A stretch of DNA of 63,232 bases, the filler included, from Sluysia triapertura (lineage: Eukaryota): NCBI GenBank assembly GCA_046118255.1. It is 5 parts of 5 records of this genome, joined end to end, with 100 filler letters (N's around TTAATTAATTAA, not from the genome) between each part and the next. Parts side by side here need not be neighbours in the genome. Positions count along the whole stretch, not along the records: positions 1 to 11,639 come from JBJNIA010182601.1; 4 more parts are not named here. The stretch is one strand, 5' to 3'. Position 1 is the stretch's first letter. Every line of letters begins with the position of its first letter. Made by a program: the position numbers and the translations under genes. The notes beneath the pieces were generated by a model, which ran no database searches, was not told the origin of the DNA, and saw only the letters and a list, made by a program, of their open reading frames with translations. Below, one piece after another: positions 1 through 63,232 of this stretch.

Positions 1-3000
1 TAGTTTGTGTATATTTGGAGTGTTTTTATGTGATGAATTCCCTACAATAGTAATAATTATTATTTTAATAAAAATGATTTTATTACTAATATCGTTATGC
101 AATAATTTTAATAATAATAATAGTATAATATCAAATGTAACACTGATAATAATAGTTTTAATTATAGTTATAATCAAAATAGTATTATACTATATAAATA
201 ATTAGTAATAATAAATAATAATGATAATATTCATAATAATGTATTAAATATAAACAATTAAATGTATTTATGAATCTAAAAATAGTTTTATTTGATTCAC
301 AATTAAATGAATGATATATATATCTAAAAATAAACTATTTTAGTTAACCTAATTATCTAAAAATAGTATAATAAAATCTACTTAATATTTGATTCAACAT
401 AAATAGTTAACCTAATTATTTAATTGGTATTATTATTATTTTGTTATTATTATTGTTATCTTTATTTATTTTTTATTAAAATCATTATTAATATTATATT
501 CAAAATATTTTTCTTTGAATAATCTAATTCTATTTACAAAATGTCGGTCAAGGCCGATAACAAAACTATAAATAGAGACCAATTTGACACAACACTCACA
601 AAAATTTTGTTTATAAATCTTCCATACACAAATTTTATTTATAAATCTTGGTTACAATCTTCGACATTATATTGGACGCATTGATTTTTTGATTCTGTGG
701 AAATACCGAATTTTCAATTTTGTAACTTTTATAGTTAGTTTGATTCTTTTATTTCAATTTTAAATGATCGCAAACTGCATACTTAATTTTATCTTAATTA
801 TTTTTTCTCAACCCCCTTTTTAAGATGGAGGTAATACGTTGTAAAAAATAAAATCATTATACAAGATTATATTATAATCTTATTAAATTGACTATTTTAT
901 TTATATATTTCATTGTGTACAAATTTACATTTTATAAATTTTTTGATTAATATACTTTCGAATTTTAATTGATTTTTATTTACTATCTGTCATAAAGCCG
1001 CCAATTTTATTCGGTCGAAAACTCTACTTAAATTTTATAAAAGAAAGATTGGAAGTTAAGGAACACCGTTTTTGAAACACGGTTGTAAAATCCACTTAAA
1101 ATATTATTTGAATTTATTTTGACAGCTAAAATTGTAAACGTCTTTTGTTACAAAAAGCCTAAACTAACATTAAATAAAACTTACCAGCTTTGCCCAAAAG
1201 ATTTTAACTAACGTTTGATAATTTTAAAGAGCCGATACTAACATTACATCGTAGCTTTGCAAAAAAAGTACAATCGACTTAATATAAACTTGCTATACCT
1301 ACATATAAGTTCTTCTAAAATACTGCTTACAACTTAGCCCTTAAGTGAGTAAATCTAAGATTGTAAGGAACTTACAGCAGAGCATAAATTTAAATTAACT
1401 TTAAAGTATTAAAACTTTTCCTACAATAATATCAATAACAATGATCACGATAATGTATATTAATAATGATGTAATGATAATATTTATAATATCAACAATA
1501 ATATAATAATAATGAGTGATAATAATATAATGACAATGCTGACACAACAAAATATAAACTATCTATTACTACACATATTTAAATAACTATTTAAAATATA
1601 AACATTTATTTATTAATTATCTTTAGAAGTAAATTTATCCATTTAATGTTCACAATGGACTTGGTTATTAATTTAATATTTTAAAATGTATGTTAAACCA
1701 GTAATAAGGGAATATTAAAACTGATAAATTATGTTCATCATTATTTTTTCTACATTCTATGTGCCTAAAATTTTACTTGACAATATTACTTCAAAATAAA
1801 AATAAATTTTTGGTTCTTATAGTGACTTATAGATTTATATAAGTTTTAGTGAACAATAAATAATAATGATAATATTGATAATAATAATTGTAATGCTAAT
1901 ACATAAATAATAGTGGTCATAATAATATTAATATATAAAAATAATAATAGTAATACTGCTAACAATATATGAAGTAATAATGATAATCAATGACAATAAT
2001 ATGAATAATAATGATAATCAATGACAATAATATGAATAATAATGCTAATGGTGATAATTTTAATATTAATAATTTCATATAATAAATATAAAAAGATATT
2101 AAAATTAATGTAAATAAATTCATTTAGAAAAATATTAAAAAATTTAATAATAATTAAAAAATTTTAATTATTTTAAAAATGTAATAATTTTGTAGCCATA
2201 AAGAAATTTTTCTCAGAATAGTCAAATATTCATTTATTTATTTCCAATTTTCTAATTGGGCCTCATAAAAATATTTATAAAATTCCAACGTTATTAAAAT
2301 TATAAATTAATAAATGTATATTAAAATCAATAAACTCAGATGTCAAAAATGATTGTTTCTCATCACTTTTTGAATCGACTGAAGATTAATTTTGATATTA
2401 GCTTGCATTGTTATACAGGACACATTAATTAAGCAATTCAAGAAATTCTGAAGAAAATTGACCATTCTCAACAATAATATCCGTACATAGTTGACAGTGT
2501 CAAATTCTTGCTGTTCGAGATGTTTCGGAGGTGTTCATAAACATGTAAATCGATTAAAATAAATCAATGTAAACTAATAAATAAAAAAATTTCACAAAAT
2601 AATGTCAAAATGGGTAATTAACTAATCCTTTTATTAAAGTAAATAGTTATTCTATTACTAAAGTTAATAAACGATTATATGTGTAACGGTGATAATAATA
2701 ATCAAAACAATATTTATTACAATAATAATAATATTTATTACAAAAAATTAAAATCTTTCATTATCAGCTTTTCCATGTAATTATCAACAAATAACAATAA
2801 TAACCAGATAAATCAAAATAATAAATCATGGAAAGGAAGTATCGTGATGTGTATCAAAAACAAAAAACCCACTATTAGAGTTAGTAACAACTTTTGGATT
2901 TTCATCAGTGACTCAAAATAAAATAAAAAGAATTAACAGAGGCACAACAAGAAACAATCAACAGCTCCAGTTTACAATTACCAGAATCGATTGACGTTAT

Positions 3001-4104
3001 GTAACACCTCAACAGAAATTCCAAACAGAATCCTTTTCGTAAAAGAAATTGAAACGTCTTTGAATATTTGTTTTATAGTAGATATTAACAATGTATATAT
3101 CCATTATTACTATAAGGGATATCATTTACATTCAGTAATCAAGGTTAGTGGATGTTTTATTTTTTCTTTTACAATGATTTTTATTAAGTATTCTGCCTTT
3201 ATCGCAACAATCTCTTCATTCTTAACGATATTAAACATTATAAGTCTTCAAAAGTAAATTAAAATTAAGTAACACATTCATAAAAAAAATAATCTCTTAT
3301 TAGATCTCTAATATTCATTATCGAAATAGCATACTTATAATTACATTACATATTTCCACTAAAAGTAGCAAGACGTATCTAATAGTTCATAATGTATTCG
3401 TTCACTAAGCCCAGAAAACATTTTTATCTTTAGGACAAACCTATTCAAGTTGTACTTGTCGTTGGACTTCACTGCGCTGATCAAGACGTAAGATCGTCGC
3501 TGCAGCAAACATTTTTGTTTGCGGCGCTCTTGACGAAAAAACTGGTAGGGCATTCGGCATAGTTCCATGAATTCCTATGATCCAGTTTGAGAAGACTAAA
3601 GAGTAAGAATAGCATGTTGTCAATTGATCAGCACACATTGAAGTTCAAAGTATGCAGTACACTTAGTTTAGGTTTCAAATGTGATATCTTGATAAGCATT
3701 CAGATTCCTTTTCGACTATGATTAGTGACTAAGAATCCTTTGCTACTTTTAGCGCAGATCTTTTCTGCCCACAAAGTATTCAATATAATTTAAAATCAAT
3801 CTTTTAAAATTACTATTATTATTATAAAATATAAGTTTCTTTCATATTTTTAATTTGAATCATCAAACCTAAATTATTATAAATTGTCCTTCTTAATAAA
3901 TCATACTTTAAAATCATTCATTTTGTAGCATCAATTCCTCGTACATTCACCAAACACTAGTTATTTAAATAAAAATTACTTAAATTACAATTATTATTGA
4001 GAAACATTTATCACTTGGTCTTATCTGTATTTCTTCGGTAGTTTCTTTCTTTATTAAGAAGAGTACAAATAAGACCATATTTTTTCTTTAATTCAATAAA
4101 AATT

Positions 4105-4555
4105 TTATGATTTTATTTTATATCCTGAACACTATCATGCTCTTTTTCATGTATATTTTGCTGAAACAATCCTTTTAGTACTCTTCTCAATGCAATCTTT
4201 GTCCTGAATGTTTAAATCTGCTTAATATTTGTTTATCAGCTTCCAAATCAGTTAACCCATATAAATTATTTTTGTTTATTTCTAAAACTATTAGATCATT
4301 ATCGAGTCCATATCCTACCATTATCTTTCATTTCAATAATAATCCTACATAAATAATAACGGCTTGTTCATCTATTTGATTAATTAAATCCTTTTCAGTA
4401 AAATGTGTAATTCTTGTAATATAATCTGTTACATAATTTCCAGGTGTAATTTTAGCAGCAAATATTTCTTTTTCTTCACAATTTAACATTACTACACTTG
4501 CCAATCCTAACTTTTTATACTCTACTTGGACAAATTCAGCATCTAAAAATATCAA
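4105..4555 (-). pseudogene. DEDDh 3'-5' exonuclease, REX4/ISG20/AEN-like, disrupted
   Basis: Manual translation shows ExoI IFLDAEFV, then VTDYITRIT, an in-frame TGA at 4330-4328, and ExoII KIMVGYGLDNDLIVL. After a frameshift near 4200 it reads KIALRRVLKGLFQQNIHEKEHDSVQD (ExoIII HxxxxD). Motif order matches REX4/ISG20-type nucleases. Confidence 0.8.
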
Positions 4556-4589
4556 TCGATCTTTAATATTTTAAAAACCTAATAAAAAT

Positions 4590-4870
4590 TCATGCTGCAT
4601 AAAAATTAATAGGCAAAATTTTTAAATATTCCTGTAATGTAGGTTGTTTAATTATTGATGTGTGACTATGATGTGCACACCACTTAATAGACCTTTTCCT
4701 TGTCACTGAACACACTTTTGCTTGACTATAAATTAATCCTCTCTCCTGATATATGTGACACGTTTGATCATAAAGCTTAATAAATGTATTTGGATAAGTT
4801 TCACGACATTCTTCAGCATCCATTAGTGAAAATCTTTCTCCTAATGTAGCATTTTCACAATCGTATTGTT
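4590..4870 (-). pseudogene. degenerate double CCHC zinc-knuckle-like segment directly upstream of the exonuclease
   Basis: CHIYQERGLIYSQA...IKWCAHHSHTS resembles two CxxCxxxGHxxxxC knuckles with several ligands mutated. Same strand as, and adjacent to, the DEDDh remnant. Confidence 0.35.
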
Positions 4871-5323
4871 GCGTCTTTAAAATTTATTAGTTATTACAAC
4901 CCAATATTATTATCTTGAATAACTTAAGAGAATCTTACCAATTTCAATATTCAGTATATCAATTATAATTTTGCAGTAATCTCCTTTTATAATATTCATA
5001 ACTATTATCCCAAATATAAGTTCTTGAAAATCAAATCAATACTAAGTCAATAATATACTATTAAATAAAAATCGAAATAGAATTTATTATTATTCCACTG
5101 AATAAAACTAAAAAGAATCAATATGACACAAATAACAATATCGCTTATAATAAGATCAAGAATATTACAATCTAATTAAAACAAAACAACCAGGAGTGAT
5201 GCAACGGACACTAACAATATCAAGGTCTAGAAAATTAATAGTAATTTTGTTATTTAAATACTTTTGGTTAACATAACAAAGAATAATGAAATTCCTTGAT
5301 AATAATACCTTTCTATTAAAAAC

Positions 5324-5868
5324 TTATATGGGGGATTTCTCCATACCATAATTTGAGTAGTAATACTCTTGACACCAATTTGAAGATGATTTAGGTTTGG
5401 AGGGCATATATTTGTTATGTAAATTTAAATTTAAGACTAGTTTGACAAGTTTATTTTTATCTAAGAATTTAATAAAAGTTTTTTCATGATTATTTGGATG
5501 GAATTTTAAAAGATGGCCTATTACACCGTAATTAATTCCTGTCATTACATTAATAAGTTGACTTATGTATATAGCTTTATTATATATCGACATTCTTTGC
5601 TCATAGTTTTTACTATGTTCAAACTTATTTCTCTTATAAATTTTATATAAATTTCGAGCTTGATTGCTCTATTAGATTTATGTGTACATAATTCAACACA
5701 AGATACAAGGTATATTTTACGTTTGAAAAGACAAATTGAAAATATACAATTATTAACATAAAATTTTATTACATCAATGTGTTTTGTAAAAATAACAATT
5801 AATTTGTTTGACGTGGAAGTCAGTATCATCCTTCCAACTTCTTTATACTGAACCCCATTTTTCCACAA
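5324..5868 (-). pseudogene. overlapping ORF pair of unknown function, probably a frameshifted gene or TE fragment
   Basis: Two overlapping ORFs (101 and 89 aa) of normal complexity on the same strand, with no recognisable motif. Confidence 0.25.
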
Positions 5869-6351
5869 ATTTTCTTGTTGCTTTTCATTGATCCGGTTAA
5901 ATCGTTTGATGAAAGGTTATTTTTTACGTTAATGATATCATTTTATTATGAGTGCTAAAATATTTTCCACATCAATATTTCACTCAAAATAATTTTAAGT
6001 CACGCCAATTGTTACACCTGGCTTAATTATTTTCTAAAATCAAAACAAATAAAGATATATTTCTTTATTTTAAATTGTATACATTTTACTTTGTTTTTAT
6101 TATATTTGTTTATTATTCCTGTTTTGTAAAATTATCATTTATTTAATAAAATTTCGCCTTTTGAATACTTTTCATTTTTTAAGCTAAAAAAGAGAAGTGA
6201 ATTATAATCTTTTGTTAAGTTAAAGAATTATATTGATAACGTATGGAATTTAAAAGAAATCAATTAGAGGGAAATTACATTGATAAAGTAAAAATTTAAA
6301 GAGAAATCTAATAGATAAATCGAATTAAATTGCCAAAGCGATTAAGGTAAA

Positions 6352-6580
6352 ATAAAAATTAAAGAATTCTAGAGCTCAGTTAATTTTGTAAAATTCAGAT
6401 TAAATAGCGTTGATTGTAAGGAAATTAGTGATTTTCCGTTTGATTTTTAATAATGCTTTAAATTATTTTTAGTAACGTATCTGTAATTGCGTCCTCGTTC
6501 AGACATAAATCGCAATATACAGACGGACCCATATTATTAAAATTTTTATAATTGTTGATTTTTTGATAAGAAATCGAACA
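6352..6580 (+). repeat. ~230-bp dispersed repeat, copy 1 (inverted copy at 49634-49865)
   Basis: TCTGTAATTGCGTCCTCGTTCAGACATAAATCGCAATATACAGACGGACCC is the near-exact reverse complement of GGGTCCGTTTGTATATTGCGATTTATGTCTGGACGAGGACGCAATTACAGA at ~49685. Similarity extends collinearly on both sides. Confidence 0.9.
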
Positions 6581-7936
6581 AAAGCATGATTTTAAAAGAC
6601 AGCCATTAATTGAGCAGCGTGTGAATTTAATAAAATCTACTTGGAATTTCGGGATCGATGCTTTTAGTAATCATCAGCAATTATTTATATCATTTAACCA
6701 ACGAGTTAACCTTAATGCCAATGAAATCCTGAGAGTAAATCAAGTTTTGAAATTATATTAACATTTATACTAAATGAGCATTTTATCTATGCTGAATTAT
6801 TAAATCTATACTTATATATGATGCCGAAAATGGAACTAATCATAACTTACTGGAATCAGAAGGTGAAATAAATCATACTAAAACCATGAATGAATTAGTT
6901 AATAAAGTTAGGTTCACGCAGTAATCTTACCTGTTGCATGCTAAGATCTCCATGTGGTATTTTCAGTTCTGCAGTGAAAAGAGCAGTTCCTATAAAACAT
7001 AATTTAAGGTCTAAAGTTTTACAATATTATTTGGCTGCTCAAAATTATGATCGTCATCCTGAACGATAAAACTTATAATTATGCAGCAAGATTTGTTAAT
7101 TCTAGATTACTCTGTTTCTCTGATTATTTGTCTCTGCTTAAATCCCTTCTCTCATTTTTTTTGTAAATAAAATATATCAATTATTGTCTTATTTTAATAA
7201 TTTAAAATTTATATTAATGTTTAAAACGATTAAATTAAATAGTAATTTAACAATTAATGAAGTCTCTTTCGTAAATTTTAACATAAATAACAAGCCAAAG
7301 TAAAAATAAAACACAAAATTAAATTGTAGAAATAACACGAAAGTCAAAGATGATTGGTACTGTCGGTGATAAGGGTAAGAACAGCTATGTCCAAAAATAG
7401 AATTAATTAATTAATAGAATAATTAATTATTGCAATTTTAATATAGTAAATTTTATTGTGAATTTTTATGTTCTGTGATTTTATAATTTGTAATTTGTAT
7501 TGAAAGTGTTTCATGTGTAAATTGAGTATAATTTTGGGTATGATTTTGTATGAATTCATGTGTGAAAGTGGTAACAAAACTATCGTGTGATTGAGACACC
7601 TACAATCTAGATATTAGCATTAATGCTATTCTGACTTATGTTCTTATTCATGCCACTGTTACTTTTACAATTCGTTGTTTCGAAGCATTACAGGTACGAA
7701 AACCACCTCTTTTATTGTGCCGAGTCACTTATTGATAATGAAGTTAATATTTTATGTAGCTAAATATCCTTGAGCTTCTAACATCAGTTGAAACAATACT
7801 TTGATAAATGCGCCGCTCACTCAAAATCATTTAATGTATGTAAATGTTAGCTTGCCTTAAATATAATGACTCCCTAACATAATCTATTTATTTTGGTTTG
7901 ACTGAGCAATCGAAATTATCACAGCGAGTTGCTTAA

Positions 7937-8008
7937 CACATTATGAGCGGGGCAGGTATTAGTACCCGTTTTATGTACTGTCACTTAAGAATACCCGCTC
8001 ATAATGTG
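7937..8008. mobile_element. 72-bp piggyBac-type MITE
   Basis: Perfect 15-bp TIR CACATTATGAGCGGG / CCCGCTCATAATGTG, flanked by TTAA on both sides (7933-7936 and 8009-8012). Confidence 0.8.
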
Positions 8009-8080
8009 TTAATTATAACTGCAGACGTAAAAACATAATAAATTAAAACATACAATATAAAATAATGTATTTAAAAATAT

Positions 8081-10278
8081 TTAATCTTTTAAATTAATCA
8101 ATGATTCATACAAATTAATAATATCATTACGATATTTATCATCAACCACATAAAACTTTGTTATAAGTGATTTAAAAACATCAGCAGATTTGGTAGCAAC
8201 ATACTGCAATTCTATTAAACTAGAACCAGTGAATTTCTGGAATATTTTTACATCAGATTGTAAATTTAAACTGGTTAACCATTTCATTACATCATCATTG
8301 GACCATTTCATCAATTTTCTTTCGCGATCATGAGCCAATAAATCTTGAGTTTTGCTTTTCAAAACAATTTTCAAATGTTTTACTAACAATTCACTACTAT
8401 CATTAAATTTATTAATATCGGAAAAATTAATGGTTTTATCGCAATAATTTCGTATTTCTTCAAATTGTGTAAGCTTCATTTTTTGATTTAGTATTAACAA
8501 AGTTATAGTTTTGCCTAATAAATAACCAAATTTATATAAACCCATACACAAATCATTGCTTATAAATCCATCCGATAATAATAATAATATAGATTTGGCT
8601 GATAAAAATTGATCAATTGTATTATTTAATAATTGAGTTTTTATACCATATTTGATAATTTGTTGATTTATTTTCATACCAAGGGGTTTATCTCTTGGTG
8701 AGACGCATACAAAAACGATGTCTTGTTGGCAATTTGAAATTTTATCAAAAGGAAAACAGAACTTTGATAAATTTCCATTTTCATATAATTTTAAACGACT
8801 GATTTTATTAATTTGCTTAACTAAATCATCAATATTATTCATTACATGATCCGAAGTTACAAAATTATATATTGTTAAACAGCTGTCCAAAACTTTCAAC
8901 CAATTTTTCGGTTTAAATTTCGAATCAATTAAACAAGCTTTAATTGGTATACGATATTTTATAGCTATTTCAAATTCAAAAACACATTTAATATCTTTTT
9001 CATAATCACTGGATAATAAAATCAAAAAACAAAATGATTTCTGTAAAGCATTTACAATTTTTTCCACTATATTTGCTTTCATATCAAAGCCTTTTTTCAA
9101 TAGAAATTTTCTATTTAATATATTAATAATTTTATCACATTTATTATGATCAGCTTCAATATAACTAATATATAGATATTTTTTCATTGGTACTTGATCC
9201 GATGATAAAGTATTATTTGGTGATTTAATATCAGAATTTAATTTAGTTACAATTGAATCGCAAATATTTCTGGTTTTATTTAATTTTTTCACATTACTTA
9301 TAAATTCTTCATCTTGTTTCAAAATATTTTTTATATCAATTTCTTCCAAGAGTAAATCACAAATTGATAAAAAAATTCGTATTTCTGATTCTTTATAGGA
9401 TAATTTTTCCAAATTAATCGAATTTATAAATATTTTTAAATTTTTGTTATTAAAAAGTTGTGGTATTATATTTGGAAATTTTATCAATTTAAAAATACTA
9501 TGTAATAATTCAATAAAATGAAAATATTCATTACAATGATCAATATTATTACCTGCATTAAATGTATGATCGAGTAATAATTCAAATATTTCTTTTTCTT
9601 GAATCAAAAATGAAATTTCTTTCTCTTTACTTATATCAGAATATAATATAAGTGAAGCCAATTTAAGATCTTTATCATTTGTTTGTTGAAATATTTTTGG
9701 TAAGTGATTCACTAAAAACTTTACATCAAATTTTAATTTAAAATTTTTTAGTAAATTAATAAAAATACATATAGAAGCAATTTGTACATCAATGACTTTT
9801 ATATCACTAAAATTGGTAAGTTTTTCTAATTTCTTTAGCATCACTTTTACTATTTGTTCGTATTCTGTATTAAATATATCACTAAAATGTTCTGTATATT
9901 CCCACAAAAATCCATAAGCGTTATAAACAGCCATCCAAATTTTATCATTTTTAAAATAATCCAAATCTTCAAATAATTGAAAATATTGAGCTAATATAAT
10001 CATAAAATCATATTTTAATAACACTTCATGATATTCCGTTAATTTGTCTTCAAATTCCAGAAAACCTTGATTTAATAATTGAAAACATTGTGATGTTTCT
10101 TCTAATGAACCGTTTTTCTGTTTTTTTAAATATTTAATGATATGTTTCATCGATGCAACTTCTGGCTTACGATGATAATGACCATATTTGCTTAAACGAA
10201 TGTTAAATGAATCTGAAAATTAAACCAAGTCGATAAAATAAAATATATACAAAAAAACTTACGTCCAGTTTTAATCAT
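8081..10278 (-). CDS. helical/ARM-repeat - TIR - TIR - SAM domain protein, ~715 aa, 2 exons (10278-10263, 10212-8081)
   Basis: The 689-aa ORF extends in frame through a 50-nt GTAAGT..TTTTCAG intron (10262-10213) to an ATG at 10278 (MIKTGHSFNIRL...). TIR1 (~9184-8840): YLYISY...ALQKSFCFLILLSSDYEKDIKCVFEFEIA...FKPKNWL. TIR2 (~8725-8380): DIVFVCVS...AKSILLLLSDGFISNDLC. SAM (~8313-8090): KWSNDDVMKWLTSLNL...FTGSSLIEL. The N-terminal half is Leu/Ile-rich and helical. Confidence 0.88.
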
Positions 10279-10859
10279 ATTGAATTCAAATTTGTATATT
10301 TTATTTTTAACATTGCAATTGTACAATTACGATTTATTTCTTTTACAATAATTATAAGTGATTTTAATTGGTTCATAAACGGTGTGTCATAAATATATTC
10401 ATACGATATTAGTATACTGTTTCTAGGTAATAAAAACAATTTTAATTGTAACTAAGTTTTTATTACACTATGTTATAGAATTTAATATTTGTTGTATAAA
10501 GTTATAAATGATTTATTTTAGTGGTACGATATATATTCACAATGACATCTTCTGCTTCTGGGAAGAGTGAAACCTTGTAGGTACATCACTTATCCGGCAA
10601 TTTTTGATTAGATGTTAATAAATTTGAAATGAATTATATGCTGTTTTATTTTTTATACCTAAACGCAAAATAAAACATCCTTTTAAGGTTCAGATTACAA
10701 TCAACATCTTATAACGTTTAATATATATGTATATATTAGAGTTGGTTGAAAATAAAACTTTGTCATGGAACTCAGGAAAACTTTGCGTTTGATTGTGAAA
10801 TGAAAGAAAATCACAAAGAAATTATTTCTGGACACTTGTAAATGCCCCATTTTTAATTT

Positions 10860-11639
10860 AGAACATACTTGCTTTAATGGTATTGACAATCACTATCAAT
10901 ATTGTTTGCAATTATAAATAAAGCTATCTCTGGCCTCCAAAACATTTAAGCTTTTGAGGTATCTGTAACCAGTTTTATGCAACGTTCCACTCCTTGAGTG
11001 TGGTTCATGTAATTCAATGTGAGTGGCTCATTGCTGAATTTAGCAATATCAATACTTTTGCCAGATGAAGGCGTCACATGTGTCAGATAGCTACTACCTG
11101 GTTCTTCAACCAGAACATAATGATCTTCAACATTAGTGTCACCGTACCACTTGCCATTTATGTTTACTTTGACCAAAGTTGTGTCTCGTCTACCATCAAA
11201 GTAAATACATGTGATAGCTTTTGGTGACTGTCGCATATCACATTGCAAACCCTTTCTTTACTTCAGTCTCTCACGGTGTACTTTATTCTTGTCTATCACA
11301 AAGCTTTGATTCTGCTTGGTTATGAACCCAACATCGATAAGCACTGGTGTTGCTATGGATGCTGCAGCTGTCTGATATACCATATCTGTCTGCTTCTTTT
11401 GCAAAATTTGGAAGGAGTATTCACATCTGACTTTCAGCTACATCATCACTACTACCTGTTTTATCATCACTATCATGAAGTACCTCGTCATCGCTTTCCT
11501 CTACAACACTTTGATCACTTTGTTACTAGATTGTTCTTCACTAAGATTTAAGTTACTCTCAACATCTGAAAATTTTCTTGACATTTTACATCTCGTTTCT
11601 TCTTTAGTTTTCCGTTGTAAACGCTTCTGCAATCTGGTT
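10860..11639 (-). mobile_element. internally deleted DNA transposase remnant, hAT-related (hATm/hATw-like invertebrate type)
   Basis: Reads AKEADRYGISD/AAASIA...VIDKNKVHRER, IYFDGRRDTT, EDHYVLVEEPGSSYLTHVTPSSG, joined directly to C-terminal HTQGVERCIKLVT. Contains a stop and a frameshift and runs into an assembly gap. The subfamily label is tentative. Confidence 0.7.
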
Positions 11640-11739
11640 NNNNNNNNNNNNNNNNNNNNNNNNNNNNNNNNNNNNNNNNNNNNTTAATTAATTAANNNNN
11701 NNNNNNNNNNNNNNNNNNNNNNNNNNNNNNNNNNNNNNN
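11640..11739. other. 100-bp assembly gap with artificial TTAATTAATTAA linker
   Basis: N44-TTAATTAATTAA-N44. The same structure occurs at 23158-23257, 36745-36844 and 51226-51325, and there is a plain N gap at 34262-34430. Confidence 0.97.
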
Positions 11740-12025
11740 GAAACTATTTTTATATTTCTATTATGTTCCGTGTCATCTTTCGTTCTTTCACCTTTCTATA
11801 GTCTGTGTTTACTGAGAGAATATACGAGTGGAACTAGATAAACTATATTTTAAGGATATTTTCACACTTGAGGTACTTTTCTGTAGTAGGAAAAATGGTA
11901 TTTTCATAAAATATGACAAAAAATATCAACATTAGATATCTTCAATTTAATTTCAGTAGTAATTTGATCTGTATAATTTGACAAATTTCGTCATGAGATT
12001 CATTGTGCTGGATCAATATATACAC

Positions 12026-12138
12026 CAAGGTCGTAATAGGTGTACCGGCACATGGCCTAGACCTGAGGAGAACCCTTAGAGGGCCAAGGAATGAATGCAT
12101 GTGCTCACACCGAAAATTTATATATGCTGACGATATTA
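12026..12138 (+). repeat. short GC-richer dispersed repeat (MITE-like), related to 22880-23010
   Basis: Shared core CTTAGAG...GAATGAAT.ATGT.CTC.C.C.GAAAATTTAT.TAT.TGACGAT in both copies. Confidence 0.6.
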
Positions 12139-13223
12139 TTGTTTTCTAATTCATGAATTTGCTGTTTGGTTTTTATTTTGAATATGCATACTGTTTGTTA
12201 CAAATATAATTGTTAGATATATATACAAATATATATATATGAAACTCGGAAAGTAATAATCGAAATGTACACTCAAAATAATCAAAATGGATGATAATAT
12301 GACCAGAATTATAATATAGTATGAAAATGATAATTATGTAGAAGAAATTAGCTATGTCTAACAATCATTATACGTACATATTTGTTTATAGAGTAAAATT
12401 GGATACATATGGTGAAATTAAGTATTAACAATTCATATGTGAATAATTGATTATAGAATAGAATTGATATCAATGAAAAAATGATTTTCTTTGTTTATAA
12501 ATTTAGAATTAAAAAAGTAATTTGTGCCACCTATATTTGAGTGTGCTTGAATGAACTCTTTAAAAATTCTTTGCTTTATAATTCTTTGTGAATATATTAA
12601 TATATACTTTAAAATTATAAAGTTTTATCTTGGCAATATAAATGAAGTTTCGAGAAGCTAAATTATTAGTGTTGGTGAAAACTTCTTTAATAATACCTAC
12701 AAACTCTACATTAAGTTTACTTTAATTGAAGGTGTGAAATGCTTAACAAAATTCTTATCATTCTAAATTTTATTTATTCGAATTTCTGTAAGATTATTCG
12801 AAAAAAAAGAATTTGTCTAATTCGCTAAAAATATTTAATTCATTTTTAAACACCCTAATGCACTTATAAACACATTTAAACAGCATTCAATGATTGCTTT
12901 TAGTTATGAATGTTTTATACTGAATCAAGAATTCTACTCGAAAACATATCGAATATTTCATAAGTAAATGCAACATCCTGAAGGTAAATTATAGTTTAAA
13001 ATTAATAAAAATGTTGGTAAATTTAAAAATTACATTATTTGAGTCGAAAAACGAGTTTCCAGATAGAAAATACGATTTAAAAATAATTCAATAATAAATA
13101 GAAACATTGTGATAATTAAAATAATTTAAGTCAAGAATTATAAAACTAAATCAGAATACGTTTAATAAATCTATTTAAATTTAAGTAATTATGTATAAAA
13201 GCTGCATTACACAATTAAGCCTT

Positions 13224-13226
<3 letters not shown>

Positions 13227-13284
<58 letters not shown>
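13227..13284. repeat. (AAT)n microsatellite
   Basis: Perfect AAT run. Similar tracts lie at ~16360-16400, 28110-28203, 29160-29300, 32925-33090, 35490-35566, 36270-36325, 55527-55747 and 59760-60110. Confidence 0.95.
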
Positions 13285-13287
<3 letters not shown>

Positions 13288-14153
13288 GAGAATCGTATTA
13301 ACATGCTACAGATGAAAATAATACTGAAAACGAAGTTAAAATTTCAATGCCCAATAGTATTATTATAATTATAATTATAATTATAATTATAATAATTATT
13401 ATTATTGTCTGTTTAAGAGTGTATAAAGTTTTTAAACGCTTCATTGGGTATAGGAATTAAGTTACTTCTATTTCATATGATTAAATTCACACATACAACC
13501 ACATACAACACACTTACAATCACATTTTATAAAGTTAATATTAACACAATGATAATTCTACAATGATCTAGTTGTGATATCAAGCATAAAAATAGAAAAT
13601 ATTATGAACCAGAGAACAGAATAAATAAATAAATAAATAAATACAAAATAAATGTAATAAACAAAAGCCGATATTGGTTATTGAAAAAAAATAATATTGT
13701 GATAACAAATTATATTTCTGCATATATGTATAATGTATTTTTTGTTTTATTTTTCTATTGTTTTTAGTTTTGTCAATTGAATTTTCATTTTACACAATTG
13801 CTGCTAATTTTATCCGAATTTTTTATTGGATAGTTTCTTATTTAAACTTGTTGAATTAATATATAATTACCGTATATAAAAATACAAAAAATGAAATGTA
13901 TGTGAATAATTTCTAACCAATTATATTAGAGAATTACTGTCTGTCTCCTCAAATCATGAAATTAAGAACAATAGGTTTCCACTCCGAGGAGATAATGCCT
14001 CGAGTATTGCAAGCCTAGAAAAGAATTCGAACTCGAGTTTCTCAAGGTCTCAACACAGAATAAATAGATTAATGCATCACTGATAACCAACTAAAGCACT
14101 TTAATAGTTTCAATTGATGTTTTTTATTACATTTAATCAATTTAATCAATACA

Positions 14154-14320
14154 GTGTTCCTCTTCCTAACCGCTAAATTTTTAGAAAGTTTAAAAAATTA
14201 TAGTGGAAGACTTCTCCTGTTGATTACATATAACCGCACAGCTCATAAAATACAAGTAAACTTGAAATTTATTGATGCGGTATTTTTGCCTCCCAATTTA
14301 ACCAGCCACTTGAATGTTTT
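14154..14320 (+). mobile_element. pogo/Tigger (DDE_1, CENP-B-like) transposase fragment
   Basis: GRLLLLITYNRTAH...IDAVFLPPNLTSHL matches the pogo signature LLLxDNxxAH...FLPPNxTSxLQP. Confidence 0.6.
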
Positions 14321-15365
14321 AAAACAATGTTTACTAGTAAGAAATTAATTGAAAAAATAAAATGCTGAGAATCTACATTTGAAGGCCGCAATTATTTTTC
14401 TAACACTTTGAATGAAATAACAACTTCAGCAATTTTGAATGTTTCAGACAGGCTAAACTGACGGATAAGGGCCAAGTGGTGAATTTACAATAGAATTTGT
14501 TTCTAAAGTACGGATACTTGATCTAATTTCATATGAATTTATGAAGAATAATTTGAATTTGAAAATAAAAATCTTAAAGAAAATACTGCAATTCAAGAAG
14601 TTTTTATAAGTAATGACAAGTTTGATGATGACGGTGATAAAAAGAATCATCAAATAATGACGTTCGTAAGTGTTTGTAAGTGTTTCTAGAAATGAATGTT
14701 ATTCTGCTCTTCATTTAATAAAAAATTCTTCTACCAGCCCGACATGTTTGATGTTAAAGCTATTGAAGGACTGAATCAAGTCTCAGAAGTCTTGAAGAAG
14801 AATAAAAATATTTGCACACTAGACAATTGGATGATGAAAAAATAAAATACCCATTTGTTTTTTCTTTATTATTCTTTCTACTAAAAGACTCTTCTTAACC
14901 GCCATATTGTTCTAATTCCCCAAAATATTGTATATACATGTGCAAGTGTAGATATAGTTTAAACACATTTATATTACAATATATTCGATTTATTATTTAT
15001 ATTATATTATTTTCACATTTATTGTTAACTAAATTTGTAATAAAATAAAATTTTTCGTCTTCAGTGGCCTTCACAACGACTTGGATTTCTGATCAATCAA
15101 TTTATATTACTTATTCGTGTATTATTAAATTATTGCAAGATTATTAATCAATTTTAAACGTATATTATTAATTTTGTAAGTGATTAAGTGATGGTGATTA
15201 TTTGAACATATAATGAAATTTTGTATTATTTTTTAAAATATTTTATCGTACAATCACAAATTTAATCATAAACTCTGTGATGTTGTACAATATGTATTTC
15301 CGGATATAATTTCCTTCTAAAACTTTGTACAAAACTTTGCATTATTATTTTGGTGGTCAATTATC

Positions 15366-15480
15366 CAGTGGCGTGCTGAGGTTGTGTCCCAGGAAGGTGC
15401 TGTACATTGACTGTACATTTATGTCTTTCTATTTTTCTAGAAGTAATTTTGTGCCCCGAGGCACCTTTGTTCCGCCACTG
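15366..15480. mobile_element. 115-bp hAT-type MITE
   Basis: TIR CAGTGGCG / CGCCACTG with an 8-bp TSD CAATTATC / CTATTATC (7/8). Both ends match the element at 57962-58182 in opposite orientation. Confidence 0.8.
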
Positions 15481-16359
15481 CTATTATCACGGTATTATTG
15501 TTATATTTAATAAAGTACACTGAACTGGATTCGGACACAATTTGATCTCTTATTATACAGCCAGTTGAAAAAATTGAACCTTTATTTTATACCAAATATG
15601 TGTTTTATGATGTTAATCAGTGTGATAAAGTTCACTAATGGTATCAAAATAGTGTTCATTGATTATGTTTTATAGAATAGAGAATTTTAGGAATGAAAGA
15701 ATAATATGGAACAGTAGTTTTATGTTGCGACCAACTTTATGCGTCCAAATTTTTTCGCTATCACTGGTGGATCGCGTCCCCCCTTTTGAATAACACTGTT
15801 TAAAGAATATTTTCTTATGAATCCTTTATTATAACTTTGAAATTTCTCGATACCCACTGGCAGGTCGCGTCCCCCCATTTCAAAGAACACAAATATAAAG
15901 TGAGAAAGGATACATAGAAAATAGATTAAGAAATAAAAATAGGAAATTTGATATTGGAGAACGGAGAAGAGTAAAATGGATTGTAGTACGAATGAAATAG
16001 TTTCATTTTCGAAAACACAATGTGTTTTTGTTTTACTATAGTAAAATGTAAACAAAAGTACATCTCAAAAGATTTTCAATGATCATTAGTGACAATCTAT
16101 ATTTTATTTTATACAATTATTAAAATATAATTAAAATAATCTATTGATTTATGCATTTATTTTAGTTGGTACTTGTTGTTATTGTTACTGATTAGTATAA
16201 TGCACATTTTATTGATTTAAAAAATTAAATTGGTGATATGTTGTCTCAACTGTGTTGTAAAACGACATTGTAAAAGCGAATTTTATAGTAAATATTTAAA
16301 TTTTATTTCTTTGTATTTATAAGTCCGAATATATTGGTAATTTTAAAACAAATTTGAAA

Positions 16360-16401
<42 letters not shown>

Positions 16402-18334
16402 GTTAAAAATAAATTTAAATATTTTAATAACAGAAAGTTAGTGTTAAATATATTTTTCACAGTATTTTCGTGTTTTATATTTAATAAAGTAGACATTATA
16501 ATTTTTTTCAATAGTTATTGTAATAATAATTGATAATAAGACATGATTCATAATAGTCTGTCTCTTAGTCATAATGACATAATTATTTTAAAAAAATATT
16601 TATATTTAATTAAAATAATCATTAAAAATAATCATTATAACGAAATAATAATAATCATAATCATAATATTATAATTTTAATAATAAATAATAATCATAAT
16701 AATAATAACTTTTATATCTGCAAACTTTTCATTTATGATCGAATATCAAATAATTCACATCGATTTTTCATTATTAATCGGATTTATGATCTTATTTTAA
16801 GTTTCTTTTTTTGTAACCAAAATTATTTAAATAAAATTTAAATAAAAATAAAATAAATCAATTATTTAATAAATTAAAAAAATATAAAAATAAATTAAAA
16901 CCCATCCAATAGGAGTTTGTTCGTATGCCTGTTTTATAATTAAAAAAATTAAATTTAATTTAAAAATTTAATTTTTAAATAATGAAGTTAGAAAGACTTT
17001 GTTCATTTGTTTATAATTTGAATTATTAATATAAATTTTTGAAAATTATTTTATAAATAATTTTAATAATACTTAACTCATTCGCTGCCAACCGCGAATG
17101 TATTCGTGATATTATAACGTAAAAACTTGTGGAGAGAGTTATGGCCACAAATATAAATACATGAAAGTGTAAAAACTTGAAAAAAAGCTACAAATAAATT
17201 GTATTTACGAAAATTCTACTTTATTTATTAATTTGTTATGTTTATTTCTCCCAACTAATAATTTATTGATAGTACTACTTCTGACTCTACAAAACTGCTT
17301 ACTGATGAGAGAGATGTTGCAGATAAACACAGTTGTTCAATAGAATCTAAGTAATCATCAGCATATTTACAGAAAATTGTGTCCCCTTTTTTAGTATTTT
17401 TATAGTTTCATCTATTTGTGTGATTCATGATTTGCAAATAAGAAAAAGGATATCGAGTCCTGTTGCATCCATTCCCATACTGGTGTTTGATTTTTATACA
17501 TGTAAATGATTATTTACGATAATATATGTGTGTATTATCTTAAAATAATAAATCTTAGATAAACAATAACACACAAAAGAAAATGAGTTAAATCACTTAA
17601 TCTTCAACCACTTCGTACATTCCATAATTCACAAACTTTGCAATCAAAATATTCAACAAATCATCTACAAACTCAAACAATTCGTATGAATACAATATTA
17701 AAGTAATATCACAGCATAATACAGAACACTAAATAACAATATTTCACAGAATAACATTTACACTTTACAATACCTAATTCATTTAACAAACCCGAGTCAG
17801 AATGAAAATGTACTACTTATCAAATACATAACTTCATGTTTAATTATAGTATTATGTAAGATCTTGTGGTTTAAATACAAAGAAGATTAATAAAGAGAAA
17901 TTTAATACATAAATACTCTTTGATCAAATAATTTCATTCTACAAAATACCTTCAGCCTCATATCAAGTCATATCGTAGCATAATTCATTAGATTTACTTC
18001 ATAATCACGATCAAAGATCATCAAATAATTCTCTATAAAACCTTAACCAATATCAAATAAATTAAAGAATAAATACAGAAAGTATACTTAAATTTCCAAT
18101 GCAACACAAAATAGTAAACAGAAATATAAACATTTTATCTTACAATTTTTATAATCAATTAATTCATCGGAAAGCAAGAAAATAATAACGTTACTTTAAA
18201 CATATTATGTTCATGTAATAAAGGAAATATAATATTAATAATAAAAGTATGAATAAAATTCAATTACGTAACTACTATTACACAATACGCTAAGTAAAAT
18301 TTACTAAATGCGAGTTGCACTTAGTGGCCACATT

Positions 18335-18662
18335 CATGTTCAATTACTTCTCCCAGTTCAGCGACTGTTGCAGGTTTACGAGTATATACATTGTCTTTTA
18401 GGTATCCACATAAGAAAAAATCTAGTGGTATGAGGTCTAGTCAACGGGGATAATATTCAACATAACATCGAGATGGTAATGTGGGGGTGCCAAATCTTGC
18501 TGAAAATAAAACTCTTCATTTTCAAAGTTAACTCTGATGCTTGGTATAACAGACTGTTACAGAAAGTTTAAGTAGCGTCAAAAAAGAATGGTCGAATTAA
18601 TTCTTTTGATGATAAACCGCACCACACTGTTATTCCCAGTAAATTGACATGACGGTCGACGG
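18335..18662 (-). mobile_element. Tc1/mariner superfamily transposase remnant (rosa/DUF4817-like)
   Basis: Reads [20 protein letters not shown]...FYFQQDLAPPHY...YPR*LDLIPLDFFLCGYLKDNVY, matching VWCG..FQQDGAPPH..WPPRSPDLTPLDFFLWGYLK. Stops and deletions are present. Confidence 0.85.
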
Positions 18663-19657
18663 TCCCATACATATATAGGATGCAAAATTATGGTAAAGAA
18701 ATTTACATTCAAAATGTACTTGACAAATATTGTTGTAGATGTAAAACAAATATATTTAACACTTCTAGAGTGTGATCGATCGAGACCCTTATCGTATCTG
18801 TGTGCATATGTAATTCTAATGTGTTTTCCTATTGATAGTACTGACTATTTAAAAAGCGTAATAGAAAAATGGATGATCCAAGTGAAAAGTGTGATGTATC
18901 TCAGAAATGATGAAAAAGCAAGTTATGATCTGACCAGATTTCGATAATTTTCAGTTACATTGATGATAATAATTAAGATACAGAAAAGTAAACTTTGTAC
19001 ATGTTAAAATTTTTCTTACTATAAAATTGTTATATTAAATGTGTTACACATTTATTTGAATTTTATAGTAAAATTATATGCCACTGAAATTCAAAGTCAT
19101 ATGATAAAGATGTAGTAAACTAACTATCAGATTGAAATAAATCCGAGCCGAAGTTTAGTATCAAATATTGCTTCAAATAAAATTATATTAAAAAAGTCAG
19201 ATTTCCTAGGGAAATCTTTGATAGGTAATGTAAAAAAAATTAAGTACAATCTATATACTACTAACTTTAGTAATGTATTTAATCTAGAACAAAACCATTC
19301 TGACAATTGTACTATAAATGTAAGGTATTTTCAAGATGACTCATAATATATACTCAGGCCATCCTAGATCCAAGCACGTATTCACATAAATTCAATAAAC
19401 ACCACATTGTTTTCAAAAAAAAGAATTATATCTCAAATACGGAATTCTTAAATTGATGATCGACCCCAATTTCTTACAGATACTTTCTATGTTTAATAAA
19501 ATCATATCACAGAATTTATTTTCATATCATAGTAATGATAACATTGTTAATACCATCAATAAAGGATATTCTAATTCGACTGTCGCTGTTTCCAATATTA
19601 TAACTAATTACGAACCGATGTTACCGAATTCAACAATAAATGTTACTTTAATAAACA

Positions 19658-20420
19658 TTGGAAAAGCCAATTTATATGTTAAATAATCAACGACAACCTA
19701 TTGACCGTAGTTTTCGTGGTAATCACATGCAAGCAGAACCATCTATAACGACAAAGTTTTCAACGCAAAAACGGGCAGCAGTTCAGAATACAATTGTTCC
19801 TATAAATATTATGCCACAAAATTCAAATTATGTTCAAGATACAGATGTGTACTTCGATCATCTGTATTTATTAGTTACATCATACGAATCGATTCAATCT
19901 CTTATTTTAACAATTTATCATTCAAATAATACTCGTTTCTTATTTATCGTTTCTCCAACGACTTTGGAACTCCAGAAAACAAAACAAGAAATAAATTTTA
20001 TTAACAAAGAACAATCATTGTATGATGATCATGTTTTCCTACAATTAATTGTGGATAATTATGTGAATTTATCATTAAAGATTATGTTAGGTTTAGAAAT
20101 GGTTTATATGTCATATTTTCAAGCTACATATTTTGTTAAAGTTGATAATGATGTCATTCTCAAATGTCAACGATGTATCGATATAAGTAACGACAATTTT
20201 CTCAAGACGCGAAATATTCGACTTATATTAGACACTTAAAAGTTAATGTTTTCCCTATAATATTTGTAATGAATCAGTATCGGAGAATAATGCATTATTT
20301 TATTTAAGATGTTTCAAGCATGAATTTAACCATAATCAAGTTTTTAACGCCTACAATGATTATGACAAAAGGTACCGGAATCAATATGAAATCAAACAGT
20401 ATCCTTATTGTAGTAAATTA
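19658..20420 (+). pseudogene. GT31 beta-1,3-galactosyltransferase-like gene, fragmented
   Basis: EQSLYDDHVFL..DNYVNLSLK..YFVKVDNDVIL matches the Galactosyl_T signature (KxDDD reads KVDND). A downstream out-of-frame piece QYPYCS (~20400) resembles YPPYCSG. Upstream overlapping ORFs are frameshifted. Confidence 0.7.
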
Positions 20421-21446
20421 CTACTGTGCAGCTTAATAAAGAATGAACTGATCGACAGAGGATTTCGGGAGTTTGTTAACAAAATCTGTGACGAAATCGA
20501 ATCTACTAGTGTAAGCTTTAATTTCATATATGTGCTAAATTTTATTTTAGTTCATATGCTTCGTATCCGGATCAGTGAAGTCCAACAGCGTTGTTTGCAG
20601 CAAAAAGGGTCTATAAAAGAAAACAAAGTCTTTAATATTAATATAATTCTATCTTGCCTGAAACTCAACTTTAGACGTGTTATTAATAAATTTTGGTATT
20701 TCTAACTTGGAAGCCTTTTTATTCTTCGTAAATGATAAGTTAATTTTCATATGTTTCATACAAATAAGTAAAAATAAATCTTTTAATAATCTTAAAATTC
20801 GATTAATGAAATTAATGCTTAAAGATCTCAGGGGTAATAAATTGTTAAAAAATCATAAAATAAAAGAGACTCCGTATCTAAGTAACAAAAGAGGAACATT
20901 GACGAGTTCCAATGTAGTTTTATATATAATTCATTTGAAGCGTAGTAGTAGAAGGATCTGTAATATGTTAAGCATTTTCTGTGAACTGATTCAAAACAAA
21001 TGTAAAAATATGTATGTTATTTTCTTATTTGAACAACACTTTGTTAAACTACTACTGAGGTATAAAATTGAGAACAACTATAAACGCCCCAGACTTATAC
21101 ACCCCAAAATTCATGCCGGGAGCATTCCCCCATAGTGACATCATTAATTTATAATTATAGTTTCATATCACTACTGACATTGGTTATATATATTCAACAC
21201 AAGTAGAATTTTTATATTATTTAATTTGTCATCACTCAACAGGCATTTCAAATTTGTTAGTATCGTTGTCTATTCTCACTCAACATTTTACTGGCTGTCC
21301 AATTGGAATTATTCATATCGTTTGTCATTATCGTATCTCATTTTGATTGGACAGTCATATATATAGTATGAAATGTATGTTATCATTTATTAGTAATTTT
21401 TTAGAATTTACAAAATTTAATTTTCGTTTATTGTAAATTTTCAAAC

Positions 21447-22290
21447 ATGATCTCTGCCCATGACATTGATGTTTTAAATAGAATACTCGATCTATTAAAT
21501 GCTAGTGTTTATGACATAATTTCAAAGATGATGATTACTAAACAAGAAGAAATTAAGTCGGTAAAGTTGTCAGAAGACGAAAATTTAAATAATGGGATTT
21601 CTTATACTAATTACTTATTAGCTCTTCAATTAATGATCAAAGAAGAAGAACACCAATTACTACGCTTTTCGAATAATGAATCACATGTTTCAGTAATCCA
21701 AAGAGTAAATTATAAAGAGAACTTTAAAGTCATAGCAAATATATCAAATAAAACGAAGAAAGTATTGAAACATCAAAACTGAGATTAAGCAATTATCATT
21801 TCAATTCTTTTTACACATTTGCAATTTCCCAGATGCTACCTAATATAATTATTTACATAAAAATTAATAATACGTCCTCAACTTTAAGTTACACCATCAA
21901 CATGAATACATATCCTAAACAATCATTTATAAAATCGAGTAATAAATTAACTTCCATCAAATGGTATAAACAAAAATCTTTCATAAAATGGCGTCAGGAC
22001 ATAGCCTCCCAAATAATTACTCTACGATTTCATGTCGTCACTGATGTCCACAGTGTAAGAACTAAAATCACAGAGGATAAATGGGTAAATGCCGAAAGAA
22101 GTGATTTGATTTTTAACTTTTTAATTTTAGATAAAAACAATACTTATGTATAATCGCGATTCATCAACAATAAAGATTTAGACAACGGAAACAATGTTGT
22201 TCTAAGTCTAGATTAGAATTTTTCGAAGAGTTTTGAAACAATTTAGTTCATATTTCCAAGTAAATGTTTATGGTCCAAAAATAATTAACC
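21447..22290 (+). CDS. uncharacterised multi-exon gene or pseudogene
   Basis: ATG-initiated 111-aa ORF followed by a 106-aa ORF, with a plausible 46-nt GTAAAT..TTTTAG intron at ~22085-22130. No recognisable domain. Confidence 0.3.
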
Positions 22291-22568
22291 AAAAGAAGTT
22301 GAGTAAATATTTTATATTTTTATTAAATAACTTTTAATAATGTATTATTTAAATGTTTTTATGCACCATGATTATTAATTAAAATCAATAAAATGTCAAA
22401 TCAATATCATAAAAATGATGAGTCAGTCTATGATACTGAATATTCTGATAAAATAAGTAACAATAATAGTAGAAATATTGTCATAAAAGTGAAATTATTG
22501 TAATTAATTTAATCAACCAATTAAATTAATTTTATTAAATAAAATTTCCACCAATAAAATCTACTTAC

Positions 22569-22826
22569 TGTATTTGAGCCAATAAGATTGCAAATTTACA
22601 GGTTTCTCTATCTAAATTTGTGTGATGCATCAATTCTTTCAACATCCACATATTACCGTGTACCGTTGCCAGATGAATCGGTTTATAGTTAGAAATTACC
22701 GTACTCGCATTAACATCTGCACCATGTTGCAGAAGCAATTTATAAATTGATCTAACCACTCTATCATCGTCAACAAGCTCCACGGCTACCACATGAAGTG
22801 GCTGAAAACCGTTATCGTCTTCATAC
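22569..22826 (-). CDS. ankyrin-repeat exon (two repeats); remaining exons not identified
   Basis: DDNGFQPLHVVA...KLLLQHGADVNA...YKPIHLATVHGN. Bounded by a TTTTTAG acceptor and a GTAAGT donor; 258 nt, symmetric phase 2. Confidence 0.75.
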
Positions 22827-22879
22827 CTAAAAATAATCCAATTAAATTGAACTGTTTTCAAACAATACTATTTTTCATT

Positions 22880-23065
22880 CAGAGCTGTAACTAGGCAGGT
22901 GCAATAGGCACACCCGCACAGAGCCCAGCTCTGAAAGGGCTTCCTTAGAGTGTCGACGAATGAATATATGTCCTCCCGCTGAAAATTTATGTATATTGAC
23001 GATTTTATATAAATGCATAGGGAGGCTCGAATTTAATATCTTGTACAGGTTCCGTCATACGGTAC
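22880..23065 (+). repeat. short GC-richer dispersed repeat (MITE-like), related to 12026-12138
   Basis: Starts CAGAGCTGTAACTAGG (hAT-like terminus) and shares an internal core with 12080-12138. Confidence 0.55.
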
Positions 23066-23257
23066 TACTTGTAGTATCTGAAGATTCATGTCAAAAATAC
23101 TAAAATAGTCAGTTTCATTCTACACACAAGGACAGCTCGAAGGTTTATTTAATACAANNNNNNNNNNNNNNNNNNNNNNNNNNNNNNNNNNNNNNNNNNN
23201 NTTAATTAATTAANNNNNNNNNNNNNNNNNNNNNNNNNNNNNNNNNNNNNNNNNNNN

Positions 23258-23875
23258 TGATGAAATGAAACAATGTGAAGCAAGTGCAACAATCATTTAC
23301 AATTGGAATATGACGTAGATAATCTAATTCTCCAATCTGATTTACAGTGAAAAAGTGTTTTACTGAATTGGAACGCACTATCCAGTTTAATAAAGAACAA
23401 TTAGAATCTTGTCAATCATCTGAATCAGAAATTAGAACAAGATTATCACTCTTGTATGGAATAAGTTGACGAATTTACCGAATAACTAGTCACTATGAAA
23501 TTCGTAGCTAATAAATTGCGCCAGGCATATGACGAATGTTTTCAGTATATACATTCGTTACAATCTGATCTTTATCAAGAAAAAAACAATGAGAAGTGTG
23601 TAATTCGAACAAACAATTAGATAAACGAGAATTACAAGTCTCCCAATTTAGAGAAACATTAGATGAATGCAATAAGAAATTTATAGAAGATTCTGAATAT
23701 ATCATATGTCAAGCCATGAGTATACAGAATGAATTCAACAAAAATATACTAATAAAGAAATGTATTATTCTGATGAAAATAAGAAACTAGAAGGTGAAAT
23801 CAAAATCCTGGCACCATTATGGAAGACGGAAAGATACGTTTCAATATGCTTTTTTCATGGCTTCATCTTTTTCAT
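23258..23875 (+). pseudogene. degraded coiled-coil-like coding sequence
   Basis: E/K/Q/L-rich heptad-like peptides in shifting frames, e.g. LERTIQFNKEQLESCQSSESEIRTRL and QLDKRELQVSQFRETLDECNKK, with many disruptions. Confidence 0.3.
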
Positions 23876-24295
23876 TTTATTTTTTTATCAAAATGGAAAA
23901 TCAACGTTATTTTAATTTTAAAAATGAAAGTCATGTGCCGTAAATACTACATGAAGGAGTAATAAATTGATATTTTTATTGAATATTTCCTTGTTGATAT
24001 CTTTAATAATTTCAAAAAATATTTACTTACCTCTTCTAGACTCGAAAATAAGTGTTCACTTAATGGATCAACAAATTTTCCATGCATATTAAAACATTTT
24101 CCAAATTCTCCACGTACATTGGTCACAGTCGATTATCGATTTATTTGAAAGGATTTAAACCACAAGTGATATCAATTCAGATGTTTTATACTAATAATCA
24201 CCACTGTAAAAGATCGCGAAATGGCATAACAATTCAAAGATCAGTATGTAAGAATTTTAATTTAATAGACTTATAGAATAAAGTAAAACTTTTAC

Positions 24296-24343
24296 GTGAG
24301 TCCACCAACGTACCAGGCTTACCAGTTAGGGCTAGCCGTTGGT
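24296..24343 (+). repeat. short dispersed repeat (probable TE terminus), second copy at 41847-41893
   Basis: GTGAGT..ACCAACGTA..CTTACCAGT(T/C)AGGGCTAGCCG(T/C)TGG occurs at both sites. Confidence 0.7.
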
Positions 24344-27300
24344 TTTTGAAATTGGAAAAATTAAAAATATATGTCAATGTTTGCCTAAATGCTTGCTAGT
24401 CAAATTAAGTTTAGCTCTGGAATTATTTTAAATATAATTTAATAGGATTTATAAAAGAATGGGAGTAAATTCTAATTTAGTGATGTAAATATTCTGTTAA
24501 CTGAAAAATAACAGTTAAATTTTGTATTATTGAAATATTTTTCGTAAATCCTATGAAAAGAATTTGTAATAAATGATTTTTCGATTTCAGAATTATATTC
24601 TGAATAAAGCTTAACTACAGTAATGATTTTAAAGAATTTAAAACCATATAAGTTAATTGTTAATAAAAAGAAAATCTCAAGTAATTTATATTCGTAAATT
24701 ATAAACTTAATATGACACAAAAGATATATAAATATTAATAGATATGTTACGAAAAATTAACTTTCAGTTAATTCTTTGAATAATAATTTAACACTCTATT
24801 TTACGCGAAACTATTATAAGATTCAAAAGTTATTACAAAATCTATTTTTCATCGATTTTTCGTAGATAATTGCTGTATCCAAACTTAATATAATAAACTA
24901 ACGTAAATATTTTATATGAAAAATCTGGTCGAGAAGTCCTTTCCTAAAAACAGTTGTCTCAATGTCCAACTGAAAAGTTTACAGGGAAATATTTAAAAAA
25001 TTTGTATTAACTTAATTGTCACTTTTTTAAACTATAAAAGTTGTGAATCTTGTGCATTTTTTACGATGTTTAAATACTTATTTAACTGACCTTGGCCAGA
25101 TTAAAACAAAAACAGTTTAATTAACAAAAATATTAAAGTTTAATAATATATAGAAATTACTTAATTTAATTCCAAATTAAAAATCCGAGTAAATTACAAA
25201 TAGTTATAAATAAAAATCAATAAAGTTATTCACAAATGTATGTAATTGTTATTTGATAATCACTAATAAAAATTAATAAACAAATCAAAATGTAAGTATG
25301 CTATTTAAATCACTATTTAAATCAAAATGTAAGTGTGCTTTTAGAAGTATAATGGTAGTACAATTTTACTATCACCGCTGCATTATGAAAAAACCAATAA
25401 AATTTCGATAAATGAATTTATTGGATGTGTTAATGTTAGCAGTATTGTAAACGAAACGATAGGTTGGAAACCTTCAAATAAAGATAAATTTCCTGAAATA
25501 TATGTCTTTAAGTATCCTACTTATACGATCTGTCCATGTTAAATGTACAAGATATTAAAAAGACTACCTTATTTTAAGTGGTAGCAAACAAAATATATGA
25601 CTTTCAAACGGAAAAGTATTACAATACCAAATCAAAACCGAATTTCTAGCAGCTCGCAAAACAGAAGAAAGTCGTGTGAAATTGGAAATTGAAGGTTGTA
25701 AAACTCCACAACCTTACAAGCTCCAAGTTCATGTTACTACAAGTTCAGTAGTGACTACACAACCGAGCAACAAAACAAAATGTGATTTTGAAGATGTTCT
25801 TATGCGAGATATATGTGAGAAGTTCAAATAAGTAGAAAATCGCTTTGTAAAATTCAAGCAAAACAATAGGTACAAATTCGTTATTATTTGAAATTTGCTG
25901 AAATTTCTACATATTTTATCTAACGTGCTTTTTAGAAATGTGTTTTTAAATGAAAATGCAAAAAAATTTCCATCAGAATTAGCAAAATCTGTCTGTCATT
26001 GTGATATATTGAAACAAGAAAAGGTAAAATTAGAAGTGCGAAGGAAGAAGAAATCGAAAGAATTTGAAATCAATATTATGGGGTGTATAGATGTTTTAGT
26101 TGAAGAATTAATGTGATTTAAAGTTATAAAAGACTTTGAGGGCTTAAATTTATATAGAAAATAATAATATTGATAAAATTTAAACTTTAAAATGTTATGT
26201 TTGCTTGTAGTGTAACTTAAATTCGATAGTTTGGATATCCTAATGTTGGACCGTACTAGATGGAAGGCCTTTAGAATTTTATGGAATTGAACTTTATCTG
26301 AACTACATATATCGTCGCTATCGAAAGTCATTTCATCATATGAAGTTCGACTTCAACTTCGTCATTATCCTCTTTAGATTTTCCTATATTAACGTTGTAC
26401 TCAATTTCGTGAACGGTCTTATTAAACTTTTGTTTGTTGTATAACTTTACATCTTTCTTAGTTTTTGTGTTATTCGATTTAACAACTTTCTGAGTTTTTT
26501 GTCGTTCAGTTCAACATCTTTCTGTATTTTCTTATTATTAGACTTAACATTTTTGTCTGTATCACATAAATAAAAAAGTCGAAAGCGTTTAGTATGGTAA
26601 TTTATTGATCTACACAATTTATCTAAAATTATAGGGTTGACCACTACAAATATGCATCGTGAATGCAAAGCATGTGATAATAAAAGAACAGACATAGATG
26701 TTACAAGCATTGTGTGTTACAACAGACAAATATTACATTAATTTTAATCAATTATTTTATAGATTTATTCTAAATGATAAGGTTTATTATTATTATTTTC
26801 ATTATTTTTATTATTATCATTATTTTTATTATTATCATTATTATTTTTATCATTAATTTCGTGGTTTAGCTTTATATGTAGTGCTACATTTAGTAAGATA
26901 GTCGAGATGTTCAAATAGACAGTAACATTTGAAAGAAGATACGTCTAGGATGAATTAAATTGATATATGAAATGAGATTTTCATGTTTTGAAAAATATAT
27001 CATTGAAATAGAAATAATTATCATTATTATTATTATTATTATTATTAAAATCATTTAGATCAAATAACAAACGTGAAAAGAAATATAAAAACGAATTCAA
27101 AGATAAATAGCGAAAGAACTCTTAGGTTATATTTATGTATTTTAATTGTGTAAAGAATACAACCAAAAAATAAATATTTACACCGGAAATAATTTATATA
27201 TTTTATTTTTGCATTTATGAGTGTTTATAAACAATACAAACAGTAGTTCTAAATATGTAATGCCAAGGTAGCTTCTTCAACATTACCATATTTGAATTGG

Positions 27301-28103
27301 CTACTTTATTAGAGATATAGGTATTTTATGATACATGTGTTTTTGTTATCTAAAGATTGATAAAAAGTTAGTAAACAAAAAACTGAGGCTAAAATAGAAA
27401 ATAATTCGCTAAAAGATTTAGACAATCACAATAAAGACACAATTATAAAAGTAGAATTAAAAAATAAAATGACTGTCAATAATTGAAATTAAAATTAACT
27501 AAAAAATGATTGCTTAAATATAAGAAATAAAACAGTTATACTGTGAAATACTTAATGACCGTGGAGGAAGATGTGATGCAAAGTAGTTGTTCTTAGCAAT
27601 CTAAACAGTGATAAGTCGACAACTAGTGAAAACAGTAAGTTCCAAGATGAACAACTCTTCTTTTTATTGACGTTCTTTTATAACTTTTATTGATAAATTT
27701 TTGTGTGTTAATATTTTTATATTGATTGAGATAGTTTCTCCCCATAAAGGGTCTCATAGTAAATAATTATAGTAAGCCTTTTTATAAAATTTCATAAGAT
27801 AAGCCACTTTATCACAATGAAAAAATGTCTCTAATAAAAGATCTTAAGACACAAAATTTGCATTACCCAGAAAATAAAGTCTTGCCAACTTCAGACATTA
27901 CCTTGTAATATATTTAATAATCTAGTTACAGACAGTAAGCTCATCTTCAATATGTACAACAATATTCTTAAATTACATATTAAATGACATGTTTTTCAAA
28001 GCATGGAAATTTCTTCTTTTAAATATTACATGCAAACATCTTATCGACCATCTTGTTATATTTAGCACTATTTATAAACCTAAACCACAAAATTAATGAT
28101 AAA

Positions 28104-28136
<33 letters not shown>

Positions 28137-28163
28137 GATAATAGTAATGAGAATAATAATGTC

Positions 28164-28206
<43 letters not shown>

Positions 28207-29160
28207 CGTTCAATCCATTACATTACTAAATTACAAAATTGTTTTCATAAAATAATAATTTTAGCAAAAAAAATAAAATTATTGTTGTTAATAATAATGC
28301 AAAATATAAAATTTATTATAAATGTAATTTTTTGATTTAAATTTTAGTTTAATTTTAAAAATATTTACATTTTATTTTCTTACTTTATAAATAATTTATT
28401 ATAAATTAAAATTTAATTTAATTATTTAAAAATCTTTTTTTGCTGATTTTTCGAAGCAAAAGAAAGAAAAAGTCTCTATTATTAAATGTGCAGCCTTAAA
28501 AGGTATGTTGATAAAGCAATGTACAATATGTTTCATGTGTCATCATATTAAATAATGTTACCCCCTCAATAACACTTCATTTCTTCATTTTTATAGTCAA
28601 CGAAATAATAAATGAAAATTATGAAAATCACAAGTATAACAATAAACAATAACTAAAAAAGATAAATAACAATGAAAATAATAATGTCCAGTCTATTGAT
28701 AGTAACATTGGTATTTATCTATAGAAATTTAAATAAATATAATAATGATAATAATAATAATAATAATGATTTAATAATAATAATAGTGATAATAATAATG
28801 ATAATAATAATGATAGTATTAATAAACATTTAAATAAAGTAGCCTGCTAGTAGTAGTAGTAGCTACTATAACTTGCAGTTTCCAGTAATATTTAAATTTT
28901 TCCAATTTATTTAGATTATTTCGCTTATTAATTATGTATAAATAGAAAGAATTATTTCATGCCAAATGATCGTTGTGATAAAATTCAAATATTTTCACAT
29001 AATAAAAAAAGTAAAAAGTTCATTCTTGTTCATATGTAGCAATTCAGATACATTTTTTATTAATTATTAAATATTGTTAGAGCTCTACTCTCATATGTTG
29101 TATTATTTTTACTGTTGTACATTTTGGAGCGACTTATTAAAATATCGACGACATTTTAAG

Positions 29161-29200
<40 letters not shown>

Positions 29201-32082
29201 CAATAAAAGTAATAATAATTATAATAGTAATATTAACAATAGTAATAATAACCATAATAATAGTAATAATAATAGAAATAATATTAATAATAATAATAAA
29301 TTAATTATTATTTTATTAGAATGATTAATTATTTTCTGAAATTAATTTTAATAAAATATTTGTCAATATAAAGAAAAAGTAATTTAGAAAACAATTAAAA
29401 CAACAAAAATAAACTAGAACAAAGTATATTATAAGAATAATATAATAAATAAAAGTTTAATGATAATGAAAATAAAAAGACAAAATATCGACAAATTAAA
29501 AAAGTACATTTATAAATTAAAAGTAATTTTTTTACAAGCTACGACAAATTAAATAAAAATAAATTCATTTCTATTGTTGATAGTGTTATTATTAATAATG
29601 ATAATGTTTATTATTATTTTGGTAATTATATAGAAAAATGTTTATATAGTATTTTAAATGATTAAAATTATTTTAAATTGAAATTTTCGAATTATAAATA
29701 AAAAATAATTATTGCATTTGAAAAATATATAAATTAAGCATAAAAAATATATTTTTGCATCTTTTAATATTTACTCTCGTTTATAATTCATTTAATATAA
29801 ATTCTTTCAATTGTGAATAGATACTAGAGACAGAAATACACAAATTTGTTTAATGATTTAATAACAAATGTTTAATAAATGAATAAGAAACTTACACATC
29901 TTTATTTTCATCATCATTTGCTACTGGAAGAAGCATTTAAAATATCTTCATAATTTATGACTTTGATAATGGAGAAATGTTATGATTATTGTAATAATAT
30001 TCAATATATATATATATACACACACACGCACACATGCAATACTTATTATACACACCAATCAAGAATGAAGAGTAATTATCTATTCAAATTTTCAAAATGT
30101 ATAAATGTCATGTTATGTCATTAGTCATATTTTCATATTTTGAATAATCTCATTATTTAATCTTATCGAAATAATTCATTAATGGGGAAAAGTTATCATT
30201 ATTGTAAAAATAGACAATCATATTTTTTTATCATAATTTTGTACAATGATAATACACGTTATACGTACGTACTTTTAATTTTGTGTAAATTCCTCTAATA
30301 GATTTTGTTATTATACACTAAGATAGCATCTATATTTAATTTGAAATTGTATATACAGTGTTTATAGTGTATTATCATTATTTTTTTATATTGTAATAAA
30401 AAGTAAACTTAAATCACTTCTAAATGTTAATCTTACGTCTTTTTCGAACTGCAAATGTTATAAACTTTGAAACAAACATGATCTAATTGCACAATATTGT
30501 CTAGAAGGAGCAATCATAATAGCTATGATTTTAATTGGATATCTATTCTAACTTTAACTTACGCTGTTTTATGTATATATTGAACTATGATCAACAAATT
30601 GTTTTGATTCCATTCTACAAAACGTTTTCGGCAATTATTTTCTTTCCATATATTATAATTTATTGATTTTTTTATGTGCTTCGATTTTGAATTATTTATT
30701 GGTTCGTATTTGTTTGTGTTTGTGTCTTACTATTCTTCTGAGTTCTACTCTATGTTTTCTGTACTCTATTTTTATTTTATATTCGACATTTATTACATTA
30801 AATTAGTTACAAAGAATAATAAGATATTTAATTTTATTTTAACCCGTTTTTAAATTATAAAATATTTTTAATTTTCATTTTAAATTATGAAATATTAATA
30901 ATAGTACTGATAATAATAATAATAATGATAATAATAATAATACTGATTATAATTAAAAATTTTATTAAAATCAATATTTTGATTAAAAAACAATAGCATT
31001 AATCTAAATTCCCCAATGACACATGCTTTAAACATAGCTTTAATTTTTAATTTACAATTTCTGCTAATTACAAAATAATAAACCATTTAAACATTAATCT
31101 TAATTAATAATAAAACTAATGTCGATATTGTAATACTACTTGAAATTCAAAATTACAACACATTAAATATTAATTAACGTTAAAGCCTTTTTTTCCGGTT
31201 CGTTATTTAATAATTATTTAATAAATAAAATAAAAGAACTATTTCTAATTATGCTGAAAATGATTATTACGATCTTTAATTATATTAATAATTATAAAAA
31301 TAATAAACAATTAATAATATTATTATAAATTTTGTTCCCTGTTTTACGTAGAAAGAAAGTAAATACCAACATACATGCATAACACAACGATTGCAGGCAT
31401 CATTTTTCATGCATTCCACACACTTATTCTTAATTTCATTTTGATTGGTCGAAATACTTATTGACAACAAGCTTTAATTCACAAATTGTTTTACTCTGAA
31501 GAATTTCTTATAGTGCTTAAATAATTTAAAATAACTCTGAGTCTAGTCCGAAATCTTAACCTTATTGGCCGAATTTAACTTAGGAAATGTTCCAACTGCA
31601 ATATCATATCGATATTCGAGGATTCGATCATTTTATGTTTATTATTTTACAATTTCAATCGGTCTTCATTATCTGTACATTTGAGATAAAACGTTATAAA
31701 ACTTTAATGACTTATATTATTCGCTTTTTTTCTCGTCAATCTTTTATCTGGCACAGTTACTGAATCTATTTAGTGATTTGATAGTTTTTAAAGTTCTTAA
31801 TTAAACTGTTTATTCCTCCTCTTTCATGATTCGATTTAACTTCTTCCAATGAAATTAAGCTATGTATATTTCATTTTATGCGGACTATTTTAACCCAAAG
31901 TGGGCGATTTTTAGACATACAAAAATAAATCGTTCAGTTTTTTATCTCTATGCTAATTTATTTATTATAAATACTTTTTCCTTAACGGTTCCCGCACCCA
32001 AGCACTTATTCGTAAAATCCGAGTTTTGCCGGCTCCCACACACTAGCGATACTATGTGCAGAATGCGTTAAAATTATTCCAT

Positions 32083-32221
32083 AATCATGTTAGAATTATG
32101 TAAAATCATGCAAGAATCATGCTAGAATCATGCTAGAATCATACAAGAATCATGCTAGAATCATGCAAGAATCATGCTAGAATCATGCTATAATCATGCT
32201 AGAATCATGCAAGAATCATGC
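32083..32221. repeat. 11-bp minisatellite (AGAATCATGCW) x ~12
   Basis: Directly visible head-to-tail tandem array with no spacers. Confidence 0.92.
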
Positions 32222-35200
32222 CTAATGAAAGTGGAATTCTTGCAGTTAGTCAACATATTGGAATGATGATCTCCAAATAATTATATTTGAATATTATCCA
32301 GCAAGTTTACAAGCAGAATCAATAATACGTATGTCGCAATTTTGAAAAAATATGATATTAAATATAATATTTAAAAAATAAAATATACAAATTATAAAAT
32401 TAATAATAAATGCACCAAATCAAAATGTAATTAATAAATAATAATTTACAAACACAGTACATGACAATGTAAATCTAATAGATGAAATATTTATCTTGAC
32501 AGAGGAAATAAATTCTTTGATAATTTTTTTCTTTCCCATTTTCATACTTAAAGAGCAAAACAAGAACAAAATTAAAAATTTTCCAATAATTTAAATAAAT
32601 GAAAAATACTAATTATGTTTATTAATTATAATTATAAATAATTAATTATGATAAAATCAATTAATTTATATGTGAATAAATATTTTAAAATGAAATTAAA
32701 CAAAGAAAATGAAAATTAATAAGAATTAAATATGTTAGAATAAATCAGTAATATTTCCACTGCATTTTTCTATAGAAAAACTGTATTAGTAGGTAGTTGA
32801 AGCAAGAATAAAATAAAATTCAATGAAATAGTAAAATATATAAATAATTTTCGTTAAAATGTTTATATGCAAAAATGTTAATCATAAATATATAATTTAC
32901 TGTAAAAGTAACATATGTTTTTTGTCATTATTATTATTATCATCATTATTATAATAATTATTATTATCATTATAATAAGTATTATTATCATTATAATAAT
33001 TATTATTATCATTATAATAATTATTATTATCATTATTGTTTATAAATATTATTATTATTATAATCATTATTATTATCGTCATTATTATTATAACTTATAA
33101 TATTTATATTATTTCTATCCTTCGTAACAACAATTTTGTGTTTAATAATAACAACAGTTGTGCAATAAGAATATAATTTCATTAACATTATAGTACTGTT
33201 AAATGTAATTAATGACGGATTGAAATTTATCGTTTTAGATGTGCATGAAAAATTGGACAGAAGTTTAGTTAACATTTTATAAGGTTCCAAAAATTATATA
33301 TTTTTTATAAAACATTGTCAAGATATAAATTAGTATATAATAAGTCTATATGTATTCTTGTAATTTTTGGCCAATGAAAAAACGAACAAACTAATATAGT
33401 GAAAAACAATGTAAATCTTAATAGTTAAAACGGCCATCTGAAGATGAAATTTAGATGTTTTACGGTATCCATAGATAGTGGATCGATTAGTTGTTCCTCG
33501 AGTTGTACTTTTGATCTTTGAAGTGCTAAAATTATGCCAGAATCATGTACTTTTCCCCATTGAACATTTAATCTTAACCTACAGCAAAAATAAATTTTAG
33601 AATTTTGTCTACACTGTACGACTCATGACGTGAAGTGGGAATACCTTTAACTAAAGTAATATTCCAAAATAGCCGACAATTAGCGTAAACATAACTGATA
33701 TCGTCTCAACTATGTAACTAAATAGTGTGACTCATTTGTGTTATTGTGCTAGTCTTCTAATTGTGACTAATATTTATACTGGTTACAGTAACCAATCGCA
33801 ATTCTAGAAAATTTTTTTAGAAAATATTTTTACATTTTCGAAAATTACCCGTATTTTTGACTTTTCGAGGTGTCCTTTCATTTAACACATTAAAACAACA
33901 GCTTTCAATAATAAAATGTTTTCAGCATTTTTTTTTAAATACATATAATTGATAGCACCTAATGTTTATTAATTTTTATCATAATTTGAATGTTTTAGTA
34001 CTTTTCAATAATTTGGATCTAAGCCATATTAAAACTGGATCAGCAACATTTGGACATTCTTTTGTTCTAACAGGGTCCGAATACGTCGTGAAGAGGGTGT
34101 TTCTGTAACTATATAACTAATAGTTTATCTAGATATAAATGTTTTGTAGTTAAGGTCTGAAGAAATTCTCAAAAGTATAATTTTCTCAAAAAACTTTAAT
34201 AATTTATTATTTAACTTTTAATAATTAAATAAACGCAAAAATAATAACTTTATTTATGAAANNNNNNNNNNNNNNNNNNNNNNNNNNNNNNNNNNNNNNN
34301 NNNNNNNNNNNNNNNNNNNNNNNNNNNNNNNNNNNNNNNNNNNNNNNNNNNNNNNNNNNNNNNNNNNNNNNNNNNNNNNNNNNNNNNNNNNNNNNNNNNN
34401 NNNNNNNNNNNNNNNNNNNNNNNNNNNNNNGATCGTCGACTGTTAAAATTAATCCATCTATAATTTTATCTCGCATTACAATTTTATAGTTGAAAGAACA
34501 AACATAATTTAAACTTGATAATATAACTTTTCCATTATCTTTACAAAATCTTTTAACTGAGCTTAATAAAATCGTACAGTTAAACTTCTTGCACTAATAT
34601 TTTGTACACCTTGCTTGTCTACTAATCTGTAAGTTTAACATCAAAAGTTATTAATTTCTTAATACGTAGTACTTTTGATTCACTTTCTGAACATTGACAA
34701 TGTCTTATGTTCAATGAAGACGTTACATAACAGATAATATGATAATCAGTATGAGTTAATAAAGTACTCATTAAATGAGGCATTAAGATCTTGATTAGAA
34801 ATTTTTTATAATGCTCATTATTGATATCAAATTTCGTTTACATAAATTTTGTTATATCTTTTAACAAAGCAGAATAGCAATTTCTTTTAGTAAATATTTC
34901 ATTCCAAAATTCAATAAATTCATCTCAATCGCATAACTATTACTAAATGAATGATCAACTAAACAAATTTCTTCAGATAAGTAATATTTCTCAATTTCGG
35001 GTTTAGTTGATTTAATGATTTGTTCAAACATAATTCGTCCAGTTAACGCAAAATTAAAATATTACAAATAACAATTGAAAATGCGAGTAGTGAAATTAAA
35101 AATGTTCATAACACCATTTTTAGAATTCGCTTTGTACTATTGTTAAGCAGACTGTATGCGATTTTGATTGGAAGTAAACGGAGCACAATGAGAACGAATA

Positions 35201-35357
35201 GCAACTGCAAAAACTAATCAAATCCCCAGTTATACCACCTCTAAGCCACTCGTGATTGGGCGTCCAATAAAATATAAGAAATTATCACATACAAATACAT
35301 CAATAATTTGAGTCTAATCGAGCTAAAACTAAAAATTAAATTGAAAAATTAATCAAC

Positions 35358-35420
35358 TGTCATCAGTTGGTAGTTGATAAGCTAGTGTACTTGATTTTTC
35401 TGTACTGTCAACTGATGACA
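35358..35420 (+). other. 17-bp stem hairpin (candidate structured RNA or tiny inverted-repeat element)
   Basis: TGTCATCAGTTGGTAGT (35358-35374) pairs with ACTGTCAACTGATGACA (35404-35420): 15 Watson-Crick plus 2 G-U pairs, 29-nt loop. Confidence 0.5.
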
Positions 35421-35486
35421 TGTTAAATGTATGTAGAATATTGATTAATTCTGAAAATAATGATTATGGTAACTAAAATGGCAATA

Positions 35487-35551
<65 letters not shown>

Positions 35552-36267
35552 TAATAATAATAATAATGGTTATAATAATAATTATTTTAATAAAATAAAT
35601 AAATAAAATAAAATAATGTATTGAAATTAAATAAGTAAAACTTTTAATTTTATGTTTAAAATGTTATTTTGATTGCAATGCCTAAATTGGTTTCACAGTG
35701 TTAATTTAATGTTTTTCGGTGATATTAGACACAGAATGTTAAAGGATTTAAATGTTTTGGATTGATTTTAAGATGTACATGCGATAGTTTAAGATTTAAA
35801 TTGTAATTCTGATGTAATGAATTTGTGAATTAAAGTGTTTTGAATGAAGGTAAAGTTAGGATGTTGACAGATTGAGACTTCAAAATGTTTTGAAAAATGG
35901 TTTTAGTGGATCTGAAAGAAATAAAATATGAAAAAGGTTTTGATGGAAAAATAGCTAAAATGTTATGTAATGTGCAATATGTTGAATTAAATTTGAAATT
36001 TTTTAAATTAATTTTTAAGTTTATGTTTGATGGCTTTCGATGTCGAATATGATTTTGATGTTGTGAAATTTTATGTTTGAAATGTTTGAAAGTATTAACA
36101 ATTATGAAAAGTTCTGAAGAGTGATTTTATTGTATATTATTGAAATAAAATTTTTAAAATTTGGGTTGGCCACCACATGACTGTTACAATACTATATATT
36201 GAAGTGTGCTTGCAGTAACTTATAATATCGATACATAAATTAATTAAACGAGTGAAATTCATTTAAA

Positions 36268-36328
<61 letters not shown>

Positions 36329-37021
36329 ATTATTTTGTGGTAATTATACCACTATTAGTGGATATATTTTAGACATAACAATAATGTTAAAAAGAATGAA
36401 TTTATTGATTTTCGTATTTTATAATTAATAAATAAATTAGTATAGCAGTTTATATTTTATTTTCAAATCTAAAGGGCACAATTGGCGAGCCTCATATGAT
36501 CACATTGTTAAATCATTCAGATTTAATAATAGATACACGTTTCGTAAAACGAGTATCAGCTGTAGACCATATTTCTCAAACAAACATACCTATAAACATG
36601 AATACAATGATTTCTACAACTGAGTCGGAAATTACCACTCCACCAAATAAAAAACATGATATTCAGAAAAGACGAAAATGTTTATATATCAATATTTCTG
36701 AAAAATTCGATGAAATCTTCATTTATTATATTTATTCATATGCCNNNNNNNNNNNNNNNNNNNNNNNNNNNNNNNNNNNNNNNNNNNNTTAATTAATTAA
36801 NNNNNNNNNNNNNNNNNNNNNNNNNNNNNNNNNNNNNNNNNNNNTAATTTTCATAATAAATTTCAACATCAACAATTCAGTATTAATAAACATAATAACC
36901 ACGTTATTGTTATCATTATTACTATTATTTATTTTGTCCTTACTATCAATCTGTCTTTCTATTTTTGTTTTTTCCCAATACTACACAATATATCTGATCC
37001 CGATTCATACCATTCATCTAA

Positions 37022-38322
37022 AAAGAAACTTGTTTACAGCCAACTGTTAATTCAAATATATTTGCTACGAATGAAGCACTTTTATCTCCAAAAAACATAG
37101 TCATCATAATTCTAACAAATGATTATCTAGAGGTGCCATTAGCAATACATTTATTTAATTCGGCTCTTTGTTTATCAAATAAATTAAATCAAAAAATTCT
37201 AATTCCAATATGCTTGCAAAAAATTGATAATCGGCCAAAATATATGACTCTGAATCAATTGATTGATTGCAGAAATAAAGTATCGAAAAATGGCGACATT
37301 AAAAATTTGGAATTTGCTGCTTGTCGATTAATTGATATTGTGATATCAGATAAATCCGAACTGAAAATAACACTAATAAAGCGACTGTGCACTATGATGT
37401 ATTTGTGTCATATTCACATAAAGATGGAAAACAAGCAGAAATTTTAATAGAATTGTCATCAAAACACATTCCAAATATAAAAATATTTTTTGATGTTCAT
37501 GAAATTAAAGCAGGATATTCCTGGCAAGAAACGTTATTTTCATCAATCGATAATTGTCAATTATTTGTCGCTCTTTCGTCAGAAAATTATCTAGTTTCTC
37601 CTGTATGTCAAGAAGAATTTTCAATTGCTCTATCTCAATTCTATTCTACAGATTTATACAAAACAGCAGTTTTACCGATGTGGATTTCTCAACTTCCTTT
37701 AAATGAAAAAATATTTTCTCAAATAAATATCAACAACTTTTTTAAAGCTTCCAAAATATTGTATCAAACTCAGCAGCAGTGCATTATCCATCATTTTTTT
37801 ACCAAATTATCGAAGTCTATATTAAACCAATTTTACAGAAGTTAAGTGTCAAACATTTGTTGAATGATAAAATATATAATATTTCCAATACTGCGACTGA
37901 AAGTAAAAAAATTTTTTGCATCGATTTGGAAGTCGGATATCGAATTTGAACCTGATAATTTTCATATAAAATCTGACGTAAAATATGTGGACAAGGTGTT
38001 ATCGAATGATGCCGTTATTATATTCAGTGCATATGAAAATAAAGCTGCAAATTATGTTAGAAATATCATAAAATTGTTAAATAATAAAATTCAAATTAAA
38101 ATGTCAGAGGTAAACGACAAAAATAATATCAATGCCATGATCTCGATAGAATCAAGTTACGTAATTATAATATTGCTTAGTCATTTGTTTGTAACGTCAG
38201 AAAATTGTATGCTTCAATTATATACAGCATTAAGTCTTCACAGAAGATACAATGAATTACATGGTACAAGACTATGTTGTGTTAAAATGGAATCTGTTTT
38301 ATTGCCACCTATGTTAAAATAG
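37022..38322 (+). pseudogene. tandem multi-TIR domain gene (at least 3 TIR units), frame-disrupted
   Basis: TIR-a, degenerate: NIVIIILTNDYLEVPLAIHLFNSAL...ILIPICL. TIR-b, canonical: HYDVFVSYSHKD...IFFDVHEIKAGYSWQETLFSSIDNCQLFVALSSENYLVSPVCQEEFSIA. TIR-c, degenerate: DAVIIFS...IESSYVIIILLSHLFVTSENCMLQLYTAL. Frameshifts are needed at ~37355-37385, ~37750-37840 and ~37865-37915. The 5' end is probably lost in gap 36745-36844. Confidence 0.8.
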
Positions 38323-38524
38323 ATAAAATTACTGAGATCCAAAACATACGGAAATTATATTTATTCACAATTTGATAACACAATATACTACAAATTAAAT
38401 AAGAATACCTATATTATTATTACCAATAATAAAAATAATAATAAATTCAAATTAAATAAATAGATAAAAAATCTATAAACCTTCAATGCAATGCTAAATA
38501 ATTATGAATAAGTGTAGTCCTGAA

Positions 38525-39426
38525 GTAAATCTTATTTTCAAAAACGTCGTATTAAAAGACCATATAATAATAAACGTAAATGTAATCAGAAAATAGATGA
38601 ATCAGAAGTTCTTTTTTATGTTTCAAAAATTCACCTTTTATATGTCAATGGTGACGTAACAGCGTTGTGTAAAAATAATGAATATGTAAATGTAGAGTGG
38701 TCTAAAATGGTTCATTTGTGCTGGAATTTATTGAGTTTAAATTTAGTAAAAGATATTGAAATTCGAATTAAAATTTATGAATTAGTTTCTTACATTTTTC
38801 ATTATTTTGTGTTATGCTTAGAATACTCTTTAGATAAATTAAAAGGGTTAAATCAAATATCATTATTTCATTTACAACATCAGTGTTTGCATGGATTAAA
38901 TTACATTTCTAAACGTTCGCATGGTGTACCAACTGAAAATATGATAAAATTATTAAATTTATTGCATCATGTTTGTGGATTTGGTTTATTTCATTTAGTA
39001 AGAGATTACGATTCACCCAGGCTAACAACAGATAATAATGAAATAACGTCTTCCAGTGTCTTAATTGATGGTACGACAACTGATTATTACAATTCTGATA
39101 CATACAATTGAGCTCAATTTGCATTAAGACCAATGACTAAGTAGGAATGTAAGACACGAAAATTAGCATTAGAATTATCAAAAATTGTTGAAAAACTAAT
39201 AAAAGTTACATATGGAAATGTGGACAAATTTTATGCCAATATCAACTTTTGGTATTTAATTAATCTATTGGAACATGAAAATGACACTTTATTAAAACAA
39301 TATATTATTCGAATTATATCAAAATTATTGAAAATTCTGGCAGATATTCTAGTGGATATACAAAAACACATGGTTTTGTTATTATTTACATTTTACTTGT
39401 TTTGTTTTTTTACTATTTCTAATTAA
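38525..39426 (+). pseudogene. helical (ARM/HEAT-like?) coding fragments downstream of the TIR locus
   Basis: Leu-rich amphipathic ORFs at 38665-39111 and 39220-39426 on the same strand, interrupted by stops or frameshifts. No diagnostic motif. Confidence 0.3.
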
Positions 39427-42400
39427 TAAAATGACAAATTTTGTATCGTTTTAAATTCGTTAATTGTTACAGGCCTTACGCCTATTTTGTTAAAGATAGT
39501 TAAATTAAAATTAAAGAGTTATTGTTTAATTAATGTTGTAAATAATTTTCATAAAAGATTGAAATTAAATAAAAATAATAATAAATTTTGTAAATTTAAG
39601 CAATTGTTGCTCTCCATACATACGTAATTTTTATTTTATTCAGATTTTAACAATCTATTTACTAGCTACTTATAGTTCATTTACTCTACCTAATATGATT
39701 GTACCAGGATGGATTCATTTTTTTCAATATTTATTATCTATTTCTATAATATTATCCATAATTTTGTATATTGTTATTTACCTTATCAAAACAAAGGGAA
39801 CTATTATTGAAGTTAGTATAAATATTGTTATTTTATTCTTTAATAAACATTAAATAACTTTATAATAAACAAAAAATAAGGTTAAATGATGGTGATTTTG
39901 TTTGTTATTATTAAATCAGTCAATATATTTTGTATGATGAAATTAGATATTAAGTTATCACAAACATTAAATTATATATGATTTATTTAAAATTAGTTTT
40001 GATTAAATTTGATTAAATTGCTTATCGTCAATCAAAATAGATTTTATTTGTACCATTATACAGTAATATTGTACATTGATTGAGCAAATAGCGATTGAGA
40101 AAGGAAAAACTTACGTAAAAGTAATTGCTAAAAAGGGAAAAGCAAACTGAGCTCTGTTTGGTTTTGAAAATGGTCCAGTTAAGCCTCAAGTAAAAAAATA
40201 CAAAGTATCAAAAGCAAAAAATACTGTAAATATAATTGCTTGTAACTTCAATCTCAATGTTAAAAAAGATGTTTGTCGTTTTGGACTAATATGTTAATAA
40301 CTATATGTTAACTATTAACTACCTATTAATAATTATAGTAATAGATAAACTAAAAATGATTATATAATAAGTCTTTAGTGGTTTCATGAATACGTGCTTT
40401 ATTATAATGTAAACTTCATTATTATTTATTATTATGAATCTTAAACTTCATTTAACTTTGAGAAACACCTTTTCTTAAAAAAGAAAAAATACAATTAAAT
40501 ACAAGTTTAAAAACTGAAGCAAGGGCTGCTACAAATTAATAGTTTTAAAAATGAAGAAATTACAGTAAAATAATAGTTATTTGTGAAAAGCAATTTGCTC
40601 TGTATTTTATCCTTCAATATATCTGGGTAAAATAAATAAAATATTAATTTAAGTTGAATTTTAAGATATTGGCTTCTTTAGATAAAGTTAATATCAACTT
40701 AATAAAAACAAATTACTTGAAGATCCAAGGAATGATAAGCAATTGTCGTCGATTACCAATTTTGTGGTTTGCAAATGGTGTTGATTAAACAATGACGCTG
40801 TTCCAAAATGAAGTCGATTTAAAATTGCGTTAATTGCAAATGGCTGCGGACTAAAATTTAAAATTGGGTTGTTTACTAACTGCTTTGTTTAACAATAGTG
40901 ATTTACAAATGGCAATTTTCATTGTGTCGATGCTAGCTTATATACTAGTCATTGTCCAATGAAAATCGATGTAATGTTCTAAAATATTCTATAACATTCT
41001 AGAAGCTTCTATTATATTTTTAGAAGCTAATTTTCTTTTTTGGAAAATAATTGTTTTTTAAAGTAATTTTAAAGATTAATAAATGGTTTTGAAACGTTTT
41101 CTATGATTTTAATTAATTTTTTGATAATTTTAAATATTCTAAAATAATTTTAAGGTGTCATCTTGATATCTTAAAATTATTTTGTTGGGTTATGATGACA
41201 ACCTAACAGAAATAAAAACTAATCTTAAAATCCGACAATATTTTATAGCATTTTGACATTTAGAAGAAACAAATTTAAATACTTTAACGAAAATTTTTTA
41301 AAATTTATTATAATTAAAAACAAATATTTTATTAATGTTTCAAGCTTTTTCAAAAATAATATACAAAACTATTTAAATTTAAAAGTTGTTCTGATAAAAT
41401 CGATTTAAATATCAAAAAAAAATAAAATATAACTGTATAAGTACACCAATATTATACAAATGAATAAGTCTAATTTTTGTTTTAATTCGCCATTTTTTTC
41501 CCAAATTACATCTTTTAAATTTAGGATAGTAATTATAATTTGTTTCTATAATTTACTTTAAATTTGAAATATATTAATAATAATGTATGATTTTAGAGTT
41601 TATTATTCTGCATATTTTCATAAAAAGTCTATTTTTTTAATAAATCATATCATATTTGCGTTTGATTCATTTTTGTAAATGTATAATAATATTTTGTGTT
41701 AATTATTTGCAAAAAAATTTTTTAACAAATTCGTTTAATAATATTTAAAAAAATAATAGATGCTGGTCCTCTCACTCTGGACATCAGTTTCTTTTGCGCG
41801 AAAAAAATAAGAGATGATGTTTGCACAAGAATAAAAAATGTGAATGTGAGTAGACCAACGTATCTAGTCTTACCAGTCAGGGCTAGCCGCTGGATATAAA
41901 AGAAGTAGTAACGTGTAATTATTGGAGGTTATTCTAAAATGTCCTTCCTTCTAGTAATACTTCTTATGTAAACAATTATTTCAGCTAAAAGTATCACGAA
42001 AATTGATGAGACTTTAAATTTGTTACGGTTTAGTTTGATATGAGATTTTAATTTATTTCTGGGCATTTTAAATAGTAACTTAAGATCCTCATTAAAATAC
42101 TTTCGCAAATTTTTAACGTTTTACGCATAAAGTTTAATTCATACATTTCTTTTAAGATTTCAGATAGAGAATATTTATCTGAGTGTATAAATTGATATTT
42201 CTTGATTGAACTAAATTTATATCTTGAAACTTTGTCCTATTTATGTTTATTTTTAATTACCATTTCTAATTGTGCATTTGGTTGCTATTTCGTTTCAGTA
42301 ATTTTGTTAAAAATATTAAAAGGTACATTATTATTGTGTGAGTTTTCTGATAAGTTAGTGATTAATCGCGAAATAAAGAATATTAACAGTCTTTTCCATT

Positions 42401-45400
42401 TAGATAACGAATATGACGATAAATAAAGTACTACTATATGCATTACACATTAACTATCTCTATAGAGATCAGCTATGATAAGGAATTAAGTTTGTAGATA
42501 ATTCGTTTAAAGTAAGTTTGTATTAAAAGTAAGATATATGTACGGAAAAGAACTAAACAATATTATTTTAAAGTCAGAAGTTAAACTAGCTACACTGCAA
42601 AAATATTACTCGTGTAAGAAAGATAAGTTTTAGGAAAGTACTTTGTCCCATGCAAATTATCATAATTATAGCTACGCCTAGTGGATGTTTTAAGTCATAT
42701 TATTTTGCTGATTGTTAGATCTCAGTGAATTAATCAGAGATACTACTATTATTCTAGAATAATCTATTATTTTCTTTTATGGAAAGTTATTTTTTATTTT
42801 TAGAAACACATTTTCTACGTTCGAAAAATTAATTTATTTTTTAGAATTATTTAAAAATTAAGGGTTTAATAAAGATGTTGAGTTGACATACAACTGCCCT
42901 AATAAAACATCTTAGGATTTCTTCAAAATGTTGCACAAATATATAATATTTTAATTTAGATTCATTTCAAAAATCACTATATTTTTCGAATTTTCCAAAT
43001 TAGAAACATAAAATTCTAACAATGCATTTGTAATTCGAAAAGATAGTAAAATCTAGCGTTTCTTTATTGGTAGTTTATGTGCCACCATGGATATTTGAGG
43101 TATTAAAATATTAATAACTTAATTTTTAGATAAATTAAACAAAATAATTTAAAAAATTTATCAAAACTAGATGACCTTCAAAGTTATTTAAATGGAAAGG
43201 TTTCTAAGCAATATTGAAGAAGATAAAAAATAAACAAATAACCGTTATTGTAATTTTTCGTGAATGAAATAAATTCATCTAGTCTTTTGACTAGATGAAG
43301 ATTTAAGGAACCACATTTGTAAATATAAATATTTATGAAAATAAAAACATTACACTTGCATTGCAATATTAAAATATCCACGAACACCAATTTCATAATT
43401 CAAAACTATCAAAACATGTTTAAAAATATCCATAAAGATATTTTCCTTCGCATCAAAAAGGGCTGAGAAACATCACTAAACAATAACGTGAAAGTTGGAA
43501 AAATTAGCAAACGAACACAAAGGAAGAAGACAAGAATCTATCACACTTAATTTTCATCCAAAAATCATAGTGGATCAAACGCAGATACCAATAAAACGTG
43601 GAGAATTCGGAAAAATAAATCCCAGCAGAAACAATCATATAGTAACCACCAAGTCGGATATAACTGAATAATTACAGAGTTGATATCACAATATGAATTA
43701 TAATATAATGAATTATAATATAACTTTTATAATTATAATATGAATTATAATATAACTTTTATTGTATTTCCATAATATAATTTAATCTGTAGTTCATTCT
43801 TTTATTTGAAGAAAGGGAATTAAGATCTTGAATTCATAATAAAAACTAGGGCTTGAAATTGCACTTCATAACTCTGCCAATCAAGAGAAGAGTCAAAAGA
43901 ACTCACGATAATACATAGTTTGTAATTTTTGCAATTCACGATAACATTGATACCAATTGAGTAAATATAAAAAATTTTCAAATTTCAGTAAAACAATATG
44001 TCTAAATTTCTAAATTATTTTACAATTACAAATTTAAATAGTACTTTACATAGAAATTGAATTACGTTATTTGTATTTCAGCGATTTAAAAACATAGTAT
44101 GTGAAAACTGGACAGGACCAGTATGGGTACCGGAAAACAAAGCTGATTATGATGAATTATCGCTGTATAAATCTGGCAAACCAATTGGAAGTGTATTTAG
44201 ATTCAGTAACTCAATTAGTTAAACTTAATTAGAATGTTTTTTGGGTATCGTAATATTTAATTTTATTTGTTTTATTTAATTAAAATAAGTCAAATTTTCT
44301 TATTATGTTTTAGTTATCGTGTATGAAAATAATAAAAAATCATAAAATCAGTGATTTCAATAATCAAAAGAAAGGCTCATTATAATAGATCTACCTTCTA
44401 GTCGTCATGTCAGGCCAGATGAAGGTAAATCAAAATTAAAAATTATTTAAACAATCTTAGGAAACTTTAATAATAATAATAATAATATATCAATTTATAT
44501 TGGGCTAATATTTACAATAAAGCGCTTAAAATAAATTATTTATTATAATATTTCTGAAGTAGAAAGAGTATTCGTAATATTCTCTTGTAGGTGGTTGTAC
44601 ATTTTTGAAATATATATATAACCGATAACATATCTTATTATCATTGTTCATTCTGTGCAAATTGTTATTCATTTTGGTTTCCAAAGTTTTATTATTTCTA
44701 AGAAATATTCAGAACTTCCCTAATGTAAAATTATAATTTATAAATTATTGTCATGATTTTGTTTTTATTGGTAACCAATGTATTTCTTTAAGATAAGGTG
44801 TTTTACGAAATCCTTTTCTTATTTTGATATATTATTCTAAGTTAAAAATGTATTATGAGTTTTTTAACATAAATTCGTTCGGAATTGTCTAATATTATAC
44901 TGTTTTATTTTTGGAAAATAATTATTAATTTATATTACAATTTTTAATTGGAGTCAGAATGGGTAAAAATGTACAAAAAGATCAAAAATAATAAAGAATA
45001 AAGACAGTTTTAATTAAAAAATTTTATTTTAATGTTGTATAAAATAAGACAGAGGGTTTTACTATCTCATAACTCGCTGTTTTATGATCTTATTAGTGTG
45101 AAACTCTGTAGAATTTTACACTTATAAATTTCAAAATTAAATATGATTACTATGCTAGTCTAACAAAATTTTAAAATTTTCGTTTTAGCTGTGAGGATTT
45201 GCAAAATCTATTTTTACTAAACATAATATTTAGTTTTTACTTCAAATGTAATGCAACAAACAACATTTTGAAGATTAATTTTATCCTTTTACCCAAGAAG
45301 TTTTGTCCTAAAGCAAAACAAAATTGTTTATAACAAAATATTAATAAATATTCAAAATTCCAGGATTACAAAGTACAAGTACTCAATGCACAAAAGACCA

Positions 45401-45910
45401 AAAACAATATTTAATGTAATATTAATAGATTAGGAGCTATTTCGTAATATATAAAGTTTGTGATTTTGTTGGACTTGGTTAAAGATGAAGTAGATATAGC
45501 TTATAGATATAGATATGAAGTGGTTATAGCTTATAGTATAATAATAAAGTAAATATTAGTAAGGAAATATGACAAAACTTTACGACAAATTGCGTTAATG
45601 GAATGTTTATGAATATTTGAATCAATATAAAAGAAAGATATGAAGAAATAATCCTTTATAAGGCCTTACTTGTAAAATGTAAAAGTACATTTATTAATTA
45701 ATTTAATTAAAAATTGTTTAATTTAATAATTTCGTGAAAAATGTTTGCACATAATAAAATAACATTAGAATTAGTGCGTAATGTTAGACATATTATTGAA
45801 ATCGATGTGCAACTTACGGCTGACTCATGACGTAATATATAAAAAACTTATATAGAAAAGAAATTGAATATAGTAATTGAATAGCAAAATATTAGTTTAA
45901 TAATATTAAT

Positions 45911-46891
45911 AATAATATTAATATTAATATTAATAATATTAGTTTAATGATATTAAAATTTGATTCCGTCATAAGATAAAGTGATGGTTCGTCATAAATC
46001 CCGTTATCTTTGGGTAATTCCAGGAGCTATAAAATTGGAAATCAACGAAAATTACTGTAGAAGTTTAATAATTGAAATTGGTCGGATTATGACCGACTAT
46101 AAAAAATGAAAAACATTATTTAAAGTAATTTCCTAAGCAATTACCCAACCAGTTTATAAGCGATCGCATTTTCGTAGTAATATTATAACAAAATATTTGG
46201 GCAGCCAGAAGACAAATATAAAGAAAATTAAGCTTCATTTTCATTAAGAGGCTGCCTCACATTTATGGAAATTATAGTGCTTCTATTATTGCGGTTAGTG
46301 ATTTACGTTGTTTATTATTTAAAAGAGGTGTTCAATATTTGTCTGTTGCGTCACCCCTGGATTTTTCTTTTATTGATCGATTGTATACGGACAGTGATTT
46401 ATAACTTTGAATTTATATATTGCTATTAAAGAATAATTGATAGTTTGTTTTTTTGTGATATTTAAAATATATTTAGATTACGTGGTAATTTCATTGTTGA
46501 GTTATCATTGAATATTTTGAATAGAGACACAACAATTTTACAGGCAATATATTTAATTCCTTTAACAATTTTTGAGGTTAAAAAGTCCACTTAAAAATTG
46601 TTCTAACTATAATAACTATAATAAATTATTATAGTTTCGAAATAAAATTTTATTTTCTCCTTGAGTAAATGTAAATAAAATGAAATTGTTATTTTAAATA
46701 ATTATTTTAACTCTAGAAATAGTTGTCGTTTTGAAAAAATAATTATAGTAATTGTTGAATCGTATTTATTTTGAAAAATAATTGTACATAATTATTAAAC
46801 ATAATTGTCTAATAATATTAATATTAATATTAATATTAATAATATTAGTTTAATGATATTAAAATTTGATTCCGTCATAAGATAAAGTGAT
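45911..46891. repeat. ~75-bp direct repeats (45911-45985 and 46817-46891) flanking ~830 bp
   Basis: AATATTAGTTTAATGATATTAAAATTTGATTCCGTCATAAGATAAAGTGAT is identical at both positions. Confidence 0.85.
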
Positions 46892-49633
46892 TAGTAGATT
46901 ATGAAGTAATTGTTTTAATGTAATAATAATTGCATAAATTATTGTATAAAAAGATCAACAAAAACAGAATCAAAACACAACAATAATCTCGACAACATGA
47001 TCATGATAATGTAATTATTTATAAATTGAAAGGTTTTAGATCGACGTGACAAATATTCTGGCGTACACCTAAACTATTTTTGGAAATAAATTTATATTCA
47101 AATGAAAGCCGTTGCGGGATTCCGTTTTTTCCATGAAATACGTAAATTTGTATTTTGTAAGGATTTTCTTTATTTGAAGTAAGGGTTAAACTTCACCTAA
47201 ATTCATTATTATTTTCTCCTACTTTAAAGATATCAACATCATTTTAAGTCTTAATAATCTAATATTAAGAGCAATTTTAATGTTAATACGACTGTGACTT
47301 TTAACTTTTCGTCCACGAACAATTATAAATATTATTTGTAGGTTCGCCTGTAATCTTGTGGTTAATATCCTTATGGAAGAGAGTTAGAGATTTTAGTCAA
47401 ATATCAAACAATTGGTTAAAGTAAAGTATTACGTTTCTTACGAATTGAATTTCTTTAAATCAATCTTTTAAATTTATTATTCGAGATTAATTATTTAATT
47501 AAATAATCTTTTTTGATTAATTATTTAATTAACTTTCTAAAAACCTTAACTCTTTCAAATGATTTTTAAAATTTTATTAGGTAAATATAGTAAAAATTCT
47601 TACAACAAATTAAATACAAAAATAGAATAACAAAATAAAATTAAAATTAAGGATATTTTCCTCAACTGTTTAAATAAATTTTAGAAATTGAGCCAGGAGG
47701 TATTCTTGGCAATTTAAGTCAGATTTTAAGTCTAACTAGAACAAAGTCAAACACTTAAAATAATTAACTTACGAAGACAGATTTTCTCATAAAAATAGTT
47801 CCAATACGGTAATTCGAAGAATGATAACAATTAAAAAAGGACTTCAACGCGATAAATATTGATTAAATCAAGAATAATTGAAGTCCCACAAACGAACGGG
47901 AAGAGTTGTCTTGTCCAAAAAGCTTCTAACTTTGTAAAAAGAGATTGACAGATTGACATGCTGGTATTTATATCATTCAGTTAGAGATAATAAAAATATT
48001 ATAAATATTTTTATAAATACAATAAAATAAGCATAAATATTTTTCTAGAGCACATTTAAAATTTCTGATTTTACTTATTTTATTAAATAGAATTTTTAAT
48101 AATTTAAAAATTTATGATTTTTTAATTTGACAATTAAAATATTAAATATTTATAATTAAAAATAAAATATAAATTTTTTAAATGTGCATTTAATACTAAT
48201 TTAATTTAATACATTAAATAGTAATATATTTAAATGTACATTTAATACAAATTGCTGTATTTTTATTTATATAGTGTTTGTACGAAAGTTTATTTAATTT
48301 GTTAATTTTATTAAAAAATCATTTGTCATTTATTTTATTAATTTGGAGAATTTGAGATGTAAGCTTAATCATTTAAAACGCTTATAAAATAAATGTACAG
48401 TTTTAGCACATACGTTGATATTTGATTGAGACCATCAGCATAAACTTTGTCAAGGCTTGCTTCTTAGGAAGTATAAAGCGTTTACTACAGGAAGTATTAC
48501 TTTCAGGAATTATTTTGCAAGACAAAACAGAGTATTAAGTAAACTATTACTAAATTTTATAAGAAAACACAAACTCTCTAATATTTGAATCATTATTGTC
48601 AAAAGAGTAAAATAAAAGCAATATTAAGATAACTGATTTTGACTCGTTCTAATCTTAAATCAATTTGGTTTGTTTATTATTCTCTTATAGAATAAACTGT
48701 AAAATAAAATTATAGTTTTATAGTTTTGGTATAGTTTTACCACAATAATACTAAAATAATGTGTATCATTTGTAGGCAATGAAAACTAAAACTAGATTGT
48801 ACAAAATTAATATTAACTGAATTAAAAAATAAGAGTTGCAGAAAGCCATACGTAACAATATAATTGTCAGAGCAAGAGACATGCCTACCTTAGGTTTTAA
48901 GACATGGATTCTAGCTGAACCCTTTAAATAAGCTTATTTTTGTTAGAGTTAAGTAAGAAAACTTGAGCAATTGTTTGGAGTTATTATTGAATTATTAATG
49001 TTATTTTATTATCAATAGGGAATAATGTTCCATCAAAAGGAAACTTCTGTAATGAAATCACATTAAGCGAAATAAGTTAAATAAGTTAAATCTTAGAGAG
49101 TAAGTCTCTCACTCAATTTAGAAAAGATCAAATATATTTATGATATTTATGATCAAATATATTTATATTTTGAGAAAACATAGCTTTATCTTCATTACGT
49201 ATTGTCAATTCTTTAATCCAACAAGAATTCATTTTCAAAGTTTTTTTAAAAATTATTTAATAATTATAAAGTAATTAGTTAATAAACTTAAATTTGTAAT
49301 GTATAATCTAGTTTTTGTAAGTTAATTTATTGTCAAAGTCATCATTTGTCATTTTGTGTTCTTCCTCATCTTATATTATCATTTTATGATTTTGTGACAT
49401 TTTATAATTTGGTTATTCGATATTTTAAAATTCAATTATCTTTAATAAAATAATATTTGTAAATTAATTATAATAAAAACTTTACACTTTATAAATTTTA
49501 ATAAATAATTGTATATTAATAAAAATAATAATAAAAATTGCTGTTTACCTTAGAAACTATTATTTATTATCATATTTATGTATGTTAGAAACTATTGTAT
49601 TATATATACAATAGTATTATGTATATTAGAAAC

Positions 49634-49865
49634 TGTTCGATTTCTTCTTGAAAATCAACAATTATGAAAAATTTTATTATGATAGGGTCCGTTTGTATAT
49701 TGCGATTTATGTCTGGACGAGGACGCAATTACAGATATGTTAGCAAAACTAATTTAAAGCTTTTCTTAAAAATCAAACGGAGGGTCACTAATTTTCTTAC
49801 AATTAACGCTATTTAATCAGAACTTTATAAAATCAACTGAGCTCTAAAATTATTTAATTTTTTAA
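49634..49865 (-). repeat. ~230-bp dispersed repeat, copy 2 (inverted relative to 6352-6580)
   Basis: Collinear reverse-complement match to 6352-6580 with scattered substitutions. Confidence 0.9.
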
Positions 49866-49920
49866 TTAAGTTTGATAACATCCTTATACACGGAATAATA
49901 AAGATAACTCTATTTACAAC

Positions 49921-50852
49921 TTAAACAGGGGAATGAATGAAGTTTCTTGACCAAAAAGTATTAAATGTTGGTTCATGAATTAGAGTAATATCAATTAAAA
50001 AATCAATTCGATTACATTTCAGAACATTCTTTTCATTAGATTTAGGAAAAATGAATTTTTGACATTCTTCTCCTGTCATATAACGAATTAATGCCTCGGT
50101 AATACGTGTTTTTGGAGACGAAACAGAAGTCACTTGAGGACATTCCGGGATTATATTTCCCGTAACATTTTTGTGGCAATACTGACTTTCTGGAAATACC
50201 ACTATCCATTTACGTTGAAAATCAGAAAAACAGTATTCGCAAAAAGTAGATATTTCATCTTCTGATTCAAATTCACCTTTTACACCATCCCAATCACTAC
50301 CTTGTTCTAACAATTCTTGGAATAGATTTTCCAACATTTTCTGCAACACTTGACTCGCCAAATTAATAAAGGCTTCTTCGACATTTTTCCCAGTCAAAGT
50401 TAATGTTTCTATATACATTGTGCTGTCTCCTATTGTGTCGGTGGCAAAATATCGACCTTCTCGAGCAAATATTTGCATACTGAATTTTTGTGTACTTTTG
50501 CCTCCTTCATGAGTGCTTTCCGTGGATGCTCCTGTTGCCACCTCATTCATTTTGTCATTAATTTCTCCATTACACCCATTAGTTTGGCAACATTTTTTAA
50601 AACTTCTGTAACCAAATCTTTTGAATCACACTTAGATATGTCACTCTCGTCACTACTACAATGTTTAAAAGTACCAGCAACACAATTAGAATTGCAGGAT
50701 CTAGCAACAGTTTCTGCATTATTTTGCAATTGTACAACAGATGCACAAAATTGACTATCCTTATCGCATTCTTGAAGCTTTTGCGATTTTTCACAATTAG
50801 AACACTGATAGCATTGCAATCCAAAACTAAGGTGTATTGTAACAGACAAAAC
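49921..50852 (-). CDS. chimeric exon: Ly6/uPAR three-finger domain + Rab39-like C-terminal fragment + Cys-containing tail (one frameshift at ~50595)
   Basis: The exon follows a TTTTCTAG acceptor. GLQCYQCSNC...C...C...RSCNSNC continues in the -1 frame as KKCCQTNGCN (the LU terminal motif), in frame with the 209-aa ORF. That ORF contains REGRYFA...YIETLTLTGKNVEEAFINLA...WDGVKG (50475-50275), typical of the Rab39 G5/helix 5/GWEGVK region. Confidence 0.7.
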
Positions 50853-51940
50853 CTAGAAAAATATTGGTAGTTTCATTTCAAATTTCTTAGCAAATTTCAA
50901 TTTAGTCAATATATATTGTATTAAAAAGAGTATTAAAAAAACAAAAAAATAGAAAGATAGATTGACAATAAAAATAAACGAAAAAAATAATAGGAATAAG
51001 GAAATAATAATAATTATGTGAATATTATGTTTATTAATGCAGAAATATTTATGTTGGAATTTATTATGAAATTTTATTATGAAAAGTATTATAAAAGTTA
51101 TTATTTGGTATTTATATTATATAACAATAATGACTATAATTATTACACATATTTTAATGTGATCTGAATCGTAATAATAATAGCGATAGTTCATGATAAT
51201 TAGATGTGATGGTCATGTTTGTTTTNNNNNNNNNNNNNNNNNNNNNNNNNNNNNNNNNNNNNNNNNNNNTTAATTAATTAANNNNNNNNNNNNNNNNNNN
51301 NNNNNNNNNNNNNNNNNNNNNNNNNACAGGACGTAATTCTACAGCCAATCAGCCCCGTCTAAAATTTTATTTTATTGTAGTTAATTACACTATCATTATT
51401 CTATGGCACTTTAAGCCTTTCATCAAGTCATAACCAGCTCTCTGACATTCGCATTGACAGTTTTATTCTAAGTGCGATTGATTCATTATCTTTGATATCT
51501 CAAGCATCTTTCATTTTATCACACATTCAAGAAGTAACTTAGAACTTTCTTATATCTACATTGCAATGACCGACAATATTCTCGCCAGTTAAGCTCATTT
51601 CTATTAACGTCACAATAACTATTATTAATCAATGCAGTTAACTTTTACAAGCAAAGCTACTTTTATTACCTTCTTCTTTCATCATAATCATGTTTACTCC
51701 TACATTATGAAAATATAATAACGATAAAATTTTTAATAATAATTGTGGGTGTTGTTGCATTTAAGTTGTTATAGAACTAAATTTAATAAATCTGCGATGG
51801 AATATAAAGTTTGAATAAGCGCCATTATCATCACAAAATTTATACCGAATGGCGAGTTTAAATCAATGATATTCATATTAGTTAAGAGTATTTAAATCAT
51901 ATTGACTAAACGTTTTCATATCGATACAATTTGATATTAG

Positions 51941-52184
51941 CCGTTCGAGTCCGGCTTGTCGTATGTCAAAAATACGGCGCAGCCCGATAGCGCTTTTCTT
52001 GTTTTGTATCGATATTAGTATACTTTACGCACTTTTGTAATTTGTGAAAATAAAAAATAATTTTTTGATCAAAATTATTTTTTACATAACAATTAGTGTT
52101 CATTGTTTACACCCCCCAAAATACTACTCATTTCATGCCGGACTTTTAGCATATGCATAAGAAAATTCTCCCGCACTCAAACGG
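51941..52184. mobile_element. 244-bp piggyBac-type MITE
   Basis: TIR CCGTTCGAGTCCGG / CCGCACTCAAACGG (12/14), flanked by TTAG and TTAA. Confidence 0.65.
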
Positions 52185-53932
52185 TTAAGATTTTATACAT
52201 TTTGTTATTATCGTTACAGAGTGATTAACTTTCATTAGTTGTTTAATTAACACAATGAAATTGCTGCAATTCAAGTCGCTATTGTATTTATTTTTCAAAC
52301 AAATTATACCCATAAATAATTCGAATAAATTCTGACTTTTCTTCATTGATTTTCAAGTATTTATTTCCAAACCATTTTATCAATAAGATTCTATAAGTAA
52401 ATAAGATTCTATATGTAATTACAATTTATAAGTACTAAGTTTGGATAGAAATAATATGAAATTAAAATTTAAGAGCTGATATTAGATCAAAATCACATTA
52501 AGTTAAGATTACGTAAAAATAATGAAATTAAAATTTAAAAACATTATGATCGATATAAATTATTTTAAAATTAGATTCTGTTAACAATATGAAAACGTTG
52601 TATTTAAAATTGACGTAATACAAAATCGTTTAATTTTCACCATAATAATCATAAAATAAAATCATTTTAAAATGAAATTTAAGCTAAAAAAACAAAATCA
52701 TAGTTTTCATATCTTCTTATTATTATTAGTTTTATTACTTTGATTAATTTTATATGAACGATTATTATTATATAATTTTATGAGATATAAACGACTAGTA
52801 TTATAATTTTATTACTGACTATTAATACAAACGATTAGTATTATTGAATGTAATATAATTTCTATTACAGACTATTAATATATAAACGATTATAATTATT
52901 GAATTTTATTACTTTAATTTTACAAAGTAATATACAAACGATTATCACTATTGAATGTAACAGATTAATTTTATTAGCCAAAAAATAGATATAAATAGAC
53001 GGTTGAGGAATATAAAAATCACAACAATATTTTAAAATCTCATTGCGGTTGTAAACCTCAACAAATATTGTGGTTATTGTTCGAGATTATTCGCTGATTA
53101 CATTGTGGTTATTGAATGAGATTAATCACTGATTATATTGCGGTTATTATTGAAGAAAGGTTTATAATTTTTAACTAAGGTAAATATTTTGTTAAGTATT
53201 TTTTGGTTTAACCTATTAAAGTATAATAAAGTTTTAATATTCATTTGTAAAGTTAATCATACTGTTTAAATAAAATTTAGTGACTCTTTTATTCATATTA
53301 AAATGGATTGAAAAATAGAGCTTATAAAATAAAACAAAGTAAAGCTTTACCAAGTAAAGAGATGGTCGAATACGATTCATAAATTAAATAAATTAAATAA
53401 AGCCCAATTGACTCTAGGTAAAATAGAAATTGAAATCAAGAAAACTTATAAGATAAATTATTTGTCAAGCACTTCTATCTCGAATAACTGAGACGAGTAT
53501 ACGACCATAAACGATAAATACTTTTGATTGAGTTAAATTTTAAATAAAGTAGGTGAATTAGTGAATCATTATTAATTGTAACGATATAACTAAAAGAACT
53601 CAACGTAGAATAACCCGCTAAAAACATATTTATTCAAAAAATTAAAGTTAACTAATAAAATAATATTTACAAAGTTTTTAAAGTTGCATTGTTCATAAAA
53701 GTTTTGACACGACTTGAACCACCACAAATAATAATAATAATTATTATTATTAATAGTTATAGTTAATACATATATAGTTACAAGAACGCCCTCTTTACGA
53801 CATAAGATATTCACTGTTACCGGACCCTGCTCAATTTTATTTTGCCGTAGGTTGGTAAGAAAACTGTTGGGGTGCAAGCCATTTAGAATAATGATAGTAT
53901 AATTGACTATAATAAAATAAAATTGTTAGACG

Positions 53933-54005
53933 GGACTGATAGCTCAGTGGTCAGAGCATCAAACTGTGAATCGAGATGTCCCGAGTTCGAATCCCGGTCA
54001 GTCAA
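53933..54005 (+). tRNA. tRNA-like sequence (GTG at anticodon position); likely pseudo-tRNA or tRNA-derived SINE head
   Basis: A box TAGCTCAGTGG and B box GTTCGAATCC. Acceptor GACTGA/TCAGTC and D stem GCTC/GAGC pair, and the T stem pairs 4/5. The anticodon stem TCAAA/TCGAG is largely unpaired. Confidence 0.6.
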
Positions 54006-54619
54006 TTTAATGAAGTCTAAAAATAAATAATAGAATGTTTTGTGTTCATATAAATATGGTGTTTTCTTTATTATTTGCTTAGTTTTAATAATAATAATAA
54101 TAATAATTTAAGTAAGAGTAATATATTTAATATAAAATAAGTACTCAAAATAAGCGCTTAAAATAAATTATCATTATAATATTTCTGAAATAGAAATAAC
54201 ATTGCATTCCTAAATACTTCATAATCTTCCACTTAAATTTAGCATTCTTTTGGTTTCAAAATAATATTCAATAGTTATTGTATTTATTCTGTACTTTTGA
54301 GTAGAATATACCATTATTAAAATCGATATTATCAGGACTGGTGGGCTATGAAATTTTTAACAAGGGACTAGCTCTTTTTTTCTCGAGAATCGTAATAACT
54401 AGTACTCTAGCAATGTGTCACTGCAACTGCCTTATAAAAACAATAATGTTAATTAAATGGTTTATTTTATACAAAAAACAACAATATTATATTAATAAGG
54501 AATAAAACAAACAAAATACAATAGAATAAAATAAAAAAATGTGACATTTGTAAAAAATAACTAAAAGTACTACTACAAGAAAATATTTCCAACTTATGCC
54601 AGAAGCTGCCATACTGTAT

Positions 54620-54998
54620 TTCCTTCCTGCTTCACGTCTTTTAGATTTATCCAGAGCCGAGAGATGATTTTTCAAAAAAGATTTAAGGGCATAGGGTTAA
54701 ATTCTTCTAAAGATTTCCCATTTAAGCATATCGTCATAAAATCCGACATAGAACTAAAAGCTCTTTCAGTTCAGCGATTATTTCCATAATGACCTTGGCT
54801 TTTATCACGGTGTTGGGAATTTCGATTTGGAACTAAATTCTACTAATTTCTACTAAGTCTCTAAAATCCTTTATTTTAATTTCATTTTTCAAAATAAAAT
54901 TCAAAGTTCTTATTCTCTTTTCTCCTTCTGGCCATGGACACGTAACTTCTTCCGTATTCCACGTTTCAGGATAACATACATTAAATATGTTTCTCAAG
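54620..54998 (-). mobile_element. hAT transposase C-terminal (dimerisation domain) remnant, KIAA1586/ZNF862-like
   Basis: FNVCYPETW...PEGEKRI...FRDLVE, then TERAFSSM..SDFMTICLNGKSLEEFNP..KNHLSALD, in shifting frames. Confidence 0.65.
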
Positions 54999-55694
54999 AA
55001 CAAGGGGCTCGCAAATCATAGAATAGTTTAACAAAGGGCTCGAGCGAGGGTCGAGTAGGTGAAAAATATTTTATGTCTCGAAGAAGCATCCAATAGGGCC
55101 AAATCTTATTTTGATTAAATTTGTATTATAATTAAATTATTTGTATTTTGTTTTAAAAATGTATATTATATAATGTATAACCATATTTCTGGATAGCGGA
55201 AGTAGTAATTAATAATAATCAATATTTCGAAAACATAGTTCTAAATGTATCGGGTTTGTGACCTTAAAACTGACCTTGACACTAAATAAAACAATCTTTT
55301 CTTGTAAAAAAGTAATTTAATGAAATAATTTTAAATACATTGTAAAAACTTGAAATAACTTTCTTGAATTTTGCAACATTTAATGCAGCATACTGTTTTT
55401 GCATGCAATAATTATTACAGAGGGAGTGTTGAGATAAGTTTGGTTATATTTTATAACTGATTTAATTATATTCAAAAAGTACGTTATTTCGTTTATATGT
55501 GCATTTGATTGTCAAATATATAGCCTTATTATTATTATCATTATTATTATATCATTATTATTTTCATTATTTTTATTATCATTATAATTATTATCATTAT
55601 TATTAATATCATTATTAATATTATCATTATTATATTATCATTATTATTATTCATATTATCATTCTTATTATTATCATTATTAATATTATTATTA

Positions 55695-55750
<56 letters not shown>

Positions 55751-56347
55751 TAAAATTTGGGAAATGTTTTTTAACAAAATAATTGTATATTTTCGAATAT
55801 TCTGTAACTATGTTGAAGTAAGATTTTTATTGGCCATAACCATATAACCAACTGTAAATAGCAAATAATTATTTATTTAAAAAGACAAATTCTATATTAT
55901 TCAATATATAATCAACTGCTTAACATTCTCACCACATATCAGTTCTTGCTTTTGAGCCCGCCGTCGCAAATGTGTAGCGAGTTTTCGAGAATATGTTGCA
56001 CTATTTTTTGGCAGTTAAAATATCACGAAACAAATCAAATATTTACAAAACAAATCAAATGATATTTTTTTGACGTATTACAATTTTTTCTATTTAAAAA
56101 TTTGATGCATTAAAACAAAAATATTAATCAATTAAAAAAATTGTATTACAAAGCGATGCATTATTTATGTGCTAGGATAATATTTTGATAAACAGTTTTT
56201 TGTTTTAATGAATTTCGAACAATTTTTTCACATTTTCTAATGATAATTCTTATTCTATATTATATTAACTTTCAATGTATAATTGTACATAATACAATGA
56301 CTTTTATATTAAATATTTCTTAAAGAAAAATTTAACTTTTGTTTCAG

Positions 56348-59300
56348 TTACACTCTGACAGTAGTGAATCTAGTAACAGTAGTGAAAATATTATTGAAGC
56401 AAAAGCAGTTCAACCGATACAATCTAGCAAAAATAATGGTAAACTGGTTTTTAATTTACTTCAGGGAAAATTTAATTGAAAATAAAAATTACACAAATTT
56501 AATTGCTGATTATTGTAAGTAGCTAAATATTGACATATTTTTCAGAGTTTTGAAGTTGATTACTACTGATAAATACGAACTGATCAGCTTAAAAAGAGTA
56601 TAAATGAGTCTTGAAAAAGCATGACTAAGACTGCTTGTAAAGTATTTTCATTGTCATCACCTTGCAAATCATAATGTCGAATTCGTTCTTAATGATATTT
56701 TTAAAATTAATTTATTAAAATTTAATTTATCAGAAGAGATATTAATAATGCTTGAAGGTTTGAAGATTCCTATGAAAAATGAAAAATAAAATAATATATT
56801 TTAGAAATTTTATTAAAATAATTATTTATTTTATTTTAGACGATAATTCAGAATTGGAAATTGCTATGAAATCAGATAATGATAATGAAGACGACGGTGA
56901 TGAAGAAGAAGAAGATGATGATGATGATGATCAAGTTAAAAATGGTTAGTTAGTAATCTTAGTATTTCTATACAATGGTGGTCAAATGTTTTTCTTTGGC
57001 CTGAAAAACTCTCCAGACATGAATCTCATAGAAAATCTATGGGAGATTGTAAAAAGAAGAGTTTCTACCCATAAAATAACAACCTTATTGAAACTTATTG
57101 AAACCCTGATATAAGTATAGCATCACGATGATGAGATCAAAGACTTTTGCCCCAAGTTCATTCGTGGTATGCCTTTAAGGATCAGGAAATTATTGGATAA
57201 CAAAGGAGGGCAAACAAAGTACTGATAGAACAGTTTGTACATATTTGATTTGTAGTAAATTGTGTTATCATTCTACATGAATAAAATTTCTATGTGTTTT
57301 GAATCTCAGTAGTTTTATCTATTATTTTACTTTCGCCAGAATTTTTTGGAGAAAGTAGTTATTTGACAACATTTTACATAATAGTTTCATAGTATCTTTG
57401 AAACAAGTTGAATTTTATCAGAAAAATGACCACCACTCTACAAAAATGAATGTTTGTATCAGTATGTACGTTCGTTGTTCATAGAAGCGCAAACTGCTTT
57501 ATCGATTTTGACCAAATTATGTGCTGATGACCCCCTGTGAACAGTAGCTCCCATTTCTCGAGATTCGCACCGAAGTTGCATAACCCATTATGTGGAATGT
57601 CCTATATAGAGGCTTTTATAACATTTACGTGCAATCCAGCTTGATTACCTGCACAATCACCATCGGATCGGCAGGACATTGCCACATGCATATTCTTCAA
57701 ACAAAAATTGAAATATTTGATGGATTTTATCGTCAAGCATCATGTTTTTGGTGGAACAAATTTTGATTTGGTGGAACAAATTGATATGGTCATTTCAGCA
57801 AATGCCGATGTTGATTCAGTTTGTTTCAAGTAGTAATCAAAAACATTATTCATGGTCCCTGTGGCTTATCCAACAATTGTTCATTTGGCATTGCACTTTG
57901 AAACTGGACAGGATAAAGTGCTTTACAACAGAAAGTGTACACGAAAGAGCTTTGTCACCACCACTGGGAGGAGCAGGTGCCCGGGGCGCAAAATTGCTTT
58001 TGGAAAAATAGAAAAAGAAATAAATAATTATCTGCTAGATCCACGTGGATGGATGTAAACTCCTGTTATATACATTGTTATTGTCAATGTAAAGTACTTT
58101 TTAAACCTTGGTGGTAGTGGTGTTTAAGAACGCCAGGTCGAGGTCTTGACCCTCCATGGGACACGCCCTCCGCATACTAATGGTCACCACCACCAAAAAC
58201 GTTAACCGCATTAACATATTTGCAGAGATACTACTTTACTCTGAAGTAAAGTAATGCATCATCGCAACAAGGTAAAGCACTTACAGAACATTTCAATTTA
58301 TATTCATTCGACACATTAGACCGTTTGCGATTACTTACGCAGACCAACATCTTTCCAAAATTTGAAAAATGTAAACGATCAAGCATGTACAAACTGTCGT
58401 GAGGCTGGTCAAAATTTAAACATTCACTCGATGATGTTTCGAATACTGCTCCACAACAACAACAAATACGCACATTATTTACAATCATTTTACAATCATT
58501 TGTCATCCAATCCAAAAGATCTTTGCGAGTAACCAATCAAAATTCGAACATTCACCCGATGCATTTAGGAATTTATGCACTGAATCGATTTTCAAACGAC
58601 GTTTTCGGTCAAGATTTGGAGCGAGAAACACCTTTTGGATGTATTTGTTAAAGCAAATCTTCCGAAAATGATTATGATAGAAATATGCAAGCAATTAAAA
58701 GTCAAAGTGGCGGATTACATTTCCTGGATTCAAAACTCTTCTCATTTCGCGTCATCCGGAATTGCGGCAACTCTTTTAGATGGTGGCCGAACAGCGCATT
58801 CAGCATTAAAATTGCTGTTGAATATGCAAACTACTGAAACACCACCTACTGAAATATCAATAAATAATCATGAATGGGTAGAGTACTTCAATCACGTCAA
58901 CTTATTATATGGGCGACGAAGGTACTTTGGTACACAAAACGCACTGGACTCTAAAAGCATCGTACTCTAAAAGTTTTAAGGATTAATTAACAGATTTTCG
59001 GTGGCGCAATAATGTTGTTGCCTAGTGTTAACAGTGACATCGCGTTCCACTCCTGGCAACATGTACAGAAATTAACTGTAACATCAGCTGAATGTTTAGC
59101 AAAACACTGGTTGGATATTGGGAATGGAAAACCTGTAATTGAGGAATCCACAAAACGTGTATTACATTGGCAATCAATTTCTGCTACCACAGTCAAACTG
59201 ATTCACACAAAGTTTTCCCAAACATCGCACAAAATTACAACAATCATCAATGGCTCCGTGAACATGCTGTATCAGCGATGTTAATGCAATCAATTTCACC

Positions 59301-60787
59301 AATGAAAACGAAATACAAGTCCATCGATACTTCAATCTAATTATTTCTTACCTCACTGTATTATCCCCGAATATTTTAATATTGAAAATTGGGGCGCTTT
59401 TTATTCTTCTCCGAAATATTAATCTGCCACGACTTTCCAGTGGTACCAGTTGTTCATTGAAAAGTTGATGAACAATATCATAGAAGCTGCTACAATTTTA
59501 AATGGAACATTTAAAATTTAAACGACTGTCATTTGCAATGACCATCAACGAAACACAAGGACAATCCATGTACCTAGCCTGCCCACGTGTCGGAAAACCT
59601 TTTCATGCATCAGATGGGAAAACAAAAAATATTGCTTATCCGAAAGCACAACAATAAACATAATTAGTACACAGAAATTTAAATAATGTCACAATAATTT
59701 TCTTCATATCAAGTAAATTGTAAATAGAAAATAGAAATTTCTTGTTTTAATAAGTATAATAATAATAACGATTATAATAATAATGAAAATAATAATGAAA
59801 ATAATAATGATAATAATCGTGATAATAATTATAATTGTAATAATAATAATTATAATAATAGTGAGAATGATAATAATGAATATGATAATAATAATTATAA
59901 TAATATTGATAATAATAATAATTACAATTATAATAATAACAATGATGATAATAATGATGATACTAACAATGATAATAAAAATAATAATGATAATACTATT
60001 AATGATAATAATCGTGATAATAATAATTATAATAATAATGATAATAAAAATAATTATTATTATAAAATGATAATAATAGTGATAATGATAATGATAATTA
60101 TAATAATGACTTATATTTCATTAAAATATTATTATTTTTAAAAATGAAAACCATATCACCAAAAGAAAATAATTCCAATTCGTCTTTTGTTCAAGTATTA
60201 TGTATCTAGAATATATTTTAATATGTATTATATTTTTAGAAGATGAAAACCAAAATAACAACGCATTAATAATTAAAGAATCAAAGCTACAACAAAAACA
60301 AACTTCGGTTATGAGTGATGATGATGATGATTCGAATGAGTCCTACTCAGAAAAAGTGGAATATGCAACACTTGTGATAAACAAACCGTTGGAAAAAAAA
60401 GATGAACCATCATCTATTTTACCTCAAGAAACATCATCAGCATCAGCATCGGAAAATGAAAATGAAAAAGAAGCTGAAGAAATTTCGAAGCAAGAAATTA
60501 ATGATCAAACAAAAGAAACAAAAGTAGTAGAAAATGAGCGTGAAGCTAAAGAAATGATCAAGCCAATTCCAATTGAAACTTCACCGGTACCTAAATTGGA
60601 ACTTTTTGTTGCTTCAGAACCACACAAAACAATTTCATCGACTTTATCCAAAGCACAATCAGAATCAACATCATCGGTATCTAGTAAGTCAGATTCGCCA
60701 TTATCTGGATATACAACTAGTTCGATATCGGAAGATCAACAGATAAAACAACATTATCCAATCAGAAAGCTAATATGTTATTATTAA
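56348..60787 (+). CDS. acidic Ser/Glu/Asp-rich protein, partial multi-exon gene (exons 56348-56438, 56840-56944, 60240-~60787)
   Basis: Canonical AG/GT sites with consistent phase-1 junctions (AAT G|AC, AAT G|AA). The splice gives LHSDSSESS...DDNSELEIAMKSDNDNEDDGDEEEEDDDD...EDENQNNNAL.... The start exon was not found and the 3' end may be frameshifted. Confidence 0.6.
56997..57225 (+). mobile_element. Tc1 (DD34E-type) transposase C-terminal remnant
   Basis: WP./NSPDMNLIENLWEIVKRRV...GMPLRIRKLLDNKGGQTKY*. Confidence 0.88.
57437..59657 (+). mobile_element. Helitron Rep/Pif1-helicase remnant with many internal deletions
   Basis: Ordered motifs: DRQDIA..FKQKLKYLMDFIVKHHVFG, IIHGPCG, PTIVHLALHFETGQ, QIRTLFTII, ASSGIAATLLDGGRTAHSALKL, DIGNGK, LLRNINLPRL, FAMTINETQGQS, YLACPRVG, KTKNIAYPKA*. 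A 3' hairpin/CTRR terminus was not found. Confidence 0.92.
57962..58182. mobile_element. hAT-type MITE nested in the Helitron
   Basis: An 8-bp TSD GTCACCAC (57954-57961 and 58183-58190) interrupts the Helitron peptide RALSPP|PKTLTA. Both ends match the MITE at 15366-15480, inverted. Confidence 0.85.
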
Positions 60788-61939
60788 CTCAAGATAATAA
60801 GAAGTATTTTGTTTTTATAAATATTGTAAAACCTCTTTTATATGCTTTATATGCTAATTCATTATGACTCATTAAAGTGATAGACTTTCTAGAACAAGCT
60901 ACACAAACGAAATTGTTCTATGTTGAAGAAAATATACTAGATTTAATTTAATTTCATTATTCTATCATTTTGGCCATACTTCCTGAATATTTAATATCTT
61001 CTTCTTTGAATAGGCACGATTTCATAATTCATATTAATTATCTTATACTTTATGTTAAAATATAACATAAAAATAACATATTTATATAACATAATATAAA
61101 TATAAAAATACTAGATAAATATAACAAACTAAAAGAGATTTATATTTATTAAACATATAAACTAAATCAAAACTATTTGTTCTTAGATAAATATATGATA
61201 TTAATATATTATGCATAAGTTTTAGTGAATAATAATGATACACCCCTGCATTTCTTGGAGGGTCCATTTTGAAAAGAAATAAAATTTATAATGTCGTACT
61301 TGAAACATAAAATATATGGCTTTTCTGCTTTTGAATCTGAACCATGAAACATTACATATTATTGTGGGACATGGCAGACAATAATATAACCATTTATCAA
61401 ATTGATTTACATTTGCACAAATCTTAACTTCTGTTCGTATTCTGACTTCCTTAGCAAATAAAACATTAATTGTCTCAATAATGTCTTCTTATAATTATTC
61501 TTTTCCTTGATCTATGGACCTTTTTCTGTTCATGTTTCTATCATAAACGTAAAATAAAATGTTGTAAATGTATTTCATATGTCTTATTATTCTTAAATAA
61601 TAATTTATTATTAATTTCAAGATCCTCAATCACGATATTGATTTTATTCTTTCAAATTATAGTTTTGAAAATAAATAACCTGTGTTTTCTTTCGAATACC
61701 ACCAATTTTGCAACTCATTACAACTTTTCTTCCGTATGGCTTTTTTATTAACAATGAATTAAGCCTAGATTTGTATATACAAGGATTAGTACACTTATCT
61801 TCTGTATAAGTATCTGTAATAATAATGTTATATAAATTTTAAATTGGATAAGTTATTTTAAATTGAATAAATTTTTAATAAAATTTAAATTAATAGTTTA
61901 GATAAATGAAAAATAATAAAAGGCAGTAAACGGTAATAG

Positions 61940-61982
<43 letters not shown>

Positions 61983-62484
61983 GGATTAGTTTATACTTCA
62001 TATTTATTATTATTGAATAGAAATATCATATTGGAAATTAATCAGAAATTTATGCATTGAAATAATTGGAAATTTACATGTATAATAAATTGAAAATTAT
62101 ATGTACTATTATTCAGAAATACCATATATATTGAAATAATTTATTATTTATAAAATTAGAAATAATTTATGTACATGAAAAATCGCGATACTATATATTG
62201 AAATTTTTTTGACAGTATAAAAGCGTGGAATTAAAAAACAATAATAAGACAAGTACAGTTGGATATTTTATGTGAGCAGTATCATATTAGTAAAAACTAT
62301 CGTGTTAATTTGGACAATCGACAATATTTTATGCTTGAACGATCGAAGATATCAATTGACAATTATATTTGAATATATACTGTATAAGTTTTATTATTAT
62401 TGTTTATCGCCTATTAATTGTAATATACTCAAAATTTAAATATAATAAAATTATTGTTAATTTATTTTTTTTAAATAAAATAAT

Positions 62485-62856
62485 TGTCAAAGAAGAGTGG
62501 AACCCAAAAATTAAATAAAACCAACACTAAAAGTGAATAAGTAATTAAATTAACTATTGAGTAATTGTTAAGTTACGATTAATAAATCAATAAGCACTTC
62601 TATCCTAACAGTAAGGACGAGTATCTTAACTCATACCTCCAGTTAAGTTTAATATAATACTAAGTGAAATTTAAAATATTTATAAATTTTAGAAATTTGA
62701 ATTGATAACGTATAGTGAGGAATTTTATAGCATAAAATAATAATCAGACATATCTAAATTAGATACAAAGAATTAAAAGCTAAATTCCCAAGAGTTAGAA
62801 GAAGAGTAAATTGTGTATCGAATAATCAATTAGATAACTAGTAAAATATTTTTACA
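62485..62856 (+). mobile_element. putative 5' LTR of an LTR retrotransposon
   Basis: TGTCAAA...TTTTACA termini, followed 3 nt later by a PBS and then a gag-like ORF. The left boundary is tentative because no second LTR lies in the window. Confidence 0.55.
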
Positions 62857-62859
62857 TTT

Positions 62860-62875
62860 TGGTGCCCAGAGTGAG
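62860..62875 (+). promoter_or_regulatory. primer binding site
   Basis: TGGTGCCCAGAGTGAG directly after the LTR end ...ACA; complementary to a tRNA 3' end resembling elongator tRNA-Met. Confidence 0.65.
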
Positions 62876-63013
62876 AATACTCGGTGCACATAGATATTCT
62901 AAGTTTGATAAAATACTAAGTAACGTTAAGACATGAACTTTTATATATTGTGTGAATTCATTTAATTGAAGTTTTATATATTTTATATATTTTGTTACAT
63001 TTTATCGAGAAAC

Positions 63014-63232
63014 CTGACAACTAGAAAAGGTACTAAATATCAAACAAAAGAAGATTATATAGAAGAAAATATATCAGATGACAAGACAATGCAAGAAAAT
63101 TTTATTAGTCAAGCACAAATGACAGAGTTAATCTCTGCTATGAATCGCCCTTTACTGAATCAAAGTTTAAAATTAGAAAAGTTTTCCGGAGACGAGAATA
63201 AGCTATTAGATTTTATAGCAGAATATAATGAG
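63014..63232 (+). CDS. gag: Ty3/gypsy-like gag N-terminus (runs off the window)
   Basis: Open frame (L)TTRKGTKYQ...MQENF...LKLEKFSGDENKLLDFIAEYNE. The FSGD..F..Y pattern is typical of gag capsid starts. First ATG at 63089. Confidence 0.65.
   Translation, partial: MTTRKGTKYQTKEDYIEENISDDKTMQENFISQAQMTELISAMNRPLLNQSLKLEKFSGDENKLLDFIAEYNE

What the first reader, a model, noticed from the sequence alone, without database searches (positions are those of the whole stretch)
8081..10278. Intact ARM-TIR-TIR-SAM protein: SARM1's domains in permuted order, with one Glu-containing and one Glu-less TIR
Seen: this is the only long undisrupted ORF in a window full of decayed genes. It has a helical N-terminus, two TIR domains and a C-terminal SAM. 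TIR1 keeps the alphaC glutamate (KCVFEFEIA), while TIR2 has Leu at the equivalent position (LCMGLYKF). Known: SARM1 (ARM-SAM-SAM-TIR) and many bacterial and plant TIRs are oligomerisation-activated NAD+ hydrolases that need this Glu. Invertebrate ARM-TIR-SAM proteins exist but are poorly characterised. Inference: a cytosolic sensor-executioner in which ARM senses or autoinhibits, SAM polymerises, and an in-cis pseudo-TIR tunes or scaffolds the enzymatic TIR.
Basis: partly seen in the sequence, partly recalled or inferred. Interest (0 to 1): 0.72.

Follow-up and report, generated by a model that had tools for sequence, protein, structure and literature searches.

The report
ARM-TIR-deadTIR-SAM protein gene, intact
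This is an intact gene for a divergent member of a widespread animal ARM-TIR-SAM protein family (likely NAD+-cleaving immune or stress effectors), unusual only in having a second, degenerate TIR domain without the catalytic glutamate between the normal TIR and the SAM domain.

Summary
Window 8081-10150 (minus strand) is an uninterrupted 689-codon ORF in about 24% GC DNA, with a chance probability near 1e-26. It is the only ORF in the piece longer than 101 aa.

All four domain calls were verified:
- Residues 1-305 form an ARM-like solenoid.
- Residues 323-458 are a TIR_2 domain. Its Glu392 sits in the column of the catalytic Glu of SARM1/TIR-1, RPS4 and Cat1.
- Residues 476-603 are a very divergent TIR, with Leu538 in that column and a shortened BB-loop region.
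- Residues 608-689 are a SAM domain.

The SARM1 framing is analogy only. The protein belongs to a separate, widespread metazoan ARM-TIR-SAM family found in rotifers, molluscs, a nemertean, amphioxus and lungfish. Of 76 relatives annotated, 36 have ARM-TIR-SAM, and only the query has ARM-TIR-TIR-SAM.

Tandem TIR arrays are common in this genome and in rotifers, but their copies almost always keep the Glu. TIR2 most likely arose by internal duplication followed by catalytic death. Whether it regulates, scaffolds or merely spaces is untested.

The proposed 16-nt upstream exon and 50-nt intron are frame-consistent and have canonical splice sites, but homologues do not require them and no RNA data exist.

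Verdict: a new variant of a known kind, of modest interest.

The parts
8081..10150 (-). Complete single-exon ORF of 689 codons plus TAA stop (8083-8081). The first ATG is at 10150-10148.
   Evidence: Homologue alignments begin at query residue 3 (P0001 residue 7), so this ATG fits the family's N-terminus.
9236..10150 (-). Residues 1-305: ARM-like alpha-solenoid.
   Evidence: hhalign 98.3% and 62.2 bits against the family N-terminal profile built without the query; shuffle maximum 8.2. Family profile against PDB ARM proteins, E 6e-33. AF2 pLDDT about 90-97; VIA Z 17-18.7 over 275-298 residues to APC, beta-catenin and p120 ARM.
8777..9184 (-). Residues 323-458: TIR1, of TIR_2 type, retaining the catalytic-column Glu392 (codon 8977-8975).
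   Evidence: Pfam TIR_2 E 2.7e-6, 28.3 bits against a 28-bit cut-off. Family TIR profile 78.7 bits. The family Glu column aligns to the 'HKE' Glu of C. elegans TIR-1 and to the Glu of RPS4 and Cat1. AF2 gives a beta-alpha fold with pLDDT mostly 86-96. Divergent at some family-conserved positions: beta-B Trp lost, S386D, P405A, 'GS' replaced by 'AN'.
8342..8725 (-). Residues 476-603: TIR2, a degenerate TIR with Leu538 (codon 8539-8537) in the catalytic Glu column and a shortened beta-B/BB-loop region.
   Evidence: Family TIR profile 19.6 bits, 0 of 2000 shuffles at or above 12.4. hhalign 90.9% over 125 columns. Atlas feature neighbours are all TIR_2 clusters, 0.88-0.90. AF2 with family alignment A4: pLDDT 88, five beta-alpha units; VIA top 50 all TIR domains, Z 13.8-15.8, rmsd 2.0-2.6 A. 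Pfam alone gives only TIR_3 at E 0.056. AF2 without alignment cover gave pLDDT 22-69.
8084..8329 (-). Residues 608-689: C-terminal SAM domain.
   Evidence: Family SAM profile 53.6 bits. Profile A2 hits solved SAM domains: TEL/ETV6, liprin-beta, Shank2/3, and SARM1 SAM at E 2.4e-4 over 5-74 of 81 positions. Pfam SAM_3, SAM_2 and SAM_1 are weak, E 8e-4 to 0.07. AF2 pLDDT 81-96.
10213..10278 (-). Unverified and optional.
   Evidence: Read directly: the splice consensus is canonical and the reading frame is preserved. No RNA run holds the locus, and homologue N-termini coincide with the ATG at 10150. The spliced form was not joined or searched, and exon 1 is too short to search alone.

Best explanation
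This is an intact, probably single-exon gene of an AT-rich animal genome. It encodes a divergent member of the metazoan cytosolic ARM-TIR-SAM family.

Shown here:
- The four-domain architecture.
- The catalytic-column Glu in TIR1.
- Its replacement by Leu in TIR2, with loss of most of the BB-loop region.

Inferred:
- TIR2 arose by internal duplication of the family's own TIR and then lost catalysis. TIR2 matches the ARM-TIR-SAM-type TIR profile (19.6 bits) much better than this genome's other tandem-TIR type (4.7 bits).
- The protein works like other Glu-bearing animal, plant and bacterial TIR enzymes. The SAM domain drives self-association. That brings TIR1 domains together to form an NAD+-cleaving or cADPR-forming active site. 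The ARM solenoid holds the enzyme off or binds a trigger.
- The dead TIR2 sits between TIR1 and SAM as a folded, non-catalytic module. It changes the spacing or packing of TIR1, acting as a regulator or scaffold rather than a second enzyme.
For: Architecture and residues.

Family context:
- 66 distant relatives at E below 1e-3, all carrying TIR_2.
- 36 of the 76 proteins annotated are ARM-TIR-SAM, from rotifers, molluscs, a nemertean, amphioxus and a lungfish.
- The Glu is nearly invariant in the family: 81 of 86 TIR domains.

Duplication as a recurring process:
- Triple-TIR ORFs occur in this genome on C211983, C188022, C27515 and C56775.
- They also occur in Rotaria, and in the tunicate Clavelina.
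- TIR2 scores better against the ARM-TIR-SAM TIR profile than against the genome's tandem-TIR type.

Function by analogy:
- Glu-bearing non-TLR TIRs from animals, including rotifers and a mollusc, make cADPR in a Glu-dependent way, and a Rotaria sordida TIR depletes NAD+ (preprint 10.64898/2026.04.20.719644).
- Established knowledge of SARM1: ARM autoinhibition, SAM octamer, E642.
Against: - No expression data: no RNA run holds the locus.
- No orthologue is closer than 24% identity, so selection on TIR2 cannot be measured.
- TIR1 is itself divergent. It scores 28.3 bits against the 28-bit Pfam cut-off and lacks the family's beta-B Trp, the 'GS' of the BB loop, S386 and P405. Activity is therefore not assured.
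- TIR2's confident fold depends on an alignment chosen because it is TIR-like. Without it, AF2 gave a low-confidence helical guess.
- Direct TIR1-TIR2 similarity is not significant: BLASTP E 0.054, hhalign 0.8%.
- The ARM region shows no specific likeness to SARM1's ARM.
Confidence: 0.5

Rival explanations
1. TIR2 is a functionless relic. A tandem TIR duplicate lost catalysis and is drifting, tolerated only as an in-frame spacer between TIR1 and SAM. The protein otherwise works as an ordinary ARM-TIR-SAM member.
For: - TIR2 scores only 13.8-19.6 bits, against 60-170 bits for other TIR copies.
- It has lost nearly all family-invariant residues except Cys535, together with the BB-loop region.
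- Pfam does not recognise it at threshold.
- AF2 without alignment cover is unconfident.
- The genome holds decaying paralogue fragments of this family.
Against: - The frame is intact over 128 codons of very AT-rich sequence.
- The alternating hydrophobic strand/helix pattern of a TIR is preserved along the whole domain, with 125 aligned columns.
- The model is confident once homologues are supplied.
Confidence: 0.3
2. Neither TIR is an enzyme. The protein is a signalling adaptor or scaffold that uses TIR-TIR and SAM-SAM contacts, as MyD88 and Mal use their TIRs.
For: - TIR1 is divergent at several family-conserved positions around the BB loop.
- ARM-TIR proteins of molluscs have been discussed as possible TLR-pathway adaptors (PMC9334734).
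Against: - The catalytic Glu is kept in TIR1 and in 81 of 86 family TIRs.
- Glu-bearing animal TIRs tested so far are catalytic.
Confidence: 0.12
3. The ORF is a silent or recently dead copy, for example a retrocopy, that has not yet acquired stops.
For: - It appears intronless.
- It sits among broken genes and next to a very abundant MITE-like repeat.
- Close paralogue fragments elsewhere carry stops.
- No RNA run was found.
Against: - 689 stop-free codons at 24% GC have P of about 1e-26.
- Three of the four domains give confident folds without tuning. TIR2 did so only with the chosen family alignment.
- The second assembly differs by only one synonymous and one conservative change.
Confidence: 0.08

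Closest known systems
Metazoan ARM-TIR-SAM proteins. These are uncharacterised 'TIR domain-containing' proteins, some auto-named 'ADP-ribosyl cyclase/cyclic ADP-ribose hydrolase'. Examples: Patella caerulea KAK6192097, Tubulanus XP_074661452, Branchiostoma XP_035669833, Protopterus XP_043933463.
   Same: Collinear homology over ARM, TIR and SAM, for example query 3-447 to P0001 7-462. The catalytic-column Glu and the C-terminal SAM are shared.
   Different: These proteins pass from TIR to SAM through a linker of about 20-60 residues. The query has an extra 128-residue Glu-less TIR there. The query is at most 24% identical to any of them.
SARM1 / C. elegans TIR-1 (ARM-SAM-SAM-TIR NAD+ hydrolase)
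   Same: The same three domain types are present. The TIR Glu is in the equivalent column. The SAM profile hits SARM1 SAM at E 2.4e-4. The TIR2 model superposes on SARM1 TIR at Z 14.5-15.1, rmsd 2.1-2.3 A.
   Different: The domain order differs. There is one SAM instead of two and two TIRs instead of one. The ARM region is not specifically SARM1-like. It is not an orthologue.
Tandem-TIR proteins of rotifers and of this genome. Examples: Rotaria magnacalcarata CAF2093167 (TIR-TIR-TIR-SAM), Didymodactylos carnosus CAF1100478 (TIR-SAM-TIR), and the triple-TIR ORF on own-genome contig C211983.
   Same: Several TIR_2 domains lie in one chain, sometimes with SAM. The Didymodactylos protein also pairs a Glu-bearing TIR with a Glu-less one that has Thr.
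   Different: In those arrays the copies are well conserved, at 60-170 bits, and almost all keep the Glu. Here the second copy is barely recognisable and the protein keeps the full ARM domain.
Plant RPS4/RRS1 paired TIR domains (PDB 4c6t)
   Same: This is a working analogy: a Glu-bearing executor TIR is paired with a non-catalytic TIR that regulates it. 4c6t_B is among the structural matches of the TIR2 model at Z 14.3.
   Different: The plant pair is two separate NLR proteins interacting in trans. The query has both TIRs in one chain, with no NB-ARC or LRR. A regulatory role for TIR2 is untested.

Membership tests
Metazoan ARM-TIR-SAM family | N-terminal ARM-like region homologous to the family's | tested here: met
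   62.2 bits and hhalign 98.3% against a profile built without the query.
Metazoan ARM-TIR-SAM family | TIR_2-type TIR with the conserved Cys-x-x-Glu motif | tested here: met
   78.7 bits against the family profile; C389 and E392 are in the invariant and near-invariant columns.
Metazoan ARM-TIR-SAM family | C-terminal SAM domain of the family's type | tested here: met
   53.6 bits; the W, G and L invariant columns are kept.
Metazoan ARM-TIR-SAM family | TIR followed directly by SAM through a short linker | tested here: not met
   A second TIR-like domain of about 128 residues lies between them. The query is the only ARM-TIR-TIR-SAM among 76 proteins.
SARM1 orthologues | Domain order ARM-SAM-SAM-TIR | tested here: not met
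   The order here is ARM-TIR-TIR-SAM with a single SAM.
SARM1 orthologues | Catalytic Glu of the TIR (E642 equivalent) | tested here: met
   E392 lies in the family column that aligns to the TIR-1 'HKE' Glu. This is by profile alignment only, since no coordinate superposition was possible.
SARM1 orthologues | ARM domain with the NMN/NAD+ allosteric pocket | not tested
   The family ARM profile's best PDB matches are Vac8, beta-catenin and ARMC4. SARM1 is not among the 60 listed. Pocket residues were not compared.
Catalytic (NADase/cyclase) TIR domains | TIR fold plus Glu in the alpha-C position | tested here: met
   TIR1: Pfam TIR_2, a confident AF2 beta-alpha fold, and E392. TIR2 fails this feature, with L538.
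Catalytic (NADase/cyclase) TIR domains | Intact BB-loop region used for TIR-TIR assembly of the active site | tested here: inconclusive
   TIR1 is 2 residues shorter there than the family profile and lacks the family's Trp and 'GS'. TIR2 lacks about 9 or more residues there. The consequence is unknown.
Catalytic (NADase/cyclase) TIR domains | Measured NAD+ cleavage or cADPR formation | not testable with these tools
   This needs a biochemical assay.

The most novel reading that the evidence does not exclude
The dead TIR2 is a selected, in-cis regulatory pseudo-enzyme. It would be a single-chain animal counterpart of the plant RPS4/RRS1 executor/regulator TIR pair. In that reading it caps or orients the catalytic TIR1 within a SAM-driven oligomer and sets the activation threshold of an NAD+-consuming immune effector.
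Probability: 0.25. Interest if true: 0.55.

Novelty: new variant of a known kind. Interest (0 to 1): 0.33.

Why it matters
Animal TIR enzymes outside SARM1 are only now being shown to be catalytic (2026 preprint), and nothing is known about how the widespread ARM-TIR-SAM proteins are controlled. A natural protein with one catalytic-type TIR and one dead TIR in the same chain would be a convenient test case. It could show whether non-catalytic TIRs regulate catalytic ones in animals as they do in plant paired NLRs.

The protein is a single, very divergent orphan with no expression evidence. Its base architecture is common. The finding is therefore a useful annotation and a modest lead rather than a surprise.

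Tried and rejected
- Word-index homologue search found nothing, both with the protein and with the 67-sequence alignment. Candidates were probably swamped by AT-rich low-complexity words. The exhaustive HMMER search was needed instead.
- phmmer of the whole protein against PDB sequences gave only a chance-level hit.
- The genome search on the own genome with alignment A4 failed on the server. It was replaced by Pfam PF13676 and protein queries.
- Full-length AF2 did not resolve TIR2: pLDDT 22-69 with helices only. The TIR2 fold therefore rests on an alignment-guided model, which is partly circular, plus sequence statistics.
- No RNA-seq run holds the locus, so neither expression nor the 50-nt intron could be checked. 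Run X2 held only scraps.
- Rfam found nothing in the piece.
- SARM1 orthology is rejected: domain order, SAM number and ARM type all differ.
- Acquisition of TIR2 from the genome's other tandem-TIR type is rejected: 4.7 bits against 19.6 bits.
- An alternative genetic code as the cause of the 'decayed genes' is considered unlikely. Paralogue fragments carry mixed TAA, TAG and TGA stops.
- The spliced exon 1 + exon 2 model was not joined or searched as one sequence.

Full report
**The ORF**

On the minus strand, 8081-10150 is a 689-codon ORF ending in TAA, and the frame stays open upstream to 10219. No other ORF in the 11,639-base piece exceeds 101 aa. The piece is about 24% GC, so a stop is expected in 8.4% of random codons. 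A 689-codon open frame therefore has a probability of about 1e-26. A 1,992-nt contig from public run X1 covers 7989-9980 with two differences. One is synonymous (L418) and one is S381N. X1 may be the same sample, so this is weak independent support.

**Relatives**

The word-index search found nothing. The exhaustive HMMER scan of 1.84 billion representatives gave 66 hits at E of 1e-3 or better. The best was 2.9e-17 at 24% identity, so no close orthologue is in public protein data.

Named hits come from the following taxa:
- Rotifers: Rotaria and Didymodactylos.
- Molluscs: Patella, Potamilus and Haliotis.
- A nemertean.
- A tunicate.
- Amphioxus.
- A lungfish.

All 67 aligned proteins carry Pfam TIR_2. 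Eleven carry Arm and four carry SAM at Pfam thresholds.

I annotated 76 proteins with family-specific ARM, TIR and SAM profiles built from the hits. The result was 36 ARM-TIR-SAM, 12 TIR-SAM, 8 ARM-TIR, a few multi-TIR proteins, and one ARM-TIR-TIR-SAM, which is the query.

**N-terminus (residues 1-305)**

- A profile of 15 homologous N-terminal regions, built without the query, scores the query at 62.2 bits. The maximum over 1,000 shuffles was 8.2, and hhalign gives 98.3% over 285 columns.
- The family profile hits solved ARM-repeat proteins (Vac8, designed ARM, beta-catenin, ARMC4) at E down to 6e-33.
- The full-length AF2 model has pLDDT about 90-97 there. It aligns to APC, beta-catenin and p120 ARM domains at Z 17-18.7 over 275-298 residues.
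- SARM1's ARM is not among the matches shown, so this is a generic ARM solenoid.

**TIR1 (residues 323-458)**

- Pfam TIR_2 matches 327-404 at E 2.7e-6. The score of 28.3 bits only just clears the 28-bit cut-off.
- The family TIR profile gives 78.7 bits.
- The family's near-invariant Glu is present in 81 of 86 domains. It aligns with the Glu of 'HKE' in C. elegans TIR-1, and with the Glu in the equivalent motifs of RPS4 and Cat1. By established knowledge these are the catalytic Glu residues of the SARM1 E642 type. The query has E392 there (KCVFE; codon 8977-8975).
- TIR1 has lost several other family-conserved residues: the beta-B Trp, the 'GS' of the BB loop, S386 and P405.

**TIR2 (residues 476-603)**

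- Most homologues pass from TIR to SAM within about 20-60 residues. The query has about 150 extra residues there.
- Pfam sees only a sub-threshold TIR_3 match at E 0.056.
- The family TIR profile, built without the query, scores it at 19.6 bits. None of 2,000 shuffles exceeded 12.4 and the reversed sequence scored 0.4.
- hhalign gives 90.9% probability over 125 columns spanning the whole domain.
- An alignment-free language-model search with residues 466-606 returned mostly TIR_2 clusters as nearest neighbours, at 0.88-0.90.
- In the alignment, Cys535 matches the invariant Cys. Leu538 (LCMGL; codon 8539-8537) occupies the Glu column, and about nine residues of the beta-B/BB-loop region are missing.
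- AF2 on the full-length protein had no aligned sequences over this region and gave only pLDDT 22-69 with helices.
- Given an alignment of TIR2 with 73 family TIR domains, AF2 gave a five-unit beta-alpha fold (pLDDT 88, pTM 0.82). Its top 50 VIA matches are all TIR domains, including SPARTA TIR-APAZ, Hydra TRR-2, SARM1, MyD88 and plant TIRs, at Z 13.8-15.8 and rmsd 2.0-2.6 A.
- Foldseek ranks Hydra TRR-2 first, mixed with generic flavodoxin-like folds.
- That model is guided by the chosen alignment, so it is consistent with a TIR fold rather than independent proof.

**SAM (residues 608-689)**

- The family SAM profile scores 53.6 bits.
- A profile including the query hits solved SAM domains: TEL/ETV6, liprin-beta, Shank2/3, and SARM1 SAM at E 2.4e-4 over 70 of 81 positions.
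- AF2 pLDDT is 81-96.

**Origin of TIR2**

This genome (619 Mb in 263,945 contigs) has at least 36 TIR_2 matches. They include long open frames with three tandem TIRs on C211983, C188022, C27515 and C56775. Nearly all of those copies keep the Glu, at 21 of 22 informative copies.

Rotifer relatives also have TIR arrays. A Didymodactylos TIR-SAM-TIR protein has Thr in the Glu column of its second TIR.

TIR2 matches the ARM-TIR-SAM-type TIR profile (19.6 bits) far better than the genome's tandem-TIR type (4.7 bits). I therefore infer an internal duplication of the protein's own TIR, followed by degeneration. Direct TIR1-TIR2 similarity is not significant, so the event is old or divergence was fast.

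**Gene model**

- Homologue alignments start at query residue 3 (P0001 residue 7). The ATG at 10150 therefore already gives a family-typical N-terminus.
- No RNA run holds the locus.

**Mechanism**

What is shown is the domain architecture and the residue states. What is inferred comes from two sources. One is SARM1 biology: ARM autoinhibition, SAM-ring oligomerisation and TIR-TIR assembly around E642. The other is the 2026 preprint showing Glu-dependent cADPR production by non-TLR animal TIRs, including rotifer and mollusc proteins, and NAD+ depletion by a Rotaria sordida TIR.

From these I infer that SAM-driven self-association assembles TIR1 into an NAD+-cleaving or cADPR-forming enzyme, gated by the ARM domain. 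TIR2 cannot be catalytic by the Glu criterion. It may regulate or scaffold TIR1, which would make it an in-cis analogue of the RPS4/RRS1 pair, or it may be a drifting spacer. The missing BB loop weakens the simple partner-TIR idea.

**Comparison and novelty**

ARM-TIR proteins are catalogued in molluscs (PMC9334734). The TIR-SAM combination was catalogued in amphioxus, with cDNA support, in 2008 (PMC2575513). The family is therefore known but uncharacterised. The query is not a SARM1 orthologue. It is a new architectural variant of a known family, and it is modestly interesting.

Noticed in passing
window 7933-8012: A perfect palindrome with 19-nt arms and a 42-nt loop lies about 70 nt downstream of the gene's stop codon. 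Summed contig depth in run X1 is about 60,000 there, against about 17-100 over the gene. The genome search found 985 candidate copies, and the 39 other copies scored were 95-99% identical. This looks like a very abundant, recently active MITE-like element.
   Followed up: partly
window 4200-4560 (-): A DEDDh/RNase_T-type exonuclease remnant (weak Pfam RNase_T hit, E 0.023). An in-frame TGA interrupts what reads as one conserved domain, '...LLLK*KIMVGYGLDNDLIVLEI'.
   Followed up: partly
window 4590-4823 (-): A 77-aa ORF has a sub-threshold Pfam match to a Monjiviricetes viral fusion glycoprotein (E 5.6e-5, 21.7 bits against a 27-bit cut-off). It may be a fragment of an endogenous viral element. 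Observed only.
   Followed up: no
G000 contigs C237403, C51668, C220981 (loci L002-L004, L010): Fragments 68-85% identical to the ARM region of this protein carry TAA, TAG and TGA stops, so they are decaying close paralogues. None covers the TIR1-TIR2-SAM part. X1 contigs at 80-95% likeness with indels cover only 9227-10076.
   Followed up: partly
G000:C211983 (L018/L021), C188022, C27515, C56775: Long stop-free frames encode three tandem TIR_2 domains. The 769-aa frame on C211983 has a faint ARM-like match upstream. All informative copies keep the catalytic-column Glu. This indicates a lineage-specific tandem-TIR expansion.
   Followed up: partly
P0018/P0075 (Didymodactylos carnosus CAF1112032 / CAF1100478): This rotifer TIR-SAM-TIR protein has Glu in its first TIR and Thr in the same column of its second. 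It is another natural pairing of a Glu-bearing and a Glu-less TIR in one chain.
   Followed up: no
window 10946-11248 (-), within the GC-richer 11001-11500 stretch: A 100-aa ORF lies in a 39% GC island with no family match. The best Pfam hit has E 0.09.
   Followed up: no
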